The position numbers were made by a program, and so were the translations under genes. Of a DNA stretch of 64,000 nt, positions 1-64,000 are shown in pieces. The stretch spans positions 10,315,832 through 10,379,831 of the forward strand of contig OZ316897.1 in NCBI GenBank assembly GCA_973895155.1, given 5' to 3'. Source of the DNA: Marsupella aquatica (taxonomy: Eukaryota; Plantae; Marchantiophyta). The stretch's first letter is position 1. Each line of letters begins with the position of its first letter. The notes beneath the pieces were generated by a model. That model was not told the origin of the DNA, did no database searches, and worked only from the letters and a program-made list of their open reading frames with translations.

Positions 1-104
1 CCTTCCTGATGCCTTTGCGTTGGACTGTTTCCTGGCTACGGAGAAGTTTCTAGTTTAATTAAATCAGCTGCAGTGTTTTCTTAAAGATGTGTTTGTCGCT
101 TCAG

Positions 105-3100
105 GAGGCGTCTGATTTAAAGGAGAAGTTAGACAAGGTCCTTTTGGACAGAAACACTGTGTCGGAGACGAATGCAGATAATTTTGCACTTCCTAGCCCG
201 CCCAAGAGAATTTCTTCAGAATTAATGTACACTCCGCTCCCTTCCGAGGTTTATAGTCAAGATTTTCTGTCGTAGATTCTCTTGCTTCAGATTTTTTGTT
301 TTCTCAATTTTGGCCACATATGAATTTTGATTACCTGGAATTGAAAACTTTTGGATAACTTGTGTGTAGGGACGGACATCTTGCAATAGAGTTGCATGGT
401 GAAGGATCGATATTACCCTCAGTTGCGATAGGGATATCAGGGACAGCTCTTGCTGCAGCTCTTTTACGAGATGGCTGGAGTGTGAGTGCTCCTAGGTTTT
501 GGGAAACTTTGCCGAATAAATAATTTAGACTCTTGCTTAGCTAAGGGAAATTTATATATGTTAACAGTAACTCATTGCTATCGACGTTCTAAGTTTGGAT
601 CCTGCATGCAGTTATCAACTATGTACTCCAAATATCATGAGGCAGTGGATGCATGGCGGCATGAAAGACATGAACGGAAAAACGCGCAGACTGTACTTGA
701 TCGGGTGAGTATGAAAGATTTGCGTTGCTAAAACAAGGGTCATTTGGATGCACGTAAGTCCGTTAGAATCTAATTAATGTCAGTCTTTTTTATGGATTCC
801 AGGTTTTTATTGTGGTTTTGGACGGAGAAGAATGACTCTAAATTCGGAGCTGTCTTTTCCTGTGATCTGTAGGTACTTTATGAAATAGAGCGAAAGGCCG
901 AACTTATTCTAGACGAGCGAGGTGAGCTATCTGGATTCCACTTTCTCTAGATACATTTGGAACAAATGAAATTTTTGTGTGGTGTACTGATAGCTGCTGG
1001 TTTGGGATGTGAGTAGCTGAGCATCAGAGGATGATTGAAGCCTACCGTAAAATGGAGGCGAAGCTCCACGACTCCATGCAAGACCAAAATTTCATGGATA
1101 GCTCCATCAAAGACTTGAAGGTGTGTGAGTTAAGTCCATTTCAAGCTGGTGACGTACTCTACATTGCGATCGATGAATTGCCTCAGAGGAGGCAAGCTTC
1201 TCTTGGTTTTGATTTTCAACCTTACCTGAAACCTGCAGGCAGATATGAGGAAGAAGGAGAGAGAGTTGAGAGGTAGTCAAAAGGAGATATCAGATCTTCA
1301 GATCCAGGTATTAGCCATGATTTACTAAGATGTAGTCCATTGCTAGTCATTTTTAAGAAGTTGGCAGTTTCACTGGTCGCACTAAAGGTTTGTGGATGGA
1401 TTCAAGTCTGCATCACCTTTTCTATGTTTCCTTGTCTTGTGAGATGTCAAAATCTCACCTTTTGGCTCTGTCCAGGTTCTGGGACCATGTCTAGTCATAG
1501 TAAGCTATCATCACGTTCTGGTCTTTGCGGTATTTAGACGGGAATATTAGATTTGTGGCATATTCATGGGAGACCAGCTAAACTTACAGTCTGAAACATT
1601 CTTTCTGCCCCCAGGTTGCAGGCCTACTCAAAGAATGTGCAGATGTGAAGCAAAGATACGAAGCCGGAGAATGGCAACAAAATGGAGATGACGCACCAGA
1701 TTTTGCCCCTTCAGAGCCAGATACTTCCGCTGCTGATGTTGTGATATCAGAAAAGCTGGTGAGCGGGCTATGAGTGGTCTACCTGTGATTTAGTAAATTG
1801 TCATTTCCCGGTTGGATTTTAAATCAGGAGAGGGTGGTCTTAACAAGCTGAATGTGTAGATATTAGGTCTTGCCTATTGATAACGTCGTTTGTGCATGAC
1901 AGGTTTCCTTTAGAGACATCAGAGGGATGGTAGAGCAGAACAGTCAACTTCGGATCTTGGTGAGAGATCTTGCTCAAGAGAATGAGCAGAAAGAGATGGA
2001 GATGAAGGTGCGTTTTATCTTACGACAGTTCTTTATGTCGCTGTTTCATTCACTGCTTCAAAGGTGGATACATTGTCTTTGCTGTCCACTGTTTCTAAGT
2101 AGATCGGTCCACCGTGATGGTGTGTGTGACAACTAGGATGTGCCGAAGGGTTTTTGCTGCCAACATACTATCCGCTTTATTGTCCATTAAACCCAGCTCC
2201 TATTCAAAAGGTTGTTGCCCAGCAGGTGCATGAGAGTCCGTAACCACTGTCAAGTATTGTTCCTGATGAAGAATTGTCTAGATGCTGGGCAGATGTTATA
2301 TGAATCTAGATAAGGAAAACGTTGTGCGAAATGGGCTCACAAGGTTGAACATCTTCTGATCTGTTCTTGGAAATTCTCATGCAGGAATTCTATTCCGCTG
2401 AACTGAATAGGCGGGCAGAGGCTGCGGCTAATAAAGTTGCAGAGGTAATGCGACAATATAACGGGAAGGAGGAACTCATTGGAACTCTTCAAGGAACGGT
2501 AATTTTCATTTTCTTACATTGAAGGAAAGCTTGTCTCACATATTTATGTAGGCTGCAAATATGCCATGGGCGGTTTCTGGAATTGTGAGACCGTGTACTA
2601 ACCTGTTTTAATATGTTCTGCCCCTGAGGACTTTCCACAAATACTTAGAATCATTGTTGCTACAGGAAAATAAAAGAATGAAACTCATGTTTTAGTTGGC
2701 TAATCAATGTGCGTTCACTACCTTACCAGGTGAGCATGTATAAGAGATTATATGAAGAACAGCTGCAGTCAAGATACTCTTCCCGTGGACAAATCATATT
2801 TGGGTCCTATCTGGCCAATTCAGGTTTGTGTGATGGCGCTGGTTGGCTTCCCTATGTATGGTTGCTATTCAGGACTCTGCTGTTGAGCTGCCGTAAAATT
2901 CTCTGTACAAATTAGTTACGTTCAATGATAGAGTTCGATATCTAATGGATACGAACTTGGAATTGTCAGATGATGGTGGGAAAGATTATAGTAAACTTCT
3001 TCAGACCTCGCAGGTATGGGACATCTTGTGTTGTTTCGACGTCTAGTTTCTCTAGGTGGCATGTTTGCCGATCTCGTTTTAGTTCAATTTAGATCGGTTT

Positions 3101-6100
3101 AGATCAGTCTTGCATTCTGGCGTGAGGACTTTTAATGCTCTTAGATGTTGTTTGCTTGATATCCAGTCTAAATTAATAAAACTATGATTCAGGAAGAGAT
3201 TCGTTCAGTACGTGATGAAGCTGCTGCCCGAGTGAAAGCTCTGGAAGAGGACTTGGCTAAGGCAAAGTCTGTATCATTCCAACTTGACTTTGCTCCTAGT
3301 TTTCTCTGAGACATTGGGTTTTCTGGGTAGAGGTGCAATGTGAGCAGATGCTGACAAAAAACAACTATGATTCTCTAACTCAAGTTGATGAGTGTTGTTG
3401 TGAACGAGTTTCTGAAATTTTGGCCGCTGTACAGTACGTGATATTGACATGAAACTAATTGTACCCAGGTAAATCTCATTTGAACCTGTAATAATTGTTG
3501 ATTTGAAAATGGCTTGTAACCAGATCGGAGTTGACCAATGCACGTATTGAGAGAGCAAGTGTTGATGCTGAGGCGGCCTTAGCAAGGGAACAGATGGTAT
3601 CCATGACACACGAGTCTGAAAATCGGGTATGGCTCCGATTTTACTGTCTGATGTGGTTGACAAATTAAAATGTGAGTGCACTTAAATATTTTATGCAACT
3701 TTCCATGACACTGAGTCTGAAAATCGGGTATGGCTCCGAATGTACTGTGTGATGTGGTTGACAAATTAACATGTGAGTGCACCTGAATATTAAATGCAAC
3801 TTAATCTCAAAGAAGAAATATTGGTGACGCTTTCTATGCTATTGGTGCTAGATGTGCCTTAATTGATGTCTTGTCATCTACTTGCAGCGCAAAGAAATGG
3901 ATTCAGTGTTGTTACGGAACATGGAGTTTGCTCAAACAATCACCAATTATCAACAACAGCTAAGAGAGAGTTCTCAAAGAGTCCATGCTGCCGAGGAGCT
4001 AGCCAACAAGCTTAAAATTGAGGTATTCGGCTGTCCTAGTCGACATTGACTTAATTGCCCAGTTCAACTTGTCCTATCTGTGTAGCTCGTGCTTATGCTG
4101 CACGCTAAATCCTGGAGCTACAGGAATGCATTAGCTTTATCTATAAGTTGAGAATATTGAATGTTTTGTTCGACGAAGTACTTTTGTAACTGCTTATCCT
4201 GTGGATATGAAAGGCCTCTATTCTGGAAAAGGAGAAAGAGCTGCTTGCCTCAGCTGAGAAGAGAGCCTCTGAGGAGGTGGCTCAATTATCAGATCGAGCC
4301 CATCGGTTGCAGGTGCGTCGCTGCAAGATTACACTACTTTCTTTCAGAAAATGTTTCATAAGGCTGAGCTCAGAAGAAGTAAAAATGAGGGTGGAAAAAG
4401 CCAAACTGAAATATTATTTAATCTAGGAAATGCCTTTCCAGAAGCTGTCTGGTTACTGATATCGGCTTTGTATGTCAGGCATCTTTGGACACTTTTCAAA
4501 GTATTGAAGAGACACGAGAGGTACCTTTTCTGCGCATATCTCTCTCCGACGCCAGTTCTGCCCTCTTGGTTGCTTTTGCATCTTTTTATCTTTTGTATAC
4601 CATATTTTGTTGTCATTTTAATTTACGCCTTTGGATTGGCACACTCTTGGTATTCATCCTGGACTTTGAATTGTGTGTGCTTATCTGATTGGCTCATTCT
4701 TTACATGACCAGAGTTCAAGAGCTGCGGAGGTGAAGAAATTGCAGGACGACTTGAGTCATATGCAAGTAAGTATAATAATTGGAGTGGATCATCTTTCAG
4801 TGTATTTTCTTGGCCCAATATTTGATGTGTTTCGTGAAGTTGCTCTTGTCTCATACTTTGTCGGTTTTTTACGTTCATAATCCCCGCTAGTCAGCTAATC
4901 TGCCGCTTCACACGCGAAAGAATTGTAATAATATTTTCACCTTATTTCGTCGTCATGGGAAGGCAAGTTACTGTCTCATCAGCCTTATTTTGGTTACCTG
5001 CAGAGGGAATGGACGGAAGCAAGAAAAGAGTTAGAGGTAGAGCGCAGGCATTCACGAGATCTCACAGTAATGAGAGATAAAGCTGTCAAAGAGGCCATGG
5101 ATCGTGTTGACGGTGTCGGCAAAGAACTTGCTGATGCTCTGAAGGCAATGTCTGCAGCGGAAACGAGGGCTCAAGTGGCTGAGGTGTGTAGACATTTTCG
5201 GTGTCTCTATATGTTTTATTGGTGGGTCTAAAGTTTTTGGGTACAGCTTTAGGTGCTCGATGAAGAAGATATGTGCTCATCCTGCTGTTGTTGCCGTCCG
5301 CCGTTTTGCCAGGTACGATGCACCGACGTTGAGGCGAACTTGAAGAAGGCAGATGACAAAGTACATAATCTCAACCCAGAGTTCAATCTGAAGCTGAACT
5401 GTTTCCTTCTAGCGTCCTTACATCGTGCTTTTTAGCTCGCTTCTGACAAGGGGATACAATCCAGGGTGATCGTGCTTTCACGAGTGCTGAGGGTTTTCTT
5501 GATATTTCCTTGTGGAAACGTGCAGATTGTGATGGCCCTGACAGGTGGGAAGAGGTTAGATATTGGGGAAAAGACCTCTGCAGATATTGATGCTGAGGTA
5601 CCACTTATACTTTAACCTCTTCTTGGTGCCTACTAGTGGTGGAGGTGCTGAAAGTAGGGTTACAAATTTGGCATATATAGCGTGTTTCTTGACCTCAGTC
5701 GTCATATTCGAATAGCTTGACGGCATGTTTTTGGTGCGGCGTACCAACTTTTGTACCGGCCACTATCTTACTCTGAAGTTACACGGCAGCGTGAATCGGT
5801 TATATGCTGTGGTTTCTCCTGTCTAGTGGCCTTTTGAAAGAATCAGCATCTCATTTAATCGAGACATCATTCTATTGATGTAGATCCTCTCAAATTTACA
5901 TGAAGCAAGGGAAGAGTTAGATCAAGTGAAGGAGGACCTTGTAGCTGCCAAGGGCCACACCGAACAGGTACCATGACATTTGTGAGATTGTCGAAATTGA
6001 TTATAATCCTTGGAACTTTCAATCTGAGGTTGAAAGTTTAACTGCAGTTGAGAAACTGACGGCTTGGGACTTCATGGCTTTCATTTTTGGTTGTTGCAGT

Positions 6101-9100
6101 ACAAGAGAATAGCTGAGGCAAATGAAGAAGCTCTGAAGCAGCTGGAGGCAGCTCACAACGGCTACAAAGATGATGTAACAGTCCGAAGTCCTGGTAGCAT
6201 AATTATTTTGTCTTGGCGTACCGCTGGCGCATGTCTTGCCGTAAGGTTAAGTATCTGTCAGATTTCCAATATTCGGGGATTTTTGTCTGGTCAGGTGGAT
6301 CACATGAAGGAAGTGATGGAAGCAGAGGTAAAGACATTTAAAGACAAAGTGGCCACTTTGGAGTCAGAAGTTGTGGAGAAGGAAGCAGCAAGTGCAGCAA
6401 GAATTGCTGAAAAGGAACTCGCTCTGGACAATGCTCACAAGGAGATGACTATTCTTAAAGAATCCTTATCAGCATCACAGTAAGTTTCTTTGTTTTCTTA
6501 TCTCTACTTTGCAAGAAATATATCAATGTTTTTCAAAATCAATGAACCAGGTTCTTCAGGTCCTTTTTCGTAAGCCGTTACCCGTCTGGAATTTTTTACG
6601 CACCTTCGGACCCAGGTTTATGTAAGTTCTCGTCCACGCTGGCAAAGGAAACATTGATCCGATATGGGAAGCGCAAAATTGTCAAGTCCGTCAGGAATGC
6701 TGTGAAGATCATTCTTATGATTCTTGCTGGACGTAGGAACGGCTTTTCTCCTCACTAATGCTATCTCTCTTTCATCTCCTTTCTGTCAGAGCTTCGTTGC
6801 ACGAAGATGAGGTTAAAATAAAAACACTCAAGCTTGAGGTGGACAAGTACCACCGTCAGTGGCGGGAAGCTCAACAGAATTATGAGAGGCAGGTAAGGTA
6901 TTCTGATATTGGGGGTTAGAGTGCTTCAGCAGATCAATTGAGAGCAATATGTTGCTGACACCTTAAGATGCATTTGATGAACTGGATAATTCGCCTGACC
7001 CAAGTCTCCTAGAAGAAATCAATTCTTATTGACAGAAAGCATTCTGAGGCTAAACTTCGAAACTTTCCGTAGGGCCTTTTACTACTAACCAGCCATCAGC
7101 TTTGAGGTCCGCGAACATGGAGGAAGATCAAATGTTTGGATGAGATTTTCCTTGTGGTAGATGTGCGACTGAATTTCAATTTCTTTTCAGATTCTTCTCC
7201 AAGCAGATACAATAAGGGAGCTAACTGCCGCTTCAGATAGACTGACTAAGCTGGAGGAGGAAGAAGCCACTCTACTCATACAGGCAGAAACGGCAGAATC
7301 ACAGCTGGTAGAGTCCTGCTTGGTTTTGGGTTCTTGAAAGAGCTGAGTTTGATTATAATTATGTTTTTATCACTTGCTTCCTGTGAGGACGCGAGGACGG
7401 GAGAATTCGTGTTCGAGAACGTGACAACGTTTTTTAATCACTATTTTTCTAGCGCTCATCAAAATGCACGAAATTGTTCTTTTCAATCTGAGCAGGCATC
7501 ACTTCAAGTTTCTTGGGCCATGGAGAAGTCTTCTCTCGAATCAATAGTAAAAGAGGCTGAGAAGAAATGGAAGGATCTTGATCAACAGGTGAGAAACTGC
7601 AACATGTGAGCTGAATTGAAAACAGAGTACGTGAAGTATGGTGGAACACATTGCACTTTCTACGGAAAGTAATTATCATGACACGCTTCATGGTCGAGGT
7701 CCTGGACAGTTGGGCATTTTGGTCTTTTGAAGATAAATATGATTATCGCCTGCATTATATTAGACACAGGATCCTAAACGGAGGCTTATCAATGTATAGA
7801 GGTAGTTTGATAGATTCAGTTGGAAGAGATCAAGCAGTACCTAATCATTTGAGTAGTTACAACATGTACATCTGCACTTAAAAGTTTGGTAGTCTGCAGG
7901 TCTTTTCAGGTTAAAAGCTGCTGATTGGTTTCATTTGTTGCAGAATTCCCTGCTTTTGGATCGTCTCGAAGCAGTACATATAACAGCAGCAGAGCACGTC
8001 CGTAAAGCTTCGGCTGAGACTGGGAATAGCGAAGCTGCTGAAGTCAAAGAGGAAAGCGACTTACAAAATGTCATTAGATATCTACGCCGCTCTAAGGAAA
8101 CGGTTGGTGCCACACCCCAGTTTAGATTAGATGACTAGTGCATTTGATACCTTTGATTTGTCTTCTTTCATGCAGCAATTATCTTAACTACCCTTCTGAA
8201 CTGATTCATTTCTGCTATTCAGGCTGAGACGGAAGTTTCTTTACTCAAGCAGGAACGTCTCCGACTTCAAAGACAGGTGAGCCCTTCATTCCTGTCGTCC
8301 AGCGTTGTATGTTTCTGGTTGTTCCTTTGAGCATTTTTTTTATGGCTGTTAACTGGTTGAGTTATTACTGAATGGGTGTAGTAGTAGTGAGCTCAAAATG
8401 ACATGTTAGGTGGGAAATGGTTTGTTGCCTTGTAATGGACTTCTCCCACATACCGTGTAATCTGGAAAACTCGTATTTGTCTCATTTCATGCACACTCTA
8501 AACCTTAGTATCAGCGGAAATTTTGAGCGTTGAAGTGTACTTTTTATGATCAAACTGAGAACAACAGACTTAAGCTGAATTTAAGCGTCGACAATTTGTT
8601 GATAAGCTCTGGGTCAGCAGCTTAGAGACATGATACAATAAGCTGTGTTGACAACCTTTCCCTATTCAATAGTAAGGCTGCACGAATTACCCATTTATTG
8701 CATTCCAGTACCCAAATCGTTCGTACCTGTCCGATTGCATTTCATTCGATGTGCTCGACACCTGGATGAATGCTTTAGGATACATGTTTAAAGGTTAGAT
8801 CTTTCGTCGTCGGCGCGGGCGGGGGTGCATGAAGGCAACAAATAACGAAATATATTTTACGAATTGATATTCTATTATTTAAAATCTCATAAATAAGTTT
8901 GAAGGCAACAGATAACCAATATATTTCACCTTTCTCGAATCTTTGCACCGTTTTGGAAGCTTATCTAGCCCTTTGTATGATTCCTGAGTAATAGTGAAAA
9001 GTGCTAGTCTCTTACGACCTATCTCCATTGCAGCTAGATGCAGCTCTTCGTGCAGCCGAAGAAGCGCAGTCAAGCTTACGTCGTGAGCAAGAGAAGGCTC

Positions 9101-10776
9101 GAACAAGTCTCTATTCGGATGAAGAGTTCAAGTCTTTGCAGGCTCAGGTAATTGTAATTAAGTTGATGTTTACAGCTATTCACCCTCTTCAACGTTAAAA
9201 TGTATATCTCGATTTATATTATGGGCTTTTGGTCCAGGTACGAGAAATCAACCTGTTGCGTGAGAGCAACGCACAACTCAGAGAAGAGAACCGTAGGAAC
9301 TTCGAAGATTCTAGGGTGAGTATTCAATAAGTATTGTGTGGTCGACATTGTGTCACCTTGATAATTTTGGAAAAATGAAATATTGATGCACATCAGAACT
9401 ACCGTAGTCTGGTTAAGTTGGATTAGGAAATTTCTTTACATTGCTAAAAGTTAAGGTATTTGTTGTACCATGAAACCGTGCTTGGTGTTCCATATTTCTA
9501 CCACTTTGAAGCTGATAAAGGACAATGCCTGCATAATGAAGGAATCTAGAGAAAAGGTACGACAAGCACATTCCGAGCTTGAACCTATACAGCAACAGTT
9601 GAAGGAGAAGGAGGTTGAACTTGATGCTGCTGGGAAGGAGCTGGAAATGCTCAGGGCTGAGACTCAGCGATGGCAAAATAGAGTTTCTCAGGTAAAATAA
9701 TCTCAGTTTTATGCGATTGCCTCCAATCCAATAAGAATTGCAGATTATCTTACTGTTGCTTCTGATATTTGAACAGATTCTGGAGAAATATAAAGCTATT
9801 GATGTGGAGGACTATCAACGTGTGAAGCAGGAGCTTGCTGAATTGCAGGTCTGATAAGTCTATTGGTCTATGTGATCTCGTTATTATTTAAGAAACGTTA
9901 ATAAGGTTGAGATGGCTATCTGAATTAGTGTTGGAGCCTTTTGGATGGCAGATTCATGTATGAACTTTTGCATTTCAATTACACTTTGAATACGGCAGTG
10001 GTAGACGTTTTCACACTCGGTTATATCTATAATGCTGCAGATGTAGGACAAATTCACCATATATATATAGCTTGTTACTGTATTAGAGAAGACGATGCCC
10101 AATAACTTAGTGCAATTTGACTTAGACTTCGAGAGCATTATTGACGTTCTTACTTTTATGTCGACAACTTCATCCTGGTGGACATATTTAGCTTTAGGAC
10201 TATTAATTTCCTCTCAGGTGACAAGTAGTCACCGGCTCATGTAAAGCTCCCTATTCTGAACTAGTTCCTTAAGCCGTTGTGGTCTACAACGCTTTGAGAT
10301 TGTCCTTCGTCATGGAGTCTCGGCAGCTTTGTCTCCCAAGTTACAAGGCTGCGAGGTACAGGGTTTGAAGTTGACCAGGAAGTTCAAGGCATGGGAAGTC
10401 GTTCAGGATACAATACCCCCCTAGTCCCGCCAGGTACCAACTTGAGATTCGTTTGTGCAGGGCCATTTGAAGGCGAGCAAAGATGACCTCGACGCTGCAA
10501 GGAAGGAAGCAGAAACTGCCAAGATAGAACTTGAGGCAACTCGAAGTAAGCTGGAGAAGCTACAAATTGATGCCAATGAGAAAGACAGCAGGTTGAATGA
10601 ACTCGAAAAGAAGCTCCGAGATGCTTTGCAAGCAGAGGTATTGATTCTCACTGATCTCAAGTTGAACTACAGCTCATTCTGTTTTCAGGGTGACGGGATT
10701 TCCTTTGTCAATTAAGGAGAGTTTTTGTCCAGGAGGGTCTTTTGTCGGTTACAGATCGACTTCTGCGTTGTTGATC

Positions 10777-10815
<39 letters not shown>

Positions 10816-13800
10816 CCCTTTTTGCGCAGACGACTACGAGAGGCGAACTAGAGAGATTCAAGAGACACGCTCAGTTCCAAAAGGTATCGAAAAGAGCCCA
10901 CATGATTGTCTTGATTTTTAAAACCTTTTGTTGAATGCGATTAAGTGCTTTTGTACTCCAATTCTATCATGTGGATCTTGTTTCCGAGTTGGCTTGGAGA
11001 CTGTTTTAAATCCCTTTCTTGGTTATTCTTAGCGTAAGTTGGACAACCTAACAAAAGAAAAAGATGATCTGAGCAAGGAGAACGAGTCTTTGGCAAAACA
11101 AGTGGAGGAATCTAAAACAACCGCAGGTCAGTGTGGATCTGCCGATTTGATTTATCAGGATATTGCTGTTTATTTAGAGTGTTATTTATTGATCAGTTCT
11201 TGCAGTAGTGGCCTTCATTAAAGTGTTTTGTTAAGTTCAAACTAAAACATTGCTACAGGAAAGAGGGCATCTGTGGAGGCTAGGCAGGAGGCAGCACGAC
11301 AGGAGGCGTCTGCGAGACAGGAACTTGCTCGGCTGGAGCAAGCTCAAAAGGAATCTGAGAACACGTTGAAGGAAAAGGAAACCAGGATTCAGGTTGATCC
11401 CGATACTGAATACTGGGCTTCAAATCGATATTCTAAGTATTGTTTAGAAAAATGTTCTTGTTCGCTGAATTCTCTCTCACGAACTTGTGCAGCTTCTGGA
11501 GAAAACGTTGGAGAGAGAGCGAGAATCTGTCCGAAATCAGAAATTGTTACGGCAACGAGATCAGAAAACCTTTTATGATGTAGCTCAGAAGGCAGTACAG
11601 GTGGTTGCATATCCATACTCTTGCAACCAAAAACAAATCTTTCGTTGTCTTGATGCTAAGTCAAGCGGTCTCATTATCAGAAGCTATTTGTCGTCTTAAT
11701 CAGAAACCATCTAACGAATAATGACCATTTCCTATTGCAATCAGGAAAAGAAAAGGTTTCTGGAGGAACTGGAAAGTTTCAAGCGAGAGAAGCTACAGCA
11801 GCTGGAGGTGTGTTTCTCGTTCCTTGCTACAATCACTGACCAAGTTGACCTTTCCATTAACGTCGCAGTCCATCGAAATGTTCCTTTTGGTTGCTGTCGC
11901 ATGAGGTGGTCAGAAAAGTAGACAAATGTGTGATGGATGGTTGACACTAGTTATTAATATGACAACGTTTGGACAGAGACTGGGCAACGGTGCTTTTGAT
12001 TCTGAGCTTCCTAAACCTGAGGTTGAGGAAAGAGCAGCAGCTTACAGCACAGCAGTAAGTTCCATCATTGAGGTTGCAGGCAGTCCTTTAGAACAGCTAG
12101 GGCAGATGAACCTATCCGCCCCACCTGCTCCAGTTTCTTTAGCACCACCAGTTGTGCATGCTCCATCGATAAATTCTGCTGATTTAGCACAGCCTCCCCC
12201 AGTTGAAGCAAGTGTTCCAGCATTGGAGATTCAAGCAGGAGGTTCTGCCGCGTCTTCCAGTGCGGTCATAGTGCCTCCTAGCGCCGGAGTCCCTATAGTG
12301 TCTGTCTCTGGACCAGGGGTTGTTGCGAGTATGACGGGGGCTGTGAACTCTTCTGTGACCAGTGTTGTAACCACATCAGTATCCGTGCCTCGACCTCCTG
12401 TAAGGGTAGCTTCTGCAAGCGTCCCCCCTTCTGGAACCCGTCCACCAGTTAGACCACCCCCTGCCCAAACTGTTGCTGTACCTGATCAGAGGGAGAGGGA
12501 GATGGCTCAACTTCGGGCACAAATCCAGGAGAAAGAGGTACCTGAGTTCTGTTGCTGGACTTTCTATTTAGTTCTTGAGTGCTGTATGCGCATCTATTGT
12601 ATTAGCAGTGTCCTATGCCTTCTCTTTCATTGATGTTTGGGTTTTGTTGCAGAAGTCACAAGCTCAAGCTAGTGTAACCCAAGCACGGAAGACTGCCCGT
12701 AGGCTAATCCGTCCTAGAATTGAACCCGAAGTGGTGACTGAACTTGGTGACTCTTCAGCTGAAGCTTCGGCAGAAGTGACAGAGACAGACATTGAGCTAG
12801 AAGAAGGCAAATTAACAACAGTTCCAAGTGATGTAGAGCCATCATCTAATTCCGCATTGACCCTGCAAGTGACAGGGGCAACTGCTCCAGCTCTCGATTC
12901 TACTGTGCCTCTGTCGGTCACTGTGAATGTATCGACAGATAAAATACAGCCTCTGTCTGGTCTTCGGAAGCGTCCAGCTGTTACATCAGAACCCACTGTC
13001 ACTGAAGACGTTACTCAGGAGCTGGTTGTCAAATCTGAGAGTGCCCCACCCCAAAAACGATCTCGGCCAGTTGAGCAATTGCCAGAAGAAGTTTCTCAAG
13101 AAAGTGCTCCCTCAGCCTTGACCGTGCTCGTTGGTGTTAAGCTGCAGAGTGACTCCTTGTCTCGTGATCTTAGTCAGGATGAGAAAGTTGGCCAGGAGGT
13201 ACTAGTTTCTGATATCAGCAATGTTCCCGCGCCAAATCAAGAGGCTGTTACATCTGGGATTGCCTCTGATCTTGAAAGAGAACGTCCTGCATCTGAGATT
13301 GCTGATATTCCTCCACAAAAACGACCGCGTTTCGTAAGACCAGAAGCTCTGATGCTTTCACAGCAACCTGTATCAAAAGATGAAGGGGTCTCACCAGATG
13401 ATGCAGTTGATGAGAAGATGGTGTCGGAACCGGATGATCTTGTTCATGGCACAGATCTGACAAAAGAGGCAAAGGGGGAGCCGGAGCTTGTAGATCAAGG
13501 GAATTCGTCTCTAGACTTGTCGATCCAGGATCAGAAAATTGATGCTGCTGATTTTGCAAGTTCGAGGGAGCCAACGGTCGTGGCTGAACCACAAACAAGT
13601 TTAGGTGGAATAAATGTCGGTGGAATTACAGAGGAGGCCACATTGGGTGCAGCCACACGAAATCTCAGTTCTGTCGATGCTGTCGATTTTTCCCGAAACG
13701 GGACTGAAGTCCTCGCAAAGGAGGTGCTGAGTGAACAACCTATCCTGGAAGCTGACACACAAGTACTACCCATTCAAGTTTCTACCAGCACGGAACTGAT

Positions 13801-15007
13801 GGAAATTGTTCCCCAAGTGTTTGAGTTAGATGTGCCAACAGGCGATTCTGTTAGCCAACGGGAGAGTGGTCTTAATGTAGAGCCCTCAGGAACTGAGGAA
13901 GTACAGGAAGCCGAGGATCAACCAGAAGAAGGCGAGATATCAATGGATGTCACTGCAAATGAAATAGTTCCCACATTCGAGTCGGGTAGAGATAACGTCG
14001 AGGTAGTTCTTGAGTTGGAGAAGCCTGCGGAAGTGAAGGAGGAAGCCACTGCTCCAGCTGCAGTGTCCGTAGGAGATGTGCCACCTGTAGAGACTCAGGA
14101 AGGCCAAGGAGGAGACATTGTTGTACATCCCACTGAGCTGAAGGTACCTGTCTCTGAGGTTGTCAGTAATGTGACAACACCTACCGATACCGGTGCCCAG
14201 GAGGAAAAAGAACCAGGGGAGTTACCACAAGTCGAAACTGGATCAATGGTCACTCGGAACGCCCTAAAAAATACTGGGGCCACTTCAAACACCACAATAC
14301 ACCTTGCTGAGAGAGCAAAAGAGCGAGCTGCACTTCGCCGTGTTGGCACTAACCCCCAATCCCCAGCAGCTAGGGGCCGTGGCCGAGCAGCTAGGGGCGG
14401 CAAGGTTTGACACATCCTTCCACGTTTAGCTGCTTCGCTCCAATATATCTGTTTCTAATATCTAGAGCCTCATTATTTGAAAACTCCACTCTGTGAAGTG
14501 AATGGGCATGAGTCACGTTGTATTATGCTACTGAGGTGTTTTGTAGTGACGTGTCCAGTGATGTTTTCATTGCGAAAAGAAATTCCCATTGAAAAGTCTG
14601 ACACTTCCCACGTAGTTAGTAACTCTAATATTGATGTTTTTCGAAAACTGTTTGTTACCTTCACAGAGAGCACCTGGAGCTTCAAGAGGAGGGCGTGTCA
14701 TCTCCACGGGAGTAAGAGGACGCGGACAAGCGGGTAATTCATATGGACGCAATTTGACTCCCAGTTGCAGCATATCCTGATGCATGATTTGAAGAATTTA
14801 TGTCTGGTTAAGTAAGCAGAGAATCGATTTCTTCTGTTTTAAGGAAAAAATTTCTGCTAAATTTCAGGTGGTACCCCAGCAGCATCGCCTGAAGCTGCAA
14901 GAACTGGAACACAGCAAGGTTCTGGAGCCCAGGGCCAAACAGAGCAGGGAGAAACAAATACAACGCCGAACCCCTATGAAACCCTACCACGGGAAGGCGA
15001 GGATTGA
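105..15007 (+). CDS. NUA: Nuclear pore anchor / TPR-Mlp1 family coiled-coil nucleoporin, multi-exon, 5'-partial (starts upstream of the window)
   Basis: Spliced GT-AG exons read GISGTALAAALLRDGWS|LSTMYSKYHEAVDAWRHERHERKNAQTVLDR|VLYEIERKAELILDER|AEHQRMIEAYRKMEAKL, later YKRIAEANEEALKQLE, WREAQQNYERQ, DLQNVIRYLRRSKET|AETEVSLLKQERLRLQ and EEFKSLQAQ|VREINLLRESNAQLREEN, matching remembered plant NUA/TPR motifs. Long low-complexity exons at ~11978-12537 and ~12653-14405. The last exon 14868-15007 ends in TGA. Confidence 0.93.
3601..3802. repeat. Intronic tandem duplication, ~102 bp x2
   Basis: ccatgacac..gagtctgaaaatcgggtatggctccga...atgcaactt occurs at 3601 and 3703 with a few mismatches. Confidence 0.9.
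10779..10813. repeat. (TA)n microsatellite in NUA intron
   Basis: Direct reading. Confidence 0.95.
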
Positions 15008-17632
15008 GGTGTTCACTTACGATTTCTTTTAGTTTACTGAGATCAATTTCTGGAAAGTGACAGTGCAGATGTCTCTGGGATCTGATAGCGGGCCGTGAAG
15101 GGAAGTCCAGAAGTTAGTAGTCTTGTCAATTTAGTAGCTGGCAAGTGCCATTGTACTCAACCTTTTGTTTCAGTTGATAGGAGGGGTTCATCTTGGAGAC
15201 TTTAATAGATCACATATCCATTACTGGGTGATGGATATTATTGTTGGTCAAGGCTTGGTTAGCTAGCCTGTTAGAGATCATCTTCATAAGTTTTGTATTC
15301 GGGGCATGCATGCTTGTAGGGAGTGGGGAACAGGTCATCTGTTTCGTGAAAGCGAATCTCTGACTGCAAATGTAGAGATTAAAGGTCAATGCAGCCAGTA
15401 GCCCTGGTTAGCAGTTTTGCAGGAACCGTGTTTGTGTAGTACAGGATTCGAAATGAGAGGTTCAATTTTGAGCGATCTGCCCCACTGCCAATGACACTCA
15501 CTGAGCTGGTGGCTATTTCAGCTTTAACTGAAATTGCAAAAAATCGTGATTGGTGGTGTATGGTGAACTAGCTTCAGTGACTTCGAAATCAATTAGCAAG
15601 TACACCGGGATGTCTCCCTGAACTGCCGGTCACCTGGCCCAATGAAGGAAATGTTACCAAAGTGACCCGATGAAGTAACACTGAACTGAATCCGTGTTAA
15701 TTGAGCAGTTTGAGGTATATCATTGTTGTTGAGTGAAGGTAGTCATTTGAGGCAATGATGTCGTTGAGCAAGAAAATGTAGTCAAGGGTGTTTCCAGGTG
15801 AGGTGTTTAGGTGAGGTAAGGAAGTGTAGGTAATGAGAGAAAATTAGCTGTTGTGGAGGCAGGGAAGTCAACCAGGCAATGAAGTCATTGAGGCAAGGAA
15901 TTGTTGCCAAGGAAAAGAAGTCCGTGAACAGCGAAAGTGCTGGTGCAGCTAAACATAGTGAACATTGGAAGCTTAATGCAAAATTAAATGCAACCAGAAG
16001 TGTTTGAAAGCATGTTCATAAGTCCATAGTGATGCACCCTTTTTTATTTTTAGGTGAGGGCCTAACCATATGCAACATGAAGCCCTACATGAAGTCTCAT
16101 GCCTTATTGATAGTGGCACTTGGCTCTGATGTAAAGGTGGACTCTACCCAACTTGAAAGGCAAGTCCCTAATCACACTTGGATGGAATATGTGGGATAAA
16201 TACAATGTTTCCAGCATGCATATTTGGTTTGGTTCGATACATATGCATTATTTGAAGGGAAGCAGCAAGGTTGATTATTATTACATCATAGTGTTGTGGT
16301 GATGGAAAGTGCTGTTGTTGCACAGAGGGATGTCCATGCACAAGTGTTACCTTTTTGGAAGTGTCGTGGTTGTATCCGTGTTGGCAATGTGCAAAAAGGA
16401 GAAATTAGAAGATTGTGCACCCAGACAGGATAATCATTGAAGAAGGCAAGGGTGTAAGCAGGGAGGAGGGTTGAAAGAGAATGCACATGTCAAAGGTGGG
16501 GAAGGGACCAGGAGTGAGGTAGGAAAATAGGGAGGAAATCAAATAAAACCCAAACATTAGGGAGCAACCAAGAGGCAAAGAAAAAACTCCACCACTGTAG
16601 TTTTTTAATTGCCCACCCTTCCCCAGCAAAAAGCCATTTAATTCCCCAGATTTCATCAGTTTCTTTTGTCGTGCGTATACACATCACTACACAACACACA
16701 TTGTTTCTCACACATTTTCAAGCATGGACACAATGACAAACATAAGAGGAAGGAATACAAGTAAAATGCATGTTCTCACATCCCGAAATCCCAAAATAAT
16801 GTTCATAGAGTCAAACAAGGATGATCCCCTCCTATGCTATCACACACATATGTCAAACCAAGTACACCGCATGCTTCAAGGAATCTGCATGACACACACA
16901 ACTCAGACAGCCAAACCATAGCCACTAGAACTTGTGCTTAAGGTTCAAAATCAAAAGATGGCGTTTTGAGCCACCACAAAGGGATAGCTATCCCTAACAC
17001 ATAAACCCTAAATGCTCAAATAGTACACATATGAAGACCCCAAACCTAGATGGCACTATGTACTATCATACGCTTATGTGGTGTGATGCTTCCCATCTTT
17101 CTCCCCCTCTCCTCCTCTTCATCTTTGGCATCTACATGGTATGGGGCTGTACCCTATTGTCCCATGGCCCCATTGCACATGTTCCAATGACCCACATGGC
17201 CTCCCATACACTCTTCCGGCTCTCAAAAGTTAACCTTCAATTTCTCCCTTGCTACCAATCAGAGTAGGATGTTCTTGGGCTGGTTAGAAACAGTTTGAAA
17301 CGATATTTCCAAGAATCTAGTATTGCCAACATTCATTACTAATTGAGAGAGCATAACTTCCAAATTTTAGTTTGTGCTCAGGAAGCCAATACATGTTCTC
17401 CTGTTCTTGTTACTTTTTAGTTTTAATAACAATGTATACACTGCAAAGTCAGTGTGTAATGCTCATAACATTCTTAAATTTTCATTACAATTCTTTCTTA
17501 TGTTTCACAAGCAATGTAAACTACTTTGTTAGTCCGATAACACAGAAAATTCAGAAAATAAATCATTAGCTTAGGATTGGGGGATGCCCAATTCCTTTTA
17601 TTTTGAGGGTGGGATGATGCTTAACTAAGCAA

Positions 17633-17935
17633 AAGCTTAACTAGACCAGAACATGCATCATTCCCCACATTTCTTCCCCCTCCTTGCCAACCTTAACCTT
17701 CCACCTGTTTTCTTTCTTTCTTTAGTCCCCAAATCCTAAGTCATTTTTTTTAATGTTAAGCGTCTTTCATCTCATTGGTGTGATGAGGAGCATGAGAGAG
17801 TTTTGGGACATCCATTTTCCTTCAAATTTATTTAGTAATTCCCCAAGCTAATAAGGTAGCAATATAAGAAATCTCAGCCCAATGGGCTTGAGACAGTAAG
17901 CTTATGGCTAAAACACTCTTTTGATGCATCTTGGG
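17633..17935. repeat. Interspersed ~300 bp repeat; inverted diverged copy at ~27750-28045
   Basis: ccccaagctaataaggtagcaatataagaaatctcagcccaat...tttgatgcatctt is the approximate reverse complement of aagatgcatcaaaaag...ttggctgaggattttttatgttgctacctagcctgggg at 27751-27837. The similarity continues through the purine/pyrimidine tract. Confidence 0.7.
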
Positions 17936-18799
17936 TTGCTACGCACCCAGCCAGCACAAAAACAATATCATGAAAACCCAAGAACAATAATTGACTAACC
18001 TGAAGTACTTTCAATTGAAAGTGCACACAGTCACCATTAATTATCAACAGTTGATCTCATTCATCGATCTGGAAAATTTTGCCACAATCATGGATATTTT
18101 CTTGCGACCGTTGTGCACCATTGTCCACCGTCCTATTTATTAGCCAATGATCAATGGTCGATATTGTTTTTTTAAGTAAATGAGGTAAATATATATTGAA
18201 ATGGTTTGTTATAATTCAAAAATCATGTGAATTGGTTACTAGAGGTTACTTCATCCCCCCCCCCTGTTTAATATTTGACAAGTTGATTTTCAATTTTCTT
18301 AAGTTGTGGACTTGAAGTTGTCTTGTTCTACAAAGTTGTCATCTATGTGTCTCATTCTTTTTAGTAAAACTGCTATTGACTTAGAGCCAAGTACATTCTG
18401 AGGCTCTTCAAGCACTTTCAGGCCCTATTCCAATCTGAGTACTCCAATTGAGAGACTTGCTGGACTCACCTCTCAGGGGTCGCCAAGTGAGGTCTCATAT
18501 CATTCATCAAGTTTTCAAGTAATAAACTTAAGAAAATAAAGTAGATTTTAACTATTTTAACCCCTAACTTGATGGCATATTCCAGGAATATTCCTAAATT
18601 TGGTATTAAAAACCCCTATAGTTCTTATAATTCTCAAAGTTGGATTAAGACACCCTATTTTTCTTGAACAATTTTTATTTAAGTCTCTACCCAATAGAAT
18701 TAAAAAATCCTTAACTTCTTTAAACGCTATGGGTCAAAAGAAAATTAAGTAGTGAGGACCCGGGGACTTACCTTAGATTTGTGTGTTGATAATAAATTA

Positions 18800-19761
18800 C
18801 TCATCCTGATTTGGCCGCATTGAATCCTGAGTAGTTCACTTGAGAGCCAATGCTCAACTCAGCGTAGATCACTGCCTTCATGTACTTAACCTACCCCGCT
18901 TTGGCCACATTGAATCGTGAGTAGTTTGAGAGATGATGCCCAACTAACCCTGGAGATGTGTCTCAATAACAGTTGAGTTACCCGGATTTAGTTGAATTGA
19001 AGGGCTTAATAACACTTGAGTCGCCCTGATTTGGCCACATTGAAAGCCCTAGTAACAGCCAGTGCACTCCAATTTGGCCATTTAATAAGAGTTGCCTCAC
19101 CCAATTTGGCCACATTACATGCCTTGATAAGCGTAGACTCACCCAACCTGACCACTTATAAACAATTTAGTCATCCCAATTTGGCCCCATTGCATGCCTT
19201 CATAAGAGTGGACTCAACCCAATTTGACTACATTGATTCCTGAGCAGTTCAAGGGGGAGACAATTCTCAACTCACCCTGGATTGATGCCATAATAAGGGT
19301 AGACCTGCCCGGATTTGGGCACAAAACACTCAACTCACTCCAATTATCCTCACCCTGATTTAGGCACATTACAGTGGACTCTCTCCTATTATCCTGGATT
19401 CGTGTCTCAACAAGAGTACCTCACCCCAATTTGGCCACATTACATTCCACTTACCCTGATTTGGCTTTTGATTTGGCTACCTTACATTCCTCTCACCCTG
19501 ACTTGGCCCCTGATTTGGCCACAGTACATTTGACTCAGCCCGATTTGGCCACAGTACATTTGACTCAGCCCTATTTGGTCACAGTACACTGGACTCAGCC
19601 CAATTTGGCCATATTACATCAACTCACCCTGATTTGGCCACATTACATTCCTCTCACCCAGACTTGGCCCTGGATTGCCAAATTAGATGCCACTCACCCA
19701 GATTTTGCCACATTTCCTTGGACTCAGCCAGATGTGGCCACATTGGGGACAACTCTACTAG
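18800..19761 (+). repeat. Degenerate ~30 bp minisatellite (core cctgatttggccacatt), possibly the internal part of a non-autonomous Helitron
   Basis: Many copies of the core, most regular at 19420-19745. The array ends with an imperfect palindrome (ccagatgtggccacattgg, 19728-19746), 11 bp, then CTAG|T (19758-19762). Confidence 0.75.
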
Positions 19762-20684
19762 TACTCTGGGAAATTCTGTACATTTGGGAAAGAAGATAGA
19801 TAAAGAGACACAATAAATTCTGTTAGGAAGGTATTACCCTTGCGAAAGAAGATAGATAAAGAGACCCTAAACCCTAATCCCTATTCCCATAATCTGTTGC
19901 TTGGAAGTGACTTGTTTCCATACAAAATTACTTAATATAATGCATGTTTAGGCAAGGGCTTAAGCCTGAGCCTTATCCAAGAGAGCCCAGAAAACCACTT
20001 ACTTAACCTTGTTCCAAGAAAGCTCAGGAAACCTTTCCACTAGGTCAAGTTTTCTTCATTTTCTGGTCACAGGCCAAGCCCAGTGTTCCAGGCTAATAAG
20101 CCCAGACCTGATCTGCATTATGCTATACTTTCCCTGTTTACCATAATTGGCCTATACTTTCCGTGTTTACCATGATTGGAAGAGATCGGTGACAGGGCAC
20201 CTTCTGTGTGATTGAAATGTTGGATCAACATTTGTGCAATCCATGAAAGATTTTCTTCCGCATGAAGTTTCGAGCTCGCGACGATACACCTCGACAAAGC
20301 GTGCATATCGACAATGCCAATGGAAGCGGAGCTCTGGCACTTTGAATGAGATGAAGCCCATGCCAGCTGATTCCAGCTGAGGCGAGGCGAGGTGCGGAAC
20401 GCGCAGGCAACAGTTCTAAATCGAATAATCGCAGGTGCAGAGCAGACATCATCACCATCGAAAGAATCCCGAGGTTGTCGCGCAATGTGATCCGCGAGGG
20501 CAGCGGTCTCGTAAACCCTGTTGCTGCCACTACCAACCATTACATTTGGTTCCGGCCGGGGTGCAATGATCGGAAGGCTTGGCGATGCAGCACACGGCGG
20601 CGGATGTCACTGCCATTGTGGCACGCGGTCGCTGGCAAGGAGGGAGGGGGCGCGCGCTTGCTCTTTGCTGCTTCTCGTGCACCT

Positions 20685-20714
20685 ACACACCTACACACAC
20701 ACACACACACACAC
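20685..20714. repeat. (CA)n microsatellite in a CpG-rich segment
   Basis: Direct reading. Confidence 0.9.
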
Positions 20715-22204
20715 TCCTGCGGCACGTACTCACTGTTTGCATGCAGTCTCCAGGGAAATTTAATTAAAAAGAATGTAACAAAGGGAGCGGGGGACTGATA
20801 TGTACAAGAACTGTTCACCTGTGATTTGGCCGATGCTTAGTGCAACTCATTGGTTCACTTAGAATCTGCCATATGCTACATCCATGGCTGAGTTTCCAAA
20901 GGGCCCGTAGACAAATCATTTTTGGGCTGATGCTTTTGTGTATATTGGAGCTCAGCTCTATATGCGAGTTTCGATTTCGTTGTGGTCCGTTGTCATTGAC
21001 TGTATATTATAGAGCTGCGCTAGCAGCAGTGAGCGATTGGTTGTTGATTGTTCTCAAGGAAAAAAATTCACGTTGCAAATGTCTCACTGCAGATTCTGCT
21101 AAACGTAGAGCGAGTGTCTGTGTTGGATGTTCCCACCCGATCTCAAACTATTCGTATAACTGATAATTCAACATCCAAAACAGACTGATAATTGCTGTCC
21201 ATCCTCCCCTCTCCTGCATGTCTGATAAAGATCGCAATTCTCGGCACTGTTAATCAATCTTCACGTGTGCGCTACTCAACTGTTGTCTTAAGGCACTGTT
21301 AAGAGCTTTCCCTGGCACGGTGTAGCACGGCAGTTTAGATCAAACTGTTTTCTGTGCCAGATGTTTGAGAGGAGGCGGCGGCGTCATGACCGTGCCAGAC
21401 AGAAGCTTTGCTCCGGTGGATGGAGTATGTGTGGCGGGGAAAGCCAAATTAGGGGACAACTTTTACAGCTTGCCGGACGGGGAAGTCTGGCGGATTCTGC
21501 ACTCGTGTCTTTTAAAGGAGGATTGTCAAGGCTGAATTTTCCAGACCAATCGATCGAGCTAGTCTGTAGTTCTCGCTTCACATCGTGCTGTGTCTTCTCT
21601 CTCCAACTCCTTGCATTGCAAACTCTCGGTGAGAGGTTGCATTTATTCAGTGCTTCAATGCACTCTGCCTCAATTAAATGATAGTTAAGAGATCGCGATA
21701 GTACCTCCAGAGAGATAATTGGTCGATTTCCAGTGCCTGTTGCCTTTGAAGCGCTTTGGGAATAAAGCAATCCCTCCGCGACAATAAGAGGCGATCCAAT
21801 CCTCATAGTCCTAGTTCTTTCACTACACCTGTTATTTGCCTGAATCCGTATCGCTTCGGGAAGATTGAGATTCTTCGTACTGAGAAGGACATAATTGATC
21901 CATTCGACAGACAGGTGTGTAGTTCCTCTGGAACAGTTTCTCAGAAGCTTCTGAATGATCTTTACCTGGTACGATAACTTGGAGCATTGCATCCACAGTA
22001 AGGAGAAACGATTCTTGTTAAGGCCGCTGGCACGGTATCATTCGACAACTTTTGTGACATTTGGTATCAACTATCGCATCTCGATCAGGGAGCAGAATCG
22101 ATTCAGGACCAGCATAGACAGCGCATCGAGGGCAACTAAACAGCTACATTACTGTAGTCAGATTCGGTAATTTCGTGATCTTTTGCGGGCTTTGCATTTG
22201 CGCG

Positions 22205-23392
22205 ATGGCCGCCGTTCTCGGCCCGATGGACTCGCCTCTGTTCGAGCTGCGTAATTTCAAGGCGAACGAGTTTCTGTACAGAGAGAGGAACTCGAACAAA
22301 ATGAAACCCGCTAGAGGAAGTCCTCAGGACCGCTCGAGCTCGAGTCCCAGCTCTCGCCAAGGAACATCCGGCGAGAATCAAGTGGTAGTTTCCCCCTCGG
22401 GAAGAAAGGGCCGTAATTCTACAACTCAAACAGCTATTGTGGAGTCACTTCAAGTGAAGAGGGCAATTTCTACTACTGCTATTGCAGCTGGAGGAACTCC
22501 GACGTCAACGAATAACGACGGCTCTGTCCAATCTCGCGAGATTGACAGCAACCGATCTTCTACGCTACGGTCAAAATTATGCGGAGGAGAGGAGACCATT
22601 ATCACAACACCTGATTTCCGTTCGAACGATCTTGCACCTGTGCGGGCCCGACGTGAGATCCAAACGGACCCGGTCCCTAAATACGAAAGCAAGGCAAACG
22701 TCTTGCCGTCTCAGGATGAAGCGACGCTCAAAAAGCTAGTGAAGATTGTGGTCCGAGAAATACAAGGTGAGGAGAAGACAAAGGTGCCAATTCGCCTGGA
22801 CGACTTCACGGGGGAGAAGTCGCTCTATTTGGCAGAGGATGCCATCGTGTGGCTGAAGAAGCTGCGATTGGCAGCCCGGCAATACGAGTGGAGCCACGCT
22901 TTGGCGTTGGAGGTAGCATCCGTCCATCTCAAGGGATTAGCAGCTCGCTGGTTTGCTTCAATCGAAAAGCATCTAAACGAGGAGCTGCATTTGGACAAAG
23001 ATCGGTGGAATTATTTTGAGAGCCAGTTCGAGGAGCGGTTTGCGGACTTTCGGTCCCGTCTGCTCCAAGTCGAGAAGATTAAGGACTTGAAATTGGGACA
23101 TGGACAGGACGTCCGGGAGTACGCGGAGGCCATCATGAGCATGAACTGCAGGCTCGAGGAGCCGCTCGATGACGAGTTTCTCCGTTGGGTGTTCATTCAG
23201 GGGTTGCCTCCTTCCGAGCTCAGGGAAAAGTTGTTCAAGTTCGAGGAGAACCCCCACACCTTGGTCAGTGCTGTCAAATACGCCAGGAGGTTTCAGCTGT
23301 CCCAGTCCGTGTTCAACCTGAAGGACAACTCCACCCGCATCCCCAGAATGATCCCAGGATCTATGCCCGCTAGATCAGTTCGATCAAATTAA
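22205..23392 (+). CDS. Stand-alone Ty3/gypsy-type Gag capsid-domain protein (intronless ORF; first ATG 22205, alternative ATG 22301)
   Basis: The C-terminal half (PIRLDDFTGE..DAIVWLKKL..YEWS..HLKGLAARWF..WNYFESQFEERF..LKLGHGQDVREY..FIQGLP..TLVSAVKYARRFQ) has the retrotransposon gag capsid pattern. The N-terminus is S/T/R-rich. No zinc knuckle, protease or RT follows. Confidence 0.8.
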   Translation: MAAVLGPMDSPLFELRNFKANEFLYRERNSNKMKPARGSPQDRSSSSPSSRQGTSGENQVVVSPSGRKGRNSTTQTAIVESLQVKRAISTTAIAAGGTPTSTNNDGSVQSREIDSNRSSTLRSKLCGGEETIITTPDFRSNDLAPVRARREIQTDPVPKYESKANVLPSQDEATLKKLVKIVVREIQGEEKTKVPIRLDDFTGEKSLYLAEDAIVWLKKLRLAARQYEWSHALALEVASVHLKGLAARWFASIEKHLNEELHLDKDRWNYFESQFEERFADFRSRLLQVEKIKDLKLGHGQDVREYAEAIMSMNCRLEEPLDDEFLRWVFIQGLPPSELREKLFKFEENPHTLVSAVKYARRFQLSQSVFNLKDNSTRIPRMIPGSMPARSVRSN

Positions 23393-25159
23393 TGACCTGC
23401 TAGTTTGTTGTTGCTGACCGTTAATGAGGAGCCTCCAGTGTTGCGCAGTACTCACCATGTACATCGGAGCTCTGTAATGGCGGAGAAGTTTGCTGCAAAG
23501 AAGCACAGGCGCTTCGTTAGATCGGGAACTCTCACCGGAACAATCGCAAAGCTACTGCACAATGGTGCGCTCTGGCACTCGACAGGTTTCAATTTCGAGC
23601 ATATCAAAAGTCTGAAATCATGCGGATATAAGTGCGTACTTCGATACTCATAGTGGCTTCGTTAAGCGAAGACTGCGTGAGAGGGTACATAGATGACGGT
23701 TTCAATGACCAGATCATCTTGCCACCACATGGAATAACGATTCTGAGTCAATGCTGAACTGTACGTTATTGCTCAACATCTTCGAGTTGACTCCATCAGG
23801 ATTTTTTTCCCTCAGGTGACATATCCCAACGACTGACTTGCAGCTCGACTTTGAACTTCGGTCCTGCAAGGCTGCCCCGCTCGTTTGGACGAGACAACAT
23901 TTAATCATCTTGGCATGGGCGTTGCTCTCTATCTACGTGGCGAACGTAGACTTGAATTCATCACAGGAACTCGTCCTACAGACTGATACTCTTCGATTGT
24001 TATCTTCAATCATAAGGTCACCCGAACTCTTCAATTGTTAAATGATAATCCTCACCGTTGCATTAATCATCATTATACAACGCCAGACCTTCTTGAGGAA
24101 GGCACCGACATTCGATATGTGACGGAGACGTGGAACCCCTGGAACCCCTGCTGTCTGCTAGAATTTACTGAATCGGTGCGAAAAACGGGTCAGTCCTCGC
24201 CTGAGACGGAAAAGAGCTCGCTCAATTTCGAGAATCCAACGGTCCACCACCCAAGCTCGATCAGAGATCAAGTTCATCGGAGGAGAATCGCCTTGACACT
24301 TATCTCAACTAATCTGCTATGGCGGAGACAGGGCAGGATTCGAGGGTTCAGAACGGCAGCGGAAGTCTACCTGCCTGCGATTGTTCTTGTTACTAGTACT
24401 CTCTATCAATCGGCATATTCTGGGAATGAAGCGAAAGGAAATGATTTTGTATCCGCTCCAGGCCTTGAGAAGCGAGGCCAAGCTTCGGACCCTCATCTGG
24501 TAGAGGAGTCTGATAGTCTGTCTCGAAGACAGCTACAAATAGTGATTTGAGATCTCTTCTTGCTGTAGGTGTGTATTGTGTACATTAAAAGCATTTGTGC
24601 TTTAGCAGAGTCAGTCTAGACAATATCGAAAACTCATGTTGACTGTCATTTCTCCCGTATAGATAGAGTTCTGATCTGTGGTCCATTTAATGTTCGATTT
24701 AAGTTCGAGGCGAGGACTCACCTACAGTAGGAGCCTTGACAAGTTTACACTTAATTGGTGTAGTCGATCGAGTGCTGAAGCTTTTTGGTCCTAGAAGAAA
24801 TTCTGTAAGGAAGGCAGGTTACGGGCATGTGGCCATTTCTGGAGGCCCTTGCTATTCACATAATCTGTTGCTTGGAAAAGTAATATTTCAGGACAAAACT
24901 TATGTACTATAACATATGCTTGTCTTGGCAGGGGTATTCCCTTAATCTGTTGCTTGTAAGTAATATTTTGGACATCTGTTGCTTGGAAGTAACATTTTGG
25001 ACAAAAATTATGTACTATATAATATATGCTTGTCTGGGCAGAGGCCTGAAGAACCCTGTTTCAATAAAGCTCAGGAAAGCTTCCCAATTGTTGTAAGGTT
25101 TTCTTCACTTTCTGGTTTCTGGTCACAAGACTCTAGTAACCCCAGACCAGACTAGCATT

Positions 25160-26089
25160 ATCCTATAAGTATCCACCTGACCTTCTATTAGATGAACATC
25201 ATGTATTTCACTATGAGTATGGCAGTACTTGGCTTGATGGTCTCATTATATGGAGCCCCCCACATCACATGTGATGTTTTGAAGTCTAGTACACCCTAAA
25301 AAGAATTAAACAAAAAATCCCATGTTTTTATCCCTAATAATCTAGAATATCCCAAAATTTGGTTCAAAATTTGGTTTCTTATAAGTCTTAAAAAATTGGA
25401 TTGAAAAGACACTAAAGGCATTTGACCTCTTGGCCGACACGACATCTTGGTCAACACAACTTCTTTTTCTCTCAACGACCTCTTGGGCGACACGACATCT
25501 TTTCTCTCCACGACCTCTTGGCCGACATGACATCTTTTCTTTCAACGACCCCTTGGTCGACACGACATCTTTTTTTCTCAACGACATCTTGGCCAACACC
25601 ACTTCTTTTCTCTCAGCAACCTCTTGGGTGACACGACATCTTTACTCTCAATGACCTCTTGGGCAACACGACATCTTTACTCTCAACGACCTCTTGGCCG
25701 ACAAGACATCTTTTCTCTCAACGACCTCTTGGCCGACACAACATCTTCTCTCCATGACCTCTTGGCCGACACAACACCGTTTCTCTCAGCGACCTCTTGG
25801 CCAACACAACATCTTTTCTCTCCATGACCTCTTGGCCGACATGGCATCTTTTCTCTCCACCGCCTCTTGGCCGACACAACATCTTTTCTCTCAACGATCT
25901 CTTGGCCGACACGACATCTTTTCTCTCCATGGCCTCTTGGCCGACACGACATCTTCTCTCTCCACGACCTCTTGGCCGACACGACATCTTTTTTTCTCAA
26001 CGACCTCTTGGCCGACATGACATCTTTTTTTCTCAATGACCTCTTGGCCAACATGACTTCTTTTGTGCAACGCACGGGTATTGAGCTAG
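25160..26089 (+). mobile_element. Non-autonomous Helitron-like element carrying the 36-bp array (5' end uncertain)
   Basis: The 3' end tttgtgcaacgcacgggtattgagCTAG|T (26062-26090) matches the typical plant Helitron terminus: a cccgtgcaacgcacggg hairpin (here with C>T decay), ~8 nt, CTAG, then host T. Confidence 0.65.
25425..26060. repeat. ~35-36 bp minisatellite, roughly 18 copies (cgacctcttggccgacacgacatcttttctctcaa)
   Basis: Head-to-tail copies with no unique spacers; many variants are C>T or G>A at CpG sites. Confidence 0.95.
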
Positions 26090-29000
26090 TTATAAGATGA
26101 CCTTATGTTTTGTTGCACATGACTTATTGGTTGTGTGGAGATGAGAGCCCCAAAGTACTTGGTCCACTTGGATCCTCAGGCCAAATGTGGTGGTCCATTG
26201 GAGTATGATTTGCAATTTTCCAGTTCAATCTCAATCTTCATTGCGAGTGCAATACATTTGTTTACTTAGAATTTGCCACATGCTACCTCTAATATGGCTG
26301 AGTTCCTAATGACCTGTAGAGCATGAATACTCTTGTCATGAAACTTTAATCTTGGTTATATAATTATGCCATTCCAGCTTCAATCTTGATCGGTCACCAG
26401 TGACTGCCTTCTAGCTATGGATTAATACTTGGGAGAAATTTTACATCTAAATGTTTGCAGTCCAGTTTAATAGACCCTCATTAAGTTTGAGTTCTTTTTA
26501 AATTTTCTAGCCTGCCGTAGTGCTATTGTAGCGGTTTCCACCACAAACACAAATGGCTGTTTGTGGCAACGTCAGTACAAACAATTAGTACCGGGAAAGT
26601 ACGTTAAATACTCAAGAAAATTAAAAACTAATGTTCCAAACAACAAAGAGAAGGGGCAAAAAATAAGCTGTTGTAACCCTTTTACTTAGATCTAATTGAT
26701 GGATACATCCAATCAATCATTGGCTAAGAAATAGGATAGTGGACGATTGTGCACAATGGCTACAACAAAGGTGCACCTGAGATTGATAGATGAAATCAGA
26801 TGTTGGTCGTTAATGGTGAAGGTGTGCACTTTAGATCATTCAATAGAACTTTCAGTTAATCAATTATTCTTTACGAACCCCACTAGAGGTCCCTTCCAAA
26901 ATTCCTGGCACCACAGCGTGCCACGTCAACAACAACCCCAACAAACAAGACTCGTCGATTTTGTGAATCAAACTTATAGTTTTCATTCATGTTTGTGTCA
27001 ATTTGGGTGTAAATTTTGGGACGTCGTGCCGTAAAAAGAAAAGTAAAAACATTGAAAATGTAAAGAGCAAGACGGTTAAAACTGTCACTATGTAACCGTT
27101 TTAGTTACTTTTCCAATTTTAAAACTTAAATTCAAAGATTTATAAAAAGTATTTTTCATATAATAAATAATGACTAATAACTAACTTGATAACTCCCTTG
27201 TTAAACCGCAACTCCCGGTATGTAAGGACCTCTCGTATTGTACGGCCATTAGGTAGAGCACATAGAATCTCAGGATCGGGGAGGAGGAATGGCTGGAATC
27301 TTGAAAGTTCATCGAATTTTATACTCAAAACTATTTACTCATTCTCAAAACAAAAAAATACCCAGTCGTAGATCTCATTGAGATCTTTCTTTTGCACCCT
27401 AGATCGCCTTCTAACATGGATGAATAAGATTTCTAGAGGCATTACAAAATGGACGGGAAAGATCGTAAAATCAACAAAATCGACGGCTAGGAAGGCTTGG
27501 ATTTGTTTAATTTTTCATTTGAAAAATATTAACCCATTTGCAAAACGGACAGACCCCATCCATAGATCTATTTGAGATCTTTCTTTTGAGCCATAGATTG
27601 GCCATTATGATGGACGGACGAGATTTCCGGATATAAGAAATGGAGACGGCTCAGATCGACTCTTCCCCCTGATTTTATTAGCCAAGGGGTCCACGAACTA
27701 ATTTAGGGGTTTATGATGTTGTTTATGTGATACTGAGCATTCAGCATACTAAGATGCATCAAAAAGTTTTTTTAGGCATAATTTGTTGTCTCAAGTAGTT
27801 TGGCTGAGGATTTTTTATGTTGCTACCTAGCCTGGGGACCTAATTACTCAAAGCATTTGAAGAACAATGGATGTCTGAAAGGTTTTAATGACCCTTATCA
27901 AACCAATCAAATGAAAGAAATAAACAAAAAAGAAAAGAGTGAGTTAGGGCTTAGAGGGGAAAGAAAGAAACGAGTGGGAGGTGGGGGGTGGGGACGAAGG
28001 GGGACAGAAGATGTGGGGTTGCAAGTTTTGGTGTAGTTGAGCTTAACCACCAATTAGTTTTCACTTTATAGTTAACCAGTACTATGGAATTTAGTTTAGG
28101 GTTAACCACTATTACTGAGAATTGCCTTTTTTTGAGTTTCTTGTCACAGGATTACAGCCTAGTAATCCTGTGCCCAGATCCATTATCCTAATTGCAGATT
28201 ACACTACAAGCTAGTTTGTAGCTCTCACTGTACATCCTACATAACAAGGGGTCCATTTACTAATTGCAGATTACGCTACAAGCTAGTCTGTAGCTCTCGC
28301 TTCATATCCTGCTCCTGTCGTCTTTCGAACGTCTTGCATTGCCAATTCTGAGTTGTTAAGGGTACAACGAAAATTTGTCCTACAATTGGAAATGATATTA
28401 GAGGGATCGTGATCACTTCAAGAAAACGAGTCTTTGATCCATTTCTGGTGACTTTTCTGAAGCACTTTTGGATTTCGCAAATGCCTCCTGGAGAAGGAAA
28501 AGCGATACATCTGTTACTCTTGTATCCCAGGCTTTTCACGCAAGAATTTGTCTTCATTTAAATCGCTTTGGCAAGATTGACTGAGATGCATCTGTCGTGG
28601 AGAGAAATAGAATTGATCCATGTGACAGATGGGTCTGTAGAAAGTTTAGGGTTTCTTTCTCGGAATGTTATGGCACGACTGCTGTGACAATTGTGTTCCA
28701 CTAAAGTTGCAGCTCGAGTGAGTCAAGGAGCATTATTAATTCAGAATACCACAGGAATCCCTCGAGTTGTTTGAACTTCCATGATAAAACTTCCAATTGG
28801 CAAAACTTACTTGACTAAAACATTGAATAAAATTTGCACTGTTTCCATATTCGTGGCCAGAACTGATTTCTTGGTACAATGTCGATTTCGAGTTAGGAAC
28901 ACTTAATCTAGTTAATAGGTCCTAAATTGGCTCCAAAAAGCACCTTTTCATCCGACAGTACACTCAATCACCCGAGATCTGATTAAGAAGGCAATTTCAT

Positions 29001-29839
29001 TAGAATGGATGAGAACAAGTCCATCATGCAAGTTGCCGTGGTGGCCGGAATTCCTGAGTTTTCTAGATGTTGTTTTCTAGATGCTATGTCGAATTCCACT
29101 CTGATGATTTCTAGCTACAGTGTTGATGAACAGGGTAACTCGTTCCCTATCATCGTACCTACGTTCCCATACTGTAATTCTTTCCTCTAAATGGGTGGCA
29201 CACTTTGTAATCAGTTCCATCAAATCATTGCTAGAGTCATGAGGAGGCTATTGAAACTCGTTTCCTATCGTAAATTATCTATTGAGTGCATGTTCGTCAG
29301 AGATTTTCATCGGCCTGTGCATGTGTTCGCTTGTGTACATTGGAAACGGACCTGTATCATACTTTCAGGCAGGCATTGTGGCAACGGATACGTGTTTACT
29401 CACGGGAGGCAAGAGATAGTCGGTATTTGGTTTGTACATTTTGGCATCTTTTTAAAATCCCTAACCCATTGAGCCCAGGTTGGCCAGGGGGTTATGGCCA
29501 GACCCCAAACGATTATGTTAAAGAACCGCAACCAAAATAAAAACGGAAGATGAACAAGGTAGTTTAAGCAGGGCCCAAACGAAAATAAGACTACAATTTG
29601 ACAGAAGGCTTCCTGCGTTGTGAAAGTACACAACCTTTCAGTGTTGGGTTCACGCCCTTTGATTCGATTCCCGCATGTGTGTTTCCATCAAGTCCTTGGA
29701 AGGCCAAGAACTCGTCACGTAATTTCGTTTGTATCCTCTATCTTTTCTCGACTGTTTGGCTTCTGGTGGCAAGACCGTTGGTTTTTTACAAGTTCCAATT
29801 GTGACAACTTATCAGCGGCATTGTCATCATTCTCTGGTC

Positions 29840-30145
29840 CCCGTTCTATCAGCTGGGCGTTCTTCTTCGACTTAGTGCTGATTCGGACTTAAACTTCAAT
29901 TGCAAGTGCCCAACTTTTCGGCTGGCTCGGCATTCTGCTGCTGCGATCATTTCATATTTCAATTCGTGCCCTCCAATCTATGAGCTGGGCGTTCTTTTGC
30001 TGGGATCAGTTTCGATTTCAAATCCTGGTCTCCAATCTATGAGATCGGCGTTCGGATGTTCGGTACATTCCACTTTATAATTGCTGATTTCTAGTCTATA
30101 AGCTGGGCTGTCTGATGTTGATACAATTTCGATTTATCGTCCGAA
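29840..30145. repeat. Diverged ~59 bp tandem repeat
   Basis: ccaatctatgagctgggcgttc (29973), ccaatctatgagatcggcgttc (30032), ctagtctataagctgggctgtc (30091) and a related copy at ~29842. Confidence 0.6.
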
Positions 30146-30677
30146 CCCCCTGCCATCATTCTGCTGTAGGGATCGATGCCAATTCAGCGTCAATCAGTAC
30201 TTGCTTCTGCAGGAGAGGATTGTGGCGGCTTATGAGTAGCATTGAACCCAAATTCCAGTCCTCAACTTATCTATCAGGTGGATAACGGTCAAGTTCTGTC
30301 AGTTCAAACTATGGTGAACAGATGGACTAGATTTCGACGCTGGACAACGATTGGGAACGTTATGGGGCAGGATTGTGCCCAATATTTACTCTCCAAGTAG
30401 TAGAGATGGATTACACTACAATATTTGCGGCAGCTCATTTCTTTCTACTCTTTGACGAGTGATGAAGATGGCCAACAGGTCCAATTCTACATTCCCATAC
30501 GAATGAGGCGGATGGTAGCCAAATTCGTTGTCCGATTAGAGCAAGTAGTAAAAGAGGTCCACATTTGATCTGATGAGTTATGGTTTCTAAAAAATCGCTC
30601 CTCTTCAATCAGTAGTGCTTATGTTGGTCGTGGGTAACAGGGACTGACAATTTCTCGATAATAAGCGGAGCTTACAA

Positions 30678-33600
30678 ATGTGGTCTCAAACTAAGAAGGA
30701 TACAGCTACCAAAACAGTCCCAACACCGCCTCCAGCAGGCAGCTCGGCGACTCGCAAATGGGTCCGAGAGAGTTTCAAGAGGAGTTCCAAAACACAGATT
30801 CCTCGGATCGAGAACCTGCTCGATCCTCTCAAGGGATTGCGTAATATCCCAGTCACCCCCGTCCAAGGTCTTGACGGATACAACCTGAGAGCGTTGAATC
30901 ATGGCCACAAGAACCTTAGACTGGAGGGATTGCAGCAGAATTCGCCAGAAAGCAACTCGAGGCCTGAGAGTGCCTCCTTCACATCTGAGACGACTACGAG
31001 CCAACAGGACATGGAAGGGAAGTCCAGGAAGGTGACCTTCCCTGTGCCACAGCACTGGAAGAGGAAGAGTTTCCTGGGAGTCAAGGAGAAGAAGCCCAGT
31101 CTCACATTGACAGATTTGATGATCGAAAAGGAGACGGCTATTGCTGCAGAGGAAGGCAAAGTGCAGAAATCGAGGGAGGGTTTCATGACGGCGGAGACCG
31201 GTATTGGAACTGGACGAGGAAACTCGCCCATTTACAAGGCAGGTGCTGAGAATTGTTCCCTTCGAGTTTGTGGTTCCCTACTGGCATTCCTTTTTCTCTC
31301 AATGTTTTGTGGGGCAGACGGACTATTGTTCATCTTCTCTGGCAGTACACAAATTTTGATTCGTAAACTCTTGTTGGCGTTAGAACTACAAAGCTAATAG
31401 GGAGTTTGAGAACGGCAGCTCGCTGCGTGTGTGATCCATTACAACTTTTTCTATACTAGTGTTTGGCTCTCTTCTCTTACAAAATCAAAGAAAAGGCTGG
31501 CAGCTTTCCGAATGTGTGGTTTGTTATGACCGTTCCTTACATATGGTGAAACACACGCTCTTTGAGACAACCTTTGGAATCAAAAACATTCCAGCCTCTT
31601 ATCTTAGAGTTTATGTATTCCAGGATCAATCCTCATGATCAAAGGCAATCAAATTGTTCAAATTCATTCTGTCCTCATTGGAAATGCGAATATTTAAATC
31701 GTGAATACCACAAAATTCCAATTTATGTCGACTTCAGCGTCAGGATTAAAAACAAGTGTCCAATTTTCAAGTCATATGCAAAATTGAGATGTAGTCAGGG
31801 AATGCAAACTTGAGCTGATACAGCTTTCAAATTGTCCACCTATGCTTGTGTAGATGCTATTTCGGGGTGAGAATTTTGGTATAGAACCTAACCTCGTAAT
31901 CGGCTGTCATTTCAGAAACAGTTTGCAGAGGAGGATGCAGCATTTGATATAGAGGATGACGCTGTCAATAGCGATGGTATTCCAGCTTTCATGCTCTTGA
32001 AAACCGTGACCATGAAGCCTGTGCAACGTGGAGACAAAGGTACCCAGAATTGATCGCAGCAGGTCACTGGAATGACGAGTGAATGGATGGATGAATGAAA
32101 TGTTTCAACTTCATTGTGGGACCATGACAATTAGGAAAAACAAAAATGGAGCTAACTGAATCAATGAAATAATCACAAAAGCTAAAATTGATAGTCATGG
32201 AAATTTGAATTCAAAGGAGCTTGATCAGGATTGGAGCATGATAATTGCTTAGTCCACATATCCAGGGATTTTGAATGCATCTTTAAATCTTACAGAGCCC
32301 CAAGTGGGCGAAGGTACAGTAAAGCAACCTTTAGGTGCTTGGATGATTTTTACCTAGATTTTGAATCCTGAAGAGGATTGCAAGGTTTAGAGCACTAGGG
32401 ACTAGGACAAATTAGGCTTTATGGACATGGCGCACTTGGGTTTACTTTGATCCTTGTCATTACTTGATCAAGAATTCAATTTGTACGAATTGATGTCTCT
32501 CACTACTGGATTTTATTGCACGGCTTGGACCACCACCATTACAGAGCTTCAGAGGAAAACATCCACCATTGGAGTGAGACTTGCTCAAAAATCCAAGGCC
32601 TTACGTCTGTGGTATGGCGGTTCTCTTGCCCTCTCACTGGTTAGTACATACGGCATATGAGCACTTCATCAGTTCAAAGCTTTCACATCTTTCAGCAAAC
32701 ATAGCAGTGTTGAAGAATAGCAAGAGTTTACTCTGCAGGTTCTATTTCCCATGCTCTGAGAACATGGTCTTGTTTAAAGGGACCATAGCGTTCCCGATTA
32801 AACACTGGGATCACAATTTGGAATTTTGAAATTGGTGGCTTCTACAAGTGCCCTTGAGTAGGGTCTCACGGAACTGTTGTTGGATAGGCATGAGGAAGAA
32901 ACTGGCGAGGTGGCCAATAGGCCAGCAAAACCATTCTATAACGAGAACGCAATCTCATCAGCTCACCTACCGCCTGCTTCACAAGTATCATCTGGTTGTC
33001 CTTGCCTCACCACTTGTGATTTACATACAAGCAATGAAACTTTGCATGTCTTTACCTGTTTTCTTTCTTGAGACGGCTTCTTTCCTACAAGTAGTCTAGA
33101 ATCTAGTTCATTGTGCCTAGATCAGAAACTACTCTACAATTTGTTCCAAATGCTGCCAAACTGTCATTGTCAGTTTGCTAGCTTTTATATCAAATTTGGT
33201 CAAAGACCATCGTGCCAAGAACGAAGACCAGACCACTCTGCAATGTGTTGTAAAAGCCGAGGTCAAAGAAAGTCTTGAAGTGTGCCTTGTTCAAATTTCT
33301 CAGTCAACCAAAATTCAAGTTCTATCTTACACGCAGCGTATATCTCAACAGGGCTAACCTAACAGCGAGCAGCAGCTTAGAGTTCCTGAGTGATTTCAAG
33401 GTGTTGGATTCACAGAGGTCTGTGACTGTTCTTCAGACTTTAAATGTTTGTGTGTTTCCAGAGTAGTTTCAGAGGTGGCAAAGATTTTGTGCAGGCAACT
33501 GACAGCACTCCTTGATGGGTTTGTGCAGATCTGGAGATGGGGAATGCCATCACAAGTTTTATACGTGTCCCTGTATCTCCAGGGCTACGCTTGCCAGAGA

Positions 33601-36600
33601 GAGTTAAAGCTGAGGATCAGAGGACAAATCTTCTAAAGGGTGGCCACGGTAAGCACTCAGGGGAATCTGCTCGTTCTATGGAAAATATCTCAAAACAATT
33701 GAGAGTATTATAGCTAATATTAACTAATACTAATTTGTGAGTAGACGACGTGACTAAGTATTGTTCAAAATCTCCTCGGACTCATATCACCTTTGCATTT
33801 AACTTAGCGGATTGGGTTGTGTGGACATATATCTTCAGGCATGGAAAACACTCTAGCAGATCTTCAAATGCTATCAGAGTCATTCAAGCGAATGAAAGAC
33901 CCAGCTAGGTACAAGGATGAAGCCAAAGCTGTGCTCTCAATGGGTGTTATCTATGATAATCGGATGGTTTGTGTCACTTCCCTGCCAAGTTTGAACGAAT
34001 CCAGTTGTTAGCCATCATTTAATGCAACTTCATTTGGTCCTATCTAGCATGTTACTCAGGTGGATAATATTGCTATGTATGGGCAAGTAGACCTCAATCC
34101 AGGATTTCTTTGCATACTAGATTGGGCATGTCCATCTACTGTGTTTTGTCAAGCATGCCTGAAAGTGTGACACGTTGTGTGTGCCAGGAATTTCCCAAGG
34201 CCCGGGAACATTATGAGAGGTTTTTAGAGCTATGCAAATTGCTTGGAGATACTGAAGGAGAAGCTGTGGGTTACAATTTTTTGGGCTGCAACATTCAAGA
34301 ATCACAAGATTTAAAGCTAGCTTGCCAAAGAGACCAAATTGTCCTGGTTCAAGGTGCTCCGATAGTTGACACCCAAGTTCAAATCGAGGTCAGAATACTT
34401 TAAGATCTTCAGGATTAACCTTTTTTCCTCTAAAGGTAGATTGTACATGAGATCTCCCCACAAAAAACACGCGATGTCAAAGCTCCACACCAGCTCTGCA
34501 CTCTACTTCTAGTTTGGCACGAACATCTGAGTTGTGGCTTTCGTTAAATTATATTGCTGACTTCAATTTGTTTTACAGTATGAAACGGCAGCTGACTATC
34601 ACCATAAACATGCTGAGCTCGCTGATGTTGAGGGTAAATTCATAGCATATACAAACTTGGGATTGCTATACGCCACCCTGAGTAAGTGGGGCGAGGCTGC
34701 CAAATGTCACAAGGTTAGCTGGTTTCCAAAGTGACGAGAATTCTTCCCTAAAAAATGTAACAAAATTACTTAGGGAAACAAAATGGTTTATTGGTTAAAC
34801 AAAACTTAGTTGAAGTAATGGGAGCCCGAAAATGGCCCCAGAATGTATTGCCGGCAACCATATTGTAGAAAATGGCCTCCAAATGTATTTGAAACCATAC
34901 TGTACATCATATCGTCAAAACTGTAATTATCAGCCATGTAAGTTTGCTCAAGGGCTCGTGGGAGTTGATGAATTGAGGGGGGCCTAGAAATGGCCCATAA
35001 TGTATTGTAGTCAATAGCCTCCCACGTGTATTTGAAATCATATTGTACAGCATAATTTCTGTATTGTGGTCATTTCAATATTGTGATCGCTTTAAGTTTG
35101 GTCAATGGCCTAGCTTAGTCAAATATTCAAATGCTTTTCATGACAAGTGAAACATGTTGCTTCACGGGAAATACAGAGGTGGGACACTCGCTTTCACTAG
35201 CTTTGTCAGTTAAAACAGGTCCCTTCTGATTCAAGTGTCATTGCATCCTGCAGAAAGCATTGAAGTGTGCCACATTTCTGGATAGTCCCCAAGAGCAGTG
35301 CATTGCTGTGGGAAATCTTGGGTTCCTTTTATTTCGTCGCAAGAAGATGATGCCTGCCAAAGCCTGTTTAACCAGGTGTCTTACCCTACAACCCTGGCAA
35401 CGAATTCTCAACTTGAATTTCTTCGTCCTTCCTTGAGAAATTTTCAGACAGCCAGAAGTAGGATGTAGATTGGTTTTTGACCAAGTAATTTTGATTTTGC
35501 ATGGCACAGGTATTTGCAGATTTGTAGGCTGCTTGGGGACGTTCAAGGTCAAGCCAGGGCCCACTACACACTTGGCAATATTGCTACCCAGATGAAGAAG
35601 TACTGCTCATTTCATTTCTTATTGTCCAGTGAATTTTTCCTTTCTGAGAGTGAACCATGTAAATGCTTAAACCAAGGCATGATAAATAATTAAACTCGTT
35701 CCTCCTGCCTTCTGTCTGGCATGCTGTGTTCTTTGCTGTTGCATTATTATATCTGCACCTTATTTTTCATATTAATGACAACAAAAGAATAAAGGGGAAT
35801 GTTGAATCCACCCAATGAATTTACTCCATACATGCCAAAACAAGCTCCACCGTTGATGCAGTAGGTTCATAGGCTTCAAAATTCTGGCACATCATCAAAG
35901 TTGGGAGGTTTTAGTGATTTGGGGGTGAATATTGTGAAACCCCAGGGTGGATTTAACATTCCCCTAAGTAATGTACTTAGGCATATAACTGAAGAAAGGC
36001 TTTTGACTCCCAGTTAAAAACTTTAAAACTTACAGTGAAAATGAAAACAAAAATTCCTTAGGATATTTTTTGGAGGTATAGCATTTTTTCTTAATATTGA
36101 AATTTTCATTTTTGTATTTTCATTTTAGTGTCTCTCAAGAAGGTTCATCTTTGTATTATTTGGATTTTGAAATACTTTGGCACGCATCTTATGGTTTTTA
36201 AAGTTTTGCTATTCTAGACTCTTACTTCCTAGAAATCTTAAATTTCAATTTTGAGAATCCAATCTGGATTATCACCACAATATCTCTTCGTGAGTGACAG
36301 AAATGATATTAAACAGAGTGGACACCTCCTGTAAGTTCTCCTCATTTTTTTACTAAGTTTACGGTTTTGATCAACTCCTACCTGCTCTTCTCAAGCCACC
36401 TCTGCCATGGCAGTCAATGCTTCAGCATTAAGCGCCCCCTCCTCTCTTGTCACCTCGGTCACCCCTGGTGAGGGCATTAAAGGCTTGGAAGTTCCCTCCT
36501 TTGTTGCCACCTCACTTGCTACCTCTCTCACCCTTGTTCGTAGCGATCAATGCCTCACACACTTTATTTTAAGTTAAACTGACCTTATTTTATTTAAAGT

Positions 36601-37272
36601 TAACATAAAAATTACTTCTTAGAATAGAATAAGCCTAGGCTTTTTAAATTTGGATAAGTTAGAACAAGCATCTCATAGAACCGTGCAGCTATATTGGAGA
36701 CCCATGATGTTTATGAACCTTGTTTTAGGCTCCCTGATCTACACTATCAAAGTATCAATATCTGTGAATCTAGACCCACCTTGTAAAGTTCCAAGTACCC
36801 ACAAATGATTAATCCACCATTGTCAATCACAAGACCTGGATTCACCAGGCTTCGCCATTAATAGTAATTTCTTTTGTGGAGGAAACTGGCACTATAGGGG
36901 AAGAGAGTGAGTGGAATGTGGACAAAGAGGGAAGTACTGGATACTTCCACTATATATGGCCAGTAATGGTTTAAAATTTTAGACAAAGTTGGGTCTTATT
37001 CTTTTGTCTTTCAATACCAATGTCCAAGCAGTAAATGATCATAGACTGAGTGAGTTTATATCTCTCTTGAACAATTCAGATGGGAGGAGGCAGAAGCGGC
37101 ATTCAAAGCAGCTGTGAAGGCAGCAAAAGTCTATGGAGACAAGCAGATTGAGACTTTCTCCAAAGTGCAGATTGGGATTGTAAGAGGCAATGCTGCATTC
37201 ACAAAGCGCAAAGCCTCTTTTGAAGAGTACAACCCAGACATCAGCATGTTTCTGCCCACAGAGACCATTTGA
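30678..37272 (+). CDS. Tetratricopeptide-repeat protein with disordered N-terminus (TTC29/TTC28-like), multi-exon
   Basis: Exons: 33839-33966 (KDEAKAVLSMGVIYDN), 34188-34388 (EFPKAREHYERFLELCKLLGDTEGEAVGYNFLG), 34579-34713 (YETAADYHHKHAELADVEGKFIAYTNLGLLY), 35254-35374 (ALKCA..EQCIAVGNLG), 35510-35599 (YLQICRLLGDVQGQARAHYTLG) and 37080-37272 (WEEAEAAFKAA..KVQIGIVRGN..TGA). Linkage of the 5' exon 30678-31240 is inferred. Confidence 0.75.
35793..35965. mobile_element. MITE in an intron of the TPR gene
   Basis: 21-bp terminal inverted repeats aggggaatgttgaatccaccc / gggtggatttaacattcccct (1 mismatch), with TAA-like flanks. Confidence 0.7.
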
Positions 37273-38779
37273 AACACAATTGAATACTCCCTTGGTCAGT
37301 TTTGGTAATGCCCTCTTGATATCGTGGTGAGAAATTATTTCTGACCAGGGCCACCTTGTTGGCAAAATCTAGGTTCACCCCAGGCAATTGTTTACCAAGC
37401 TCAGGCCCTTGTAGAAATTTACAGACAGTAGTTGTACAGGCTCTAAAATGTCTTCACAAGTTATAGGATGTTTGGAAGGATTCCTTAAGGCATGCAGGGG
37501 ACTAAGTAGTTTCAATGGTTGACTTGTGGTCCCATTCTGAGTTTGTTTTCTATTTTGGCAAGGATTAGGATCTTTAATCTTTAATGAAGCCAGGTTTCGG
37601 CAATGATGGCTATGGTTTCTTGCATCATGAACAATAGTGAGTATTTGTAACAGTCTAATTCCAAGATTTGGAAGTCAAAAAGTAGACCAGGGCAAAGCAA
37701 GGCCTTTTCGCTTCTCTATGGACAGCCTTCATTGTTCTATACGCTGTGTTGTGGCTTAAACATGCTTGTATTTTATTGTCCTAATCAGCTAAGACATAAT
37801 TTTCTTGGAAATTTATTTGGAACTCACTCTCATTCTAAAAATTCTTCAAGCACCCACACCTGTGAGGCTAGATAGTCAGCTGCTTTTGGGAATAAAGGGT
37901 GCCAAAATCGAACTAATCTAGGCCACCCTCAATCGCCCTCCCTGGTGATGTCCCTATTGAGAACTTATTGTGGAGAGAAGGTCAAAGACATGCAGTAGCG
38001 ACTATACTAGAAGCATCACATCTCCAGAAATATTTTTAGTGGTCACGAGATGTGTGATCTCAAATCTACCCTAAACCTACATGTGATCCCCTGATGGTGA
38101 TTAGATTCTTCTAAGAATCAACAGATGTGATGATATAATTGACAATGTAGTCCCCCAGTGGGCGGCCCTAGAAGTTTGCGGTCCTAGCAGTTTGTGGGCT
38201 AGATTGTGCTGGTGAGATCGGGCTAAACCATTTGCTGTTGTGAGCAGCACCAAACACATGACAGACTAATCCCTCCCTTGTCCCCCACTCCACCATATTT
38301 AGTTACTAGCTAGTCAAGTACTGGTCTTTATCTGTTGACCATTTCTCCTTGCCACCCCTTACTTCTCTTTGAGAATGAGGAATAGCTGGATAAACAGAAA
38401 CAAAATGTGGCTAGAACCCTCACTAGTTTAGAGTAGTTCCTTCTTTTTGGTCTGAAAAGGGGACAAGGAAACCTGCCCACCAGTGTAAGAGCACTCCCAT
38501 CAGCACACACCAAACAGCCCCGCCATGTAGGAGACTTAGTAGTCCGGTGTGGCCACTTGGCAGATTGAGTAACTGCAGAGACATTATTTTGATCAAAAGT
38601 GAGAGGGCCAATAATGGTATTTGATTGGTCTTGGTGGGACAGGCTTTGTCCACTTTGGACCACAGAAGAGGGCACAGTGGGGGTTCAAAAAATAAGCCCA
38701 CTGACTGGTCCCCCTATATTCACCCCCGCCCGGCTCAGTAGTGGGCTGGTGGAAGTCTTGTGGAAGTAGTCTAAGTGCC

Positions 38780-38990
38780 AAAAAAAGAGTCTTAACAGGA
38801 CCCCTTTGGCATTTCCTAGACTTAACGGGGACCCTTGTGACTAAGATGCCATCAAGATGGGCAAGATGGGCCCTTGCGACTAAGATGCCATCAAGATGGG
38901 CAGTCAGAGGGGTTCTTAAGTCTTCATGCATTTTGTTGGACTGTTAAGTACAGGAGATGCCAGAGGGTCCTGTTAAGTCTTTTCTTGTCT
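38780..38990. mobile_element. MITE-like element with ~40 bp inverted ends and an internal direct repeat
   Basis: cttaacaggacccctttggcatttcctagacttaac versus gttaagtacaggagatgccagagggtcctgttaag. Internal gactaagatgccatcaagatgggca occurs twice. Confidence 0.6.
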
Positions 38991-41821
38991 AAGTGCATCC
39001 ACACAGGTTTCAGGTTGAGACTGGCATAGATTATTTTTCAAAGCTTTGTTCAGGTTGCCATCAATCAATCCAGGAATGACAGGACTTGTCTTGCACCAGT
39101 GAGTGACAGCCTTTAGGAGTTTCCAATGAACCGCATTTGTCTCTCTTCTGCAATTTGCTAATGGCGGAGGCTTGGGAGAAAATTTGCTTGTGGCTCACAA
39201 TGCAAACATGTGGCAGTTTGGCAAATGTCAATAAGTGTTGCCAGGGCTTGGGCTAGATTTTTCTCTTTGGAAAACTGACCAATATCTCTACACAGAGAAG
39301 ATTTTTGCATGGGCCGAATATCATCTACAACTAGCTCCAATTGCAAGTGTGAATTTGGTCCCCTGGCTGAGAGAGGTCCATTATAGAAGAGGCTCTAAGG
39401 ATCTAAGTAAATCAACCTGATTGCAAGGAAAACTTGTCAAATCAGGCCTTTCCCAAATAATACTAACTTGTCCCTACCGGTAGAGATTCTGCTCATCAAT
39501 CTAGCGCTGGATTGAAAAAGTCAGTCCCACATCATTCTCTCGAATAGTACAGCCGTAGTAGCAGGCCAGGCATGGGCCCATAGTATGAGGTTTGACCAAC
39601 CTGGCCTAGCCTGGTCCAGTAACTAATAAGTTCAAGACCTGTACTCTTGTAACGATGAAATCACCTATTTTTCAGTGCTGAGTAAAGTACAGTCATGCGT
39701 CATTAATTCCCACGTCCAGGATCTACAAGTCTAAATAAGACAAGCGATTCCGTTTCCCCAAAACTTTCTGACAGGGCCCATCAATCAATTTACCGGATCT
39801 GGACATTTATTGGCCCCTCTGTAAATAAAAACAAGCTTCTAAAGGCTAAAACTCTGAAGCAGGCAAGGAGCGACGCTGGATCCATTGCCGGCCAGTCCTT
39901 GTACGTACCCTGCGAATCTGCTCGAGATTACCGTAGTGGTGGGAAGAATGCAAACACGAGGTAAAATGCGCGTGAAAACTAAACCACTTCGATCTCTGTG
40001 CAATGTCTTCTATTTTGTCCATGATATGAATTTTTTATGGCTGAGCGTTTCGTGGACAAAACATTCTAGTATTCGCACAATGTGCTTGACAATTGAATAG
40101 CCCAAATGTGTAATGCACAACGATAATACGCTAGTATTGTTCTGGAGTGGCGTCGAATTTCTTGTCGACGTACTTGAGAGCACCCGACCTCGGCATTTGG
40201 AATCCATTATTAAGCCGATTAGCGGAATTCAGCTCGGGGCAGTCAGCCAACAACCCAGTCCTGGGATCATGGGGCGACCATCGATGGACGATTGTAAATT
40301 TGTAACTGATGAAGCCGCCGAGCTCAACCCAATGCATTACCAACAGTACAGTACGGGTTGAAGAGGACGCTGTGAACGAAATTAATCTTGTCATGTGGGA
40401 CTAGCTTTGTCATTCAGTCATTGAAGCTTTCTATTCGAGATTAATGGTCGTGTGCATGGGAAGTGAGGGTACGTCTGTCCTGCCGCATCCCCACATTGCG
40501 ACGATCGTCGTATGTGTTGGCATACGATGTGATGGGTTATCCTTGTCGGGAGTCGGGAGAAGGGGGGGCCGGGGGGGGGGCGCGAGGGGCGGGAAGGGGA
40601 ATGGGTTGGTGATCGAATTATTCTACCTGCACGAGATGGCGATGGCGACATGAATAGGAATTGATCGAAGCAGCAGTCACAGGCGTATGAATCAATGAAC
40701 GAGTGAGTGAGCTAGTGTTGTCCAGTTCTTCTGTTATCAAAGTTGCATGTGGTTGACGTACAAAATATAAAAGAATAATTGAGTCAGTGACGGGCGTTTT
40801 CCAGTTTGGTCTGTAATGAGTTGTGATTATGAATCATAAAAATGAATGAGAGTGAGCGTTTCCCCAGTTGCCAGTTGGTCTCTTGTGAGTGAGAGGCGGC
40901 TGATGGAATCCTGGTGAACAACAATAGTACCGTAGTTAGCTTTGTTGAGATTCGGCAAATCTCACTGGGTTAGTCGACGGTATCCTCGATATAGGAGCTG
41001 TCGACTGTCGCTCACATTTTGATAGTGAATCATGGGTCAATCTGTAGCTCTTGACTTTGCTGGCCCGTGGGTGTTATGCCTAGTTAGGTTGTTTCCCGAT
41101 CAGTTGGATTGAAGTTCACTTGTCATTTTGTCTCCTGGCTTGTTGGTTTCGTGTGTATGATTACAACTTAAGTTCGAGGAGGAATTTTGTTTAGCCAACG
41201 ATATATAACTTTGGCCGGTAGATTCTCAGATGTATACTTTCCCGCTCTTACTTCTGAACACTGTTGAGAGTTATGCGTTTTGGGGTTGTTTGTGTTACAG
41301 TACTTGGTTGAGTCTTTGACTGAATAGAATTCGGAGTCTCACATTCGCTTCGTTGGTGGGGGATTCGTTTCGTCCTGGGGGCTCGGAATTGTTTCAACTT
41401 TCTGGAGGACGCTACTGTAGTCTGCCATTTGGAAGATTTTCAAGGGCATTTCTTCCGGCATTGGTTTCTTAATACCATCTACAATCTCTGGACTCTATGC
41501 AGATATAAAGATGTTGTCCTGATCGCGACAGAAACGTTGTGAAGCTTTACAGGCAATTTAAGTCGATTGGTTTGAAATGACCTGAATCGTGGTGATTCCC
41601 TGTGGGCAAGACGCGCGAGAGCGACTGAAAGAAGGGATGTTGATGTGCCAGGGAACCCAAGTCTGCAACTGAATTACAAATGATTCGAGCTTGCCAATCG
41701 CAAATTATTGAAGCGCAGATAATCAACGAAAGGGAACGACAAACGTTGGTTACGACCTTGGTGAGGGGGGTCGAAAACCTCATGGTATCATAAATGCTGA
41801 ATTGGTGGTACAGAGTTAGAG

Positions 41822-44800
41822 ATGGCAGTGATTCCGTTGGTGATGGTGGTTCTGCTGTCTGCACCATTCCTATTTTCCGCGGCGTCTTTGGAGCCCCAAC
41901 TTCTTACGTATCATGCTTCAAAGCTTCAAGCGGAGCAAGATTTTGCTGCAGCCGACGCAGCCTTTGTGAGTGCCTTGGGCGATCCGGGGATGAGGAGCGA
42001 CAGAGTCAGAGTGGCTGTTGAAGGCTGGAATTTCTGCAACCGAGCAGGAAACTTGAGTAGTCCCGTCCATTCAGAAAACGGGACTGATGGACAGGTGTCC
42101 ATAGGCAGCGGCAGCCCACGGTGGGCCGACTGCACCGATTTGGTCTGTCCAACAGACTCGTCTGGTGAGCCCCATCCTTCTCCTCCAGATTTTCGCAAAG
42201 ATGCGGAAAGCCTTAATCATTAAGTTTTGGAATCGGAATTTTCGAAGATAAGAAGATCTTCATTACAATGCCTCTAGCTAGCACACGTTTAAGAGGTGAT
42301 CCCTTGTAGAGAATTGCGGGCTGAATTTCTGTATTCCACTGAAATCCGTGTTTGTTAGTTTGTACACCATGAGCGTGGGGATCCCCTTGAGGGGAATATA
42401 TCTGGACTAAATTCTGTGTATCCTTTGGATTAGTATCAACGACTCCGAATTCTCTCTTCAGATATCTCTAAAAAAGACCGCTGGGATCCATCCACACATT
42501 CTAGTGTAATTTGTGCTTCGATCCAGCTTCGAATGAATGAATGAATGAATGTAGGCTTCAGTGCCACAGCAGGGTAGTCATCTGTTCTCCGCCACTTCGT
42601 GTGTATGTCTCCAAATCTCTCAGTCGCTTTCGGCAGTGCAGTTTTGCCACGTGAAAGATGGGACCACACTAGGAAGATCCAGTCAAGTCTCTCTTGCTCC
42701 GAACCCTTCATCCAAATTGCCTCAGAACCACCGATCAACAATAGTTGAGTTTCTCTGACCTTCACACTCCTGGTGGGACTCATTTCCGTCTCAACATTTT
42801 GTTTTTGAGCAATGGCGCAGTTTCTCAATTTCTCAATGAGGGTAGTGGCCCAAAAGTCCATCGAAGTGAGTTCCAAGTATGAGGATGAGAAATAGAAAGG
42901 GCCCAAAATCCAAATGCGAGCGTAATTCACATTGGCCATATCTCCTACGTTCAATCAACAAGATTGGACATCCTAGATCTATATGGCAACAGGCACGCAG
43001 GCTGAGTCTTTCATCTGTTTTTCGATCTCCCTTTGTCGAGATCGAAAACAACGCTCTGGTCCTGTGTTTTCAATGTCGAAATCGCTTTGTCGAATGACTT
43101 TTAAAAACTTTAATAATCAAAATCGCTTTGTCGAATGACTTTTAAAAACTTTAATAATCAAAATCACTTTCAGGGGCCTTATCCAAATATGAAAATAGCA
43201 GAATTTGTAACTTTCGCGTTCTAGAAAGTTTGAAGGACTTCCAAACAGGCATGCAGTTTCATAAGGTAGAAATGTTTCTTAAACGCCACTGATTGTAATA
43301 TCAGACAATCTCGTTTCCAACCTCTTGTCATTAGGACAAAGGTTGAGTACGCAATATGGGCCTCGAAGGGAAGAGTCATGGGTAAACGTTGGACATTAGT
43401 GCAGGCATGTTTCTCGCTTTCGTTGATTAGCCGTCTGTTTGGAATTTGCGTTTGGAAGGCCGAGAATTAGACCTGCCAGATTCTTTCATTTTAGCTTTGA
43501 TCTGGTGTAACCAGGAATGTTCTCATTAAATCTCTGCTTCTTTTTGCGACAGTTGTAGACACTTGCACAGCAGTCAATAGAGTTTCACAGTCGGACAACA
43601 GCTTGAGGCCGGGGGATGCATTTCCATGTGGCGATTTTACGGCTTACAACGACGCAGACTTGTTCGCCATCGAGAAAGAGAAATTCTTAGGATCACTGTG
43701 TGCTGTTGGTGACTCATCTGACCCATGGAACTTCTGGATGGTCATGCTCAAGAATGGGAATTATGATGAGAACAGTGGACTCTGTCCCTTGGCTGTGCAG
43801 AAGAATTCGTCTTCCTCTCAGATAGATAGTGCTCTGAAGCGCTTCCAGCAGCCTCCTTCTCAGACTGCAACTGGGTTGCTGAATGGGCAAACCAAAAGCG
43901 GGTTCCCCTGTTTTGGCACTGGTTGTATGAACCAACCACAGGTGTTCATCAATTATTCGCAGCCGCAGGGGAGTCTAGGGCTCGCTGGTGGGATTTATGG
44001 AACGTATGACTTGGACGAGGCTGGTGCTCTTGGCAGCTCCAATTCGTCATTCTTCTCTGTCAAATGGTATAAGAACGAACGTGGAGGCAGCTGGTTTTTC
44101 CACCATGTGCTAACCACCAGCATGAAGTATCCTTGGCTCATGCTTTACCTCAGGGCAGATGCTACTTCTGGGGAGTCTGGTGGATACCCCTGGGATACAC
44201 GAGGCATGATGCAGAAGGTAAAATAGTTCTGTCTGTTTGCCTTTCTCCACGGGACATGTCCCACAGTGGAAGCTCTTGCATTTGGCATCCGAAACACGGA
44301 TTCACCTATCAGTTATTGTCGAATGTGTTGATGTTTGGGCCACTTAAAGGGCCTTTTTTTCTAAATCCCCGCTACTTTCCTTATCATAGTAGTAGATACA
44401 CGTCAATAGTATATCATATACCACTTCATATTTTATGATTCTAAAGAATGTTCATTATTATTATTATGAAAAGTTGAGGATGCATCTGAGAGTGTGGCGA
44501 TAGGCAGGGCTCTACAACTTTAGTCTGCACTCAGTACAATCCCTACGTTTGTAAACTGATACCAAACAAATCCACCTGGGCCATAAGCATCAGCCATTAG
44601 TCCTCAAGAACCTGCAGTGTCGAAACACCACAGGAAGCTGATGCAAGTCCGATAAGTATTATGGATCTTGGCTCCGTTGGGTGCTTTGAGAACTAATGAT
44701 ATAGACTTCTTTATCTTAGACCATTTGCACTTTTCTTCAGGTGCCACAATCGCCCAATTTCACAGTGCAGTTCACATTGAACGTGCTGAAGGGAGGGGGT

Positions 44801-45545
44801 CCAAACAGCCAATTCTATCTACTGGATATGGGCGGCTGTTGGAAGAACAATGGGGTACAGTGTGATGGAGACCTTGCAACAGATGTGACAAGGTACAGTG
44901 AGATGATAATCAACCCAGAGACAGGAGCTGGATGTGGCCCCAACTCACTTCAAAATTGCCCTCCCATCCACACTACTGCAAACGGCACACAGATCCATCG
45001 AAATGACACCCAGAACTTCCCCTACTCGGCTTATCATTACTACTGCGTACCCTACACTGCTCTCCTTGCCGAGACGCCAAACAGTGTGTGTGATCCTTTC
45101 AGCAATCCTCAGCCTCAGGAGCTGATGCAGTTATTGCCACATCCGGAGTGGGCTGCGAATGGCTACCCAGCCTACAAGGGTGACGGCTGGATTGGCGATG
45201 CCAGGACTTGGGTTCTCGATGTAGGAGCTCTTTCCAGCCGCTTGTTCTTCTACCAGGTTTGTTTCTTGCTAGCTGTGAGGTCTGTTCTCACATCTTGCTC
45301 CCTGTATCAGTTCACTCTGTCCCTGTAATGCAGTTGAGTTGAATGATAGTTCAGAGTTGAGGGAGCTGAATCATTAGCACTGAATTCCTGTTGCCAACTG
45401 ACAGGATCCAGGGACGTCACCTGCAATACGAAAGTGGCCATCGTTGGACATAGGCACTGAGATCTTCCAACCTGACGACCCCCAACCACAGACTGCAGAA
45501 TGGATTGTGAGCGATTTCAACGTGCTGGTCCCATCAACTCAGTGA
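41822..45545 (+). CDS. Conserved secreted, Cys-rich plant protein of unknown function (probably DUF7705 family); exons 41822-42164, 43553-44217, 44741-45256, 45405-45545
   Basis: Signal-peptide-like N-terminus. Motifs SALGDPGM..VRVAVEGWNFCN, WMVMLKNGNYD, YPWLMLYLRADAT, SQFYLLDMGGCWKNNG..CDGD..DVTRYSEMIINP, QPQELMQLLPHPEW and AEWIVSDF. Exons join in frame across GT-AG introns. The family name is from memory. Confidence 0.88.
43079..43165. repeat. 41 bp tandem duplication in intron
   Basis: atcgctttgtcgaatgacttttaaaaactttaataatcaaa at 43081 and 43122. Confidence 0.9.
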
Positions 45546-46318
45546 ATGTATGAGAGCACAATTCGATTAGTTGATGTGAATTTAAGCCCTTACTGAAAAA
45601 TTCAAGCGAGGGACCTTTCCGTCGGCGGCAATCGAGACGATGGAGAGCTTTGTAAGGAAGGAAAGCCGTTCAACCAGAGAAGAAAATTTTCAATATTCGC
45701 TTTAAACTCTTTCTTATGTAAGAAGAGCTTTTGTAAGGAAGGAAAGCTGATCAAGTAGAGAAGATCAAGTAGAGAAGAAAATATTTATTCCTTTAAAACT
45801 CTTTCCTATGTAAGAAAGAAGCTGTCATTCATTGAAAGATTTTGTCCAAGGGTAAGGACGTCTTGATTTTACATTTGCTTAGATCAATGCGAAATCTTGG
45901 TGGAGGGTCTGTGATCCACTGGTCTGTCTTTTTGGGTCATGACAAATTTTACATGGGCAATCCATTTCACACTCTTCAACCTGGGATACCCTTGCCATGC
46001 ATCAACCCACTAGCCTTGCCTTCCACTTGTAAATCTCCTCTGACTCCACTCTCTTAAACCACCTTAAAGCTCTCCCGAAAATGGAGTTTGAAAATTGGGG
46101 CATATCACGAGAAACTGTTGGGAATGACCTTTAGAGAGCAGAGGCACTGAAGTCATATATCCCAGATATAAAGCGTGCTGGGAATTGCCCAAATATGAAA
46201 AGCCCTAGGGCAGCTCTGGGGATTCATTTTGGGCAGCTCCCTCTTGGGAGAATTCCACCGTACACTTTATGAGCTATCAGACATTTAGGACAAGTCCCTC
46301 ATTAAGTGTCAAATGATG

Positions 46319-46414
46319 TCGATCATAAAGTAGGGAGTTGTCCAAAACAATTGTTTGATAACTCATTCGATCATAAAGTAGGGAGTTGTCCAAAACAATT
46401 GTTTGATAACTCAT
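46319..46414. repeat. 48 bp perfect tandem duplication
   Basis: tcgatcataaagtagggagttgtccaaaacaattgtttgataactcat at 46319 and 46367. Confidence 0.92.
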
Positions 46415-48384
46415 GAAGTGTCAGAAGTTCTTGTAGCAATTTCTGTAACAGGTTTTTGCTTGGTACTGTGACCAACAATAGCAATAAGTGACATTTATGG
46501 TCAATAGTGCCTAAACCAGGAACAGCACGGTCAGAAACAATAACCTTGGACGGTCGGTGTAGGCTTGGGAAAACTGCAGAATAGTGGCTGCAGTCGCCCA
46601 AACTGCGATGTAACTTAAGTGAAGAAAATTTGGTCAATGTCTTGTGGTTTGAAAATTTATCATACCACACTTATCATTAGGTATACTTTCACGCAAGCTA
46701 CGGGGTCTTTTTCACTATGTTCTTGACATTTTTTGTGGTGTGACTATCCGTACCTGCATAGTAGAAGGGAGTTTGCATCCAAAAGCACCAGGGACTTGAT
46801 TTAATTTGAATAGGTGCAAATGTTGCTGGTGATGCAAAGACAGGTGGAATATCAGGACTTCTAATACAATTTGTGGATTTGTTCATGACTATTCATTTAT
46901 CAAAACATGATCACAGGTTCACAATGTAACATACTTCTCTGGATAATTTGTCTTATTATTTACCTCAGGATGCAAAGTCATCCTAAAATTGTAACTTTTT
47001 GCTCACTCGAAAGCATTCAAATGATCCGGTGGGTGATTGGGAAGAAGGGAAAGTCCAAATGGCATGGAGAGCCTAGCAAACCTGCTTTTGCCAAGAAATC
47101 CTAATGGTCCGAGTTTATGGACAATAAGAGAATGTTTGAATAGCTAGAGATGATGAAGAGCAAGAGGAGGAGGAAAGGAGTCCACACACACAGACAAACT
47201 TTAACATTTTTTAAAAGCCCAATAGCCAAATGTGATGTCTTCCCAGCATTGTGTAGCATGCCACATGGATAAATCCTGTTCATAAAATGGATTGCAAGAG
47301 CCTCTCCAAAGTCATCACCAATCATTAAGCAATAATCAAAAGCCTAAGACCACAAGAAATCACCATTGCCTCTACCCTTATCCTGAAAATACCAAAATCC
47401 ACAACAAAACAATGATCAAACCCTAATTCATCTGAAGACAATTCATAATATCTTCACCAAACGATAGCAAAAGATTGAGTTAGAAACTTGTAGGAAATTG
47501 CGTATGGGCAACCCTGACTCCAAATGGAGGAACTTGGTAAACCATAGATTGAACAAAACTCCACAATGATGTGGTAAGCTGAGGCCAAAAAATGTGTAAG
47601 TCCTCCATTTAGAAAAACTTCTTGTATGGCTCATTAAGAGGGGCCCTAGTAGATAGCAAAATTTTCATAGGGGCCCATCACCTTAAAACTTTTTGCTATG
47701 GGTCCCATCAAGCTTATAGTTACCTCACTTTGATCCTGGGTGTACTAGTGCTTGCATCTAGCCAACTTTGGTGCCTTCCCCGCCCTTTCGCTATGTTTCT
47801 CCGCTTCCCTATAGGTGGCTAGGTGCAAATCCTAGGCAACTTTGGTACACTCTGAACCTGGGTGTTAGTTGGGGCCTTCCTGCAACAACTGGGGAACCCT
47901 CCTTCTTGTGGGAGTTAACCAACAACAACAAATCTTTAGTCCAACCCTCATTGGTGATGGCCCCTCTTGTTATTCTCAATAACTGACATAGTAACGGTTC
48001 TCTTATATATAATCTATGACGGTATAGGTATTGGAATTCAACAAGGAGAAAACTGGCTAAGTCAACAAAAACATAACTTGTAATTCACACTAAGTGGCTA
48101 ATATTTTAAGTGACGTGAAATCTGGCAATTCTAGCCATAACCAAGAGAAAAAACCTATATAAGCCACAAGTGGCTAAGACTTTTTTAAGTTAGGTGAAAT
48201 TGGCTAGCTTCCGCCAAAATTGGCTGAGGCTTTTCAGTGACGTGGAATTTGGCTAATTTTCGCCGCTAAAAAAAAACGCTTGTCGGCGAGACCAGTGATG
48301 CGACGAAAATCGTTCGGTCGTTGGGGCTTCCTCCGAGAAAATGGGTTCTGCAGCGCTGCGGTTTTAGTGGCGCCTTCAGTGTCA

Positions 48385-49422
48385 AAACCCTAAACCCTTC
48401 TTCTTCTACTCCTCCCATTGTACACAGAATCGTCCTGTGCTCTGGTCCCACTTGGGCACAATTGTTTACACTTTTCCGCACCATTTGGGGCGCTCGACTA
48501 ACGATCCCATTTCTCTAAGGGACGAATCGTTCCTCTCGGACAGTCTACACTTTTGGGTCGATTGCAACCCTACAACATTGCGCAGGGTTCGTCGGTCCTT
48601 CCGGTTGAGGTGGGAAGAATTACCACTTGTCGACGTTGTCCTTGGTGGAGCTTGTCCCGAGAGAAGGCAGGCAATGTAAACACGAGGAGGATTAGCGCTT
48701 TGTTGGCTGCTGCTGCTTTTGCTGGTTGTATGAGACATTCACAGGAGTGTGAGAATTCGTGCGGAGGTGCAGTGATGGTTCTTGATGTGACCAAATCTTC
48801 CTTTCCAAAGTGCTTTGCAAAATCCCGGGGAAGGGAGGGCGCGCGTGGTGGGTGATACTGTTGTTGAGCTGTGTCCTCACTGCTTTACCACCACCACCTT
48901 CTGCAGTCCGGGTTTCTCCTTGCAGTTTCTTCAGTAGCCTGAACTCTTCGTCCCCACTTTCCTCCTGGCCTTGTCTCTTCGAACCCTGTTTCACCGTGCC
49001 TGTTGCCGCTTTCCTCACCTCTCTGGATGTTCCACACTTGGCCATTTTATACTCTTCAAGCGTTACTTTGCATCTCCTCACATTATTACTCGGAGTTCCA
49101 CACTTGGCCATTTTATACTCTTCAAGCGTTACTTTGCATCTCCTCACATTATTACTCGGAACCGCTTTGTGCTACTCATTTACGCCAATGCGAGCCAAGA
49201 CTCCGTGTACAGCTGTCTGAGCACTTTGGCGAATGTTGCACTCTCAGATCTCTGAGCTGCCTCGGCTGACCATGTGAGGTGACAGAATTGACCGATACGA
49301 AGCCGAGGAGTTGCTTGATTCTACGAGATAGTATTTTTCCGCACTCACGAAAACGACTGGCTAGCAAAACGGCAAATACATTTAGTGTCCTTTGGTCCCT
49401 AAACCCTCGTTCTAAACCCTAG
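48385..49422. promoter_or_regulatory. Telo-box-like AAACCCT(A) motifs in the CpG-rich region upstream of dNK
   Basis: aaaccctaa at 48385; aaaccct at 49401 and ~49414. Telo-boxes are common near plant housekeeping transcription starts. Confidence 0.4.
49029..49160. repeat. 66 bp perfect tandem duplication upstream of the dNK gene
   Basis: gttccacacttggcc...attactcgga at 49029 and 49095. Confidence 0.92.
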
Positions 49423-49529
49423 CCTAAGAGTCGAGGTTTATTCTTAAATTTCGAGCGAGGCACTAAGATTTAGGTAGGGTTTTGAAGCGGAGTGGGGGAC
49501 AAGGCCAGAGATATGATTGAAGTATTGTA

Positions 49530-52500
49530 ATGCCAAGATTGGGAAGAGCTCTGTACCTCGTTGCTAGAACAGCAGCAACAGTCCCCGCCTCCACCATGGC
49601 TGCCTTGGCGCCCTCCGTTCTTATTCGCGCTACCCCTCTGTCCTGCTCTTTCATCGACTCTAAAGTAGGGGCTCTTTCAGTGGTGGGTAAGAAGCCCCTC
49701 AATGTGCCTTACCTTGATGTCACAGCCCGCTCGTCCTCAGCAGACCCTGCTACCTCTTCCTCCTGGGACTCCTATGCTGAGAAAATGTTGACCCCTCGAT
49801 TGACCTCAAGGTTTCTGAAGGACTTCACCTGCGATTCACCGACTGTGTATGGAAGCACTCCAAAAAATGCTTCCTCCGGTATTTGTACTGGGTTCAACAG
49901 CTATCCGAAGGTTTGTGGTGCTAGCGATTGTCGCAGTTTTGCTGTCGTGGCTGACGGACGAGAAGCTACACAGATTATCGGCGAGGCAAAGGATACAAAG
50001 GGGCTGGAGGGGGAGTCTGTGGTCACCAATTCTTCAACAGGTGAGGCTGTCTCAGGAGAGGTTGAGAATGAGGCAGAGGAAGAGGAGTCGGTCGAGAAAG
50101 CGAGGAGCGAAAGGAGACGGAGAGAGAGCGTCGATAGTACTAGTTGCTCGTCACCACCCGCATGGAGGGATCTGTTGACTGTACCTGGCATTGGGCGTCG
50201 CAACATGGAGAAATTGGTTGCGAAGGGGATTGCCAGACTCGATGAGCTGAAGCAGTTGTACCGTGATAAGGTATGCATCAGACTTGATTGCATTGTGTGG
50301 AAGTCTGTGTACTGGACGTCCTTTCTTTTCTTTTCTTGGCTTGGCTCTGTTGTCTTCTCTTGTCTTCTCTTTCTTCCTTCCTTTACTTTCCTAGCCTGCT
50401 TTGTCAATATTCTGGTTCCATTCTTTTCTGAGAATATTCAGTTCCATTCTTTTCTGAGAATATTGGTTTCCAGTTTTCAACATTCTGGTTTGGTAGCAGT
50501 TGTTACCGTCATAGCTATTGTTGGTCTCTGTGCTCTTATTTTACCACTCTCCCAGACAATATTGGCTGACGTTAACTCTTTCAATCCTGCCGGGAGCAGT
50601 CGTCTTTTCCTCTCTTCTTCTCTTCGTTCTTTTCTCTATAAGGATATTGGTGCCTGTTTGTTTCACTTTTTAAGTACTGCTCAGAATTGGCTGGGTGTTG
50701 TGAGCAATGGTAATCTTATCCGTGCCAGATGCCCTGAGGTTTCAGTTTGGAAGAGATGTCCGCTGATGCTTCGATCTTGAGTTGTTTTAGTAAAGCTTAC
50801 GGTGAGGTATCCACACCATTTTCGATACAAACTTGTTATTGGAAGGCCTCCGGACTTATGCTAAATCTCCAACGAATGTCCTACTCTTTGTCTCAACCAA
50901 GAAAGAATCTCTCACGTTGTCTTCCATTATTTGCAGTATCGGAGTGATGGGACAGAAAAGATGGTGGAATTCCTTCGGAGCTCGGTGGGAGTCCAGAAGC
51001 ATCATGCGACAAGTATTTCAGTCTTCATTAAGAACACCGTGGATGCCGAGGAGGACAGAACAGCAGAAAGTGGAGCAAAGTCAAAGAAAAGACTGACTTT
51101 TTGCGTGGAGGGCAACATCAGTGTTGGAAAAACCACATTCCTACACAGGATTGCCAACGAGACTATTGAGCTGAGAGATCTCGTGGAAGTAGTTCCTGAA
51201 CCCATTGGAAAATGGCAAGATGTGGGTCCTGACCACTTCAATATTTTAGACGCTTTCTATGGAGACCCAGAACGTTATGCGTACACTTTCCAGAACTATG
51301 TATTTGTGACTCGGATGATGCAAGAGAGGGAATCTGCGAAGGGTGATAAGAGGCTGCGCTTGATGGAGAGGAGTGTCTTCAGTGATCGAATGGTAATATT
51401 ATCTACCTTTTGGGTTCTTTGCCAGTGGAAGCAAAGGGGTTTTTAACATTGAAGTTCGTCGTTACTTTCTTGGTTAATTCACAATTCATGGGAGTTTTGA
51501 AAGACGGTCTCAACTCTGGTCTAAGTCTTACTTATCTTCGTTTGAGTAACCTCAAGTGATGGTTAATGGTTCGGAGCTTGTGGAGTCAGTTCACATCATG
51601 GAGTCCAAAATACCTGATGGCTCTTCTAGTTTGAATGTCTGTTTCTTATCTTTGGATAAATTCGTCCATCTGGCAGGTATTTGTTCGAGCCGTTCATGAA
51701 GCTAAGTGGATGAGCGACGCAGAGATCAGTATTTATGATTCATGGTTTGATCCGGTGGTATCGGCCATGCCTGGGCTTGTTCCGGATGCATTCATTTACC
51801 TACGTGCAACTCCCGATACATGCCTACGTCGCCTCCAGTCCAGGAATAGGGAAGAGGAAACAAATGTGACTCTGGACTACCTGCGTGGGTTGCATGAGAA
51901 GCACGAACAGTGGCTGTTCCCTGCTGAACGTAGCGGCAGTAACGTTCTGTCGGTTAGTGAATGGCCATCGGCGAATAAGGGGCCGCTCTCTCCTCGTCTG
52001 CAAGACCGTGTCCTCTACCTGCAAGGCGAAAATGTCCATTCATCCATCCAAAAGGTAACTTAAATTTATACTTTGCCCCGTGTCGTTTCAGCGACATTGT
52101 TACACGTCCCCTTGTGTTCTTGTTACGTCCTGTGCAATCACTACTCGTGAAGGATTTTCTCAGGCTGCTGCCTCCCTGTGCAGTCCTTTCAATTTCTGTT
52201 GTCTAGGTACTTTTGAGGAATGGATCTGTAAATCCTTCGTCGGGCAAGGTTCCAATATGAGGCTCCTCTGAAGTCTTGAAATGAATAAGGATCCTCGTGT
52301 TATCTATTGTGCAATTGTAAAGCCCATTGGAGACTCCTCGATACAACATTTGCTTACAACTTCTAAAATTTAAGTCTCATTTGCTCCGTAGCATTGGAGA
52401 TGGCTGACAGATGAGGATCTCTGTTCACTAGTATGCCCCAACGGAATCGTGGGAAGGAACCTGACCCCTAAAGATCCTTAACTAAACGAATATTTGAATG

Positions 52501-53125
52501 TCAAGTGAAGCCCTTTGATCTAGGACTGAATGTAAGAGTGGAAATGGATCTTTAGACCCTACTTGATGTAATGGTTGATGTAATGGTTGATGTAATGGTC
52601 TTGGGTACTAGATCTGTTCTGAGGCGTTCGTTGTAGAGCCTCGTTTAGTTTCTTCTAAAGGTCATCCAGAATGCAGTATTTTGGCTCTCGTATGGGAATG
52701 AGATTCAACTCACGGGAATTATATAACTTAGTTTCTAAATTTCCGTGTCCTGTGCATGTCAGGTTCCGGCATTGGTATTGGACTGTGAGCCCAGCATTGA
52801 CTTCACAAGGGATGTGGAAGCCAAAGCAGAGTATGTGTATTCTATATGTTTTCCTCGTTCCCAAGTCGTTTCGATCACATCTTACTCGAAAGTTTTGGTG
52901 TCGCTAGATTTCTTAATTCCGTTTCCTTGGTGCAGATACGCGCGCCAAGTGGCAGACTTCTTCGAATACGTGCAGGGCATGAAAGATAGTGCGGGACCAC
53001 CGGCAGATGCTAGCTCGCTTATACTCCCCAGGGGTGGAATCCTTGGGCCAGATGGAAATATTCTGCAGCCCAACTCTCTTGAAGGAGTAAATTTGCGTAG
53101 GCAGATATCAACTGTTTGTAGTTGA
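49530..53125 (+). CDS. dNK: Deoxynucleoside kinase (plant dNK) with putative organellar transit peptide; exons ~49530-50270, 50938-51392, 51677-52053, 52762-52830, 52937-53125
   Basis: P-loop FCVEGNISVGKTTFL, then EPIGKW, RYAYTFQNYVFVTR, LMERSVFSDRM and FIYLRATPDTCLRRLQSRNREEE..YLRGLHEKHEQW. An HhH-like segment DLLTVPGIGRRN lies upstream. Confidence 0.93.
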
Positions 53126-53696
53126 GCTGACTTGTATCTAAGAAAATATTTTGCCTTCTTTGCGGGTCATGTCTTTGTGTCAAGGGTTCACATCTTGGCT
53201 AGTGATCTTACTGTATTTGCGCAACTTTGTTGAAGTCTGTAAAAGTGGGTAATGGGCACAAAGTGTGGTTGATTTCGTGCTCTCTCCAGCTGGACATCAA
53301 CCAGGCTTTTTGTTTCCTCTCTCGCGCTTTTTACAGCAACCATTTTGTACTCCAATGGAGCCTTGTAATATAATAGCTGTATCTGATCAACAGCTGATCA
53401 ACCCTTGTCGATGTAAACAGATTGTGAGCACCTCCAATGTCGAGTAATTCTAATCCCTCGATATGTACATAAAGATCTTTAGCGGGTGCCATCTGTTTCG
53501 TTTGGTACTCCGCAATTTTTGTTAATATTTACTTTCCTCCAAACTGGGATGTGGATTCTGTAGTTTTCTTCGAAGGTTCGTTCTGTGGTCCGCTGTTTGT
53601 TTCCTGGAAACACCTTGAAAAGCGTTGGTGCTCCGAATGAATGCCTTTTAGTCGCGCCCAAGGAAATTGCTGGAATATAGACCGTGTGCCATTTTG

Positions 53697-53838
53697 CATT
53701 TCGTGTGGACTTTCACTGACTCGACAGGAGCAGTCAAACGCAGAAGGACCACCTGTTGTGAGTAGCCATTTCGTGTGGACTTTCACTGACTCGACAGGAG
53801 CAGTCAAACGCAGAAGGACCACCTGTTGTGAGTAGCCA
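53697..53838. repeat. 70 bp perfect tandem duplication
   Basis: catttcgtgtggactttcactgactcg...gagtagc at 53697 and 53767. Confidence 0.92.
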
Positions 53839-54099
53839 CCCTTTATGAATCATATCAATTCAAGCAATATCAAATATATAGAGGTTTGCAAACAGGATTG
53901 GCACATGACACCATTTTCATATACTTATTTTTCTGCGGAGATCCCAATTGCTTTCGCTATATTCTAAATTTAACCCTTGCAAGTTTTTTTTCCCCTTTGA
54001 AAGCTGAAAGCAGACCCATCCAATAGACTCCAGAGCATGCTACTCTGGAGGGTAGTCACACAGATAATAGACGTAACCACAGGATGACAATACCAAGGG

Positions 54100-54730
54100 A
54101 TCAGACACACTGGCCCCGAGTAGGAGTTAGAGAGGCTTCAACCAGAGCTGCATAGTGGGCCAGCTAGTAGCCTTACCCAGGGATTAGACAAGGACCCACC
54201 ACCAGGAGGGAGAGAGGGTTAAGCCAAAGCTACAGAGTGGGCCAGCTATGTGTTCAAGAGGAGAAATCAGTATTCCCACAACTATAACCCAACCAAAACA
54301 CACACATGCACATGTGCCCTCTACACCCCCTTGAGTATTTTGAAAGAATCCAACACTCCCACCACTACTACACACACATACCCTCTACGCCCTTGAGTGT
54401 TTTGAATTGAAGTGTCCACTTCAATTCAAACACTCAAGGGCGTAGAGGATAAGATACCAAGTACAAAAGACTAACTCAACCATCAAACAAGTTTGAATAG
54501 GGTAGCCATAAGGGGACAATCCCAAGGGATCCCGACCAGGAGGGAGAGGGTTAAACCTGAATTGCAAGGCGGGCCAGCTAGGGGTTGAAGAGAAAGCAAT
54601 CCTCCCAGTGCTACAACCCACCCACACACACCCTCTAAACCCCTAGAGTGTTTTGAATTGATGTGTCTTACTCAAAATTAGCATACCAACAATTGAATAA
54701 CTAATCCAACCATCAAACAAATTTGATTGG
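54100..54730. repeat. Degenerate direct repeats (~330 bp spacing) containing a 32-bp-arm palindrome at 54382-54448
   Basis: The ccaggagggagag..ggttaa..gggccagcta unit occurs at ~54202 and ~54536. Hairpin: cctctacgcccttgagtgttttgaattgaagtg-tc-cacttcaattcaaacactcaagggcgtagagg. Confidence 0.8.
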
Positions 54731-55058
54731 AAGGTAAACAGATGAAGTTCTTTGAAGTGAACCACATGGACTCCTACTCATAATGCTTAACTACTAAGGG
54801 GAGTGTTTCGAGATTTCCCTTTGTAATATGCTTAACCCACAGCTTCGACCAGAAAAGGGGCCCTCAAATGAAGCTCCGCAAACCCTAATAGTGAGCATAG
54901 GTAATTTCTTAAGAATTATGAACTAGTTTTAGATACAGTTTTTTTGTGGAATGGATGTCCCGATGGGCGACTCTAAAAATAATTTTAGATTCACCCATCG
55001 ATACAGTATTTGTTGAATGGATATCTATGTGAATCTCAATGTAGATCTATGTTTTAGT

Positions 55059-56938
55059 TGTACGTCAATTTTGTCATGCCGAGGGACACTGCCTCTTATG
55101 CACATCGGCATGTCCCTCGCCTGCCCGCTAGGTATGTAGTTAGGGCTAGTGTACTACTTGAGTTAGCGACATGTTCTTGTAGCAAGTCTGGGCCGTTCTT
55201 GAAGCAAATGTGCTTGTTAGTGTGACGCCAGGACTTTGCTTGCTTAGGGCATGTCTTTCTTTGTGGGTTTTCAGTTCTTCTCGAATCGCTGTTGACAGAG
55301 CTCAGACAGTGCTCATCAGTTCCGTACACGGGATTCACACAGTGATTCGTTAGATGCTCCCGGCCGATCTTGGCATCCTGCCGGTTTTCGATTCGATTTC
55401 AGTACAATTGTTTCTCTTATGCCTTTTATTCGAGAAGAACTGCCGAGTGAAGGGAAGAAGATCAGAAACGTTGTGCTTCTCAGCTGCTCATGCCGGTCTA
55501 GACAATTTCCGTCGAAGCCGGTACAATTTCTTTGCAGAAAAATCAAGCGATGGGGTTAGAGTTAGATTTTTCCTTGTATACACTTAAACTCTCGGACTGG
55601 CGGAGTACACCCAGGAGGAGACGAGGGGAGCGCTTCCGGGAGGTTTTGCGTTTTGCCCAGGTTTTTCTTTTCCGGCCGCAACCTGCGTCACGACCTACTG
55701 CCGTGACCTTCGTCGGCGACTTGCTGCCGACTGCACAGGGCGCTGTGCTCTTGCTGGAGTTTTTAACGACCCTTTGAAGCCCCTTTTTCGTTGGTTTTAT
55801 GGCCATTTCCCGGCCACGGCTGCCATCCTGCATCGGCTGCCGTGCGACAACCTCCGGACTGCCTCGTCCACCGCGCAACTGCTTCTCGACACATAGGGCC
55901 GCGCGCCCGTTTTCTTTTCGCCCTTATTTTTTGTTGCCATTTTTTGCCTTCGTCGCCTCGCCACTCCTTTCGCTTTGGTGTGCAGACTGTGCATAGGGCA
56001 TCGTGCCCCTTGCCTTGCACATTTCCTTCCTTCTTTTTCCCTACCGTTATCAGCAATCAAAGCAGCTGGGGGAAAGCGAGCGCATGGAGAGGGCACGAGG
56101 CCCTATGGAGAATAAAGAGGGGGAGGGGGAGTAATCATTTGACTCTCTCTCTCTTGGGAGTCCCCCCCTGCAGGGCACAAGCATTAAGGAAGGAGGGGGA
56201 AGCGAAAGGAGGGCACCAAGCCCTAGGGAGCATTAAGTGGGGAGGAGGAGCCCTGCCAGAAGCAAAGCGAGGGAGAGGGCACAAGGCCCAACAGGAATCA
56301 TTAAGGAGGGGAGAGGGAGCTCGTAGCTTCTCTTTGGGAGTTCATAAAGGGGGGCACGAAGCCCTATGGAGGGTTGGGGAGCCATTAAGAGGGGCTCATT
56401 TCTTTCTGTTCCCCCTTGCCTTAATTTTGCATCAGTTTTTCTTTGGCACTTACCCTGCCTCGCCTCGCCCTTTCTTTGTCTTTCGGGCTGGATTCTTTCC
56501 TTTCGCCTTGCTGCGCCTCGCCTTGCTCGACAGCATAGAGCCGCGCGCCATTTTTATTGTTGTGTATAGGTCGCTTGCCTATACACATTCGGCCGGTCCA
56601 CCTTAAACCCGATGTGTATACACTTAGGGGCAGGCCCGTTTTTCTCGTATTTCTTTTCCTTTCGCCTCCCTTGCTTTCCATTCCGAATGGCTGCACTTTC
56701 TGGGTCCACAATGGGGCCCGATGTGTATAGATTTTAGGGGCCCTCCTTTCCGCCGACCTCAGATCATCTGCATACCGCTGCGGGTCCTGTGTCTACACAT
56801 CAGACGGTCAATTTGGTATATAATAGGCAAATGCGAAGGGGACTGAATTTGCGCTTTTAAGGGTCATTTTCTCCAACGGTTTTTCTTTGTAACGGTTTTT
56901 ATGTGTGTTCACACATTTTGTACATTTGGCACCCCGGG
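55059..56938 (+). repeat. Candidate 5' LTR (TGTAC...GTACA, 55059-56924) and PBS-like TGGCACCCCGGG (56927-56938)
   Basis: A TG..CA pair with a 5-bp inverted repeat brackets the CpG-rich block; TGG follows 2 nt after CA, just before the gag ATG. The second LTR is not in the window, so this is unverified. Confidence 0.3.
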
Positions 56939-56950
56939 TTAGCATGCAGC

Positions 56951-59900
56951 ATGTCAGCAGACGAGCCGGGAGGTAGCAGCTCATCGCCACCAACGCCCAG
57001 GTACCACTTACGGAGTGATCCACGACCGTTGGTGCCCATTTCATTGGAGTCTCGGCAATTTTGACGATGTCAGCAGACATCAGCAGCACCCACACCACGC
57101 AACCCTTCTGCTACATTTGGCGGTCGCTTCACCACTACCCCGAAGCCTACTATTGCTTCTTTGCCCTTTACTCCTTCTGCATCAGTGATTGTTCCAGCTT
57201 CACCGACATACAGCATGGATGCCAGTCACTCATCTGGCCGCATTGAGCGCTTCAGTGGGCGGCCAGGCATTGTTTCTTTGCGTGAGTTCAAATCCACTTT
57301 CTACACTGTCGTTTACGAATTGGAGTTGAAGTATGGCAGCAATTTCACAAATGCTTTTGCATTTAAGCAGCTAGCCAGGTATGTGCACCATGAGGCTTTG
57401 GATGTGTATGAGCAGCACTCTCACCGGCTGCTTGCTATCACACAATTGCCTAACCCTGCCTATGCCACTGCAATTGCGGCTGCCTCACAGCTGGCATTAC
57501 AGAATGCCATTGCAGCCCATGCTGCTGCTCCTGCCACTTCCCCTCCTACTCCAGTTCCCACCACTGCACCAGTTACTCCCACTGTCTTGGCACAGGCTAC
57601 ATCAGGCATTTCTCCCACCATTGATTCCCCTGCCTTTGTTGATCCAATGGCTGAGTTTTTCCAGGTTCTTGAATTGAAATTCCCAATCAAGAGTGCTGAC
57701 AAAATCATGCAGTTGGCCACCTTTGTGAGGCAGCGCGATGAAACCTTGAAGATGATGTATCGTCGGCTTCTCAAGCTAAAAAAGGACACCCAGAGCATCA
57801 TTGACCTGGAAGCTGCTCATCGCTATCTTCGCGCATTGGAGGGCACACCAGCTCTCCATTCGCAAGTGTTGCAGCAAGTATTCTCAGAGTTCGGAGATAG
57901 CTACACCCTGCTCAATGTCTATGACACTGCTGAGAAACTTGAGTTGGCCCATGCACGTTATGAGGCCAGTATTGCGCGTCCACCGCGATCCAGGTACCAG
58001 GCTGCTACCCCTACACTGGCCACTCCTTCCCGTGTGCCACAGTATGGTTCCAAGACCAAGCCAGCCCATGCTGCTTTCATGCTGCCATCTTGCAACTACT
58101 GTGGTAACCCCAATCACAAGGCTAATGACTGTGATATTGTTGCTGAGGACCTGTCTTGTGATTTTTGCGGAAAAGTGGGTCACTTGGAGGCAGTTTGTTT
58201 TGCCAAATTCCCAGAGAGGAAGCAGCTACGACAGCAGGCCCCTCCTCCTGCTCCTGCTTCCACTCCCCCACCAGCTAGGAGGGCTCCTACTGCATCAACT
58301 GCTCCTCCTTCCAGTGGCAAAGCATCCAGTGCCAACAAACCGCCCAAGCAGCAACAGAAGCAACCAGCTCAGAAGGAGGCTCACAACGCACAGGCAACTC
58401 AACTCCAGTCTCTGACTCATGAGGTTGAGTCCCTACGTGCCCAACTTGCCAACATCAAAGACAAGTTAACTGCCTCTGCTGGTCCTTCTCAACCGGCTGG
58501 TCACGTGCAACCCATCCCTAGCCCAGGCACCACTGACAGTTCAGCACCTCTACCCCACTCTTTCTATGGCTTGCCATTTGATGCTCATATGGGTGAGTGT
58601 GTGTTGTCCTCTGCTCCACAGCCTGGCCTTACAGCAGAATTTTCAGATTCATTCTGCCCTTCCTATTTTGCTTACCAGCAGGCCAGTGCTGCCTCCCATA
58701 TTGCTCCCACACGCCGCATTGTACAGGCTGATGGTCTTGCTACCGGTCCTATGACTAGAGCCAGGGGAGCTAGGGCTATCATGCCCCAATCTTTTCAGCC
58801 ACTCACACTTGCTGAAGAGCGCACCTTGTTGGCGAGGGGGGAGGGAGCTGCAGCTACATCCATTCCACCACCAGGTGCTGCTGACATTTCACAGGGAGTT
58901 GTTTCTCCTGAGCTGCTTGAGCATTTCACCTCCGGTATGGCACAAAGGATTCTTACAACTCCACTTTTCAGTTGCCATGATTTACAGCTGGATGCTAGAG
59001 CTGTCCTCAGGGCGCTAGAGGGTTCACTGCATTCTTCATCAGCCCCTGTGACACCGGTTTTGGAGGTCCAATCTCATGTACATACTGGACCTTCTTCTTC
59101 TCCTTTACATGTTTCCACTGGTTTGGCTGCCCCAGTACCGATTGTTGCTGATTGTGTGACCAGAGCTACACTTGATTCTGGTCATGCTGCTCCATCTTTC
59201 CTGGCTATGTTGTTGAGTGGAAAGACCGTGGACACTAACTCCCTTCACAAGGTACCTCATCATTTGCCGAGAGTGGTGCCTAGTGACAGGACTTCAGTTT
59301 CCACCACCATTGCCATTGTTGACAACAGGAATTCAGTGGTCAAGTTGGAGGGTCACACTCCTCAGGTGGTCATGCTAGACACAGGTGCTCAACCAGTGAT
59401 ATTGGGCATTCAGTTTGCCAAGAAGATGGGACTGTTGACTGATCATTTACAGCAATCCAAGTGGCACATTCGGACTGCTAGTGGCACTGTGGAGGATGTG
59501 CTGGGTGAGAGTTCTACTTTACTCACTCTCACTTTTAATGGAGGTACAGATCAGGAACTGCATTTCCCAGTCAGATGTTTGGTTACCAATGCCACTACGT
59601 ATGATGTGCTCATTGGCTAGGAGGCTTTGTTCCCACCAGGTTTTACCATTGACAACTGGCATGAGCATGCATACTACAGAGTTGATTGGCATACTGATGG
59701 CTCACACTTGGGCTACATTCCACTTGATTTGCATGGTGCCCATACACCTATGGCTCACCATTGTGTGTTGAAAGCAGTGCACACAGCTACCTATGTCAAC
59801 CACCCATTGCAAGATTGGATTGAGGAGGATGACGATGAGGTGGCTGCTGCACATGCTGCTGCACGTATAGCAGCACTTTCCAGCAACGTGGATCATCAAC

Positions 59901-62900
59901 CAGAGGTGGTACAACGGCTCCAAGCAGCCCATGGACCTTTGGTGGCTGCATTGCGCAAGTTTGAAGACCTTGGGCAGCACAATGGACAGCCAATAGCCCC
60001 AATCTTGAGCGCACCAGTTACATGGACTCCTGCTCCAGATGGCCTTACATTGCTTGAGCTTTTTGGTGGCATCTCTATAGGCCTGGAAGCTCTCCTACAA
60101 TCTGGCATGGTGGTGAAGCAGTACATCTATGTGGATATTGATCCAGGTGCAAGGCAAGTGGCTGAATCCCGTCTGCTGGAATTTTCAGAGCGATTTCCTC
60201 AGCAGTTTCCACACAGTGCATGGAAGTCTGCATTTTCTTTCTTTCCTTCAAATATCCAGCTTGTCCAGCACCGGCACTTAACCCTTCTTGGCTCCCTTGA
60301 TTTGATCATAGCTGGTTGGGAATGCCAAGGGTTTTCAGCTGCTGGTCACGGTGCTGGACTGCATGATTCTCGTTCTGGCCTTTTCACAGCATTGGTTCAG
60401 ATTCTCACCTGGGCTCAATCCCTTTATCCTGCTGTTGGTTATATCATTGAGAATACTCCATCTCAATTTGACCAGCGACCACAGGTCAAAGAGGATTTCA
60501 GTGTGGTCCAGCACTACTTGGGACCACCCCTTCTCATTGATGCAGTGCACTGTGGTTCTTATGCACATCATTTTCGTAACTTTTGGACTAACCTTGCACC
60601 ACCTTCCTTGTTGGAGTTAGCTCTTCACCACACATCCAGGGACACTAACCTCATAATGGACCAGATTTTGGATCCTGACAGTTCTTGCCAACCAGTTACA
60701 TGGCAAGAGCCAGCACCTTGGTATCTAGCCAATACCATTGGATAGCCCCGTGCTGCTTGGCCTACATTTGTGTCCTTTCCAGGTGCACATGCTTTTCAGG
60801 GTGATGGTCCTGGCCTGGTTTACCGACATTCTACCGGTACATGGGATGAACCTAGTCCTGAGGAGAGAGAACGGGCTATGGGCTTCCAATCCAGTACTAC
60901 AGGTCACACCCAGATCACCAGGCTGGCCAGGAATGCTTTACTTGGCAGGGTAATGGATCTTAATGCTCTCACTTGGCTTCTGGTCACTTGCATCCTTTTT
61001 CAGATGTACATTCATCCAACATCTGGAGTTCCAGCTCTACCACTCCATGGTGCTGCTACATGGCATCCCGACCAGGTGCACTTACCTCTATTCAACACTC
61101 ACCACTTCAGTCCAAGTGTTGGGGGGGAGGAGGTCCCTTGTAATGTGGCTGATATTATTTCTGAGTTTCATGGTGTGGACCAACCCAGATCAGCAGGTAC
61201 AACAGGCCTTGGAGAGGCCTCGTCACCTTATCAGCAGCATGCTAGCAGCTTGGACAGTGGAGAGGCTAGCACTTCTGGCTCTTCAAGTACGAGTACATCA
61301 GGTCCTATTCCTAGTGTTGCCAACTACACATTCATCATGGGCAACCACCTGAGTAAAAGACAGAAGGACCAGCTGCTGAATTTGCTCCTCAAGCATGAGA
61401 ATGTGTTTGCTTTCTCTATGAAGGACTTGGGTAAGTGCAAGACTATGCAGTTCTCCATTGAGTTGGCTGATGAAACACCTATCTTCAGGCGGAGACACCG
61501 TTTGAGTAAGCATGAGTGGCAGTTGGTGGATGAGAGGTGCCAAGAGTTATATGAAGCTGGTCTTATTCAGCCATCTACATCAGATTTTGCAGCAGCTACA
61601 GTGATGCCAGCAAAGAAGGATTCCAGTGGATTGTGGACAGAGAAGCGCATGTGTGGGGACTACAGGCCACTGAACCTGGTCACACCCCAGGACAGGTACC
61701 CCATGCCACGGCCAGAGGAGCTATTTGACAGCATTGGAGACTCAGACATCTTCACTCTTGTGGATCTAAGGCAAGGCTTTAACCAGATTTTGCTGCTTGC
61801 AAAGGACCGCAAGAAAACAGCTTTCCATGGCAGTAACCAACTATGGGAGTGGTTGGTGATGCCATTTGGCTTGAAGAATGCGCCCATATTCTTTCAAAGA
61901 GTCATGGACCAGGTTCTTCAAGGTGCTTAGTTTCTGAAATGCTACATTGATGATGTGTTGGTCCACAGCAAAGGATTTGACCAGCATCTACTTGACCTTG
62001 AGGAGCTATTCTTGAGGCTTAAGAAGGTGAACCTAAAGATACACCCCAAGAAGTGTGAATTTGCTGTCAGATCAGTAGTATACCTTGGGCACCGCATTCT
62101 TCCAAATGGAACCATGGCTCACTGGGCCAAGGTGGTATCCATCTTGGAAATGCCCACTCCTACCGATGTTCACACTTTGAGGAGTTTTATTGGGTTGTGC
62201 AATTACTACCGGATCTACATCAAAGATTTCAGTACCATTGCACACCCATTGTATGCTTTGTTGAAAAAGAATGTGACTTGGACATGGAGTACAGATGCTG
62301 AGGCAGCATTTGCCACTTTGAAGGAGAAGCTCTCAGAATACCCGGTGCTGAGAAGACCTGATTTCAGCAAGGTCTTTGTGCTACACACAGATTGGAGTGC
62401 CCTTGGGATTGGTGCCATTCTGGGCCAGCATGATGAGGAAGGTAAAGAGTACGTCATTGCCTATGCATCCAGGAGCAACAATCAGGCAGAGAGTCATTAT
62501 TCTTCTTATGAAGGTGAATGCCTTGTTGTTGTGTGGGCTATCATACATTATAGGCCCTACCTCTATGGGACCAGGTTTGTTCTCTACACCGACCACCAGC
62601 CCTTGAAGTGGTTGATGACCAACGACAAGCTTACTGGCAAGCTTGCTCGTTGGGCGCTCATACTCCAGGAGTATGATTTTGAGGTAATTCATAGGCTTGG
62701 TGTGACACATCAGAATGCTGACACTATGTCCCGCAGCCCTTTGATTACCTCTGATGATTCCTTAGATGCACGGCAAGATTTTGACCAGGCTTCCATCCTG
62801 CCTACATTTCATGCATCGACCTATCTTGCTTTGCTGCCATGCTATGTTGTTGACCAACCTGTGGTGGACATATGGGAGGATAGCGACACTCTAAGATTTT

Positions 62901-63096
62901 TACAGCATGGGGAGTACCCCACACATGTTACTGCTGCCCAGAGAGACAGAATTCAGCAAAGGTCCAAGCGCTACTTGTGGAAGGGAGATCATCTCGTGCG
63001 TTGCTTGCCAGACAGGGAAGTGGTGGTTCCACCTATTCATGAGAGGGTTGGCCTTATCCGCAAGGTACATTCTGAGCTTGGTCATTTTGGTGTTAA
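56951..63096 (+). pseudogene. gag-pol polyprotein in a single frame with four premature stops (TGA 57062, TAG 59618, TAG 60743, TAG 61928)
   Basis: ORFs 57161, 59627, 60770 and 61955 share one frame, which extends back to ATG 56951 (MSADEPGG..RYHLRS). Zinc knuckles CNYCGNPNHKANDC and CDFCGKVGHLEAVC at 58091-58198; protease MLDTGA at 59372-59389; RT KRMCGDYRPLN, DLRQGFNQI, VMPFGLKNAP and YIDD (61943-61954); RNase H LHTDWS..YTDHQPL; integrase start KVHSELGHFGV. Confidence 0.92.
60041..60985 (+). other. DNMT3-like cytosine-5 DNA methyltransferase domain inside pol
   Basis: C5-MTase motifs in canonical order: I LLELFGGISIG, II YVDID, IV DLIIAGWECQGFS (Cys 60323-60325), VI YIIENT, VIII LIDAVHCGSYAHHFRNFWTNL, IX EERERAMGF, X ITRLARNALLGRVM. 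Confidence 0.88.
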
Positions 63097-64000
63097 TGTT
63101 GGGTATTTACTCTTACGTCTAGGTTAGGTATGACGTGGTTGGTACAACAACGTGGGTTGGTACAACTACGTGGTTAGGTACAACTACGTGATTAGGTACA
63201 ACTATGTGGTCAGGTACAACTACGTGATTAGGTACAACTATGTGGTTAGGTACAACTACGTGATTAGGTACAACTATGTGGTTAGGTACAACTAAGTTGC
63301 ACACTATATCATAAGAGGCATGTGTGCTTGGAGAGGTAGAACCAAGGCTCATTGTTATGGAGCCACTTGAGAGATAGGGAGAGCTTACACTGTGGAGACT
63401 CGGTATAGCCGACGGGCTTAGAGTTCAGTAAAGCTCTCTTGTGTGTTCCCGTGGACGTAGCCTCAAGGAGGTGAACCACGTATCTCTTGTGTCGACTATT
63501 GTGCGTTGGATGGTTCATGGGCTTGCCGTTGCGATCGTCGTCTATGCTCAACAATTGGTATCAGAGCATGCTTGGGAGGTGACGTGTGTTCGTGACGGGA
63601 TTTCATGACGGTTTTTCCAGCGTTGAGTGTTGGTGGATTTTCCAGAGTTCCATCGCATGGAACTTGGAGTTTATGGGCTCAACGGATAGATCAGGGCAAG
63701 AGCTTTCTAACGGTGTGAAGAAATCGTTGAACGGAGCTCGTGGTGCAGAGAGATCTAAGTTTTCGTCGTTCTGGATTTTGTGAAGAAAGTTGGCAATCGA
63801 CTCGGAGGGAGAAGCGTCAAGTGTTTTGACTCAACGGAGAGATTGAGGCAAGACGATTGTTTTTGAGTCCGGGATTGGCTCTTTGATGCAAAGAGGAAGG
63901 CTAAGCAAAATCAATTACCTTGTTGGACTTGGTGACGGCACCAAGTGCAATTGATCAACATTCGTTGTTGACAAGGTACCATTTTTTTCTCTTTGAAAAA
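63097..64000 (+). mobile_element. Nested LTR retrotransposon, 5' end: LTR 63097-63553, PBS 63556-63567; continues beyond the window
   Basis: TGTTG...CAACA termini, followed after 2 nt by TGGTATCAGAGC (complement of the tRNA-iMet 3' end). Starts exactly where the integrase frame breaks. Superfamily cannot be determined (no coding sequence visible). Confidence 0.9.
63122..63293. repeat. 18 bp tandem repeat (~9-10 copies) within the nested LTR
   Basis: g(g/a)ttaggtacaacta(c/t)gt repeated head-to-tail. Confidence 0.93.

What the first reader, a model, noticed from the sequence alone, without database searches (positions are those of the whole stretch)
56951..63096. Ty3/gypsy retrotransposon carrying its own DNMT3-like cytosine methyltransferase between protease and RT
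Seen: a ~315-codon C5-MTase domain (60041-60985) with motifs I, II, IV, VI, VIII, IX and X in order, in the same frame as gag, protease, RT, RNase H and integrase, with no frameshift. Motifs VIII-X (LIDA..SYAHHFRNFWTNL; ERERAMGF; ITRLARNALLGR) resemble DNMT3 (MIDA..SAAHRARYFWGNL; EMERVFGF; MSRLARQRLLGR, recalled from memory), without the permuted motif order of DRM. Established: DNMT-carrying retrotransposons have been described in Symbiodinium dinoflagellates and the charophyte Klebsormidium, so the architecture itself has precedent; I do not know of it being characterised in a land plant. Inference: the enzyme would be processed from the polyprotein and packaged in the particle, where it could methylate new cDNA (self-marking, mimicry of host chromatin or copy-number control) or alter host methylation.
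Basis: partly seen in the sequence, partly recalled or inferred. Interest (0 to 1): 0.93.

Follow-up and report, generated by a model that had tools for sequence, protein, structure and literature searches.

The report
Dead bryophyte Gypsy retrotransposon carrying DNMT3
This is a recently dead copy of a very abundant jumping gene whose single long protein includes its own DNMT3-type DNA-methylating enzyme; the kind was described in 2018 from a freshwater alga, and this copy belongs to a branch that also lives in land plants (a leafy liverwort and peat mosses).

Summary
Window 56951-63096 is one reading frame encoding gag, protease, a C5 cytosine methyltransferase, RT, RNase H and the start of integrase. 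There is no frameshift, but there are four in-frame stops.

The methyltransferase passes Pfam's threshold. A family profile matches DNMT3A best (E 3e-21), and a confident model of a close relative matches only DNMT3A/B/C among the top 49 structures.

It is not a one-off capture. Thousands of sibling contigs cover the segment. The closest named relatives are from Calypogeia fissa (70% identity), Sphagnum and Closterium. dN/dS against relatives is about 0.08-0.16, with dS saturated.

This copy is dead. Besides the stops, an Arg kept in 111 of 112 relatives is His here, and another LTR element splits the integrase at 63097.

The protease-MTase-RT order marks a streptophyte branch, separated by one strongly supported branch from a chlorophyte branch with RT-RNaseH-MTase-integrase-PHD. 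Glu replaces the usual Pro before the catalytic Cys across much of the family.

The kind is known (KnitGypsy-Dnmt3, 2018), so this is a new member. This scan has already noted the same family about two dozen times elsewhere in this genome. What the enzyme does is untested.

The parts
55060..56950 (+). Probable 5' non-coding region of the element. It is CpG-rich (o/e about 0.8-1.0, except a dip to about 0.3-0.46 at 56000-56600). The 5' boundary is approximate.
   Evidence: Composition and CpG switch near 55060. No ORF homology and no second copy in the window. The boundary is inferred, not shown.
56951..59338 (+). gag region, with a CCHC zinc knuckle at about 58088-58135 and a Pro/Ala/Ser-rich linker
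   Evidence: zf-CCHC is weak (17.5 bits). Gag homology to type B relatives.
57062..57064 (+). In-frame stop 1 (gag N-terminus)
59339..59557 (+). Aspartic protease (DTG active site)
   Evidence: PF13975 E 7.8e-6, PF13650 E 5.9e-5.
59618..59620 (+). In-frame stop 2. It is private to this copy.
   Evidence: In one search every sibling contig laid there differs from the window within this codon.
60041..60985 (+). DNMT3-like C5 cytosine methyltransferase domain. Motifs I, IV (GWEC), VI (ENT), VIII, IX and X are in canonical order.
   Evidence: The copy keeps 38 of the 41 family columns that are at least 90% conserved.
60569..60571 (+). Motif VIII: His where 111 of 112 relatives have the first Arg of R-x-R. 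This is a copy-specific loss.
   Evidence: The Calypogeia relative P0233 has RLR.
60743..60745 (+). In-frame stop 3, inside the target-recognition region between motifs VIII and IX
61637..62098 (+). Reverse transcriptase (YIDD), interrupted by stop 4
   Evidence: RVT_1 5e-13 and 1.3e-5 on the two pieces.
61928..61930 (+). In-frame stop 4 (in RT). It is private to this copy.
   Evidence: In one search every sibling contig laid there differs within this codon.
62285..62674 (+). RNase H
   Evidence: RT_RNaseH 1.3e-37, RT_RNaseH_2 6e-32.
63030..63096 (+). First residues of the integrase zinc-binding (H-H-C-C) domain. The frame breaks off here.
   Evidence: Homology to the integrase N-termini of relatives (INTz).
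63097..64000 (+). A nested, unrelated LTR retrotransposon that splits the integrase. LTR 63097-63553 (TG...CA) holds a 9-copy 18-bp array at 63133-63294. The primer-binding site TGGTATCAGAGC is at 63556-63567. The element runs off the window.
   Evidence: Reading the PBS as tRNA-iMet-type rests on my own knowledge of plant LTR elements.

Best explanation
The stretch is a dead but young copy of a very high-copy Ty3/Gypsy LTR retrotransposon family in a bryophyte genome, probably a leafy liverwort. Its single gag-pol reading frame carries a DNMT3-type C5 cytosine methyltransferase between protease and RT. It belongs to the streptophyte branch of a large green-plant lineage of DNMT3-bearing Gypsy elements, the kind published as KnitGypsy-Dnmt3. 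Shown here: the domain is a genuine, non-permuted, DNMT3-like C5-MTase; it is a family-wide part of the element; it has been under purifying selection; and this copy cannot make it (four stops, a lost catalytic-motif Arg, and an integrase split by a nested element). Inferred: in live copies the enzyme is translated within the polyprotein, freed by the element's protease and carried with the replication machinery, where it methylates the element's own new DNA at or around integration. That would be self-marking that tempers expression or copy number, or that imitates host methylation. The strong CpG depletion of the coding body fits long-term CG methylation of the family, but does not say which enzyme did it.
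For: Architecture and Pfam domains.
DNMT3 affinity: single-sequence PDB search puts DNMT3A first. The family profile gives DNMT3A E 3.3e-21 (79 bits), then DNMT3C, DNMT3B, NtDRM (52 bits), HhaI (40), with DNMT1 absent, in three collinear segments. The AF2 model of clade member P0024 has pLDDT 95.5, and its top 49 Foldseek hits are all DNMT3A/B/C, at E 3e-20 to 7e-17 with query TM-scores 0.61-0.71.
Family-wide presence: 1619 representatives at E<1e-3 and 151 at E<1e-30, many inside polyproteins of 1500-3400 aa. Intact type B polyproteins show the same order, e.g. P0188 (2358 aa) and P0176 (2318 aa). Contigs laid on the element number 6937 and 3789 in two runs and cover all 30 bins, the MTase bins included; 2380 of the 6937 are at least 99% identical.
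Selection: pN 0.18-0.28 against pS 0.68-0.76. The catalytic Cys is present in 112 of 112 relatives, the motif VI Glu in 112 of 112, and each Arg of R-x-R in 111 of 112.
Host range: Calypogeia fissa at 70% identity, five Sphagnum species, and Closterium. The window groups with Calypogeia at 100/100 support.
Death of this copy.
CpG o/e is 0.16-0.25 in the coding body, against about 0.8-1.0 over most of the 5' region (0.46 at 56100-56600), and 0.59 in the rest of the window.
Published activity of related retrotransposon DNMT3s on CG: PMC5890265.
Against: No activity data exist for this branch. The published Klebsormidium enzyme gave no methylation in yeast, which the authors called inconclusive. 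The usual Pro before the catalytic Cys is Glu here and in 63 of 112 relatives, and ENV is ENT, so the chemistry may differ. No RNA run holding the element was listed, so expression is unknown. Protease cleavage sites, packaging and the timing of methylation are pure inference. I could not compare directly with Klebsormidium sequences. The host's name is hidden from me and rests on the nearest named relative.
Confidence: 0.85

Rival explanations
1. The MTase domain is, family-wide, a catalytically altered or dead module kept for another job such as DNA or chromatin binding, targeting of integration, or a scaffold in the particle. It would not be an active cytosine methyltransferase.
For: Glu replaces the near-universal Pro of the Pro-Cys catalytic dipeptide in 63 of 112 relatives and in all 6 close bryophyte-clade relatives where the motif was found. 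ENT replaces ENV in 59 of 112. KnitGypsy-Dnmt3 showed no activity in yeast.
Against: Every other catalytic or cofactor position is kept: Cys 112/112, motif VI Glu 112/112, both Arg 111/112, and the motif I glycines. Pro and Glu interchange at least 14 times on the tree, which fits tolerated variation in a working site. dN/dS is low. The authors called the yeast result inconclusive, because human DNMT3B also failed.
Confidence: 0.12
2. The enzyme acts mainly on host DNA rather than on the element's own cDNA. It might mark target regions or perturb host silencing, working together with the C-terminal PHD finger seen in relatives.
For: Intact relatives of both architectures end in a PHD finger after the integrase. 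That is a histone-reading module like those that guide DNMT3.
Against: The window's C-terminus lies outside the window, so a PHD is not shown for this copy. Nothing here bears on the target. The published K. nitens methylome is not unusual.
Confidence: 0.1
3. A one-off capture of a host DNMT3 fragment by this single copy, or a chance read-through of a host gene next to a transposon.
For: None beyond the general possibility.
Against: Sibling contigs cover the segment at the same level as gag and RT. The same order sits in single intact ORFs of unrelated samples. The MTase tree follows the architecture. dN/dS is below 0.2.
Confidence: 0.01

Closest known systems
KnitGypsy-Dnmt3 of Klebsormidium nitens (de Mendoza et al. 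2018, Nat Commun 9:1341, PMC5890265)
   Same: A Ty3/Gypsy element with a non-permuted, intron-less DNMT3-related domain inside the Pol polyprotein. The host is a streptophyte. Ka/Ks is below 0.2. The unusual A-coding-B-A-B repeat layout is seen here in type B relatives L023 and L028.
   Different: The host is a land plant (nearest named relative Calypogeia fissa, also Sphagnum). The family here is very high-copy, whereas K. nitens is reported to have fewer copies than Symbiodinium. I could not read the published domain order and retrieved no Klebsormidium-named protein, so whether protease-MTase-RT is the published order is open. The Glu-Cys/ENT active-site variant is not mentioned in the paper's text or supplementary legends.
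Chlorophyte Gypsy elements with RT-RNaseH-MTase-(G-patch)-integrase-PHD (named hits: Haematococcus lacustris, Monoraphidium neglectum, Chromochloris zofingiensis)
   Same: The same MTase family (35-45% identity, E 1e-40 to 1e-50), the same Gypsy RT, RNase H and integrase, and the same Glu/Pro variation at motif IV.
   Different: The MTase sits after RNase H, not before RT. The two layouts are separated by one branch in the MTase tree (UFboot 100, SH-aLRT 98).
SymbioDIRS-Dnmt3 and SymbioLINE-Dnmt of Symbiodinium (same paper)
   Same: Retrotransposon-borne C5-MTases. SymbioDIRS-Dnmt3 is DNMT3-related and methylates CG de novo in yeast.
   Different: DIRS and LINE backbones with a tyrosine recombinase or an endonuclease. 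The authors regard them as independent acquisitions, and the hosts are dinoflagellates.
Host DNMT3A/3B/3C (animals) and plant DNMT3/DRM
   Same: The catalytic fold and motif order of DNMT3, including the short region between motifs VIII and IX. The closest solved structures are all DNMT3.
   Different: No PWWP or ADD reader domains next to the catalytic domain. It is embedded in a transposon polyprotein. Glu stands for Pro at motif IV. It lacks the permuted motif order of DRM.

Membership tests
C5 cytosine DNA methyltransferase (Pfam PF00145) | Significant match to the family model | tested here: met
   E 2.4e-6, 27.6 bits against a gathering score of 22. The feature search gives only PF00145 clusters.
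C5 cytosine DNA methyltransferase (Pfam PF00145) | Motifs I, IV, VI, VIII, IX and X in canonical order | tested here: met
   Three collinear segments align to DNMT3A.
C5 cytosine DNA methyltransferase (Pfam PF00145) | Complete catalytic set in this copy (Pro-Cys, ENV Glu, R-x-R) and an open frame | tested here: not met
   Cys and Glu are present. The Pro is Glu, which is family-wide. The first Arg is His in this copy only (111/112 relatives have Arg). There is a stop at 60743-45.
DNMT3 family | Closer to DNMT3 than to other C5-MTase families by sequence profile | tested here: met
   DNMT3A 79 bits, 3C 71, 3B 70, NtDRM 52, HhaI 40, AtDRM2 37, DNMT2 19. DNMT1 is not found at E<=0.01.
DNMT3 family | DNMT3 catalytic-domain fold | tested here: met
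   Tested on the clade relative P0024, not on the broken window copy. pLDDT is 95.5. The top 49 Foldseek hits are all DNMT3A/B/C, at E 3e-20 to 7e-17.
DNMT3 family | Placement inside the DNMT3 clade in a tree with DNMT1, CMT, DRM, DNMT2/4/5/6 and bacterial references | not tested
   No reference set was available by id. The 2018 paper places the Klebsormidium element's DNMT in a divergent Dnmt3-related clade.
DNMT3 family | Chromatin-reader domains (PWWP, ADD) N-terminal to the catalytic domain | tested here: not met
   No Pfam domain lies between protease and MTase. Relatives instead have a PHD finger after the integrase.
Gypsy-DNMT3 retrotransposons (KnitGypsy-Dnmt3 kind) | Ty3/Gypsy RT, RNase H and integrase with the DNMT in the same polyprotein frame | tested here: met
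   Only the first integrase residues lie in the window.
Gypsy-DNMT3 retrotransposons (KnitGypsy-Dnmt3 kind) | [quoted passage not shown] | tested here: met
   dN/dS 0.08-0.16 against six relatives. dS is saturated, so the ratio is rough.
Gypsy-DNMT3 retrotransposons (KnitGypsy-Dnmt3 kind) | Split direct repeats in the order A-coding-B-A-B | tested here: inconclusive
   The 3' end lies outside the window. The layout is present in relatives L023 and L028.
Gypsy-DNMT3 retrotransposons (KnitGypsy-Dnmt3 kind) | Direct sequence kinship with the Klebsormidium elements | not tested
Gypsy-DNMT3 retrotransposons (KnitGypsy-Dnmt3 kind) | DNA methyltransferase activity | not testable with these tools
   Needs expression and bisulfite or enzymatic methyl-sequencing.

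The most novel reading that the evidence does not exclude
The Glu-Cys / E-N-T active site is fixed in the bryophyte clade and kept under purifying selection. It could mark an enzyme with altered chemistry or substrate, for example one that methylates single-stranded or RNA:DNA-hybrid reverse-transcription intermediates inside the particle. The element would then write its own epigenetic mark before integration. The whole lineage would then be an ancient green-plant invention, predating the chlorophyte-streptophyte split, in which the MTase moved once within pol.
Probability: 0.1. Interest if true: 0.85.

Novelty: new member of a known kind. Interest (0 to 1): 0.5.

Why it matters
Transposons are normally the victims of DNA methylation, so a transposon that carries its own DNMT3 is a paradox whose purpose is still unknown. 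The only plant-lineage case in print is an alga with few copies. This work shows that the same kind is abundant and recently active in a liverwort-type land plant and has relics in peat mosses. It also comes in two domain orders that track the two great branches of green plants. That gives many natural intact enzymes and hosts in which to ask what a transposon-borne methyltransferase does. The conserved Glu-for-Pro change next to the catalytic cysteine is a concrete enzymological question.

Tried and rejected
- Host identification failed by direct means. Run and organism names are coded. The protein Atlas gave nothing usable for a host exon. Cluster look-ups carried no organism names. A paper search for assembly GCA_025491035 found nothing. 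The host is inferred only from the nearest named relative.
I could not fetch DNA of the intact type B polyproteins, such as P0154.
- The earlier notes' claim of intact relatives in Marchantia was not confirmed. No Marchantia-named protein appeared. Absence from those lists proves nothing.
- The association between Glu/Pro at motif IV and Thr/Val at motif VI is visible in raw counts (E-T 39, P-V 20, E-V 9, P-T 5). Only 3 independent contrasts lie on supported branches, so it is not significant.
- Metagenome relatives were of little use as live comparators. All but one (L005) of the 38 carry 1-13 stops in the MTase.
- No second copy or solo repeat of the element lies in the window, so the 5' boundary could not be fixed by comparison.
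- I did not read the frame through its stops in any search tool; the pieces were searched apart.
- One-off capture was rejected.
Full report
**1. The observation**

Window 56951-63096 translates in a single frame into a gag-pol polyprotein. It holds gag with a CCHC knuckle, an aspartic protease (VMLDTGAQ), a domain of about 315 residues with C5-methyltransferase motifs, RT (YIDD), RNase H and the first zinc-binding residues of an integrase. There is no frameshift. There are four in-frame stops, at 57062-64, 59618-20, 60743-45 and 61928-30.

The tools take no read-through here, so I searched the pieces apart. Pfam gives:
- PF00145 DNA_methylase at E 2.4e-6, 27.6 bits, above the gathering score of 22.
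- RVT_1 at 5e-13.
- RT_RNaseH at 1.3e-37.
- gag-asp_proteas at 7.8e-6 (26.8 bits, just below its 28.2 cut-off).

The part of the methyltransferase behind the stop at 60743 (motifs IX and X) is collinear with the first part in 120 relatives, 10-50 residues downstream.

**2. State of this copy**

The frame ends at 63096 because another LTR retrotransposon is inserted there.
- Its LTR runs 63097-63553 (TG...CA) and holds a nine-copy 18-bp array.
- A TGGTATCAGAGC primer-binding site follows at 63556-67.
- That element runs off the window.

The integrase core and anything after it cannot be seen.

Within the methyltransferase the copy keeps 38 of the 41 columns that are at least 90% conserved in 112 relatives. 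One of the three deviations is His in place of the first Arg of the motif VIII R-x-R, which is Arg in 111 of 112 relatives. Together with the stops, this means the copy cannot make the enzyme.

It died recently. Contigs of four public runs were laid on 57161-63096. Of 6937 pieces from one run, 2380 are at least 99% identical and 2776 are 95-99% identical. At two of the stop codons (59618-20 and 61928-30) every sibling contig differs from the window within that codon, so those stops are private to this copy. Differences from siblings are mostly transitions.

**3. The domain is a family-wide part of the element**

The laid contigs cover all 30 bins, the methyltransferase bins at the same order of depth as gag and RT.

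A HMMER search of 1.84 billion representatives with the first MTase piece found 1619 proteins at E<1e-3 and 151 at E<1e-30. Many are polyproteins of 1500-3400 residues. Intact single ORFs with exactly the window's order exist, for example:
- P0176 (2318 aa): CCHC, protease, MTase, RT, RNase H, integrase.
- P0188 (2358 aa): the same order plus a C-terminal PHD finger.

Nei-Gojobori comparison of the window's MTase codons with six metagenome relatives gives pN 0.18-0.28 against pS 0.68-0.76. That is dN/dS of roughly 0.08-0.16 with saturated dS. This rejects a one-off capture and rejects neutral evolution over the long term.

**4. It is DNMT3-like**

- The single sequence finds DNMT3A first among solved structures, weakly (E 0.004).
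- A profile of 35 family members (A1) finds DNMT3A at E 3.3e-21 (79 bits), DNMT3C at 71, DNMT3B at 70, tobacco DRM at 52, M.HhaI at 40, Arabidopsis DRM2 at 37 and DNMT2 at 19. DNMT1 does not appear at E<=0.01. The match is in three collinear segments (motif I; IV-VIII; IX-X), so the order is not permuted as in DRM.
- An AlphaFold model of P0024, an intact 325-residue member of the window's clade, has mean pLDDT 95.5. Its first 49 Foldseek matches in the PDB are all DNMT3A, 3B or 3C, at E 3e-20 to 7e-17 with query TM-scores 0.61-0.71.

I did not build a tree with reference DNMT families, so formal clade membership is untested here.

**5. Who carries it**

Searching with the window's own piece, the best named protein is from the leafy liverwort Calypogeia fissa. 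It is P0233, with 70% identity over the whole query, in protease-MTase order, on a 66.6-Mb sequence. Next come five Sphagnum species at 54-68% and Closterium at 39%.

In a careful tree the window groups with Calypogeia and three metagenome proteins at 100/100 support. The host's name is hidden from me, since run and organism labels are coded. The evidence fits a leafy liverwort, as earlier notes of this scan say.

A scan of JGI metagenomes gave 38 loci with 50-72% identity. All but one carry 1-13 stops within the MTase. In those samples the family is a relic, whereas in the window's genome it is abundant and young.

**6. Two architectures**

Most long relatives have the methyltransferase after RNase H: RT-RNaseH-MTase-(G-patch)-integrase-PHD, here called type A. 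The window and a minority have gag-protease-MTase-RT-RNaseH-integrase, type B.
- All named type A proteins are chlorophytes: Haematococcus lacustris, Monoraphidium neglectum and Chromochloris zofingiensis.
- All named type B proteins are streptophytes: two Closterium strains, Sphagnum and Calypogeia.

In the MTase tree the two types are separated by one branch. SH-aLRT is 99 in the 97-row quick tree. UFboot/SH-aLRT is 100/98 in the 43-row careful tree, and the label needs a single change in all 200 bootstrap trees examined. The trees are unrooted, so they show one change of position, not its direction.

The text of the 2018 paper does not give the domain order of the Klebsormidium element. No Klebsormidium-named protein turned up. 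Whether type B is the published layout remains open.

Two type B relatives show the A-coding-B-A-B split repeats that the paper reports.

**7. Active-site variation**

The window has GWEC, ENT and H-F-R where textbook C5-MTases have x-P-C, ENV and R-x-R.
- The His is private to this copy (section 2).
- The Glu is not. The residue before the invariant Cys is Glu in 63 of 112 relatives and Pro in 40. It is Glu in all six close bryophyte-clade relatives in which the motif was found.
- The third residue of motif VI is Thr in 59, Val in 36 and Ala in 12.
- On the 97-row tree Glu/Pro needs at least 14 changes. Glu goes with Thr and Pro with Val in raw counts (39 and 20 against 9 and 5). Only three independent contrasts lie on supported branches, so the link is not established.

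All other catalytic and cofactor positions are kept. I read this as a tolerated or adaptive variant of a working site. I give 0.12 to the rival that the domain is not an active methyltransferase.

**8. CpG pattern**

CpG o/e is 0.16-0.25 across the coding body (57900-62400). It is about 0.8-1.0 over most of the 5' region 55060-56950, dipping to about 0.3-0.46 at 56000-56600, and 0.59 in the rest of the window. The copy is nearly identical to many siblings, so the depletion is probably a property of the family, not of this copy's decay. Type A relatives from other organisms are much less depleted, at 0.44-0.86. This fits long-term CG methylation of the body, with the 5' region spared or constrained. 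It does not show which enzyme is responsible.

**9. Mechanism**

Shown: the element encodes, in frame and under selection, a DNMT3-type catalytic domain.

Inferred:
- It is made as part of the polyprotein and released by the protease.
- It acts on the element's own newly made DNA.

The 2018 paper proposed this reasoning and supported it only for the Symbiodinium DIRS enzymes, which methylate CG de novo in yeast. The Klebsormidium enzyme was inactive there, which the authors called inconclusive. No RNA run holding the element was listed.

**10. Novelty**

The kind is known (PMC5890265). A 2026 preprint already writes 'streptophytes (Gypsy-DNMT3)'. My searches found no paper describing it in a land plant. 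The 2018 survey did not include a liverwort.

I file it as a new member of a known kind. Three additions are worth recording:
- its presence and recent activity in a land plant;
- the two domain orders that follow the chlorophyte/streptophyte divide;
- the Glu-Cys site.

This scan has noted the same family about two dozen times on other pieces of this genome. My own tests agree with those notes on liverwort and peat-moss hosts. I could not confirm their statement about Marchantia.

**11. Limits**

- Breaks were read as X in scripts only.

Noticed in passing
window 63097-64000: A second, unrelated LTR retrotransposon is nested in the integrase. Its 457-bp LTR (TG...CA) holds nine copies of an 18-bp unit (63133-63294). 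A TGGTATCAGAGC primer-binding site follows at 63556-67. The element is CpG-rich (o/e 0.8-1.0), so it is probably young.
   Followed up: partly
window 55060-62400: There is a sharp CpG contrast inside the element. Most of the 5' non-coding region has o/e about 0.8-1.0 (dipping to about 0.3-0.46 at 56000-56600), and the coding body has 0.16-0.25. Type A relatives elsewhere have 0.44-0.86.
   Followed up: partly
window 60332-60343 (motif IV) and 60452-60460 (motif VI); alignment of 112 relatives: Glu replaces the Pro of the catalytic Pro-Cys in 63 of 112 relatives and flips at least 14 times on the tree. It tends to go with ENT rather than ENV, but independent contrasts are too few to test this.
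   Followed up: yes
P0391, P0210, P0133 (type A) against P0189, P0190, P0411, P0233 (type B): The same MTase sits after RNase H in named chlorophyte elements and before RT in named streptophyte elements. One strongly supported branch separates the two in the MTase tree.
   Followed up: yes
L006-L042 (JGI metagenome contigs): All but one (L005) of the 38 metagenome relatives carry 1-13 stops within the 247-codon MTase match. They look like old relics. Their decayed Arg codons read as Cys, Trp, Gln or His, as expected from deamination of methylated CpG.
   Followed up: partly
L028 5659-5942 / 14295-14920; L023 6921-7031 / 14316-15443: Type B relatives show split direct repeats in the order A-genes-B-A-B, the layout reported for KnitGypsy-Dnmt3 and discussed in earlier notes of this scan.
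   Followed up: partly
runs X7-X10: Four air-metagenome runs hold 13-15% of the element's sampled words, and 3971 contigs of one of them lie on it at 85% identity or more. This is presumably airborne bryophyte spores or fragments.
   Followed up: no
window 22175-23392 (+): An intact 405-codon ORF with a Retrotrans_gag domain (E 2e-9) and no pol beside it in the same frame. Another first-stage note covers it.
   Followed up: no
window 43603-44223 (+): An exon-like ORF with a strong DUF7705 match (E 1.5e-63), probably part of a host gene.
   Followed up: no
window 53697-53836: A perfect 70-bp tandem duplication lies in a CpG-poor repeat-rich stretch just upstream of the element.
   Followed up: no
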